This document shows, piece after piece, positions 1-42,183 of a stretch of DNA of 42,183 nt. This stretch comes from Fidelibacterota bacterium. Its GTDB lineage: Bacteria > Fidelibacterota > Marinisomatia > Marinisomatales > JABMOV01. The notes under the pieces were generated by a model. The model saw nothing but the letters and a program-made list of their open reading frames with translations. It searched no databases and had not been told where the DNA came from. Made by a program: the position numbers and the translations under genes. The DNA is taken from NCBI GenBank assembly GCA_046861395.1, contig JBHHUC010000013.1:1-42183 (forward strand), given 5' to 3'. Each line of letters begins with the position of its first letter. The first letter of the stretch is position 1.

Positions 1-398
1 CCACCACTGAGTATCGAAATGATGGCGATGAAAGCCCCGGCCAGGTAAATATACCAGCTGGCCAGGTTCAAGCGCGGGAAGGCCACGTCCTTGGCCCCGA
101 TCATGAGGGGCAGAATGATATTGCCCAGGGCGGCGGGAATGGCCGGAATAATGAAGAGAAAAACCATGATCGCGCCATGAAGCGTGAATATGCGATTATA
201 GATTTTCGCGGTCAGGAAATCAGCGCCCGGACCAAACAATTCGGCCCGCATAATGAGTGCCAGCAAACCGCCGAACAGGAAAAAGAAAAGAATGGCACCA
301 AGATACATGACACCAATGCGTTTATGGTCTACGGTCGTGAGCCAGCTTTTCCAGCCCCGGGGGTCATTCAAATAATTTTTTTCGGGTAACCTATTCAT
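1..398 (-). CDS. ctaD: Cytochrome c oxidase subunit I, A-family heme-copper oxidase (5' part only; runs off the window edge)
   Basis: Not in the ORF track. Read by hand from ATG at 398: MNRLPEKNYLNDPRGWKSWLTTVDHKRIGVMYL...FTLHGAIMVFLFIIP...LPLMIGAKDVAFPRLNLASW. DHKxIG, the heme-ligand HG and the D-channel DxAFPRxN motif are present. Open to base 1. Confidence 0.97.
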   Translation of the reverse strand, partial: MNRLPEKNYLNDPRGWKSWLTTVDHKRIGVMYLGAILFFFLFGGLLALIMRAELFGPGADFLTAKIYNRIFTLHGAIMVFLFIIPAIPAALGNIILPLMIGAKDVAFPRLNLASWYIYLAGAFIAIISILSG

Positions 399-407
399 AG
401 ACTGATC

Positions 408-1352
408 TTATTTAAGGGTTTTGATAAAGGAAATAATTGCATCCAGTTCACGTTCGGATAAGAGTCCCTGGTAGGTTGGCATGACGGGGGCGTAAGTATC
501 TACTACTTCCGTCTGGGGCTCAAGCAGTGACCGACGTAAATAGTTTTCATCGACGGTGACTTCCCGGCCGTCGGTCAGCGTAACCGAATGTCCGAAGATG
601 CCCTTCAGGCTGGGGCCGACCAACCGGTTTCCATCCAGTGTATGACAGGTGAAACAGGCCTTGTCCTGAAAAACCTTTTGTCCCAGTTCCTCCAGTGACA
701 TTCCTTCTCCGCTATCAGCGCCCTTGGCCAGCCAGGCCGCATACTCATCCTTGGATAGGACCGTTACCGTACCGATCATCTCCGAATGACCGGTGCCACA
801 GAATTCAGTGCAGAATAACTGAAATTTTCCCGGTTTCACCGCTTCAAACCAGGTAACACTGTAACGGTTGGGTACGACGTCCATTTTTACCCTGAAATTG
901 GGAACATAGAAACTATGAATGACATCTTCCGAGGACATGACTAGTTTGACTGGTTGATTCACCGGAACAATCAATTCGTTCACACTGTTACGACCGTCGG
1001 GGTAATCGAATACCCACAACCATTTTTTGCCCGTCACCTTTACTTCTATGGCGTTACGCGGTACGACACTCAGGGTCAGGTAGGTCTTGAATCCCCAGAT
1101 AAAGACAATAATCACCAGAATGGTGGGAATGATGGTCCAGATCATTTCCAAGGTCGTGTTATGCGTAATGCCCGGAGTCAATCCGGTATCAGACTTCCGT
1201 GCCCGGTATTTAATGCCGAAATACAGCAGACCTGCCAGCACAATGGCAAAGATGATAGCCGATCCGATCAGGATAAAGTAAAACAGTGTGTCTACCTGCG
1301 GTGCAACTGTCGACCCTTGTTCTGGTAGAAAAAAAGTCCCCGAATTTTCCAT
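408..1352 (-). CDS. ctaC: Cytochrome c oxidase subunit II with fused C-terminal cytochrome c (caa3 type)
   Basis: Two N-terminal TM helices, DVIHSF, CuA motif CTEFCGTGHSEM, then heme c motif CFTCH and distal Met (VMP). Confidence 0.96.
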   Translation of the reverse strand: MENSGTFFLPEQGSTVAPQVDTLFYFILIGSAIIFAIVLAGLLYFGIKYRARKSDTGLTPGITHNTTLEMIWTIIPTILVIIVFIWGFKTYLTLSVVPRNAIEVKVTGKKWLWVFDYPDGRNSVNELIVPVNQPVKLVMSSEDVIHSFYVPNFRVKMDVVPNRYSVTWFEAVKPGKFQLFCTEFCGTGHSEMIGTVTVLSKDEYAAWLAKGADSGEGMSLEELGQKVFQDKACFTCHTLDGNRLVGPSLKGIFGHSVTLTDGREVTVDENYLRRSLLEPQTEVVDTYAPVMPTYQGLLSERELDAIISFIKTLK

Positions 1353-2170
1353 TAATGTTTTTCCTGTTTAACCAAAGTTTCCGCGGTTTTTCGTTTTTCC
1401 ATCGTCCACATGATTGAGAAAAAAATTACCATGAAGATCACGGTTAATACGCCTCCCAAACGCATAACGTTTGTGGCAAACAATACATACGATCCGGCTT
1501 CCGGATCATAGTGATAGCAATAAAGGAGAATTCGATCGATGGTCGTTCCAATTCGCCCTTTACTGGCTTCCAGTAAACCAAGCCGTAAATCATTGCCGGA
1601 ATAATTCAACCCATATAAATAGCGGGAAATTACTCCGTCCGGAGTCAGGATGAATACTGCCGCAGGATGGGCAAATTCATCTGAATTCCGATCATAATAA
1701 TACTGAAATCCGACTGCTTCTGCCAAACGTTTAATATCAATAGAATCACCAACTAAAAAGGACCAATTCATCTGTTTATATTCTTTTGTATACACCGCTT
1801 CCTTGGTGGCGGCCAGATCAGCGGTTTCACCGGGATCAATGCTTATGGTAATCAATTTATAATCGGTGCCGGATTGGAAGGGAATGCCGGTCAAACCGGC
1901 GCCCAGTCCGTTCAGAACAAAGGTACACAGCATGGGGCATTCATAGTAGGCCAGAGTCAGGATGACGGGTGTATCGGGAATAAACAGGGACCTCAGCAGA
2001 ACCGTATCGCCGTGGGAGGTGATAAACGGCAGGTCCAGGGGAATTGTATCACCCAGATGCTCGACAATATCTATTTTATTGAGCTGCGGGTCGTTGTCCG
2101 TCAGGGCCTGAGCCGAAAGCAGGGAAAGTAAAACTAGGACAAGAAGTCGGAGCACCAGGTATTGCCGCAA
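1352..2170 (-). CDS. SCO1/SenC family copper chaperone
   Basis: Signal peptide, YYECPMLC (CxxxC), conserved His in FAHPAA, C-terminal TM helix; lies between act genes and coxB. TTG start uncertain. Confidence 0.9.
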   Translation of the reverse strand: MRQYLVLRLLVLVLLSLLSAQALTDNDPQLNKIDIVEHLGDTIPLDLPFITSHGDTVLLRSLFIPDTPVILTLAYYECPMLCTFVLNGLGAGLTGIPFQSGTDYKLITISIDPGETADLAATKEAVYTKEYKQMNWSFLVGDSIDIKRLAEAVGFQYYYDRNSDEFAHPAAVFILTPDGVISRYLYGLNYSGNDLRLGLLEASKGRIGTTIDRILLYCYHYDPEAGSYVLFATNVMRLGGVLTVIFMVIFFSIMWTMEKRKTAETLVKQEKH

Positions 2171-2171
2171 T

Positions 2172-2462
2172 CTACCTGGTGTTTTGGGCCGTCAGAGCCA
2201 TGGCCCGGTCGATGGGAATACGATAAATGCCTTTTTCGGCATCGATGAGTTCGTAACTGTTTAACATCTGTTCTTCTTTTGCGTCCAGAGCGATACGCTT
2301 TTCAGAAACGGGAACATTGACGGAATAAATTGCTGCTTCCGTTGCTTTCGTATAATAGCTGTCAACGAATACCAGTGTAATTCCCAGGACAATCAGGAAA
2401 CCCAGTAACAAGCATCCGATGAAGCGGACATTGATTTCGTGTTTATCGTAACCGGCCGTCAT
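2172..2462 (-). CDS. Small single-TM protein, probable alternative complex III subunit ActG
   Basis: One TM helix, C-terminal RIPIDRAM motif, located between actF and sco with overlapping start/stop. Confidence 0.65.
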   Translation of the reverse strand: MTAGYDKHEINVRFIGCLLLGFLIVLGITLVFVDSYYTKATEAAIYSVNVPVSEKRIALDAKEEQMLNSYELIDAEKGIYRIPIDRAMALTAQNTR

Positions 2463-3652
2463 TATTGGTTCACGAATTTCATGGACTTGGTTAAATACCT
2501 ATCCTTGATTGGAAGGACGGCATGAGCCGTAAAGTTCCGCCAGAACACATACAGGAAGATTCCGCCGATGCCCAGCCAGGATGTGATATCCATCCAGGAA
2601 GGGGACACGCCATCACGAAAATGTTCCGGCATGATCAGCCAATAAAGATCCACGTAATGCATCACAAAGATCAATCCCGCCATTACACCCAACCGTCGCA
2701 GATTCCGTTTTGAAGCGCGGAATAATAATATCAGGAAGGGAATTGCGAAATGACCTGCCATCAGGAACAGACTGACATATTTCCAGGATCCTTCCCAGCG
2801 ATGGATAAACCAGACGGTTTCTTCCGGAATATTTCCGTACCAGATCAGAAAATATTGCGCACCGGCGATGTAGGTCCAGAAAACGGTAAATGCAAATAGG
2901 AATTTCCCCAAATCATGATAATGTTCAATGGTGACTTCCTCCGTCATGATGCCATGGTGGTTCAGGGCCAGCAGCAGGAGGATAAAAGCCGCGAAGATGG
3001 TAACGAATGCACCGGCAAAGATGTACACCCCAAAAATGGTTGAATACCAATGGGGATCCAGGCTCATGACCCAGTCAAAGGCTGAAAAAGTCAATGTAAT
3101 GGCAAAGAGGAACATCCCGGGGGCGGCAATGGGACGCAGATGACGATAAAGGGTCGTTTCCTCACCGTCGTCCTGTGCCAGGGATTTTCGGTACATAATC
3201 CGTGTCAGGAAAAACCAGACCGTAAAATAAAAGGCGGCCCGAATAATAAAGAAAGTTGTATTTAAATAAGCCGATTTCCGCAGTAGGATGGCGTCCGACA
3301 TGACAACCTCTTTGTGGGTCCAGTGATAAAGCTCATGCATTCCGAACAGGATGGGCAGGAAAAAAATCACCAGCCAGGGCAAAACAATCATGATGGTTTC
3401 CGCCACCCGGCGAATGACGACACTCCATATCGAATGAGCTAAGTAATGGACCAGAATGAAAAATAAAGCCCCCAATCCGATGGTAGTCCAGAAAATAAAA
3501 GCCACCAGCCAGGAATAGAAAAACTGACCGGCATTCATGAAATAACCCAAACCGCTCAGGGCACTGAACATCAGACCACCGATCAGGAAAAGCTGTCCTG
3601 TTTTTTCACCTCCGGTGATGCGTTTTGTCGTGGAATCGTAATGAACACTCAT
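2462..3652 (-). CDS. actF: Alternative complex III subunit ActF (NrfD-like polytopic membrane protein)
   Basis: About 10 TM helices; DWVMSLDPHWYSTIFG, HYHDLGK and QYFLIWYGNIPEE motifs; operon position. Confidence 0.92.
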   Translation of the reverse strand: MSVHYDSTTKRITGGEKTGQLFLIGGLMFSALSGLGYFMNAGQFFYSWLVAFIFWTTIGLGALFFILVHYLAHSIWSVVIRRVAETIMIVLPWLVIFFLPILFGMHELYHWTHKEVVMSDAILLRKSAYLNTTFFIIRAAFYFTVWFFLTRIMYRKSLAQDDGEETTLYRHLRPIAAPGMFLFAITLTFSAFDWVMSLDPHWYSTIFGVYIFAGAFVTIFAAFILLLLALNHHGIMTEEVTIEHYHDLGKFLFAFTVFWTYIAGAQYFLIWYGNIPEETVWFIHRWEGSWKYVSLFLMAGHFAIPFLILLFRASKRNLRRLGVMAGLIFVMHYVDLYWLIMPEHFRDGVSPSWMDITSWLGIGGIFLYVFWRNFTAHAVLPIKDRYLTKSMKFVNQ

Positions 3653-3653
3653 G

Positions 3654-4271
3654 CTATTTCAACTCACTTTGGCGGTCGGCGGGAATATCGGTCAAACTGG
3701 CATTTTGACTGCGTTGCAAGGCCCGGATATAGCCAATGATCGCCCACCGATCAGGGACGGGGATCTGTTCCTTGTAGGATGGCATATTCCGGATTCCGTT
3801 GGATATTGTGTTAAAGAGTTCGCCGTCCGGCATATTGCGGATTCGGTCCTGATGAAAAGTGGGCGGAGGAATGGGATAATTATACTGCATAACGATTCCT
3901 TCTCCGTTTCCGCTTTTGCCATGGCAAGGAGAACAAAAGATATTGAATCGTTCCTGGCCCCGTTTCAGGGTTTCCGCCGTAAATGGTACGGGACTGCGTT
4001 GCACGAAATCACCGGCCACCGTCTTGCCGAAATAATAGGCTTCATCATCCTTGAGATGACCCCGGGGAACGGTTCCTTCCACCGGCGGCCGCATGGCGGA
4101 CCCATCGTTGAACAGTGAACTGTTGCGGTAGGGCTTATATTTTTCCTGGGTATCCATGTTGGGATTTAAATGAATTGGCGACTTTTCCTTGGGTAATCCG
4201 CGAAAACATCCCTGGCTGAATGCGACCAGGACCAGGAGTATGATCAGACGTGTTTTATTCCCCATCATCAC
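3654..4271 (-). CDS. actE: Alternative complex III subunit ActE (monoheme cytochrome c lipoprotein)
   Basis: Lipobox-like FSQG-C, NMDTQ, PVEGTVPRG, single CSPCH, NMPSY. Confidence 0.92.
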   Translation of the reverse strand: MMMGNKTRLIILLVLVAFSQGCFRGLPKEKSPIHLNPNMDTQEKYKPYRNSSLFNDGSAMRPPVEGTVPRGHLKDDEAYYFGKTVAGDFVQRSPVPFTAETLKRGQERFNIFCSPCHGKSGNGEGIVMQYNYPIPPPTFHQDRIRNMPDGELFNTISNGIRNMPSYKEQIPVPDRWAIIGYIRALQRSQNASLTDIPADRQSELK

Positions 4272-4791
4272 CCTCCACTAATTCAACCTGAGCACTGCCA
4301 ATGTCGTGTAAAAAATCTTTGGTTCCTTTTTGCGAAAACTGTGGGTCATCGGCACCGATACTGATAAAAAATCCATCCCGTGTTACTTTCTTAAATGTAT
4401 CGGAATAAAACAGGGGATGATGGAAACGTGGAAGTTTATTCAGAGCCAGCATACCAACTACGGCCGAAATGGCGCCGAACAGTACAAATAACGCGAAGAT
4501 GATAATGATATAAGCCTGCCAGGCGAACAATGGTTTACCACTGATAGTCAAAGGATAGGCATAGGAGTGAACCCAACCCTGAAGCGTTAGTCCCGTAAGA
4601 CCGCCAAGAATGGCAAAGATGGCGACAATGAATCCCAGTTTGGATCGCTTCAGTCCCATTGCTTCATCCATTCCATGTATGGGAAAGGGTGAATGGCAAT
4701 CGAAGGAACGATAACCGGCATCACGGACTTTTCGGGCGGCTTCGAGCAAATCATGGGGATTCTTAAATTCTGCCAGAATACCGTGAATCAT
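4255..4791 (-). CDS. actD: Alternative complex III subunit ActD (DUF3341)
   Basis: [20 protein letters not shown], two TM helices, YPLTISGKP. Confidence 0.92.
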
Positions 4792-6191
4792 GCGTCAGCC
4801 TCCCCGTGCTGATAACCTTCATAATGAGGGTCGGACTCCGGTAATGCTGTCTTGACTTCCGCCATGGCAACCATCGGTAGGAACCGCAGGAACAGCAGGA
4901 AAAAGGTAAAGAAGAGGCCGAAGGATCCGACGAATGTCAAAATATCAAAAATTGTGGGAGAATAATAGGCCCAAGCGCCAGGGAGAAAATCCCGTGACAG
5001 GGAGATTACGGTGATAACAAACCGTTCAAACCACATTCCCACATTGACCAGAATGGAGGCTACAAAAAGGAATTTAGTATTGTACCGTAATCGTTTGGAC
5101 CAGAAAAACTGGGGCAGAATGACATTGCAGAATATCATTATCCAGTAACCCCAGGCGTAATTCCCAAAGGCCCGGTTGATGAAAGTAAAACCCTCGTATA
5201 AGTTTCCGCTATACCAGGCAATAAAGAATTCCATGCCATAGGCATATCCGACCATGGAAGATGTCACCAGCATGATTTTCGCCATTTTATCAAGATGCTG
5301 GGCGGTAATGATGTGATGTAAACCGTAAAACCGGCGAGCCACGATAACCAACGTCATGACCATGCCGAAACCGGAGTAAATGGCCCCTGCCACGAAATAG
5401 GGCGGGAAGATCGTCGTATGCCAGCCCGGTAACATGGATGTTGCAAAGTCTGTGCTGACCACACTGTGAACGGATAAGACTAGCGGTGTGGATAATCCGG
5501 CCAAGATCAGGTAGGCCAGTTCATAATGTTGCCATTGACGATTTCCGCCTCGCCAACCCAGGGCAAAGAATCCCAGAACAATTTTCCGGACTTTCGTTTT
5601 GGCCCGATCTCGCAAAGTGGCTAAATCGGGAATGAGCCCAGTATACCAGAATAATAATGAAACGGTAAAATATGTACCAACGGCAAAAAAGTCCCACAGC
5701 AGTGGACTGCGGAAATTCGGCCACAATCCCATTTGATTTGGTATGGGGAAGAAATAGTACAGGAGCCACATTCTACCAACATGAATTCCGGGGAACAGTA
5801 AGGCACAGATGACAGCGAAGATAGTCATGGCTTCGGCAAAGCGGTTAATTGATGTCCGCCATTTTTGTCGGAACAGGAATAGAATGGCCGAAATCAGGGT
5901 ACCGGCATGTCCGATACCGACCCAGAAGACAAAGTTGACAATGGCCCAACCCCAGCCGACCGGATTATTCAGTCCCCAAATGCCGGTTCCTTCCCACAGG
6001 AGCCACCCGATCGATCCCAGGAGAACCATCAAACCGGAAACGGCTGCGATAAATAACAGCCACCATTCTTTCGTGGCCTTGGTTTCAACGATACTACTGA
6101 TGGTGTCCGTCAGCGATCCAAAGGTTTGATTCCCTGTAAGAAGAGGGGCGTCTTCCGGATGTGTAATGTATGTTTTTACTGCTTCACTCAC
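4788..6191 (-). CDS. actC: Alternative complex III subunit ActC (NrfD/PsrC quinol-oxidising subunit)
   Basis: [57 protein letters not shown]. Confidence 0.96.
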
Positions 6192-6200
6192 AGGTCAACT

Positions 6201-9179
6201 CTATGAAAGTTCCGGGTTTGGGTTCCGCAGTTTGGCCTGGTAGGTAACCCGCGGTTTTGTATTTAGTTCACCTAGCAGCGCATAGTCGCGATTTTGTTTT
6301 TTTATCAGTGAAACTCGCGCATTGGGATCAGTAATATCACCAAAAACAATGGCATCGGTAGGACAGGTCTGCTGACAGGCGGAAACGACATCCCCGTCAC
6401 GAATGGCCCGATCATCCTTTTTCGCATTGATTTTGGCCTGATTGACACGCTGGATACAGAATGTACATTTTTCCATGACTCCCCGGAAGCGGACGGTAAC
6501 GTCAGGGTTCATGGCCATTTGTACTATCTCAGGTAATTCTTTGGTATAATTGTGAAAATTGAAATGACGTACTTTATAAGGACAGTTATTGGAGCAGTAC
6601 CGGGTTCCGACACAGCGGTTATAGGTCATGCCGTTTATGCCGTCATCGGTATGAGTCGTGGCCCCTACCGGACAGACCTGCTCACAAGGTGCCAGTTCAC
6701 ATTGCTGACAGCCCACGGGTTGAACTACCGACTGGGGATTTTCAACATCACCGGTAAAGTAACGATCAATGCGGATCCAATGCATTTCACGACCCCGGCG
6801 GACTTCATCGGCCCCTACAATGGGAATATTATTTTCACTCTGACAGGCGATCGTACAGGCATTGCATCCGGTACAGACGTTTAGGTCGATAGACATGCCC
6901 CATTGTGGGCTTTCCGTATATTGTTTTTCTTCCCAGAGGGATACCAGCGGGGGATGTTCCACCGCCTCTTCGGCAAATTCAGGATGTTTTCGGTACTCTT
7001 CCAGCGTTGCTTCACGGATGATCATGGGTAGCCGGTCCTGAACGCCGCGGTCAGCCAGCGCGTCACCATTCATGCCATTATGTTCCTGGATTCCCGCCAG
7101 TTTTGTGCGTCGCCCGGTGTTCGTCATAACGCCACCCAGACCCGACCAGGCACGTTTCCGAATCCGCCAGCGATAGGCGTTTACACCCACATTATCTCCG
7201 ATCCTGCCACAGTGCGTCCGGCCGTAACCCAATTCAATCGTGACGGAAAAGTCCGCCTGACCGGGCGTGATCCAGACCGGAATATCCATGGTGACACCAT
7301 TCCAGCGTAAAGCGGCTAGCGATTCATTTTCCAGCCCCAGCGCTTCCGCCGTTTTGGGACTCATGAGGGCTGCATTACTCCAGGTCAGTTTGGTAATGGG
7401 ATCAGGTAATTCCTGTAACCAACCGTTGTTAGCAAAACGTCCGTCGTACACGGAGGGGGAAACCTGCAAAGTGATTTCCAGATTGGTTGCCGTCGCCGTT
7501 CGCATGGCAAAGGAATTCTTTTTTATTCCCTTCTCAATCAGTTTAGCGACCGGTTTGACGCGAAGACGGGTGCTGTTTGATTGATAAATCCCATCATGTA
7601 AAACTTTGCGCCATTTCTTCTCAAAATTGCCAGCAGATATGAATTGACGAAATGTGTCACGAACCAGATCATAACCTTTTGCCGGTTCGTTTCCGGCCAA
7701 GTCATTCACAAACTCAAGGGCCGATACCGATTTGTAAAGCGGAGAAATCTGAGGCTGAATAATGCTATATATCCCATCGGACGAAATAGTATCGCCCCAG
7801 CTTTCCATATAGTGGCTTTCGGGAATGTGCCACTGACATAGATTGGCCGTTTCATCGAAATGAGACCCGAGATGCACAGTGTAGTCGGCCTTTTTCAGTG
7901 CTGCCCGAACATGCATGTCAAGAAATCCATCATAGGCAATGTTGCCCCCGATAAAAATAACGGTATCAATATCGCCTTTCAGGATAGTGTCCAGTGTTTC
8001 GGAAACCCGGGCGGAATCAGACAAGTCGGCCTGGGCATACGAATGATATTCTACGGTGGATTCATGATTTTCCAGCGCTTCATTCATGGCACAGACCAAG
8101 GCATGGACATGAGCTGGTTGTCGGCGTCCGGCCATAATGACCCCGGCACCTTTATGGTGTATCAAATCAACAGCAACCGCTTTCAGGAATGATTTGTCAA
8201 AAGAAAATCCGGCTGATTTGATGCCGTTTCGTCCGGGGACCTTTATGCCCAGTTTTTCCAATTCAATGGCCAGGGCGGCAGTAAAGGCGGGAATATGATT
8301 ATTCTGTAATTTATAGCGATGATCGGCCATGGCTCCGGTGAGGGAATAGGAACTTTCGGCCACATAAAGCCGGTTCATGGAATCATGTTCATCCTTGACC
8401 CGGCGACCGTCGGCAAATTCATTGGCATTTCGAATGGCATTTCGCTCTGTTTGCAAGAAATCCGCATCCAGGGACAAAATCACTTGTGCTTTCCTCAAGT
8501 GATAGTCAGGCAGGGCGCCCATCCCGGTGGCCATTTCAATGCCGTTTCTGATCTGTTCATCGTTGACCGGTTCATATGTAGCCCAAACGGCATCGGGCAT
8601 TGCCGCCATGAAAGATTTTTTCAAACGCCGCAGCGTGGGTGAGGCATGTTCCGAGGCAATAACGGCAACATTACCTTTCCCTTTCTGTAAGGCCGTAAGC
8701 CGTTTTTTCCAACTTGCCAGGAAGGTGGAATAATCGGATGGTTTCCCATCCTGGAGCGGTTGTTGCGTGCGATCTGGGTCATATAAGTTGAGAATGGAGG
8801 CTTGGACATAAGCATCTGCTTTTCCCTGGCTGGCAGGGTGTAATGCATTACCGTCTACTTTGGTCGGTCGGCCTTCATGATTTTCAACCAGAACACCAAC
8901 GGGGTTGGATGCAAACTGTATGGCAGAGGCATAATATAACGGTACACCCGGAATAATATCTTCCTGGCCAACGACGTAAGGGATGATTTTTTCCACCGGT
9001 CGGCGGCAGGCGGTTAACCCGGCAAAAGCCATGGATGCGCCCATGAGGGATAGGAATTTCCGCCGTGATAATTCGTTGTCTGTGTCGGGGTGAATCTGCT
9101 CGCTGTCAGAATGTCGGGTCGTTTCAAGTTCCTTCAGGCTGCGCCAGTAATGTTTATCTGTCATTTTGGGATCATTCAT
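6201..9179 (-). CDS. actB: Alternative complex III subunit ActB (molybdopterin-oxidoreductase-like domain plus Fe-S domain; Tat lipoprotein)
   Basis: YWRSL, Tat motif SRRKFL...LTAC, GRPTKVDGN; Fe-S motifs CTGCNACTIAC, CQQCELAPCEQVCP, CVGTRYCSNNCPY, CTFC...CQQTCP. Start moved to ATG 9179, which overlaps the actA stop as ATGA. Confidence 0.95.
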   Translation of the reverse strand: MNDPKMTDKHYWRSLKELETTRHSDSEQIHPDTDNELSRRKFLSLMGASMAFAGLTACRRPVEKIIPYVVGQEDIIPGVPLYYASAIQFASNPVGVLVENHEGRPTKVDGNALHPASQGKADAYVQASILNLYDPDRTQQPLQDGKPSDYSTFLASWKKRLTALQKGKGNVAVIASEHASPTLRRLKKSFMAAMPDAVWATYEPVNDEQIRNGIEMATGMGALPDYHLRKAQVILSLDADFLQTERNAIRNANEFADGRRVKDEHDSMNRLYVAESSYSLTGAMADHRYKLQNNHIPAFTAALAIELEKLGIKVPGRNGIKSAGFSFDKSFLKAVAVDLIHHKGAGVIMAGRRQPAHVHALVCAMNEALENHESTVEYHSYAQADLSDSARVSETLDTILKGDIDTVIFIGGNIAYDGFLDMHVRAALKKADYTVHLGSHFDETANLCQWHIPESHYMESWGDTISSDGIYSIIQPQISPLYKSVSALEFVNDLAGNEPAKGYDLVRDTFRQFISAGNFEKKWRKVLHDGIYQSNSTRLRVKPVAKLIEKGIKKNSFAMRTATATNLEITLQVSPSVYDGRFANNGWLQELPDPITKLTWSNAALMSPKTAEALGLENESLAALRWNGVTMDIPVWITPGQADFSVTIELGYGRTHCGRIGDNVGVNAYRWRIRKRAWSGLGGVMTNTGRRTKLAGIQEHNGMNGDALADRGVQDRLPMIIREATLEEYRKHPEFAEEAVEHPPLVSLWEEKQYTESPQWGMSIDLNVCTGCNACTIACQSENNIPIVGADEVRRGREMHWIRIDRYFTGDVENPQSVVQPVGCQQCELAPCEQVCPVGATTHTDDGINGMTYNRCVGTRYCSNNCPYKVRHFNFHNYTKELPEIVQMAMNPDVTVRFRGVMEKCTFCIQRVNQAKINAKKDDRAIRDGDVVSACQQTCPTDAIVFGDITDPNARVSLIKKQNRDYALLGELNTKPRVTYQAKLRNPNPELS

Positions 9180-9823
9180 CGGTGGCACCCGGAGCAATCG
9201 GTGGGAGGGTTGATATTATGTTCAGAAATCATGGCTGTAGCCAGCTCCAGTTGATTGAGGCCGGGCACCCAGTTCATATTGGTCACATCACTATCAGGCC
9301 GAAGGTGGGGCGCCGGATTCCGGTGGCAATCCAAACACCATTTCATGCTGAGGGGCTGAACCTGGGTCACCACATCCATCTGGTCAATTCGCCCATGGCA
9401 GCTGGCACAACCCACATTGGCATTTATATGAATACTGTGATCGAAATAGGCGTAATCGGGTGTTTTGTGAACCCGCACCCATTGGATCGGAGTATTTGTA
9501 TCCCAGGATTTCTGGATGGGAATGATTTTTTCACTGTCGGGTTTAATAACGCGGTGACAGTTGAGACAGGTCTGCGTCGGTGGAACTCCAGCCGTATGGG
9601 TTACTTCCACACCGGTATGGCAATAGCGACAATCCATACCCAGATCCCCGGCATGCAGTTTATGACTGTACGGAATGGGCTGCACCGGACGATATCCCAC
9701 ATCCGTATAGTAGGGGCTGCCGTAGTACCAGAAAAAGCCTACGGTTCCCACCAATAAAAAAAGTACCGCGATTACGATGTAAAGCGGTAACTGATTGGTC
9801 CACTTTGGAAAGATTTGTGCCAT
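9176..9823 (-). CDS. actA: Alternative complex III subunit ActA (membrane-anchored pentaheme cytochrome c)
   Basis: MAQIF start, one TM helix, five CxxCH motifs: CRYCH, CLNCH, CASCH, CLDCH, CSGCH. Confidence 0.95.
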   Translation of the reverse strand: MAQIFPKWTNQLPLYIVIAVLFLLVGTVGFFWYYGSPYYTDVGYRPVQPIPYSHKLHAGDLGMDCRYCHTGVEVTHTAGVPPTQTCLNCHRVIKPDSEKIIPIQKSWDTNTPIQWVRVHKTPDYAYFDHSIHINANVGCASCHGRIDQMDVVTQVQPLSMKWCLDCHRNPAPHLRPDSDVTNMNWVPGLNQLELATAMISEHNINPPTDCSGCHR

Positions 9824-10026
9824 AAATTAATAAACTGAAATCAATGAATCCTGCCGTTAGTCCCCCGTTTTGCGTTCAAATTTGAGACCCAACTTTAAAG
9901 CTGTGTGAAATAGTGAGTCAAGCAATCTTGCATACCAAAATACAGCATAAATGAATTTTCTTGAATTCAGCTGATGGCCAAACTTGTGATGACTTCTACT
10001 TTGGGATTGCTTATTTTTCATAAATC

Positions 10027-11427
10027 ATGACAGTGCAAAATCAGGTCGTACGGAATCTATTATACTGGACAACCCGGAATAAATGGTTGCTGGTTGCTGG
10101 TCTGGTTTGCCTGATTCTTTTATGTCTACATCCGCCGGCAGGGTTGAACGTAGCAGGCTGGCGAACCATTATTATAGCCATCACGGCTCTCATCCTAATT
10201 GTATCTGAACCCATTCCCTTGCCTGGAATCGCGTTTATAATTGTTGTTTTACAGGTCTATTTCGGTATTGCCGAGGCCAATATGGTGGCCAAAGCTTTCA
10301 TGAACGATGCTGTTTTCTTCATCATGGGGTCTTTGATGCTGGCGGTGGCCATTGTAAAACAGGGCTGGGATGCCCGCATTGCATTGGGCATTATTAAAAT
10401 TACCGGAAATAAAACCCATCAGATTGCATTTGGATTTTCCGTGTTATCGGCTGTCTTATCCTCGTTTATCGGTTCTCACACTGTAGCCGCAGTAATGTTG
10501 CCCATTGGATTGACCCTGATCCGATACACGTCTCAAGATCAGCAAAAAGTAAAAAAACTGGCCAGTCTGATCCTTTTTTCCATTGCCTATGGAAGCCTTA
10601 TCGGATCTATCGGCACGCCTTCCGGCGGTGGCCGAAATGCCATTATCCTGGTATATTGGAAAGAATACGGGTTGTCATCTCTCAGTTATTGGGAATGGAT
10701 GAAATATGCCTATCCCTTAGTATTCCTGCAATTACCCTTTTTATCCTGGATTCTGCGAAAGAATTTTGTTCCAGAATACATCCAGATGGATTCCAGCATC
10801 CGAAGGCTGAAAGTGCAGGTTGCCAAAGCAGGTAAAATTACCGGCAAGCAGCTTTTGGCTGCCTTTATTTTCATGTTAATCCTGGCCGGCTGGATTTTTT
10901 ATTCCGAACAATACGGATTAGGCATGATTTCGGTGACGGGAGTTGTACTATATTTGATTGTTGGTATTGTGAAATGGGAAGATTTCGATCGCCATGTCAA
11001 TTGGGGGGTTGTCATTTTATTCGGGGCAGCCATTTCACTGGGTGTGCAGATAAAAAATACTGGTGCAGCCGCGTGGATTGCCGAAAATATCATACAGATT
11101 TCCGGTTCACTCATTCCCCGCTTTCCGATAATTGTGGACGGGATTAATGTATTGTTAACCACCATCATGGCCAATGTCCTATCCAGTACGGCCACCGTGG
11201 CCGTATTGGCACCAATTACTATTAATTTGCCCGGTAATATGATCCATTCGGGGATGCTGACCGCCATCGCCTCGGCCTTTGGGTATTTAACGGCATTTGC
11301 TGCTCCTCCCTGTGTCATCATCTATTCCAGCGGCCTGGTGCGTTCCAAGGATTTTCTGAAAGCCGGATGGAAAATGGGACTTATTTCCGTGGTTGCAGTA
11401 TTAATATTCTCAAATTTGTTCTGGTAA
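10027..11427 (+). CDS. SLC13/DASS family sodium-coupled anion symporter
   Basis: Polytopic; EPIPL, GSIGTPSGGGRNAI, VNWGVVILFG and a pseudo-repeat second half. Substrate unknown. Confidence 0.88.
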   Translation: MTVQNQVVRNLLYWTTRNKWLLVAGLVCLILLCLHPPAGLNVAGWRTIIIAITALILIVSEPIPLPGIAFIIVVLQVYFGIAEANMVAKAFMNDAVFFIMGSLMLAVAIVKQGWDARIALGIIKITGNKTHQIAFGFSVLSAVLSSFIGSHTVAAVMLPIGLTLIRYTSQDQQKVKKLASLILFSIAYGSLIGSIGTPSGGGRNAIILVYWKEYGLSSLSYWEWMKYAYPLVFLQLPFLSWILRKNFVPEYIQMDSSIRRLKVQVAKAGKITGKQLLAAFIFMLILAGWIFYSEQYGLGMISVTGVVLYLIVGIVKWEDFDRHVNWGVVILFGAAISLGVQIKNTGAAAWIAENIIQISGSLIPRFPIIVDGINVLLTTIMANVLSSTATVAVLAPITINLPGNMIHSGMLTAIASAFGYLTAFAAPPCVIIYSSGLVRSKDFLKAGWKMGLISVVAVLIFSNLFW

Positions 11428-11443
11428 GGCAGGACAGGAATGA

Positions 11444-12340
11444 ATGGAGTTAGGCATGAAATTTCTCATTGCAATCGGTAGTAAAGAATATTCCGAACCG
11501 ACGTTGAGGATTGGCATGAGAGTGGCGCGAGCCTTCAAAGCTTCCGTTACGATTTGTTATGTAGGTCCCCGCATCAGCGCTTTTTCAACACACGAAGTAC
11601 AGTTGGCCCAGGAAAGTCTGGAGCGCTGGGACATGAAACGCCCTGGAGTGGAGGTGCTAGAATGGGCCTTTAATTTTTTAGCAGACCGGGATTATATTAC
11701 ACCGGAAGTTGTGGAAACCGGTTTTCAGGAGAACCTACTCATTCAGCATCAGGAGCACCGGGCTCAATTATTGCTGCAAGGGACCATTTGCAAGGATGTG
11801 GAACTCATTCTGCGCAACGGTGATATCATTGATGAATTGCGTCAGGAAGTCAACGCGGAACATTATGATGTCACGATAATCGGTGGAAGCCAGCGCCGTC
11901 GAATGGTTCATGACTTAATCCAATATATTGATAGTTCCATTTTTGTCGTGAATAAGTTTAATTATAAAATGAGATACGGATTATTGGTACCTGTAAATGA
12001 TAGTCTGAGTACCGCCAAAGCCGTTAAATACAGTATTCGGGTAGCCCAAGCCTTTGAAATTCCTGTGGATATTCTTACCGTTTCACGGAAAGAAAAATTT
12101 GGTCAGGGATATTTAAATGCCTCCAGGAGGGCGGCCAAAACCATGCGGCGGGCCGGGATTGAACATCAGACCCATTTTGAAATTGGCGAAGCCGATGAAG
12201 TCATTCGGGAAATGGCCGGGAATAACCATATAATTGTGATGGGCATTTCACAGAAAAACCCATTAAAAAAATTCCTGTTCGGCAGTAAGCCGACCCGCGT
12301 CCTGGAAAAAGCTAAAGTTCCTGTTCTGCTGGTTAAGTAA
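11444..12340 (+). CDS. Tandem-domain universal stress protein
   Basis: Two USP-like halves (KFLIAI...YDVTIIGG; LLVPVNDS...IIVMG...LFGSKPTRVLEKAKVPVLLVK). Start could be ATG 11456. Confidence 0.85.
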   Translation: MELGMKFLIAIGSKEYSEPTLRIGMRVARAFKASVTICYVGPRISAFSTHEVQLAQESLERWDMKRPGVEVLEWAFNFLADRDYITPEVVETGFQENLLIQHQEHRAQLLLQGTICKDVELILRNGDIIDELRQEVNAEHYDVTIIGGSQRRRMVHDLIQYIDSSIFVVNKFNYKMRYGLLVPVNDSLSTAKAVKYSIRVAQAFEIPVDILTVSRKEKFGQGYLNASRRAAKTMRRAGIEHQTHFEIGEADEVIREMAGNNHIIVMGISQKNPLKKFLFGSKPTRVLEKAKVPVLLVK

Positions 12341-12660
12341 GGCCGAATCTCTGACGATACGGAACCGTTTTCGGCTGGCCAGTATTGCCGGGATGGCAAA
12401 AGGGTAATATTTCTCCAGTATTCTCGGAATCCAATTCTGGACACAATATTCTGAAAAACAGGAAAAATTTCTTCACCAGTTTCCTTTCCTGTTGGTAACT
12501 TTCTGCTTCGTACGATTGAAGCCTGGTGACCGGTTCATAACGGCAGGATTCAGGTAATGCACGTGACAAGAAATTGTTTATTGAATATCAACCCGATAAG
12601 GATTTTTCCCTCTCTGGGAAAGTGTCCGTTTCATCTATACCCACCACCCCTTAATCAGGA

Positions 12661-13854
12661 ATGAAAAACATGCAAAACGAAAATACTCCCGTAATTGTCG
12701 GTTCAAAACGCACGGCGGTGGGAGCCTTCCAGGGATCGTTGGCCACCGTCCCGGCCCCGGAACTGGGAGCGACTGTCATAGCCGCACTCCTGCACGAGAC
12801 CACTACCGATGAAAACGAAATTGATGAAGTCATTATGGGTAATGTTTTATCGGCCGGATTGGGCCAGGCTCCGGCGCGACAGGCTGCTATAAAAGCGGGA
12901 TTGCCGAATGCTGTGGAATGCCTCACCATAAATAAAATGTGCGGGTCCGGTTTAAAGGCCGTCATGTTGGCTGCTCAGGCCATCCAGTTGGGAGATGCGC
13001 AAACTATCATCGCCGGCGGGATGGAAAACATGTCCCTGGCGCCATATCTGCTGCCGAAAGCCCGCGGGGGATATCGGTTGGGGCATGGACAAATTATCGA
13101 TGCCATGATCAAAGATGGTTTATGGGATGTTTATAATGATATTCACATGGGGAACTGTGCCGAAATATGTGCCCGAGACCGTTCGTATTCGCGGGAAGCC
13201 CAGGATGCATTTGCGCGGCAGTCATATGAAAAAGCCAATGCTGCTCAGAAAAACGGTCTTTTCCAGGATGAAATTATTCCCGTGAACGTCCCCCGGCGAA
13301 AAGGAGATCCGGTTGTAGTAGCACAGGACGAGGAACCACAGCGGGCGGATTTTGATAAAATGACAAGACTTCGTCCGGCCTTTGAGAAAGACGGTACCAT
13401 AACCGCCGCCAATGCCTCCAAAATCAATGATGGTGCTGCAGCCGTATTGCTGCGGTCTGCTTCCGCCCTGAATACTACCGACGTGGCCTTTCGTATTATT
13501 GCCCAAGCTTCGGCTGCCCAGGCACCGGAATGGTTCACGACAGCTCCAAGCAAGGCCATTGCCAAAGTTCTGGAGAAAGCTGGCATGGCTGTAGCTGATA
13601 TCGATGCCTGGGAAATCAACGAAGCATTCGCACCGGTGGCCATGGCTGCTATTGATGAATTTAATCTGGAACCGGATAAAGTTAATATTCATGGTGGTGC
13701 CATTGCCTTGGGACATCCTATCGGTGCCAGCGGAGCCCGGATACTCACAACCTTATTACATGTCCTGGAGACCGGGGAACAATCCACGGGTCTGGCGACG
13801 TTATGCATTGGCGGGGGAGAAGCTTCGGCCTTAATTGTGGAGAGAATACAATGA
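12661..13854 (+). CDS. Acetyl-CoA C-acetyltransferase (thiolase)
   Basis: INKMCGSGL, NEAF, GHPIGASG and CIGGG catalytic motifs. Start could be 12670. Confidence 0.96.
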   Translation: MKNMQNENTPVIVGSKRTAVGAFQGSLATVPAPELGATVIAALLHETTTDENEIDEVIMGNVLSAGLGQAPARQAAIKAGLPNAVECLTINKMCGSGLKAVMLAAQAIQLGDAQTIIAGGMENMSLAPYLLPKARGGYRLGHGQIIDAMIKDGLWDVYNDIHMGNCAEICARDRSYSREAQDAFARQSYEKANAAQKNGLFQDEIIPVNVPRRKGDPVVVAQDEEPQRADFDKMTRLRPAFEKDGTITAANASKINDGAAAVLLRSASALNTTDVAFRIIAQASAAQAPEWFTTAPSKAIAKVLEKAGMAVADIDAWEINEAFAPVAMAAIDEFNLEPDKVNIHGGAIALGHPIGASGARILTTLLHVLETGEQSTGLATLCIGGGEASALIVERIQ

Positions 13855-14990
13855 ATTTTCAATTATCGGGGGAACATGAATTAATTCGTCAGACAGCCAG
13901 GCAGTTTGCTGAGGAACACCTCGCACCCGGCGTTATTGAGCGGGATGACAAGGCTATTTTTCCTGCCGGACAAGTTAAATTGATGGGTGAGTTGGGCTTC
14001 CTGGGGATGATGGTTCCCGAGAAGTGGAATGGCGCTGGCATGGATGCCTTGAGTTACGTTATCGGCATGGAAGAAATCAGCAAAGTCGATGCTTCAGCCG
14101 GAGTCATTATGTCCGTCAATAATTCCCTGGTCTGTCAGATCTTTCTGGATTGGGCTTCGGATGAACAGAAAGAAAAATATTTAACCAGACTGGCCACAGG
14201 CGAATGGTTGGGAGCGTTCAGCCTCAGCGAACCGCAATCCGGATCCGACGCCAGCAATATGCGCACGGTGGCCGTCAGAGATGGCGATGATTATGTCATC
14301 AACGGTACGAAAAACTGGGTGACAAACGGAAAAAGTTCCGATCTGGTGTTGGTGTTCGCGATTACGGAAAAAGGAGTGGGATATAAAGGGATTTCCCTCT
14401 TCATCGTGGAAAAAGGGACACCGGGTTTTTCCACGGGAGAAAAAGAAAATAAACTGGGAATTCGGGGGTCTGATACCTGCGAATTATATTTTGATAATTG
14501 CCGTGTTCCGGCCGTCAATATGATCGGGGAAGAAGGATATGGGTTCCGGATCGCCATGAAAACTCTGAACGGCGGCCGGATCGGCATTGCCTCACAGGCT
14601 TTGGGCATTGCCCAGGCATCTCTGGAACGCAGTATAGCCTATGCCAAGGAACGAAAACAATTTGGGAAAACGATTGGGGAATTTGGTGCGGTTCAATCCA
14701 AAATTGCGCGCATGGGGACCCATGTGGATGCCGCTCGTTTATTGATATATCGGGCCGCCGTCATGAAAGATGAACATAAGAACTATGCCAAGGAAGCCGC
14801 CATGGCGAAACTTTTTGCCTCCCAGACGGCGGTGGATGCGGCCCGTAATTGTGTTCAGATCCACGGCGGGTACGGATACATGCAGGAAACAGGCGTGGAA
14901 CGATTGATGCGTGACGCAAAAATCACTCAGATTTATGAAGGGACCAGCGAAATACAGGAATTAGTCATTGCGCGTGAACTCATGAAATGA
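13851..14990 (+). CDS. Acyl-CoA dehydrogenase (short/branched-chain, butyryl-CoA dehydrogenase-like)
   Basis: FSLSEPQSGSD, NGTKNWVTNG, KLGIRGS, QIHGGYGY, IYEGTSEIQ. Start reassigned to ATG 13851 (MNFQLS), an ATGA overlap with the thiolase stop. Confidence 0.95.
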   Translation: MNFQLSGEHELIRQTARQFAEEHLAPGVIERDDKAIFPAGQVKLMGELGFLGMMVPEKWNGAGMDALSYVIGMEEISKVDASAGVIMSVNNSLVCQIFLDWASDEQKEKYLTRLATGEWLGAFSLSEPQSGSDASNMRTVAVRDGDDYVINGTKNWVTNGKSSDLVLVFAITEKGVGYKGISLFIVEKGTPGFSTGEKENKLGIRGSDTCELYFDNCRVPAVNMIGEEGYGFRIAMKTLNGGRIGIASQALGIAQASLERSIAYAKERKQFGKTIGEFGAVQSKIARMGTHVDAARLLIYRAAVMKDEHKNYAKEAAMAKLFASQTAVDAARNCVQIHGGYGYMQETGVERLMRDAKITQIYEGTSEIQELVIARELMK

Positions 14991-15028
14991 ATTATGTTAT
15001 CAATGGTGACTAAATGAAAGGATAAACC

Positions 15029-16132
15029 ATGTCAGATGTATTTAAATCCATGGAATACAAAGAACATGAACAAGTGGCATTTTTCAATGATCCCGACACC
15101 GGATTAAGATCCATAGTCGCGATCCACAATACGACCATTGGACCAGCATTAGGGGGCTGTCGGATGTTACCCTACAGTACGGAGGAGGAAGCACTGAAAG
15201 ATGTACTTCGCCTGTCACGGGGTATGTCGTACAAAGCAGCATTGGCAGGCCTTAATCTGGGCGGTGGAAAATCCGTGATAATCGGGGACGCCAAAACCGA
15301 TAAGTCAGAATTACTTTTTCGTTCTTTTGGCCGTTTTGTGGAAGGCCTGGGGGGGCGATACATTACTGCCGAAGATGTGGGGACATCCGTACGTGATATG
15401 GAGTGGGTACGCATGGAAACACAGTATGTGACGGGTATTTCACGTGCTCTGGGGGGAAGCGGTGATCCGTCTCCCGTCACGGCTTACGGTGTTTTTAAGG
15501 GAATGCAAGCCGCCGTGAAATACCAGATGGGTAAAGATAGCTTGTCGGGATTAAGTATCTCTGTACAGGGTGTGGGCCATGTGGGATACCATCTCTGCCG
15601 ATATTTATACGAAGATGGAGCAAATGTATATGTGACGGATGTCGATGAAAGCGCCTTGAAGCGCGTGGCCAAGGAATTTGGTGCCACGGTCGTTGGATTG
15701 GATGAAATATACGATCAGAAAGTGAATATTTATGCACCCTGCGCCCTGGGAGCGACCGTCAACGATGAAACACTGGAACGGTTGCAATGCACCATCATTT
15801 CGGGGGCGGCCAACAATCAATTGGCTACCGAAACCAAACATGGTCAAATGGTGAAGGAAAAGGGAATCCTATATGCACCCGATTATGCCATCAATGCCGG
15901 CGGTTTGATTAACGTGGCCAATGAAATCGATGGGTATAACAGGGAACGGGCGTTTTCCCAGACAGACGGCGTCTATGATACCTTGTTGAAAATCTTTGAG
16001 GTCGCCGATGATGAAAACATCCCGACCCATGTGGCAGCCAACAGGGTAGCGGAAAAACGCATGGAAGAAATTTCTAAATTGAAGAGTATTTATTTACCTC
16101 GGATCAATACGATGAGTAGACGTGACCACTGA
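15029..16132 (+). CDS. Glu/Leu/Phe/Val dehydrogenase, most like leucine dehydrogenase
   Basis: HEQV, GPALGGCR, MSYKAALAGLNLGGGK, YITAEDVGT, GVGHVG, GAANNQL. Confidence 0.93.
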   Translation: MSDVFKSMEYKEHEQVAFFNDPDTGLRSIVAIHNTTIGPALGGCRMLPYSTEEEALKDVLRLSRGMSYKAALAGLNLGGGKSVIIGDAKTDKSELLFRSFGRFVEGLGGRYITAEDVGTSVRDMEWVRMETQYVTGISRALGGSGDPSPVTAYGVFKGMQAAVKYQMGKDSLSGLSISVQGVGHVGYHLCRYLYEDGANVYVTDVDESALKRVAKEFGATVVGLDEIYDQKVNIYAPCALGATVNDETLERLQCTIISGAANNQLATETKHGQMVKEKGILYAPDYAINAGGLINVANEIDGYNRERAFSQTDGVYDTLLKIFEVADDENIPTHVAANRVAEKRMEEISKLKSIYLPRINTMSRRDH

Positions 16133-16568
16133 AAAAAAGCATCCCCGCCGCGCGGGAAGAGAAGCTGTCCTCCAAGCCCTGTTCGCCCTTGAAATTTCAG
16201 GGGATGAACCGGAGAAAGTCTTGGAGGACATCCTGTCCCGCTATCAATTCGATGGGAAAACCAGCGATTTCGTCCATCAGCTGTTTCATAATGCCCTGCG
16301 TTATAAATCCTGGGCGGAAGATAAAATTCGTCAATTCCTGGAAAATTGGCGGTTTGAGCGCGTAGCCCGGATTGACCGCCTGATTCTCATCCTGGCCATC
16401 AGTGAAATACACACCATAGACACGGTTCCGCCCAAAGTTTCGATTGCGGAAGCGATTGAAATTGCTAAAATTTACAGTACGGATGAAAGTCCCGGGTTCG
16501 TGAACGGCATCTTGGATGCAGTGTATAAAGAATTCAATGATAAATCAAATGAAAAGAAAACTCAATGA
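16122..16568 (+). CDS. nusB: Transcription antitermination factor NusB
   Basis: RRAGREAVLQALF, NWRFERVARIDRLIL, PPKVSIAEAIEIAK, FVNGILD; GTG start. Confidence 0.95.
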   Translation: MTTEKKHPRRAGREAVLQALFALEISGDEPEKVLEDILSRYQFDGKTSDFVHQLFHNALRYKSWAEDKIRQFLENWRFERVARIDRLILILAISEIHTIDTVPPKVSIAEAIEIAKIYSTDESPGFVNGILDAVYKEFNDKSNEKKTQ

Positions 16569-19500
16569 TTCAAGCACTACTTAAGAAAATATTTGGTACC
16601 AAATCAGAACGGGAAGTGAAAATGCTTTCCGGAACGGTAGCGGAAATCAACCGGGTCTATGAAACACTGCATGATGTCACGGATGAAAAATTGCAGGAAC
16701 GAACCGAAGAATTCCGGACCATGCTTGCCAATCAATGGGAAAGAATTCAGACCGAAGGTGAAAAGCAAGGACTGGACTCGGTTGAAATAAAAAAACAGCA
16801 GCTGAAAGCCCAGGAAAAATCCTTGAATGAAATTTTACCGGAAGCATTTGCCATGGTGAAAGAGACCTGTCGCCGCATGTGTGGGTCGTCCTGGATGGCG
16901 GTGGGGCAACCCATCGAGTGGGAAATGGTTCCCTACGATGTACAATTAATCGGTGCCATTGTCCTTCATCAGGGGAAGGTCGCCGAAATGAAAACCGGAG
17001 AAGGAAAAACCCTGGTGGCAACTATGCCCATTTATTTAAATGCCCTAACCGGGCGTGGAGTCCATGTCATTACGGTTAATGATTATCTGGCCCAGCGTGA
17101 TGCCGAATGGATGGGTGAAATATATCGTCGCCTGGGTCTGACGGTGGGATTTATTTTGAACAACATGGATAATCAGGTCCGCCGGGAAGAATATGCCAAA
17201 GATATCATCTATGGAACGAACAATGAATTCGGTTTCGATTATCTCCGGGATAACATGGCTCTGGCCCCGGAAGATCAAGTCCAGCGCGGCCATGCCTATG
17301 CCGTGGTTGATGAGGTGGACAGTGTTCTGATCGATGAAGCCCGGACACCCCTGATTATTTCCGGTGCCGTTGACAGTCCCGTGGACCAAACATCGCAGGA
17401 ACTCAAACCGCTGGTTCAGAACCTGGTTCGAAAACAGAATGCTCTGGTTGCGGATTTGGTCCGGGAAGCGGAAAAATTCATCCAGGGAGGTGATGAAAGG
17501 GCGGCCGGGCTGAAACTCCTCCAGGCCAGTCGGGGTAATCCAAAACACCGGCAATTGCAGAAGATTTTTCAGGAACCCCGTACCAAGCAAATGGCACACA
17601 ATGTGGAATCCGAATATCTTCGCGATAAACGAATGCATGAAGTAGACGAGGATCTCTACTTCGCCATCGAAGAGAAAACGCATACGATTGATATCACAGA
17701 TAAGGGTCGTAAAGTCCTGGCACCCAATAATCCTGAAACATTCATCATTCCGGATATTGTTGAATTGCTGCACGATGTGGATGCCAATGAAAATCTTTCC
17801 GACACGGAAAAGACCCAGGAAAAAGAAAAGATTCATCAACTGCATGCCGAACGCAGCAGTAAAATTCATACCATCAATCAATTATTACGGGCTTATACCC
17901 TGTATGAAAAAGATGTGGATTATGTCGTTCAGGACGGCAAAGTATTGATTGTCGATGAATTCACTGGTCGTGTGTTACCGGGTCGTCGATACAGTGACGG
18001 CTTACATCAGGCACTGGAAGCCAAGGAAAATGTATCCATTGAACGGGAAACCCAAACCCTGGCGACCATTACCATTCAGAATTATTTCCGGTTATATGAT
18101 AAGTTGAGCGGAATGACCGGGACGGCCGAAACGGAAGCGGAAGAACTGGGATCGATTTATGATTTGGATGTCACTGTTATTCCCACCAATGTACCCGTCA
18201 TTCGTAAGGACTTAAATGACGTAATCTATAAAACAAAGCGTGAAAAATATAATGCCGTCATCGAAGAAATTGCCGAATGCTACAAAAAGGGACAACCGAC
18301 CCTGGTAGGAACGGTTACAGTGGAAGTCTCGGAATTGATTTCGCGTATGCTGAAACGGCGTGGAATCCCACATAATGTATTAAATGCCAAACATCATCAG
18401 CGAGAAGCAGAAATTGTGGCTCGTGCCGGGCAGCGCGGCGCCGTTACGATTGCCACCAATATGGCCGGTCGGGGAACGGATATTAAGCTGGGTGAAGGCA
18501 TCCGGGAATTGGGAGGATTACACATTATCGGGACGGAACGGCATGAATCACGACGCATTGATCTGCAGTTACGTGGTCGCTGTGGCCGCCAGGGCGATCC
18601 GGGTTCCACCCGGTTCTATTTGAGCCTGGAAGACGATCTCATGCGTCTGTTCGGAAGTGAACGAATTGCCGCCGTCATGGATAGAATGGGATTGGAAGAG
18701 GGAGAAGTCATCACGCACCGAATGGTGACCCGGGCCATTGAAAATGCACAAAAGAAAGTCGAAGCCCGGAATTTTGGCATACGAAAACATTTGCTGGAAT
18801 ATGATGATGTGATGAATCAACAGCGGCAGGTGGTTTATGATTTGAGAAATATGTCCCTCCACGGCGCTGATATGAAGGAAACCGTTCAGGAAATCATGGA
18901 AGCCTTTGTTGATGAAGAACTGGCTCAATATGAAGATCGGACACCGGACCAGTGGGATTGGGATCGCCTTCGAAATATTATTTCAACTCATATGTTGGTT
19001 GATCCGGCGCCGGAAACCATTGCTGGTGATAAAAGACTGGATCAGATTACATTGGAAGATGTCCGCGATTTTATTCTGACTGAAGCCAATGATATGTACC
19101 GGGTACGCGAATCAATGGTACCGGAAGATTTCATGCGCGGATTCGAACGATTCATTATTCTGCGTACCATTGATGAAAAATGGAAAGATCATCTCTATGG
19201 TATGGACCAGTTGCGGGAGGGGATAAATCTTAGGGCTTACGGACAGAAAAATCCGCTATTGGAATACAAATCAGAGGGTTTCCACATGTTTCAGGAAATG
19301 ATGGCTGACATGAACCGGGAAACCGTTCGACGTTTATTCCGCACACAGATTCAAGGCATTACGACGCCTACCCGTCCCCGCCAGCCCCAGGCCCGAAACA
19401 TTCAGGTACAACACGCTGATTCCTCGGGAATGGGTTTTCAGGGATCTTCAGGGAGCAACCGGGGTCAGGCCGCTCAGGTCAGCCGGGCTCCGATTCATGT

Positions 19501-19618
19501 GGAACAAAAAATTGGACGAAATGAAAAAGTGAATGTCATCAGTCCATCGGGGGATGTCATTACGATTAAATACAAAAAATTACAATCTTACCTTGATCGC
19601 GGTTATCGCCAGCAATAA
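16565..19618 (+). CDS. secA: Preprotein translocase ATPase SecA
   Basis: EMKTGEGKT, VNDYLAQRD, VDEVDSVLIDEARTPLIISG, ATNMAGRGTDIKL, QLRGRCGRQGDPG. Confidence 0.98.
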   Translation: MIQALLKKIFGTKSEREVKMLSGTVAEINRVYETLHDVTDEKLQERTEEFRTMLANQWERIQTEGEKQGLDSVEIKKQQLKAQEKSLNEILPEAFAMVKETCRRMCGSSWMAVGQPIEWEMVPYDVQLIGAIVLHQGKVAEMKTGEGKTLVATMPIYLNALTGRGVHVITVNDYLAQRDAEWMGEIYRRLGLTVGFILNNMDNQVRREEYAKDIIYGTNNEFGFDYLRDNMALAPEDQVQRGHAYAVVDEVDSVLIDEARTPLIISGAVDSPVDQTSQELKPLVQNLVRKQNALVADLVREAEKFIQGGDERAAGLKLLQASRGNPKHRQLQKIFQEPRTKQMAHNVESEYLRDKRMHEVDEDLYFAIEEKTHTIDITDKGRKVLAPNNPETFIIPDIVELLHDVDANENLSDTEKTQEKEKIHQLHAERSSKIHTINQLLRAYTLYEKDVDYVVQDGKVLIVDEFTGRVLPGRRYSDGLHQALEAKENVSIERETQTLATITIQNYFRLYDKLSGMTGTAETEAEELGSIYDLDVTVIPTNVPVIRKDLNDVIYKTKREKYNAVIEEIAECYKKGQPTLVGTVTVEVSELISRMLKRRGIPHNVLNAKHHQREAEIVARAGQRGAVTIATNMAGRGTDIKLGEGIRELGGLHIIGTERHESRRIDLQLRGRCGRQGDPGSTRFYLSLEDDLMRLFGSERIAAVMDRMGLEEGEVITHRMVTRAIENAQKKVEARNFGIRKHLLEYDDVMNQQRQVVYDLRNMSLHGADMKETVQEIMEAFVDEELAQYEDRTPDQWDWDRLRNIISTHMLVDPAPETIAGDKRLDQITLEDVRDFILTEANDMYRVRESMVPEDFMRGFERFIILRTIDEKWKDHLYGMDQLREGINLRAYGQKNPLLEYKSEGFHMFQEMMADMNRETVRRLFRTQIQGITTPTRPRQPQARNIQVQHADSSGMGFQGSSGSNRGQAAQVSRAPIHVEQKIGRNEKVNVISPSGDVITIKYKKLQSYLDRGYRQQ

Positions 19619-19756
19619 GTCAGGATCGCCGTATCTCTACGGGAAAGTAATAAATATCAATAATTATTGCACTTTTGGTTGTGTTGTGTATCAAACGATT
19701 GGAATTATTCGATTTTTTTTAATGACTCGTCGGAGGAAATTCATTACTTTCCTTTA

Positions 19757-19785
19757 TTGATTCGTAATGATTATTCTGGTAAAAT
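19757..19785 (+). promoter_or_regulatory. Candidate sigma70 promoter for the cohesin-repeat gene
   Basis: TTGATT (19757-19762), 17-nt spacer, TGn-TAAAAT (19777-19785); GGAGGA Shine-Dalgarno just before ATG 19864. Confidence 0.5.
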
Positions 19786-19863
19786 GCCTTCATTCATTTG
19801 AAGAATATTTGCGGAAAAGTTCACAATAATTTGATCATACATACACAAGTGTGGAGGAAGTCC

Positions 19864-22800
19864 ATGAGGTTCACCGGAAGACAAATTTCAGTTGCAATGA
19901 TTCTGGCTATGTTGGGATTACCGCTCTTTGGGCAGGTTTCGGTCGATTTAATAGATGTTAGTGTAGATGCATATCCGACGACGGTGTCTGTCCCGGTTGT
20001 GGTTTCCAACCCGGCTGATAATATTGGGGGAATGCAATTTGATATTACATTGAATCCGGCTTGGATATCCTTAACGGGAATTACACCCTACAGTACATTT
20101 CCTGATTTCACAGGAGATTTCAATCCTCTGGATGATGCTTCCACGCGGATTGTATTCTATAACGGAGCCGGTACCGGAACCATTCCCGCTGGTTCGGACA
20201 CGGTGATGTATCTGCACTTTTCCGGGCCCAACGTTCTCAGTGCTGTTATTGGAATGGATCTTTCCAATATTATTGTCAGTGACGGTAACGGGACGGTGTT
20301 GAGTGCAAGCGGAACTGGTGGCCAGATACAGATTGGGTCGGTTGTTAATCTGTCCCTGACCAGTGATTCGGCCGATGTAAATGAAACGGTTACCCTGGAT
20401 TTGAACCTTACCAATGATGGTGTTGTTGGCGGGTTTCAGTTTGATGTGTTTGATACACCGGATTATCTGGATATCACCAATGTTCAATTGACAACCCGAA
20501 CCACGGGGTTTACAGTGGACACATCACAGGTCCCCTCAGGCATGCGTTTCGTTGTTTATAGCACAACCAATGATAATGTAGCACCGGGAATGGGCGCAGT
20601 CCTCAGTATCGATTTCACAATTCACTATAATGCCTTTGAATCCTTTGTGGGTGTTAACCTGGCCAATGTTACCGTTACTGATGACATCGGCGGTGTTTAC
20701 TGGGTTGCCGGCACTGATTCCGGAACGGTCCATGTCTCTCCCGGATATATGGAAGAGCCACATAACCTGGAAGCCGTTTCTGGATTGGATGGTCAGGTTC
20801 CCCTGATGTGGGATCCGCCCTACGGTCCGATTCCCCTGGACTTTTCCGAAGATTTCGAAGAGGGTGTTATTCCGGCCGATTGGACAATGACTACCAACTC
20901 CGCCGTCGGTTGGTTTGTGACACAGGATGGTTCCAGCTCTTTTTGGCCCATTCCACCTCACACCTGGTATGCTTGTTCGAATGATGATGCAGCCGACGAT
21001 GACGGCTCGGTCGATTATTTAATTACTCCCTCCATCAATGCCGGCAATGCACAGGACATCTTTCTTAATTTTGAATCGTTTTATGATGGCGCCTATGGTC
21101 AGACCGCCCATATTGAAGTCAGCACCGATGGTCAGAACTTCACGGAAGTGGCAACCCTGGCTGCAAATGCCGAATGGGTGAATGAAACTGTGGATCTTTC
21201 GGCCTATGCTGGTACACCACAATTATATATTGCATTCCATTCCAATGATAATGGGGCCTGGGCCTCCGGTTGGGCCGTCGATGATATCACTGTGTCCTTC
21301 GGTGCCGACGGCAGGATTGCCACGAATATTCATTTTGATTTTAATGAACTGGGTCAGTGGGTCATTACTGCGGACAAGGCAGATGTTATTGCGGCTTATC
21401 CCAATGGCATCCCTTATGAATGGAAAGTGGATTGGGAACATCCTCTGGAAAATGCAACAAGTGTTAGTCGGGAATTATCAGGCTTTAATCTTTATCGTTG
21501 GGAAGAAGGAGAAACACCTGCCATTATCCAGGTATTTGGCTCTGATGTGACGGAATATGTCGATACCGATGTACTCAACAGTCACACCTATTATTATTAT
21601 GTTACCTCAGTTTACTCACCCGGCGGCGAATCAATGCCTTCCAATACCGTAACCGGGACTCCGCTGGAATGGGTGGAATTATCCATAGACGACGGTGCAG
21701 CCTTATCCGGTACCACCGACACGTTGAATATATATTTGAATAACCAAACGCAGATTGGCTTCTTCTATCTTGAAATTTCCGATATACCCGATTATTTCCT
21801 GGGTGAAAGCATTCTGGAAACCGACCGTACCACAGGTTGGAGTCTTGATGTTGTGGAACTGCCAAGCGGTAACATGGCTATTACAGGAATCAGTTTGGGA
21901 ACTCCTATTCCTTCCGGTGACGGAGCTATTTGTCGATTGGTGGTCCGTGGATTTAGTGAAGAAGAGGGAACGGCAACGGTAGAATTTATTGCCGCCAGTA
22001 TTGTTGACCTGGCCAACAATGAAATGCCTTGGACGGCAGAACCGGGACAGTTTCATGTTACGATTGAAACTCAGACCCTGTTTTTTGGCAGTGCGGCCGG
22101 GAATCCCGGTGACATGGTAACCATTCCTCTGGTTATTAATTCCACCCAGGATGTTCATGGTGTACAGGTCTTTCTTGTGGATGTGCCTGATCAGGTCATG
22201 GGTGTGACGATCGCGCCAACCAATTATGTCGATTTTTCCAACTGGACGATTGATGCCACCAACACCGGCGGTGAATTCAGAATTTTGTTGTTTGACAATA
22301 CGTTGACAAATCCGATTCCACCCGGTACGGGTCATGTCGCGGATATTTATTATTCCATCAACACAACCGCTCCCCCGGGAACCGATGTTTCTTTTGATTT
22401 TCCCACGGTTGTGGTTTCTGATGTGAATAATCTGCCCATGCATACGGCTGTTGTTCCCCCGGAAATCTACATCGGGGCTCCTGAAGCTCTATTTGGGTTC
22501 GGAAATATTTCCGGCCCGGATGCGAATAATATCGTAACCTTTGACATAACCCTGGCTAATACGGCTCCGGTCTATGTTGTCGACCTGGAATTATTTGATT
22601 TACCATTCAATTTCACGGCGCTGAATATTACGCCTGTGGGTCGTTTCTCCTCCGGAACAATCGATGGAATTTCAGGAGAAAATCCTGACGGTTCCCTCGG
22701 AATCCTGGCGTATGAATTCGCCACCGGAATTACCATCGGTGACGGTCCCATTCTTACGGTGGAAGGTCAGGTCAGCGAACCCGAAGCGATTCTACTGTAT

Positions 22801-23190
22801 TACGGTTCAGTCAGCGGGGCGGATATCAATCTCCAACCGGTCAGCAGCGGAAAGACGGGCTATGGAATTATCAGTTCTACGGTGGGAACGGATGATGTTG
22901 TGGAACTTCCGGCTCAATACGCCTTATATCAGAATTATCCCAATCCCTTCAATCCAACAACACAGATTCAATACGACCTCAAGGCAGAAGGATTGGTTTC
23001 ATTGATCATTTATGATTTAATGGGCCGCCAGATCAAATCACTGGTTCATGAAGTGCAACCGGCCGGTAAACGGATCGTGTTGTGGGATGCCACGGATAAT
23101 CAGAATCAACAGGTTGCCGCCGGTGTATATATTTATCAATTACGCACCAACGAGTTCACGGCGACGCAGAAAATGCTGTTGATTAAATAA
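19864..23190 (+). CDS. Secreted multidomain protein: about 5 cohesin-like repeats, split FN3 enclosing a cleaved-adhesin/MAM-like domain, C-terminal FlgD-Ig/T9SS-A-like sorting domain
   Basis: Start reassigned to ATG 19864 (SD GGAGGA; signal peptide MRFTGRQ...PLFG). Five repeats of about 130 aa; FSEDFE...WAVDDI jelly-roll signature; YQNYPNPFNP...GVYIYQL...KMLLIK tail. Confidence 0.8.
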   Translation: MRFTGRQISVAMILAMLGLPLFGQVSVDLIDVSVDAYPTTVSVPVVVSNPADNIGGMQFDITLNPAWISLTGITPYSTFPDFTGDFNPLDDASTRIVFYNGAGTGTIPAGSDTVMYLHFSGPNVLSAVIGMDLSNIIVSDGNGTVLSASGTGGQIQIGSVVNLSLTSDSADVNETVTLDLNLTNDGVVGGFQFDVFDTPDYLDITNVQLTTRTTGFTVDTSQVPSGMRFVVYSTTNDNVAPGMGAVLSIDFTIHYNAFESFVGVNLANVTVTDDIGGVYWVAGTDSGTVHVSPGYMEEPHNLEAVSGLDGQVPLMWDPPYGPIPLDFSEDFEEGVIPADWTMTTNSAVGWFVTQDGSSSFWPIPPHTWYACSNDDAADDDGSVDYLITPSINAGNAQDIFLNFESFYDGAYGQTAHIEVSTDGQNFTEVATLAANAEWVNETVDLSAYAGTPQLYIAFHSNDNGAWASGWAVDDITVSFGADGRIATNIHFDFNELGQWVITADKADVIAAYPNGIPYEWKVDWEHPLENATSVSRELSGFNLYRWEEGETPAIIQVFGSDVTEYVDTDVLNSHTYYYYVTSVYSPGGESMPSNTVTGTPLEWVELSIDDGAALSGTTDTLNIYLNNQTQIGFFYLEISDIPDYFLGESILETDRTTGWSLDVVELPSGNMAITGISLGTPIPSGDGAICRLVVRGFSEEEGTATVEFIAASIVDLANNEMPWTAEPGQFHVTIETQTLFFGSAAGNPGDMVTIPLVINSTQDVHGVQVFLVDVPDQVMGVTIAPTNYVDFSNWTIDATNTGGEFRILLFDNTLTNPIPPGTGHVADIYYSINTTAPPGTDVSFDFPTVVVSDVNNLPMHTAVVPPEIYIGAPEALFGFGNISGPDANNIVTFDITLANTAPVYVVDLELFDLPFNFTALNITPVGRFSSGTIDGISGENPDGSLGILAYEFATGITIGDGPILTVEGQVSEPEAILLYYGSVSGADINLQPVSSGKTGYGIISSTVGTDDVVELPAQYALYQNYPNPFNPTTQIQYDLKAEGLVSLIIYDLMGRQIKSLVHEVQPAGKRIVLWDATDNQNQQVAAGVYIYQLRTNEFTATQKMLLIK

Positions 23191-23213
23191 TTCATTAGCA
23201 ACGATAATGACCG

Positions 23214-23243
23214 GAAAAAGGGCGTCAAACGATGCCCTTTTTC
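23214..23243 (+). terminator. Intrinsic terminator hairpin
   Basis: GAAAAAGGGCGTC-AAAC-GATGCCCTTTTTC, a 13-bp stem with one G-U pair, 24 nt after the stop. Confidence 0.8.
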
Positions 23244-23290
23244 TATGAATGAACGGGGGTCTATTCCGTAATTTCAGCGATGCAAATTCT

Positions 23291-23373
23291 ACCGGGATGG
23301 CGGAATTGGTAGACGCGCCAGATTTAGGATCTGGTATCCATTGGATGTGAGGGTTCGAGTCCCTTTCCCGGTA
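23291..23373 (+). tRNA. tRNA-Leu (anticodon TAG)
   Basis: Acceptor stem ACCGGGA/TCCCGGT plus discriminator A; D-loop GGAATTGGTAGAC; anticodon arm CCAGA-TTTAGGA-TCTGG; long variable arm; T-arm GAGGG-TTCGAGT-CCCTT. CCA not encoded. Confidence 0.97.
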
Positions 23374-23387
23374 CAGTCTAAACCATA

Positions 23388-26300
23388 TTATTCCGGGGTC
23401 AGGATTTTTACCAGACCACCGAATTGCTTATTGATTGTAAATCCGTGCTTATAAAATAATCCGGCCTGGAAGAAACCAACCGTAACGTATTGATAATTCA
23501 GATGGGTCAGACGTTGGAAAAATTCATTCAGAAGTCTGGCACTGAGACCCCGTTTCTGAAATTCCCGACGAATGACAATTCGTTCTAAGTAAGCGGTAGA
23601 ATTTCCAATATCTTTCCAGTAAATTCCTCCAATGACGTGGTTTTGTGCATCCAGCATGAGCAGGAATTGGTGATCCTGATGAAAGGGAGCCGCCATATTG
23701 GCCTGACTCAGAATGGCATAAAACCCGGCAATTTCCCGGGGATGAAAGGCTGATCGGATACGGTAGTATTCGCCCGTATCATCGGTGATGGTCGTGATGA
23801 GGTCCAGACGGCCCTGCTGACCGAAATCCCATGAAACCAGTTTGCCGAAGTCCTGAGCTTGAATATGTTCAAACAATAACCGGGTCAGGAAATACTCATC
23901 TTCATCATTAATGTCCATCTTTTCCAAAATCATGCGAATATTCTGATCCATCTCCTGCAGAGAAATGGCCCGGGCGCGGACATCCTTCTGGAGGTGAGTA
24001 AGAATATCTCTAAACTCCGGTGGGCTGTCCTTGAAACAGGTCATGAGAAAGAAGCGAATCCGTGTTTCAGGATAATGTTCCAGGAGATCGCGCAGTTGAT
24101 AATCTTTATATAATTCCAGCAGAATACTGCCCCGGGCTTCCTTGGTGGCTTTAGGATTTAATTCCAGCCAGCGGTTGTACCGCAAGGCGGCAAAGGTCAC
24201 TTGTTTGGTTAATACGCCGTAGGAAACTATTTCCGTAATGAAATCATCGATGCGTTGGGGCGTAAGATCATAGGCGGTACATTTTTCCTGCAAGTCCGGC
24301 TGGCGGATATCACGCTGCAACTGCCGTAATAGTTCCAATCCATTTTTAACGGATACGACCTGAATCAGGGCTGTGAACAGAATTTCCCAGTCCGCCATCC
24401 GTTGTAAACCACGATACTGGGCTTCCGTTTTGAGAATGAAATTTTCCCATAATGAAAACAACAAGGGAGCAAAATTATTATTCTGTACTCGATTCGATAT
24501 GGAAATCAAGCGGGTTCCGCTAGTATAATCATATTCCGGGATAATCAAATTGGCAGGTGAGGGGTCGGCAATGATATAGGAATAATTGGTCCGATACCAG
24601 AAATCAAAATAGGCCATGCAACCGTTCCAGATAAAATGTAACCAACGCATTTGCCAGCGATCCACTCGCTTCCCGCCGTTAATTTCCTGTCGGTTGCGCT
24701 CCAGGTACTGGGAAAGCGTTTCGCCGGGAATATATTCTTCCGTATAACATTGATGTTCCGGCCAGTAACCACCAAAATCCTCAACCAGTTTCCGGCCTCC
24801 TTCCCGGGATGACATGACGATTAACCACTGGATTTCTTCCTCCAGGAATTCCTTAGGCAGGGACTGATTATAATTGATGACCAGATTAAAGGATTCATGA
24901 TATCGGGTCTGGACCAACACCCGGTAAACCAGCTTGCCATGGGCTTCTCCCAGTTTGGAAACCCAGATTCCCTTCAAGGGGATATCATTCAGCTGGATCA
25001 GCTTATTATGGGCAAAAATGAATATGGATTCACGCAATAAACTGGTTTCCGATAAGCCTTTGGTCAGGTGGGGACGCATGGCTTCCGAAACATTATCATC
25101 GAATTCAATGACATCCTGCCAACCGTATTCCTGATCAGTCTCAGGATCGATGGTGACCTGAACTGTCGCTCCCAGCCATAGACGGAAGGCTTGGATCATT
25201 GATTGCAACTGTTCCTCAGCCAATCGGGCAGTAGCAGGATCTGGACAGAAACGACGCCACCAGTTCAACTCTCTCCGCCCTTCCAGATAGGTCGACGGAT
25301 GATGAGAGCAATAAGCAGCAACAATTCCCAGTAATACGGCAATACAATGGTAATCACCGGAAGATAGTGATGCGAGGGAATGTTTCTGGTTCTGCAAATG
25401 ATGCATGACAGCTTTGAAATGCCCTTTATGAAAACGGGATATATCCAGATCCGCATTATCCGATGCCCCATGCTTCTGGGCAAAAGCCAGCACAGGAAGT
25501 AACAGGGTAATAAATTCTTCCCCGCTTAAATAGGGGAGCAAACTGTTCAGGGCCTGAAACTGAATCTCGTCGTCAGGATAGTGGCACAAGCGTTTTATTA
25601 TCCGCAGGATAATTTCTTTGAATTCTTCAGATTGCGCCAAGACAAAATCAAGATGACTCAAGGCCTGTATCACAATGGAACGGTCTTGATGATGGAACAT
25701 CATAGCTGCCTGGTGAACCGATGACAAGGTGACGGATTTTTCCTGTACAAACCGAATGAAATCCTTCGTGGTTTTCGGATGAAATAGATCGGGAAAAAGT
25801 GCCTTTTCATCCAATTCTAAATGGCAATCTGGTTTATCCTTGTTTTTCCGAAAGGCCACATTTCCGGTGAAAAGAATCAGGTCTTCATTGCCCAGCCAGA
25901 GATCGGGTCGTTTGAGGAAAGCATCCAAATCAATAACCGGATAATTCAATTGATAAAGAAAAGAACCTACCGTGGCGGACGTTTTCTGGTAAGTCAGTTT
26001 CAGGCTTTTATCATCCTTATTCAGATGAAGACATTCACCATCCCAGCGAATATCGCTGCGAGTCACACCCCATTCCCGCATCAGCCAGTTTGGAATCCGG
26101 ATTTCGTATTCCTGGAAGAAGCAGGAGATATAATTCCGTTGGTACATGGGGCTTATATATTCGGTAAAATGCTGCAGAACTGTCTTGCGTTTGAATGTCT
26201 TTTTGGGAGTGAGTTCCCCTTTTTCGCGTGAAAAATCTCTGGGAATAACACTGTACTGAACGATTCGCTCATAGGGTGCCAGAAATGTATTCACCGATTG

Positions 26301-27959
26301 AACAATAGGTGTGAACCATTTCTGGAGATCAGTTTTTTGTTCTTCGGGAATGTTTTTCATATCGGGATAAATCAATAACGTGTTGTATTCCTGTCCGTCG
26401 CCAACTAGAAAAACGGATTTTACCGAATCGAAATCCAGAAACATGTTTTCAATTTTTTGCGGTGATATGGTCTGACCCCGGCTGTTTTTATATATTTCCT
26501 TTTTACGGTCGATGATGAAATAATGCCCTCTCTTAATACGGAAAATATCTCCGGTATAGAACCAACCATCCTTGAAAACACCTTGGGGTGATTCAGGATA
26601 ATAACCGGAGGTGACGTAACATCCCCGTAGGAGCAATTCGCCGTCGTCATTTAATCGTGTTTCAATTCCCGGGAGCGGTTTACCCACGGATTCATTCACA
26701 TAGTCCCCCGGTGGCGTCATGAGGATTCCTCCTGTGGCTTCGGTCATTCCATACCCACTGAGTAGTTGAATCCCCTGAGACTGAAAATACTGAAAGATTC
26801 CGGGATCCAGATGTCCCGCTGCGCTGAGTCCCCATTTCAGCTGTCCTCCCGTTAAGCGTTTGATGGTTTTCCGGGCCGGGACGCCATTTCCCGAAACCAG
26901 GGAATCCTGTACATAATCATACAATTGAATCCACCGTTTTGGAATACTGATGAATACAGTGGGTTTCACCAGCCGGAAATCCTTCAGCAGGGATTGAAAC
27001 CCCGGTGATTCGGCAAAAGTATAGGTTGACCCCAGGTAAAGGCTTCCCATCATTTCGAGAAAACGACCAAAGGTGTGGTAGAGAGGAAGGTAGGCTAAAA
27101 AAGTATCGCGGGATGATATTTCCGGTAATGCCAAGGGGCGGAAAAATCGTTTACTCATAATATTTGTTTGACTGAAAATAATGCCTTTGGGATCGGCCGT
27201 GGTGCCTGAGGTATACATGATGGAGGCAATGCCATTCATATCCAATCGGGAATGTGACGGCTCAGGAGCTGTTTTTCCGTTGGCAAGAAAGGTTTCCCAG
27301 GACGTGGCTTCAAACATTTCAGATTTCGCGCCGGGAAACAGAATGACCTGAGGCAATGAAATACTTTTACTGATCTGTTCCACCAGTGTTATTTGTTCGG
27401 TACCGCCCAGGAATAAATGAGTAATACCGGCATGATGAAGAATGTATTGAAAATGTTCCTGTGAGAGAGTGGTGGGAATAGGAATGACACGAAATGCGAA
27501 GGACAGACACGCCAGATCAACCAAGGCACCGTAGCGGCTATTCGGTGTGAAAATGCCTATGACCGGGTTGACATGATTGCCGATACTTCCGGCAATCTGC
27601 TTGGTGAGTGACCAGGCCTGAGTATACGTCATCTTTTGGATTGTTTGGCCTGTGATCCATTGAAATAATGGCTTATTGGCGTATCGTTGTGCCCGCTGTC
27701 GATAACATATACCCAGATGATATTCAGAGGCAATAAGCAGGTGAGTGATTAAGTCCACCCACTGTTTTTGGTACGGTGAATTATGAAAAACACGATTCAC
27801 CGAACGGAAATGGGCGAGTTCAAGAAAGGCCCGTACTATATCAGGTGAACCGGTTGGTAATTCCTGTCCCAGAGAAAGTAATTCACTGGCCGGTACAATG
27901 TCATCGGTTGCCAGCGTTTGCGCCAGGGAGGTAATGCGTTCGATTATCCTGGATTCCAT
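23388..27959 (-). CDS. Large fusion protein: long-chain acyl-CoA synthetase-like AMP-binding domain, helical region, degenerate protein-kinase-like fold, C-terminal GNAT domain
   Basis: YTSGTTADPKG, YLPLYH, GYGMTE, WFYTGD, IIDRKKE in the N-terminal 600 aa; AYLERIVIRREFQKRGLSARLL...LFYKHGF (GNAT motifs A/B) at the C-terminus. The kinase-like call is inference. Confidence 0.8.
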   Translation of the reverse strand: MESRIIERITSLAQTLATDDIVPASELLSLGQELPTGSPDIVRAFLELAHFRSVNRVFHNSPYQKQWVDLITHLLIASEYHLGICYRQRAQRYANKPLFQWITGQTIQKMTYTQAWSLTKQIAGSIGNHVNPVIGIFTPNSRYGALVDLACLSFAFRVIPIPTTLSQEHFQYILHHAGITHLFLGGTEQITLVEQISKSISLPQVILFPGAKSEMFEATSWETFLANGKTAPEPSHSRLDMNGIASIMYTSGTTADPKGIIFSQTNIMSKRFFRPLALPEISSRDTFLAYLPLYHTFGRFLEMMGSLYLGSTYTFAESPGFQSLLKDFRLVKPTVFISIPKRWIQLYDYVQDSLVSGNGVPARKTIKRLTGGQLKWGLSAAGHLDPGIFQYFQSQGIQLLSGYGMTEATGGILMTPPGDYVNESVGKPLPGIETRLNDDGELLLRGCYVTSGYYPESPQGVFKDGWFYTGDIFRIKRGHYFIIDRKKEIYKNSRGQTISPQKIENMFLDFDSVKSVFLVGDGQEYNTLLIYPDMKNIPEEQKTDLQKWFTPIVQSVNTFLAPYERIVQYSVIPRDFSREKGELTPKKTFKRKTVLQHFTEYISPMYQRNYISCFFQEYEIRIPNWLMREWGVTRSDIRWDGECLHLNKDDKSLKLTYQKTSATVGSFLYQLNYPVIDLDAFLKRPDLWLGNEDLILFTGNVAFRKNKDKPDCHLELDEKALFPDLFHPKTTKDFIRFVQEKSVTLSSVHQAAMMFHHQDRSIVIQALSHLDFVLAQSEEFKEIILRIIKRLCHYPDDEIQFQALNSLLPYLSGEEFITLLLPVLAFAQKHGASDNADLDISRFHKGHFKAVMHHLQNQKHSLASLSSGDYHCIAVLLGIVAAYCSHHPSTYLEGRRELNWWRRFCPDPATARLAEEQLQSMIQAFRLWLGATVQVTIDPETDQEYGWQDVIEFDDNVSEAMRPHLTKGLSETSLLRESIFIFAHNKLIQLNDIPLKGIWVSKLGEAHGKLVYRVLVQTRYHESFNLVINYNQSLPKEFLEEEIQWLIVMSSREGGRKLVEDFGGYWPEHQCYTEEYIPGETLSQYLERNRQEINGGKRVDRWQMRWLHFIWNGCMAYFDFWYRTNYSYIIADPSPANLIIPEYDYTSGTRLISISNRVQNNNFAPLLFSLWENFILKTEAQYRGLQRMADWEILFTALIQVVSVKNGLELLRQLQRDIRQPDLQEKCTAYDLTPQRIDDFITEIVSYGVLTKQVTFAALRYNRWLELNPKATKEARGSILLELYKDYQLRDLLEHYPETRIRFFLMTCFKDSPPEFRDILTHLQKDVRARAISLQEMDQNIRMILEKMDINDEDEYFLTRLLFEHIQAQDFGKLVSWDFGQQGRLDLITTITDDTGEYYRIRSAFHPREIAGFYAILSQANMAAPFHQDHQFLLMLDAQNHVIGGIYWKDIGNSTAYLERIVIRREFQKRGLSARLLNEFFQRLTHLNYQYVTVGFFQAGLFYKHGFTINKQFGGLVKILTPE

Positions 27960-28109
27960 GATGTGAATTTAGAGCAATTATTTGCCACTGTATACGGACA
28001 TAAAGCCCAACCATATCAGGTAAAGGTCGTGGTGGTTGGCGTGAATCATTCATTGAGAACCGTCAAAAAGGTTTTTAGATTCATGAAAAGGAATTAAGCA
28101 AGGAATAGA

Positions 28110-29798
28110 ATGAATAAATCAAATCAATTATCCCCAGAAGATATTGCACGGGCCATTGAATTGGCTCCGGACCCTTTGAAACAATATATCCAGTATCTGG
28201 AATCTCAGATCGAGCGTTTTTCCGAAATAGGTCTGGCCTTGACCAAAGAGAAAAATATGGACTGCCTACTGGAAATGATTCTGCTGGAAGCCAAACGGAT
28301 TACGAATGCGGATGGTGGTACATTATATATGATGACAGACGATCATCGGTTAAAATTTGAAATCATGATGACGGATTCCCTGAATTACCACATGGGGGGA
28401 ACCACGGGGAATGACATTCCTTTTTATCCCGTACGCCTGTACGACGAGGACGGAAAACCAAATACCACCATGATCGCAGCCTACGTGGGATTGACGGGTG
28501 AAACGGTGAATATTGATGATGCCTACGAAGCGGAAGGCTTTGATTTCAGTGGGACCAAGATGTTTGATGAAAAAACCGGTTATCGCTCGAAGTCCTTCCT
28601 CACCGTGCCATTGAAAAATCATCAGGATGAAATTATTGGTGTTCTTCAACTTCTGAATGCGACCGACCCCGTAACGGGTGAAACAATTTCATTTTCGGAA
28701 CGGGTCCAGGTATTGGTGGAAGGATTGGCTGGACAGGCAGCTGTGGTCATCACCAATAAGAATCTGATTAAGGATTTAGAAACACTCTTTGAGAGCTTTA
28801 TCAAATTGATCGCATCGGCCATTGATGCCAAGTCACCATATACCGGCGGACATTGCGAACGGGTACCGGAAATCACCTTAATGCTGGCAGAAGCAGTGAA
28901 TAAGACCAAGGAAGGACCGCTGGCTGATGTTCACTTCACGGAAAACCAGATGTATGAACTTAAAATTGCAGCCTGGTTACATGATTGCGGCAAGGTAACC
29001 ACGCCGGAATATGTCGTGGATAAATCCACCAAACTAGAAACGATATATGATAAAATTCATACCGTGGAAACCCGCTTCGAAGTATTGATCCGTGATGTGG
29101 AGATACGGCGTCAGAAAGCCCTGATGAAATTGTATAAAAATCAGACATTGTCGGACAAGAATCGGAATCGTGAAATACGAAAAGTCAATGCCCATTATCG
29201 TGATTTGACTCGGCAAATAAGATCCGATTTGGCCTTTCTTCAGGAAGCCAATATCGGCGGTGAATTCATGAGCCAGGATAAAAAAGACCGGGTCAGTCGG
29301 ATTGCCCGCCAATATCAATGGAAATTGAATGGGAAACGAATTCCCGTTCTGGATGAAGAAGAAGTTTACAACTTGCATATCGCTCGGGGAACATTGACTC
29401 ATGAAGAGCGGAAAGTGATTAACAGTCATATTACCCAGACGATCAGGATGCTGAATCAATTGCCCTACCCGAAACATTTAAGAAATGTCCCGGAATATGC
29501 CGGTGGGCATCACGAAAAACTGGATGGCACGGGTTATCCCCAGGGATTGACCAGGGATGAAATGTCGGTCCAGGCACGGATTATGGCCATTGCCGATATC
29601 TTCGAAGCTCTAACAGCTCGGGACCGCCCATATAAAAAAGGTAAGACACTCAGTCAGGCCCTAAAAATATTAGGCTTCATGCGGAATGATGCTCATATTG
29701 ACCCCGACCTGATGGATATCTTTATCAAGGAAAAAATCTATCTGGACTATGCCAAAAAGCATATGAATGCATCACAGGTAGATGAAGTAGCAATATAA
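28110..29798 (+). CDS. GAF plus HD-GYP domain phosphodiesterase (cyclic dinucleotide)
   Basis: ADGGTLY...GYRSKSFLTVPL...IIGVLQLLN (GAF); DAKSPYTGGHCERV, WLHDCGK, HHEKLDGTGYP, ADIFEALTA, RPYKK. Confidence 0.92.
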   Translation: MNKSNQLSPEDIARAIELAPDPLKQYIQYLESQIERFSEIGLALTKEKNMDCLLEMILLEAKRITNADGGTLYMMTDDHRLKFEIMMTDSLNYHMGGTTGNDIPFYPVRLYDEDGKPNTTMIAAYVGLTGETVNIDDAYEAEGFDFSGTKMFDEKTGYRSKSFLTVPLKNHQDEIIGVLQLLNATDPVTGETISFSERVQVLVEGLAGQAAVVITNKNLIKDLETLFESFIKLIASAIDAKSPYTGGHCERVPEITLMLAEAVNKTKEGPLADVHFTENQMYELKIAAWLHDCGKVTTPEYVVDKSTKLETIYDKIHTVETRFEVLIRDVEIRRQKALMKLYKNQTLSDKNRNREIRKVNAHYRDLTRQIRSDLAFLQEANIGGEFMSQDKKDRVSRIARQYQWKLNGKRIPVLDEEEVYNLHIARGTLTHEERKVINSHITQTIRMLNQLPYPKHLRNVPEYAGGHHEKLDGTGYPQGLTRDEMSVQARIMAIADIFEALTARDRPYKKGKTLSQALKILGFMRNDAHIDPDLMDIFIKEKIYLDYAKKHMNASQVDEVAI

Positions 29799-29864
29799 TT
29801 CCATATTCGATCCTGAAAGTGATCCTGTCCTTTTTCGGGGTTGGAAATATACTTAGATTTTTCC

Positions 29865-31667
29865 ATGTCGATTGATATTGCAATTGTACTGGGGACGATT
29901 GCCGTGGCATTTATTCTTTTTGTCACGGAAACCTTTCCCATCGAGGTTACAGCGCTAGCCATGCTGGCCTTTTTTCTCCTTATCGGATTTCTGACGCCAT
30001 CCGAGGCCATTACCGGTTTTTCCAATCCGGCGGTGATAACCATTGCCTTGTTATTCATCCTGAGTATGGCCGTGGAAAAAACGCATATTCTCGAATTCCT
30101 GGTGGTCAAGATAAACCGGATGTTCAATAAAAACATTACGGTCGGATTATTTTTATTCCTGGTTACCATTGCCATCGCAAGCGCCCTGGTCAATAATACT
30201 GCCATCGTGGCAATTTTTATTCCCATTACAATCCGTATTGCCCAGACTTATCGGATCAGTCCTTCCAAACTCCTGATTCCCCTGAGTTATGCTGCAATAC
30301 TGGGCGGAACACTGACGCTGGTGGGAACATCTACGAACTTGATTGTGAATTCCTTGCTGGTGGAATATCCCGGGCAACGGGCCCTGGGTATGTTTGAATT
30401 CACGAAATATGGAATATTCCCTCTCATGGTTGGGATTGCCTATATCCTTTTCATTGCCCGGAAATTATTACCATCACGGACGGTGACTTCCAGTTTAACC
30501 AAAAGTTTTCACATGGGCGGTTTCCTTACTGAATTGAAAATCGAAGCCGATTCACCCTTGATTGGAAAAACCTGTCTGGAGCGGAATATTAACCAGAATT
30601 ATGATGTTACTGTTCTGGATATTCTGCGTGACAAACGCCATATTACAACGAATATTCGTAATACAGTACTGCAGGAGGGAGATGTCCTGTTTGTTCGCGG
30701 TTCGCTGGATAATTTCCTGCGAATGAAGGAAGTGGAACGAGTTGCCATGCTCACCGATCGGAAGTTGAATGAAAAAGAACTGCAGCAGGATGAGAATATT
30801 CTGGTCGAATGTCTCTTGACTGAAAAATCGGACATGATCGGGAAAACCCTCAAATCGGTGAATTTCCGTCGCAAGTTTGGAAGTTTTGTTCTGGCCATTC
30901 GAAAAGAAGGTGAGATCCTGCGGTTAAAGATCGCCCATGCTGTTCTGTCTGCCTATGATACTCTCCTGGTATATGGTCCCCGGGATAAAATCGAAACCAT
31001 GGCCGGGAAAGATGATTTCATTGTTTTGGAAGAATATAGCTCGGTTTTACATAAGCGTCGCTTCTGGTGGGTAAGTCTGGCCTTGATTATTCTGGTCGTT
31101 ATATTGGCTGCCACCGGCCTGGTGCCGATCCTGAAGGGTGCCCTTATTGCGGTCGCTATTCTGTGGCTATTCAATGTCATGACACCCAATGATTCCTACC
31201 GGGCCATTCGTTGGCAAGTGATCATCCTCATTTCAACCTTAATCCCAATTGGAATCGTAATTCAGCATTCGGGTACGGCCGATTGGATCGGCCATGAATT
31301 AGCACAAATTGTCCGTATGGTTCCGGAACGATTTGCTCCCTATGCTGTATTGGCTGCTGTATACCTGGTCACGATTTTATTGACAGAAATTTCATCCAAT
31401 GCGGCCACAGCCATTATCATGACTCCGGTTGTCATGGCCATGGCAGCAGAATTGGGACTGGAAGTCAGACCGTTTATCTTTGCCATTTGTTTTGCCGCCT
31501 CAGCATCGTTCATTACTCCGGTGGGATATCAGACAAATCTCATGGTATACGGACCGGGGGGATATAAATTCACCGATTACATGAAAGTCGGCTTCCCCTT
31601 ATCATTCCTGTTATGGATTATGGCCACACTGGTAATACCGTTACTGTGGCCGTTTACGTCTGTATAA
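29865..31667 (+). CDS. SLC13 family permease with two TrkA-C (RCK-C) domains
   Basis: GFSNPAVITI, SPSKLLIPLSYAAILGGTLTLVGTSTNL, central soluble duplicated RCK-C, TPVGYQTNLMVYGPGGY. Start set at ATG 29865 instead of TTG 29841. Confidence 0.92.
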   Translation: MSIDIAIVLGTIAVAFILFVTETFPIEVTALAMLAFFLLIGFLTPSEAITGFSNPAVITIALLFILSMAVEKTHILEFLVVKINRMFNKNITVGLFLFLVTIAIASALVNNTAIVAIFIPITIRIAQTYRISPSKLLIPLSYAAILGGTLTLVGTSTNLIVNSLLVEYPGQRALGMFEFTKYGIFPLMVGIAYILFIARKLLPSRTVTSSLTKSFHMGGFLTELKIEADSPLIGKTCLERNINQNYDVTVLDILRDKRHITTNIRNTVLQEGDVLFVRGSLDNFLRMKEVERVAMLTDRKLNEKELQQDENILVECLLTEKSDMIGKTLKSVNFRRKFGSFVLAIRKEGEILRLKIAHAVLSAYDTLLVYGPRDKIETMAGKDDFIVLEEYSSVLHKRRFWWVSLALIILVVILAATGLVPILKGALIAVAILWLFNVMTPNDSYRAIRWQVIILISTLIPIGIVIQHSGTADWIGHELAQIVRMVPERFAPYAVLAAVYLVTILLTEISSNAATAIIMTPVVMAMAAELGLEVRPFIFAICFAASASFITPVGYQTNLMVYGPGGYKFTDYMKVGFPLSFLLWIMATLVIPLLWPFTSV

Positions 31668-31700
31668 TGAACCGTAACCGATAGCCAGAATCAACATCCA

Positions 31701-32342
31701 ATGAATGAATTAACAAAATCCGAAATTGTCGAGCAGAAAAACGGATACAATTCTTCCCAGGAACAGGAAATCATAGAACAAGCGCAGCGCGGTGATTCCA
31801 GCGCCTTTGCCAAACTGGTGAAAATGTATTCCGGAAGGATATACAGCTTGGCTATCCGCATCATGCGAAATGAAGAAGATGCGGAGGATGTACTACAGGA
31901 AACATTTCTTATCATGATGAGGAAAATAAATCAATATTCCGGTCGTTCATCATTTTATACCTGGCTGTATCGCGTGTCCACCAATGTTGCTCTGGGGAAA
32001 ATAAGAGAGAAGAAACGAAGTGAAAAAAATGTTTCCATCGATGAACCCGATTTTACCGTTATCCGGGGATCACAGTTAAGTGAATGGCCTGATCATCTGG
32101 AACAGAAGCTGGAGGATGGTGCCTTCCGTGAATGTCTGACCAAGGCCGTGGATGCATTACCGGCCAATTATCGCACAGTATTCGTATTGCGGGATTTAGA
32201 AAATCTATCCACCAAGGAGACCAGTGAAATTTTGAAAATAAGTGAAGCAAATGTAAAGGTGAGGCTCATGCGAGCACGGCTGTTTCTGCGGGACCAGCTG
32301 GCACGTCATCTGAAATGTATGGAGGGAACAGATTATGAATAA
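31701..32342 (+). CDS. ECF-family RNA polymerase sigma factor
   Basis: Region 2 DAEDVLQETF...SSFYTWLYRVSTN; region 4 LPANYRTVFVLRD...VKVRLMRAR. Confidence 0.94.
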   Translation: MNELTKSEIVEQKNGYNSSQEQEIIEQAQRGDSSAFAKLVKMYSGRIYSLAIRIMRNEEDAEDVLQETFLIMMRKINQYSGRSSFYTWLYRVSTNVALGKIREKKRSEKNVSIDEPDFTVIRGSQLSEWPDHLEQKLEDGAFRECLTKAVDALPANYRTVFVLRDLENLSTKETSEILKISEANVKVRLMRARLFLRDQLARHLKCMEGTDYE

Positions 32343-32571
32343 CCACAAGAAAAATCTGCTGAAATTGCTGGAGCAGCAGTTGGGCCAGGATATTGATGCT
32401 GATTTGTTCCGAGAAGTGGCTCAGCATATGGAAGAATGTCCCGACTGTAAAATTTACGTGGATAGTGTAAAACAGACCATAAACCTGTACCGAAGTACCG
32501 AGAATGAACAAGCCATTCCCGATGACGTATCGGATCGGTTGTATAAAACATTGCAGTTAACAACGAAGTAA
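32335..32571 (+). CDS. Soluble zinc-binding anti-sigma factor (zf-HC2/ZAS)
   Basis: HMEECPDC (HxxxCxxC), overlaps the sigma stop, no TM helix. Confidence 0.85.
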   Translation: MNNHKKNLLKLLEQQLGQDIDADLFREVAQHMEECPDCKIYVDSVKQTINLYRSTENEQAIPDDVSDRLYKTLQLTTK

Positions 32572-32572
32572 A

Positions 32573-32779
32573 ATGATTGACAGCGATATCTATATAGAGG
32601 ATTTGGTCCGAGATTATCCCATAGTAGTCAAGCCCCTGGCGGACATGGGACTGGTATGTGTCTATTGCGGGGAGCCAGTCTGGGGAACCTTGGGTGAACT
32701 TATAGCCAGTAAAGGTGTAACCAAACAGGAAAGGATCATCCAAAAACTCAATGAAATTACACAATCCAATAAACCGTAA
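32573..32779 (+). CDS. DUF1858-like small protein with CxxC
   Basis: IEDLVRDYP...LADMGLVCVYCG...TLGELI pattern; 1-nt gap to the upstream gene. Confidence 0.7.
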   Translation: MIDSDIYIEDLVRDYPIVVKPLADMGLVCVYCGEPVWGTLGELIASKGVTKQERIIQKLNEITQSNKP

Positions 32780-32954
32780 CCGGCTGAAACCGTTCATCGG
32801 AATAACCGGCGGAGCTTTGGCAGGGTTTGCCTATTATTATTTCATCGGTTGTAAAACCGGCACCTGTGCCATCACCGGGCATCCTCTCAATGCAACGGTC
32901 TTTGGCAGTATCATCGGTATTCTTTGGACATTACCAGAAAAAGGGAAAAATTAA
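32751..32954 (+). CDS. DUF6132-like small membrane protein
   Basis: GGALAGFAYYYFIGCKTGTCAITGHP: two short TM segments around a CxxGxC loop. Confidence 0.75.
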   Translation: MKLHNPINRNRLKPFIGITGGALAGFAYYYFIGCKTGTCAITGHPLNATVFGSIIGILWTLPEKGKN

Positions 32955-32955
32955 T

Positions 32956-33342
32956 ATGAATTATGGTTATAAACGGGTTGTCACAAAATCCTTTGATGAA
33001 GTAAATCAAAAAATTCGTAACACATTACAGGAAAAGGGCTTCGGTGTCCTCACGGAAATCAATGTAAAGGATACGCTACGGAAAAAACTGGATGTGGATT
33101 TTAAAAAATACATTATTTTAGGTGCCTGTAATCCTCCAATTGCCCATCGGGCCCTGTCAGCAGACAACGGCGTCGGGCTATTATTGCCGTGTAATGTGGT
33201 ATTATGGGAAAATGAAGATGGCTCAACCACCGTGGCGGCCATCAATGCCCAAAAAATGCTGGCCATCACCGGTTTGGATGGACTGGATGAAATGGCCGGA
33301 AAAGTAAACGATTTGTTACGACAGGCAGTGGATGCCGTATGA
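32956..33342 (+). CDS. DUF302 domain protein
   Basis: GFGVLTEIN, YIILGACNP, GLLLPCNVV. True start ATG 32956 (MNYGYKR), 1 nt after the upstream stop; the 32827 extension in the track overlaps the previous gene. Confidence 0.88.
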   Translation: MNYGYKRVVTKSFDEVNQKIRNTLQEKGFGVLTEINVKDTLRKKLDVDFKKYIILGACNPPIAHRALSADNGVGLLLPCNVVLWENEDGSTTVAAINAQKMLAITGLDGLDEMAGKVNDLLRQAVDAV

Positions 33343-33488
33343 GTGACGTTGTTCAAATTGCTATCATTTCTACCATATGGTATATGCTCACCCGGTATGT
33401 TTTTCCAAAATTTGGAATCGGGACTTGAGGCCATCTGCCCCATACTCAGGCTGAGTCAGAAGAATTGAACGATAAACCGGAGCAATAA
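33339..33488 (+). CDS. Small single-TM protein, putative selenoprotein (29 aa if TGA is a stop; 49 aa if read through)
   Basis: Not in the ORF track. ATG overlaps the DUF302 stop (ATGA). Translation MSDVVQIAIISTIWYMLTRYVFPKFGIGT-(TGA 33426-33428)-GHLPHTQAESEELNDKPEQ-TAA, ending 3 nt before the next ATG. Confidence 0.7.
33434..33460 (+). promoter_or_regulatory. Candidate bacterial SECIS element 1
   Basis: Upper stem ACTCA/TGAGT (33444-33456) with loop GGC starting 21 nt after the UGA; possible lower stem TCTG/CAGA. Confidence 0.5.
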
Positions 33489-33491
33489 ATC

Positions 33492-33704
33492 ATGCCCATT
33501 TATGATTATCATTGTAAAAATTGTGATACCGATTTTGAAGAACTGGTCTTTTCCAGTTTGGTTCCCGATGAAGAAATTACTTGTCCCCAATGTAACAAGA
33601 ATGAAGCACAGCGCCAATTGAGCGCCCCGATGATTAGTACAGGTTCAACCGGAAGCTCCGATAGCCATTCCGGCGGATGCAACGCACCGTCAGGATTTTC
33701 CTGA
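33492..33704 (+). CDS. FmdB-family zinc-ribbon protein (possibly extended by Sec-Ala-Asn to 33713)
   Basis: MPIYDYHCKNC...FEEL...CPQC...RQLS, Ser/Gly-rich tail GGCNAPSGFS, then TGA GCC AAC TAA. Confidence 0.88.
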   Translation: MPIYDYHCKNCDTDFEELVFSSLVPDEEITCPQCNKNEAQRQLSAPMISTGSTGSSDSHSGGCNAPSGFS

Positions 33705-33712
33705 GCCAACTA

Positions 33713-33731
33713 ATATCCGCGGGACGGATAT
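33713..33731 (+). promoter_or_regulatory. Candidate bacterial SECIS element 2
   Basis: Perfect 7-bp hairpin ATATCCG-CGGGA-CGGATAT; loop begins 16 nt after the UGA at 33702-33704; no U-tract follows, so it is a poor terminator. Confidence 0.5.
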
Positions 33732-33786
33732 CGATATTACATAAACACGCATTTTCCTGTAACTTTAATGCTAATACAGGAACCAA

Positions 33787-35139
33787 ATGCAGAAAGAATC
33801 CCGACTGGATAGTTTTCTATCCAACCCTTTTAAGGCGCTATGGACATTGGCAATCCCCGTAATGGCAGGGATGGCTATTCACACGGTGTACACCGTGGTC
33901 GATATGATTTTTATTGGTCGTCTGGGAGGACACCAAATTGCTGCCGTGGCTTTCAACATGCCCCTCCTCTTCCTAGTCCTGGGGTTGACCATGGGCTTGG
34001 GAGCAGGTGTAACCGCTGCAATCGCCCGGTTTATCGGAGCGGGGCGTAAACGGAGCGCAGATAATGCCGCCGAACATGCAATGGTCATGGGAGCTGTTAT
34101 CAGTTTATTTTTAACGGGCATCGGATTATGGAAAGGCCCCTTGATGTTAAGCCTCTTAGGGGCGGAGGGCGACATTCACCGTTACGCTTGGCAATATTTG
34201 CATGTCATTGCCATGGGATTACCTTTCATGGTTTTTTCCAGTTTTTTCCGATCCATCCTATCAGGGGAAGGAGATATGAAATTCCCTATGATGGTGGCCG
34301 GCTTTGGTACGATCCTGAACATTATTCTTGATCCCATTTTTATTTTCGTTCTGAATTACGGTGTTACCGGCGCGGCGATTGCAACCATCATCAGTCAGAT
34401 TATTGTGTTTTGTATATTCCTCTATATGCTGTTTGTCAAGGAACACGCCTATGTTACCTTTGATATGAAACATTTTCATTGGACCAGCGATATTATCATT
34501 ACAATCTTGAAAGTCGGTATTCCTGCTTCCCTTTCAATGATTATCATGGCAACTGGCAGTGCTGTATTTAACCGGATTCTGACATCTTTCTCCTCTGATG
34601 CAGTGGCAGCCTATCAGGTTGCCGGACGTGTTGATATGATCATTTTTCTGCCGATAATGGGCATCGGCACAGCCTTAACGACATTGGTCGGTATGTTCTA
34701 TGGCGCAGAAAAATATCAACTGGTGCGACAGATTTCGAAATATGGCATATCCCGGGCTGTCGGAATTACAATGGTTCTTTCTCTGTTAATCTATATATTC
34801 GCAGGCCAAATTATGAGCATTTTTACGTCGGAAATCGGTATTCTCACTATCGGAACCAATTATCTGCGACTCATCTGTCTGGTTTATCCAGCGATTGCCG
34901 TGGGCATTAATGTTGGTCGGATCATGCAGGGATTGGGTCGGGGGTTACCCCAATTAACGATTACCGTCATTCGGGTGCTGGGATTATCGGTTCCGCTGTC
35001 TCTGTTGTTTACCCAGGTTTATCATAAACCCCTGGAATGGGTGTGGTATTCTATGATGATTTCCTCTCTGGTAGCGGTTTCCGTCGGCGTTCTCTGGTTG
35101 CGATCTGAATTCAAAGCCAATGTCCCGGTGGTATCATAA
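33787..35139 (+). CDS. MATE family efflux transporter
   Basis: LAIPVM...VYTVVDMIFIGRLG, NIILDPIFIF...GVTGAAIAT, duplicated halves, about 12 TM helices. Confidence 0.94.
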   Translation: MQKESRLDSFLSNPFKALWTLAIPVMAGMAIHTVYTVVDMIFIGRLGGHQIAAVAFNMPLLFLVLGLTMGLGAGVTAAIARFIGAGRKRSADNAAEHAMVMGAVISLFLTGIGLWKGPLMLSLLGAEGDIHRYAWQYLHVIAMGLPFMVFSSFFRSILSGEGDMKFPMMVAGFGTILNIILDPIFIFVLNYGVTGAAIATIISQIIVFCIFLYMLFVKEHAYVTFDMKHFHWTSDIIITILKVGIPASLSMIIMATGSAVFNRILTSFSSDAVAAYQVAGRVDMIIFLPIMGIGTALTTLVGMFYGAEKYQLVRQISKYGISRAVGITMVLSLLIYIFAGQIMSIFTSEIGILTIGTNYLRLICLVYPAIAVGINVGRIMQGLGRGLPQLTITVIRVLGLSVPLSLLFTQVYHKPLEWVWYSMMISSLVAVSVGVLWLRSEFKANVPVVS

Positions 35140-35144
35140 AGAGA

Positions 35145-35426
35145 TTGTCTCAGACGGTAATACAGCAAGAGCTGGCCAATCGCTCTGGGTGGACCTATAC
35201 CGGTGATGCCATCGAAAAAGAGTATTCTTTTTCAATCTATATGGATGGGGTCACTTTTATCAATAAACTGGCTGCCAGTGCGGAACAGTTGAACCATCAC
35301 CCTGATATTAAACTGACCTGGGGCCGGGTTTTCGTAACCCTTTCCACCCATGATGCGGCCGGGGTTACCGCACTGGATTTCCGATTCGCCGACCAGGCCG
35401 ATTCATTCTATTCCGCATCAGAATAA
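35145..35426 (+). CDS. Pterin-4-alpha-carbinolamine dehydratase
   Basis: AEQLNHHPDI and LSTHDAAGVTALD signature; TTG start. Confidence 0.9.
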   Translation: MSQTVIQQELANRSGWTYTGDAIEKEYSFSIYMDGVTFINKLAASAEQLNHHPDIKLTWGRVFVTLSTHDAAGVTALDFRFADQADSFYSASE

Positions 35427-35562
35427 ACCACGACTTTTGTCCCTGGGGCATCACAATTAATTAGTTTAAAATATTCAGTATAGACTTGAGCCTCGTCACA
35501 GGATTGGCGCTCATTTAAAGATAACTTCTGCCATAACAGCAACCTAAAAAAAGGAGGCGGTC

Positions 35563-38500
35563 ATGGTGTGCCATTTTAAATCAATTATTCCACGAACTGT
35601 TATAATTAGCCTGATATTAATTGTCGGACTGGTTACCGGAAAAAGTTCAGACCCAAATTTTCAATCCAAGACACAACGCCCCTCCGTTGAACAAGTGAAA
35701 CAAGTCAGAATGCTGCAGGCTTTGGAAAAATTCAAAGCAGAGTTCAATCAACATCGTTCTCAATCACTAAATCCTGATCAGAAGCAAATGAATGCAAAAA
35801 AGCCGAACTTGCCGAACACACCCGGTTTTTTTGCACATCACGGAAGCCGACAAGCAACCCGCGATGTTAATCGTCAGTTAATCTTTGGCAGCGGTCGGCT
35901 ATCGACTCATCCCGATTCACTTTATTTTCATTTTTTTTCGGGAATGAATGGCAGCGATACCACTGGAATGGATGTTATTCTATCCGGTAACGAAGGCGCT
36001 AATTTCGGGAATGAAGCGATGTTTGGCACTGCGTTTACAGATCCCAGTCTGCTTTATTATCTGTCACCGGACAGTAGCATGTATGCGGTACAAACGGTTC
36101 CTTCCGTTACGGATACTGCGGTGAATTGGACGGAAATTTCATGGGACTGGAGTGGCGGAAATAATTTTCAACCGGTAGTCGCTGGAAATATCTGGGTGAT
36201 CTATACCCGGACTACTCATGATTATGTTGTTATGGAAGTAACCAATTCGTCGGGTCTGAACTGGGGAAGCCCCTGGATAGAATTCGATTATCTCTATCAG
36301 GACGACGGCTCCACGACGTTCAATTCCGACTCCACGGGGTCGGCTATCGATATCGTTATCAATGGAATGGATGATGCCAATATTCTGCAGGGCGATCCTT
36401 TTACTGTGACAGTATATTTTTCTCCTGGTGAGATATCTGCTGAAATCGGTGTCTGGATTGACGGAAATGGCAACGGTGTCTTTGATACGTTGGATTACGA
36501 TCTCGGTGATTACAGTCAAATTTTCGATAATAGTGCTGAGGATGAAAATCCAGCCCCAGGTGTTTATCAATATACAGTCGATAACTTTAATGACGGTCCC
36601 AACCATGTCAGTAATCTGCAGATCTACTATACTGCGGCTGACAATGGAGGGTGGGATGTGGCATCATTATCTATCGATCCCATGATTACCGCCTATTCAT
36701 TTTCCGGTCATATCGAACCGGCTCAGGCCAATCTAATTGTTTTTGCCTTCGACATGAATGAAAATAATCCGGAAGCCAGTCCCTGGATGACGGTCACGGA
36801 TGGTGCCGGAAACTATCAGAATTACCTGCCCTATGCCGGCACCTGGTCATTGCTGGCCTTTGACTTTATCGGAGTGCTGGATGGTATGGCTCCGGACACG
36901 GCCTATTTTGATATTCCGGTTGTTGGTCATGAAACGGGATATGATTTTAATTTCTTCACACCAACCAGCGGGATGGAAGGCATCGTAAGCGATGAAAACG
37001 GTTATCCGCTGGATAGTGTTCTGGTATGGGTCAGTGGCGATGGTCCCGGCTATTCTACCGAAACAGATCAAGCGGGATACTTCTTCTTTTCTCTGGTGGA
37101 TGGTGAATGGTGGCTGAGCCTCGATGATATGGAACTGGTACCCGACTATCTGGTGCCCACTGATACGCTCGTCTACGTCCCCGAAGATGATACAACCTGG
37201 GTTGAAATCACAGCCTATTCGACGGATGCTACCATATCAGGAACCGTCTATCTTGACAATATGCCCTGGAGTGGTCCCCATGTGAAGGCCTGGTCTGAGA
37301 TTGGTTGGACACGAAGTCCCATTGGGCCTAATGGTCAATATGAATTGCATGTATTCTCAGGTGCTGACCAGTTTGGTGGATATTTTCTGAGTATTCCCCA
37401 ACATCAGTTACCCCCCAACGTGACCATTACCTACATGCCGCAAAATGTCATGTCCGGCACATCAAGCGCTGATATCTATTTAATCAGTGTCAGCGGCGGG
37501 CTGGAAGGACAGGTATTCAATGCCAGCGACGGAAGTCCGGTTCCCTATGCCTGGGTGCATGCCACAAATGATATGTTCGGTCAGGGTGTCGGTACGGATG
37601 CCAATGGGAATTATTATCTACCCCTGCCCAACGGTGATTACACGGTGGATGTAGGTGCCGATGGTTACTTCAGTCAGCATTTTGAACATGTCATCATTCA
37701 GGACAATATCCTGGCGATGGATTTCTTCCTCAATGAATTCACGGTCGGTGGTATTATTTCCGGCTATGTGTATGATGATGAAACCGGAGCCGGAATTGTC
37801 GATGCTCATGTGATGATCGGCAATGATTTCTTCTGGAATGATACCTGGACGGATATGAACGGGTATTATGAATTTGAAGTCCCCAACGGGGTCTATTCCA
37901 TGGTCGTGGAAGCAGAAAACTATATTCAATCTTACGTCGAAGGAATTACAGTGCAGGATAATGATGTCAGTCAGGATTTCTATCTGACTCCAATCGTCCT
38001 GAACGCCGTTATCGAAGGGTTAGTGGTGGATATGATGACCGGTGGTCCAGTAATCGGTGCCGAAGTCTATGCCATGGGAATGTATTACCAGACGATGACA
38101 ATGAGCACAACAGACGGGTACTTCTACATGGACGTTCCCAGTGATTCCTTCTATGTCTGGGCACAGGCTCCCGGATTTGGTTATTCCGATCCCATCCCAG
38201 TCTTCGTCGCGGCTGACGATACGGCCTATGTGGTTTTGGAACTGCATCCACCGACGGTGAATCCACCCCAGATTCTGGGTGTTTTCGATGTTCCCATGGA
38301 TCAGGGAAAACAGGTTCATATTGTCTGGTTGCCAGGTAGTAATAACAGTGATTTTCCTATTATCGAATTCAGTATCTGGCGATTGCTTCCTTACGCGGAA
38401 ATCCCGCTCTGGGACTACGTTGCCACCGTTCCTTTCCATGGAATGGAACCCTATTCCACGGTTGTACCGACCCTCGTCGATTCCAATATGTATACAGGTC

Positions 38501-39177
38501 CCACGGGTGATTTCTGGTCTATTTTCAGAGTGACGGCTCATACCATGAATCCCTGGGAGTTCTATGATTCGGAGCCGGCTGCTGGATATTCCATTGATAA
38601 TCTCTTTCCCCATGTTCCAGGGAACCTGACCGCCATACTGGGTGATAACCATGATGAAGTACAGCTTTCCTGGCGGCCTGTCACGGATCTGGATTTCCAG
38701 TATTATACGGTCTATCGTTCCACTGCTCCCGGTGTTGATCTGTCAACGCCTTATGCCTTTACCACCGATACAGCTTTTGTGGATACGGATATTTCGCCGG
38801 GTTCACAGTTCTATTATTTGATAACGGCTACGGACTTTAGTGGAAATGAAGGCGACCCCAGTGAGGAAGCCACCGTGGTAATCCTGGCTAATGATGAAGA
38901 CGGATATACTCCGACGACTTTTGCGTTGTCACAGAACTATCCGAATCCTTTTAATCCGGTGACTACCTTCACCTATGATTTACCCCACGATGGCTTTGTT
39001 TCCATTATCGTTTACAATGTCCTGGGTGAAAAGGTGGATGAACTGGTAAATCAAAATCAATCTGCCGGTCGCTATACCGTAACCTGGAATGGATATAATC
39101 ATCCCAGTGGTGTATATGTGGCCCGGATGCAGACTGAGGGATTCACGACAACGCGGAAAATCATGTTACTCAAATAA
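35563..39177 (+). CDS. Secreted multidomain protein: basic pro-region, six carboxypeptidase-regulatory-like (prealbumin-fold) repeats, FN3, C-terminal T9SS-A/FlgD-like sorting domain
   Basis: SD AAGGAGG; signal peptide; repeats of type I[SE]GxVxDxxxGxP...TDxxGxY...GxY; DVPMDQG module; VPGNL...LSW...YTVYR...YYLITA FN3; SQNYPNPFNP...KIMLLK tail. Confidence 0.82.
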   Translation: MVCHFKSIIPRTVIISLILIVGLVTGKSSDPNFQSKTQRPSVEQVKQVRMLQALEKFKAEFNQHRSQSLNPDQKQMNAKKPNLPNTPGFFAHHGSRQATRDVNRQLIFGSGRLSTHPDSLYFHFFSGMNGSDTTGMDVILSGNEGANFGNEAMFGTAFTDPSLLYYLSPDSSMYAVQTVPSVTDTAVNWTEISWDWSGGNNFQPVVAGNIWVIYTRTTHDYVVMEVTNSSGLNWGSPWIEFDYLYQDDGSTTFNSDSTGSAIDIVINGMDDANILQGDPFTVTVYFSPGEISAEIGVWIDGNGNGVFDTLDYDLGDYSQIFDNSAEDENPAPGVYQYTVDNFNDGPNHVSNLQIYYTAADNGGWDVASLSIDPMITAYSFSGHIEPAQANLIVFAFDMNENNPEASPWMTVTDGAGNYQNYLPYAGTWSLLAFDFIGVLDGMAPDTAYFDIPVVGHETGYDFNFFTPTSGMEGIVSDENGYPLDSVLVWVSGDGPGYSTETDQAGYFFFSLVDGEWWLSLDDMELVPDYLVPTDTLVYVPEDDTTWVEITAYSTDATISGTVYLDNMPWSGPHVKAWSEIGWTRSPIGPNGQYELHVFSGADQFGGYFLSIPQHQLPPNVTITYMPQNVMSGTSSADIYLISVSGGLEGQVFNASDGSPVPYAWVHATNDMFGQGVGTDANGNYYLPLPNGDYTVDVGADGYFSQHFEHVIIQDNILAMDFFLNEFTVGGIISGYVYDDETGAGIVDAHVMIGNDFFWNDTWTDMNGYYEFEVPNGVYSMVVEAENYIQSYVEGITVQDNDVSQDFYLTPIVLNAVIEGLVVDMMTGGPVIGAEVYAMGMYYQTMTMSTTDGYFYMDVPSDSFYVWAQAPGFGYSDPIPVFVAADDTAYVVLELHPPTVNPPQILGVFDVPMDQGKQVHIVWLPGSNNSDFPIIEFSIWRLLPYAEIPLWDYVATVPFHGMEPYSTVVPTLVDSNMYTGPTGDFWSIFRVTAHTMNPWEFYDSEPAAGYSIDNLFPHVPGNLTAILGDNHDEVQLSWRPVTDLDFQYYTVYRSTAPGVDLSTPYAFTTDTAFVDTDISPGSQFYYLITATDFSGNEGDPSEEATVVILANDEDGYTPTTFALSQNYPNPFNPVTTFTYDLPHDGFVSIIVYNVLGEKVDELVNQNQSAGRYTVTWNGYNHPSGVYVARMQTEGFTTTRKIMLLK

Positions 39178-39198
39178 ACTTCACACTTCCTTGGTTAC

Positions 39199-39236
39199 AT
39201 AAAAGGCCATTTCGCTTCGGTGGAATGGCCTTTTAT
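39199..39236. terminator. Bidirectional intrinsic terminator between convergent genes
   Basis: ATAAAAGGCCATTTCGC-TTCG-GTGGAATGGCCTTTTAT: long stem with C(UUCG)G tetraloop and A/T tracts on both sides. Confidence 0.88.
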
Positions 39237-39238
39237 AA

Positions 39239-39982
39239 TTACCGCCGGTAAAGAGCCCAGCCGACAACGATATCTGGCAGCGACTTCAGGAGAGGAAGAA
39301 TCAGTCGCCAGGGCCAGGGGAATACATAATTTTTCTTTTTCTTGTCCACAGCACGCAGAATTTCATCGGCCGCCTTTTCCACCGGCATCAAAAAGGGTAA
39401 AAAAGAATTATTCCGCACCATGGGAGTGGCAATAAATCCCGGGTGAATTGTCATGATATGAATATGATTGGGTGTCAGATCGTAACGCCAGCCATCTACC
39501 ATGGCCCGGACGGCTGCTTTTGATCCCGAATAACTGCCGTGGCGGGGAAGACCGCGAAAAGCGGCTACGGAACTGATCACAACGATAGTCCCGGATTGTT
39601 GTTTAATCATCAATGGCACGGTGGGATACACGGTATGAATGACACCCAGGACATTGACGTTGATGAGTGAAACAATTTCTTTACTGTCCCCGCGCCAGAT
39701 GGGATCAACCGCTCCGATACCGGCATTGGCATAAACAATGTCAATTTGTCCCCGGTCCGCGTGGAATGATTGCAGAGCCTGTTTTACATCATCCTCCATT
39801 GTTACATCCCCCGGGAAGACGGCACAGGTAACGCCGTATTGCCGACAGGCAGCGGCAATTTTATCCAGTTTATCCTTCCGTCTGGCAAACAGTCCGATAT
39901 GGTCACCCCGGCGGGCATGGGCATAGGCCAGATATTCTCCGATTCCGCTGCTGGCACCGGTAATGAAAACGGAACGGCTCAC
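39239..39982 (-). CDS. Classical short-chain dehydrogenase/reductase (probably NADP(H))
   Basis: TGASSGIG, ARR, ANAG, SSVA, YSGSK, PGFI. Confidence 0.93.
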   Translation of the reverse strand: MSRSVFITGASSGIGEYLAYAHARRGDHIGLFARRKDKLDKIAAACRQYGVTCAVFPGDVTMEDDVKQALQSFHADRGQIDIVYANAGIGAVDPIWRGDSKEIVSLINVNVLGVIHTVYPTVPLMIKQQSGTIVVISSVAAFRGLPRHGSYSGSKAAVRAMVDGWRYDLTPNHIHIMTIHPGFIATPMVRNNSFLPFLMPVEKAADEILRAVDKKKKNYVFPWPWRLILPLLKSLPDIVVGWALYRR

Positions 39983-40770
39983 CAGGTACTCCGTAAGGCA
40001 CCGCCATCATGGGGAATGGCCTGACCGGTTATATAGGCCGCCTGCCGAGAACATAAGAAGGCGGCCAAAGCGCCGAATTCTTCAATCGTGCCGGCTCGTT
40101 TCATGGGAATATCATGGAGGAATTGAGCTTGTGCTTCAGATAAGGAAATTCCTTTTCGGTCGGACAGGTTGCGGTATAATTCCTTCATGCGGTCCGTATC
40201 GTGGGGGCCGGGTAGAATGGCGTTGATCGTCACACCAGTACCGGAGAATTGGCGTGATATGGTTTTCAGATAAGATTGGAGGGCGGACCGCATTGTACTG
40301 GAAAGGATCAGACTATCCAGGGGCTGCCGCACAGAGATACTGGACAGGATGAGAATACGACCCCACCCATTCTGAACCATATCGGGGGATGTGGACCGGA
40401 TGATATGAACGGCAGGAAGAAATCCGGTCTGGAAAGCACGGGTGAAATCATCTTCGGAAAATTCATTCGGATCTCCCGCCGGGGGCCCGCCATTGTTGTA
40501 GATCAGAATATCCGGAGGACCAAAGGTATCCCGACATTGCTGTAACAGCTGATGTAATTGGGATCTGTCCGAAACATCACAGATTGCTCCGGAAATGCGG
40601 CTGCTTCCTTCCCGTTCCAGAGCCATAATAGCGGTTTTCAGCGTTTCGGGATTTCGGCCACAGATAAAGGTGTTAACTCCTTCGCGTTTCAGGGCTCGGG
40701 CAACACCAAATCCCAACCCTTTGGAGGCCGCTAATACCAACGCGGTTCTACCGGAAATACCCAGATCCAT
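39979..40770 (-). CDS. SDR family oxidoreductase, atypical active site
   Basis: LAASKGLG, NNGGPP, GRIL, PGPHDTDR, AYITGQAIPHDGG; SSTMR replaces YxxxK. Confidence 0.9.
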   Translation of the reverse strand: MDLGISGRTALVLAASKGLGFGVARALKREGVNTFICGRNPETLKTAIMALEREGSSRISGAICDVSDRSQLHQLLQQCRDTFGPPDILIYNNGGPPAGDPNEFSEDDFTRAFQTGFLPAVHIIRSTSPDMVQNGWGRILILSSISVRQPLDSLILSSTMRSALQSYLKTISRQFSGTGVTINAILPGPHDTDRMKELYRNLSDRKGISLSEAQAQFLHDIPMKRAGTIEEFGALAAFLCSRQAAYITGQAIPHDGGALRSTW

Positions 40771-41889
40771 TTAGATTTTGATATAAATTTTCTTTTGATA
40801 TAACCAGTACAAGACTAACCACCAACCAAGGATATGGGACAGGGCAAAGAGAAGGGAACCGTTCATATTCCCAGCCAGCGGCACGAAAACCGTTTGATAG
40901 AGATAGGTGTATCCATTGACGATTTCTCCGTTCAGATCAAACTTAAAGCGAATAATGGATTTTACCCACAAACCGGAAGCAGCAAACACAAAGATGGAAT
41001 TGGTTCCGAAAATCACAAAGGGGAATACCATTTTCTTATATCCTTTAATGTCGATGATCCAGATGAACAGGGCCAGAAAGAGAGTGGCCAATCCACCCGT
41101 ATAAAGGACATATGAGCTGGTCCAGAGCTGCTTGTTGATAGGGAAGAACCAGTCCCATATCCAGCCGGAGAACGTCCATAAAGCGCCGATTTTAACCAAT
41201 GAAAAAACCATATCATTATTACTGCCGCCCTGTTGGATCCACCGTCCTACGTTATAACCCAGCATAACCGTCACGATGGCCGGGAGTGTACTGAACAATC
41301 CTTCCGGGTCAAAGGGAATACCGGTTCCGTGCCATACATGACTTTCTCCCAGCAAAGCTAGATCGATGGTTCGGGCCAGGTTATGTTCAAGACTGTAGGG
41401 GTTGTCACCACCCAGGGCCCACATGAGGAACCAGTAACCGAAGAGGATGGACAGGGCCGTAATCCATTGTTGTCTGTCTTTCAGCACCAGGACAAGGAAT
41501 GCAGCCGCACCGTAAGCCAGGGCAATCCGTTGCAGGACACCCAGAATCCTCAGGGTGGAATAATCCCAATTCTGGCGGATGAAGGGAAAGGCATTCAACG
41601 ACAATCCAATGAGGAAAATTGTTATGGTTCGACCGATAATTTTTTTGGTCAGTCCCACATTGAGTTTATAATTGAATTTGGCGTAGGAGAATCGCATGGC
41701 GACCCCTACAATGAACAAGAAAAACGGAAACACAAGATCGGTTGGGGTACAGCCATGCCAATGAGCATGACGTAGCGGGGGATAGACGTAAGACCAGCTT
41801 CCCGGTGTATTTACCAGGATCATCATGGCAATGGTTAAGCCACGAAAGGCATCCAATGCGACTAAGCGTTCGGTAATCTTCACAGACAT
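40771..41889 (-). CDS. HGSNAT/NagX-like (DUF5009) membrane acetyltransferase-family protein
   Basis: RLVALDAFRGLTI..MILVN, LRHAHWHG.T.TDLVFPFFLF, GVLQRIAL, FDPEGL, PINKQLWTSSY. Confidence 0.9.
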   Translation of the reverse strand: MSVKITERLVALDAFRGLTIAMMILVNTPGSWSYVYPPLRHAHWHGCTPTDLVFPFFLFIVGVAMRFSYAKFNYKLNVGLTKKIIGRTITIFLIGLSLNAFPFIRQNWDYSTLRILGVLQRIALAYGAAAFLVLVLKDRQQWITALSILFGYWFLMWALGGDNPYSLEHNLARTIDLALLGESHVWHGTGIPFDPEGLFSTLPAIVTVMLGYNVGRWIQQGGSNNDMVFSLVKIGALWTFSGWIWDWFFPINKQLWTSSYVLYTGGLATLFLALFIWIIDIKGYKKMVFPFVIFGTNSIFVFAASGLWVKSIIRFKFDLNGEIVNGYTYLYQTVFVPLAGNMNGSLLFALSHILGWWLVLYWLYQKKIYIKI

Positions 41890-41891
41890 GT

Positions 41892-42183
41892 TCAGTTCAC
41901 TTTCTTCCCAAATTCGGGATCAAGAGGTAAGAATGGAATAAGAACAACCCCTGGGATTGTTGCAATCAATACCCAGATAAAGAAATGTTGATAGCCGATG
42001 ATTTCCTGTAACCAACCGCTGAACATGCCCGGAATCATCATTCCCAGGGCCATAAATCCGGTACAGATGGCATAGTGGGCGGTCTTATGTTCTCCTTCAG
42101 CAACCGATATCATGTATAACATGTAGGCGGTAAAGCCGAAACCGTAACCAAATTGTTCTACGGCCACACAGACATTAACAATG
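41892..42183 (-). CDS. AmpG/RhtX-like MFS transporter (3' end only)
   Basis: Frame open to the window edge; EQFGYGFGFTAYMLYM...HKTAHYAICTGFMALGMMIPG. Confidence 0.8.
   Translation of the reverse strand, partial: IVNVCVAVEQFGYGFGFTAYMLYMISVAEGEHKTAHYAICTGFMALGMMIPGMFSGWLQEIIGYQHFFIWVLIATIPGVVLIPFLPLDPEFGKKVN

Follow-up and report, generated by a model that had tools for sequence, protein, structure and literature searches.

The closest known counterpart of the microprotein analyzed here is a hypothetical selenoprotein family from Geobacter lovleyi, which resembles it in having a tryptophan-bearing hydrophobic helix, an LP[KR]LG[IV]xT motif running into selenocysteine (Sec, U) and a short charged tail. 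Table S3 of Peng 2016, in the accessible part of that source (PMC5029168), contains an entry "Unknown (Geobacter lovleyi)" with 5 organisms and no sequence; the entry is assigned here by its label alone to the family of the published G. lovleyi sequences and is presumably the same. We found no text, alignment, gene neighborhood or function for this family in the literature, and it may be described in bioRxiv supplements, BSepDB (PMC13326102) or dbTEU. The accessible portion of a 2026 review (PMC13188914) has no matching row in its 119-family table, and the family is mentioned neither in the accessible portion of Zhang and Gladyshev 2008 (PMC2398784) nor in that of the Haft and Gwadz preprint (10.1101/2022.07.06.499078). 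The same portion of the 2026 review gives a model of the bacterial SECIS element (bSECIS), with a loop of 3 to 9 nt, a stem of 4 to 16 bp, a G in the first two loop positions, a distance of 16 to 37 nt from the UGA and a free energy of ≤−7.5 kcal/mol (PMC13188914).

The stretch of DNA studied here (the window) comprises 42,183 nt of a Fidelibacterota bacterium (assembly GCA_046861395.1, contig JBHHUC010000013.1). Using comparative genomics, which supports the predicted gene, its Sec/Cys pair, the SECIS hairpin, the decoding machinery and the neighbors, we conclude with a probability of about 95% that a locus in this window encodes a selenoprotein, with its UGA read as Sec.

A short gene with an in-frame TGA in a tightly packed operon

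As summarized in Table 1, the microprotein gene is the sixth of a tightly packed series in the order ECF sigma factor, zinc anti-sigma factor, DUF1858-like protein, DUF6132 protein, DUF302 protein, microprotein and FmdB protein, and this order is largely kept in relatives, where the counterparts of the weakly matching anti-sigma factor exceed the zf-HC2 cutoff. An earlier note on this DNA had proposed a 49-residue selenoprotein here, and its reading of the letters was confirmed throughout: the start codon at 33339 (ATG) shares letters with the DUF302 stop codon (ATGA, 33339 to 33342); 29 codons closing with RYVFPKFGIGT are followed by TGA (33426 to 33428) and by 19 open codons up to a TAA (33486 to 33488); the FmdB gene starts with ATG at 33492, 3 nt past the TAA, and the gap would be 63 nt with TGA as the stop; and the hairpin ACTCA-GGC-TGAGT occupies 33444 to 33456, with its loop G 20 nt beyond the UGA.

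Table 1. Predicted features of the microprotein gene and its operon in the window
Feature	Position	Strand	Basis
ECF sigma factor gene, operon head	31701..32342	+	TIGR02937 above cutoff
Soluble zinc-finger (RsrA-like) anti-sigma factor gene	32335..32571	+	Weak: TIGR03988 E 9e-5, zf-HC2 E 0.029
DUF1858-like small CxxC protein gene	32573..32779	+	Weak, below cutoff: TIGR03980 E 5e-5, PF08984 E 0.026
DUF6132 small membrane protein gene, CxxGxC motif	32751..32954	+	PF19628 at cutoff
DUF302 gene, ATGA-coupled to microprotein	32956..33342	+	PF03625 E 2.5e-24
49-aa single-pass membrane selenoprotein gene (predicted)	33339..33488	+	29 aa, Sec30, 19-aa acidic tail, TAA; homologs
Predicted membrane helix, residues 2-24, then P-[KR]-x-G-[VI]-x-T turn	33342..33410	+	AlphaFold pLDDT about 90
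In-frame TGA, predicted selenocysteine codon	33426..33428	+	119/120 listed GTDB matches TGA, 1 TGC; Cys in 28/149 protein matches
Bacterial SECIS hairpin (predicted), 5-bp stem, GGC loop	33444..33456	+	Covariation in 14 homologs; this copy weak
True stop TAA, 3 nt ahead of FmdB start	33486..33488	+	Read-through stop position, 34/39 loci
FmdB-family zinc-ribbon protein gene, directly downstream	33492..33704	+	TIGR02605 above cutoff; PF09723

The DUF1858-like (32573 to 32779) and FmdB (33492 to 33704) neighbors are both Cys forms in the window; according to the accessible part of the 2026 review, both families include selenoproteins in other organisms (PMC13188914), and other copies of the operon may hold more than one Sec gene. 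The DUF6132 gene directly precedes the microprotein gene at some loci, and a MATE exporter gene comes after the operon in the window. No paralog of the microprotein gene was found in the host genome. A promoter and terminator scan of the window performed at about chance level, and from the UGA to the next gene it gave no terminator-like site on the + strand. Elsewhere in the window (23388 to 27959, − strand), an open reading frame (ORF) of 1523 aa has, by inspection, an acyl-CoA synthetase-like start, an acetyltransferase-like end and a long middle.

Taken by itself, the locus stands at chance level. At least 12 open codons also trail 278 of 527 ordinary TGA stops in the host genome, and the hairpin of the window, compared with shuffled sequences, scored z = +0.7 to +0.85, which does not exceed chance. 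Since its own hairpin is at chance level and open frames after TGA are common, the single locus proves nothing, and the case therefore rests on the homologs.

Homologs carry TGA or cysteine at the position of the UGA

With the window protein as a single query, 17 of 41 genomes were matched, 16 of them genuinely; a chance match within a longer ORF (L026) was rejected. A 14-row profile returned 79 places in 73 of the 401 genomes of the phylum, and the in-frame TGA was conserved at 71 places in 69 of the 401, although these genomes are kin and the counts are not independent. The remaining 8 rows were weak partial matches, two of them with TAA, and were set aside, 7 being unrelated frames or different ORFs and 1 a decayed-looking copy. 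Inspection of 50 distinct sequences from the phylum (39 plus 10 plus the window) revealed TGA in all 50. None of these 50 has a Cys at position +5 after the Sec, and a Pro-rich stretch follows the U, the window residues being GHLPH. Measured from the start of the next gene, the stop reached by read-through falls at −14 to +5 nt in 34 of 39 homologous loci.

Two genomes (G356 and G224) have two TGA-bearing copies each. One locus (L273, on G198:C1, after DUF302) keeps the helix codons, has no in-frame start and is broken in frame before PKxG; it looks like a decayed or misassembled copy, in a single-contig genome with selA. Three genomes of one genus (L274, L275 and L276) have a conserved 23-codon hydrophobic ORF that ends with TAA, overlaps the end of another gene and is without the PKxG-T motif, and this looks like a separate microprotein.

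On a wider scale, GTDB was scanned with a DNA pattern in which codon 30 could be TAA, TAG, TAY or any TGN; position 24 had to hold a Lys/Arg-type codon, and Cys forms were thereby undersampled. The pattern yielded at least 120 loci, and those listed comprised 119 with TGA, 1 with TGC (L131) and none with TAA or TAG. The frame past the TGA was open for 12 to 140 codons (median, 24) among the loci listed, and 90 of the 120 listed have a Cys exactly at position +5 from the UGA, a placement that would have no explanation if the TGA ended the protein. About nine phyla were represented, the 80 named loci including members of Desulfobacterota, Nitrospirota, Planctomycetota, Acidobacteriota, Chloroflexota, KSB1, Armatimonadota, Spirochaetes and Proteobacteria. 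Cultured, non-pathogenic carriers include Geomobilimonas luticola, Pelotalea chapellei and Geobacter sp. OR-1. Cys orthologs were found at 65 distinct metagenome loci, with CxxxxC or CxxxxCC spacing. Among the genuine homologs in the phylum and the listed GTDB matches, the position of the UGA holds TGA or Cys and neither TAA nor TAG.

A profile search of 1.84 billion proteins returned 518 clusters at 50% identity. Among the best 150 of these, one (P0002) was a repeat artifact and was removed; of the 149 genuine matches, 115 have as their last residue the Thr that precedes the UGA, 28 proceed with Cys, 1 with Trp and 1 with Glu, and 4 are without the motif. The statement in the earlier note that similar proteins either finish with this motif or run on with Cys was borne out. 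Its expectation that gene callers miss the gene needs correction: the gene is often called, as a truncated 29-aa protein. The window protein returned nothing in a word-index search of proteins, whose sensitivity suffers with a query of this length, and the ESM Atlas gave as its sole match one unnamed cluster of 123 (score, 0.89). No NCBIfam model (searched with 1, 14, 25 and 72 sequences) and no Pfam model (1 and 25 sequences) matched at or near its cutoff.

A hairpin covaries downstream of the UGA and is lost in Cys forms

In 14 close homologs, a helix of six pairs follows the UGA, with 88% of cells paired and two-sided changes at 4 of the 6 pairs. Its covariation score was 0.368, versus 0.053 to 0.159 for slid controls, and 0 of 500 shuffles reached it, a shuffle test that the kinship of the 14 homologs inflates. 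We scored hairpins by a single fixed rule (stem of ≥4 pairs, G early in the loop, ≤−3 kcal/mol). The rule selected 111 of 119 UGA genes; among the controls, it selected 76 of 527 ordinary TGA stops in the host, 17 to 36 of the roughly 117 shifted positions and 662 of the 2380 codon shuffles. At 16 to 24 nt, a hairpin was present in 110 of 119 UGA genes versus 15 of 65 Cys genes, though the Cys loci are richer in G+C. These results indicated that compensatory changes preserve the hairpin among homologs and that its frequency in Cys forms drops to background level. By the same rule, 3 of 39 inspected relatives are without a hairpin, and several score near zero.

The copy in the window has the geometry of the published bSECIS model (5-bp stem, GGC loop, 20 nt), and its stem, at −2.4 kcal/mol, narrowly fails our rule; the fold gave −5.7, −6.6 or −8.3 kcal/mol depending on segment length, which is borderline against the −7.5 of the model. 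The host selD gene, which carries one in-frame TGA with a GGA-loop hairpin 17 nt beyond its UGA, offers a canonical comparison: in both genes the hairpin is in frame and, in the window as well, G stands first in a 3-nt loop, whereas the selD stem is stronger (−8.4 kcal/mol).

Selenocysteine machinery accompanies the gene

The host genome (94% complete) contains selA, selB, selC (tRNA-Sec) and selD. Its tRNA-Sec scored 67.5 bits against an Rfam cutoff of 47 and, read by eye, has a TTCAA anticodon loop. The selB gene is split by a contig end, the N-terminal part lying on contig C75 above cutoff and the C-terminal match at C58:540-932; selA adjoins the N-terminal selB part at the end of C75. Within the phylum, 66 of the 69 genomes that carry the microprotein gave a selA match, compared with 306 of 401 genomes overall, and of the 3 selA-negative carriers, two have tRNA-Sec and the third genome is 70% complete. 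Outside the phylum (50 of the 80 named loci tested), selA was detected in 48 of 49 TGA carriers, the exception having tRNA-Sec. In the lone TGC carrier, selA was not found, nor was tRNA-Sec among the 150 candidates scored out of 1244, and nothing exceeded the selB cutoff.

Sec machinery, the stop codon and the hairpin were the points on which the 49-aa selenoprotein proposal could have failed, and none of them spoke against it. The alternatives were weighed on the same evidence. The locus might encode a plain membrane peptide of 29 aa that ends at the TGA, the open frame and hairpin being incidental. TGA is a normal stop in this host, terminating 528 of 1330 long ORFs, 115 of the 149 best protein matches are called as ending at Thr, and the window hairpin is weak, all of which would suit such a peptide. 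We nevertheless regard it as very improbable, since no TAA or TAG occurs among the 120 listed matches across phyla, Cys lies five codons past the TGA in 90 of them and occupies the position of the UGA elsewhere, and the covarying hairpin is lost in Cys forms while selA co-occurs with the gene. Decoding of the TGA as Trp, Gly or Cys through a variant code or tRNA is equally improbable in our judgment: one protein match (P0066) has Trp at the UGA position, as calling with TGA as Trp would yield, but the regular use of TGA as a terminator in the host and its well-scoring tRNA-Sec with the TTCAA anticodon loop argue against this.

Anatomy of the protein and its gene neighborhoods

AlphaFold predicted one confident helix (residues 2 to 24) and a disordered tail. 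The 19-residue Kyte-Doolittle maximum of the window protein is moderate (1.43, versus a family mean of 2.3). In the family alignment, W14, P23, G26 and T29 are invariant, and the tail sequence is unconserved. Topology of membrane proteins follows the positive-inside rule, and the mean net charge across 118 sequences is −0.6 before the helix and +1.4 at its end. These helix-flanking charges suggest an N-out/C-in orientation, which would place the Sec on the inner membrane face.

Gene neighborhoods were compared at the 120 listed GTDB loci, 80 of which are long, with 2.5-kb flanks, and 40 short. The commonest neighbors, counted without a genome-wide background rate, were ArsR (22), FmdB (18), thioredoxin/TlpA (17), ECF (9), anti-sigma (7) and DUF302 (7). 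A chained cluster of rhodanese, metallo-β-lactamase (MBL)-fold dioxygenase, YgaP-like and CoA-disulfide reductase genes, with a few stray ORFs, was present at 16 of the 120, and MBL-fold dioxygenase-rhodanese and CoA-disulfide reductase-rhodanese genes also occur among the neighbors. At least one marker neighbor was found at 52 of the 80 long loci and none at 28, and no partner gene is universal. At the 65 Cys loci, neighbors were the rhodanese/YgaP cluster (36), anti-sigma (30) and thioredoxin (16). Deeper members of the phylum adjoin genes for type III sulfide:quinone oxidoreductase (SQR)-like, TusE/DsrC, DsrE2-like, OsmC and dioxygenase proteins. Upstream of one homolog, a type III SQR fragment (L185:3569-4036, − strand) adjoins TusE/DsrC and DsrE2-like genes; its best NCBIfam match is a selenoprotein subtype model, below cutoff on a partial gene.

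A proposed role at the membrane and its rivals

According to the accessible part of PMC9774590, sulfide is oxidized by way of SQR, rhodanese and persulfide dioxygenase, and certain members of the ArsR family act as persulfide sensors. The sulfur and redox neighbors (SQR, rhodanese, dioxygenase and ArsR) led us to read the microprotein, if it is a Sec protein, as a thiol-redox or sulfane-sulfur acceptor that is tethered to the membrane and belongs to a stress operon, a role that we consider more likely than not. The neighboring ArsR proteins scored 49 to 57 bits against the BigR model (cutoff, 155), and the regulator in the window is an ECF/anti-sigma pair.

The topology, chemistry and partners that we infer would combine as follows. 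The operon would be switched on by a cysteine-based sensor, the ECF sigma/zinc anti-sigma pair here and ArsR-type repressors elsewhere. With SelB attached to the hairpin 20 nt downstream, the UGA would be recoded as Sec, and the ribosome would continue to the TAA and then be handed to the FmdB gene. The product would be a single inner-membrane helix, probably N-out/C-in, and its selenol would sit at the cytoplasmic face, six residues beyond the point where the helix stops. Behind it would come a disordered, charged tail, the first codons of which serve as the SECIS as well. The Sec could attack polysulfide, persulfide or an oxidant, and in most phyla the Cys at +5 could resolve the Sec adduct. 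Because this Cys is absent in Fidelibacterota, an outside thiol would be needed there, possibly from the neighboring CxxC proteins, thioredoxin, a small thiol or a second copy.

The selenoprotein could instead bind soft metals or metalloids (Cu, Hg, As or Zn) through the Sec and the +5 Cys, handing ions to an exporter or buffering them at the membrane. ArsR/SmtB (22), zinc-ribbon (18) and, by inspection, RND-like efflux genes (6) at the 120 listed loci, the CxxxxC or CxxxxCC spacing of Cys forms and the MATE exporter that follows in the window fit such a protein. However, the rhodanese, dioxygenase, SQR-like, TusE and DsrE2-like neighbors point to sulfur, the commonest neighbor clusters include no metal ATPase, arsenate reductase or MerA cluster, and the Fidelibacterota form would offer only one Sec/Cys ligand, so that we consider metal binding unlikely. 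A mainly regulatory function, in which read-through couples the downstream gene (FmdB in the window, ECF sigma in Desulfobacterales) to selenium or the peptide serves as a membrane redox sensor acting on the soluble anti-sigma factor, would agree with the close spacing of read-through stop and next start at 34 of 39 loci, the unconserved tail, the placement of the gene directly before an ECF sigma gene at six loci and directly after ArsR at several others, and the anti-sigma neighbor at 30 of 65 Cys loci. We doubt this function too: Cys forms keep the helix, motif and neighbors yet cannot sense selenium through read-through, many loci have ArsR without an anti-sigma factor, and stop-start overlaps are normal in operons.

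The acceptor role could be extended to a membrane-anchored selenium carrier or sensor for sulfane sulfur, whose lone-U form relies solely on partners of its own operon for recycling and whose read-through gates the next gene, tying sulfur stress to selenium; we offer this as a speculation with the odds against it.

Significance and comparison with known systems

If the prediction is true, this selenoprotein ranks among the smallest and most widely distributed in bacteria, and it is missing from current catalogs. Protein databases truncate the family systematically, as the matches ending at the UGA illustrate (115 of the best 149), and a dedicated family model would correct these annotations. 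A one-helix peptide of about 50 residues that occurs in UxxxxC, lone-U and CxxxxC forms would also be a simple, synthesizable system for comparing selenium with sulfur at a membrane.

Eukaryotic SELENOK and SELENOS are likewise single-pass membrane selenoproteins, with the Sec cytosolic and in a disordered region. They differ in being much longer than the microprotein, in having the Sec near the C terminus and in their 3′-UTR SECIS, and the likeness is drawn without a claim of homology. DUF6132 (PF19628) proteins have, by inspection, a helix followed by CxxGxC, a spacing that appears to match the UxxxxC/CMSGAC forms of the family, but they differ in a second hydrophobic segment, and the microprotein family members tested match no Pfam model. 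YgaP-like/DUF2892 (PF11127) proteins are small membrane proteins with a Cys at the membrane face and occur in rhodanese operons; homology with them was rejected (HHalign probability of 0.7% with a 4-sequence alignment, and no Pfam match).

The nearest likeness is that to the G. lovleyi family. Compared by eye with the published sequences, the window protein shows the family pattern of a helix with W followed by P-[KR]-x-G-[VI]-x-T-U, and HHalign of GTDB look-alikes of these sequences against the clade of the window gave a probability of 99.3% (E = 1.5e-20). All six published sequences are UxxxxC, whereas the Fidelibacterota form is without the +5 Cys, which makes the window protein a variant of that family. 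The earlier proposal of a putative selenoprotein was therefore supported, but the family was not unpredicted, being already in supplementary data; its Sec prediction is not a first, nor is this a new kind of recoding. What is new here is the lone-Sec form, the SECIS control provided by Cys forms, the sulfur/redox context and a wider range than that on record, with published counts of 5 and 6 members versus at least 120 GTDB species.
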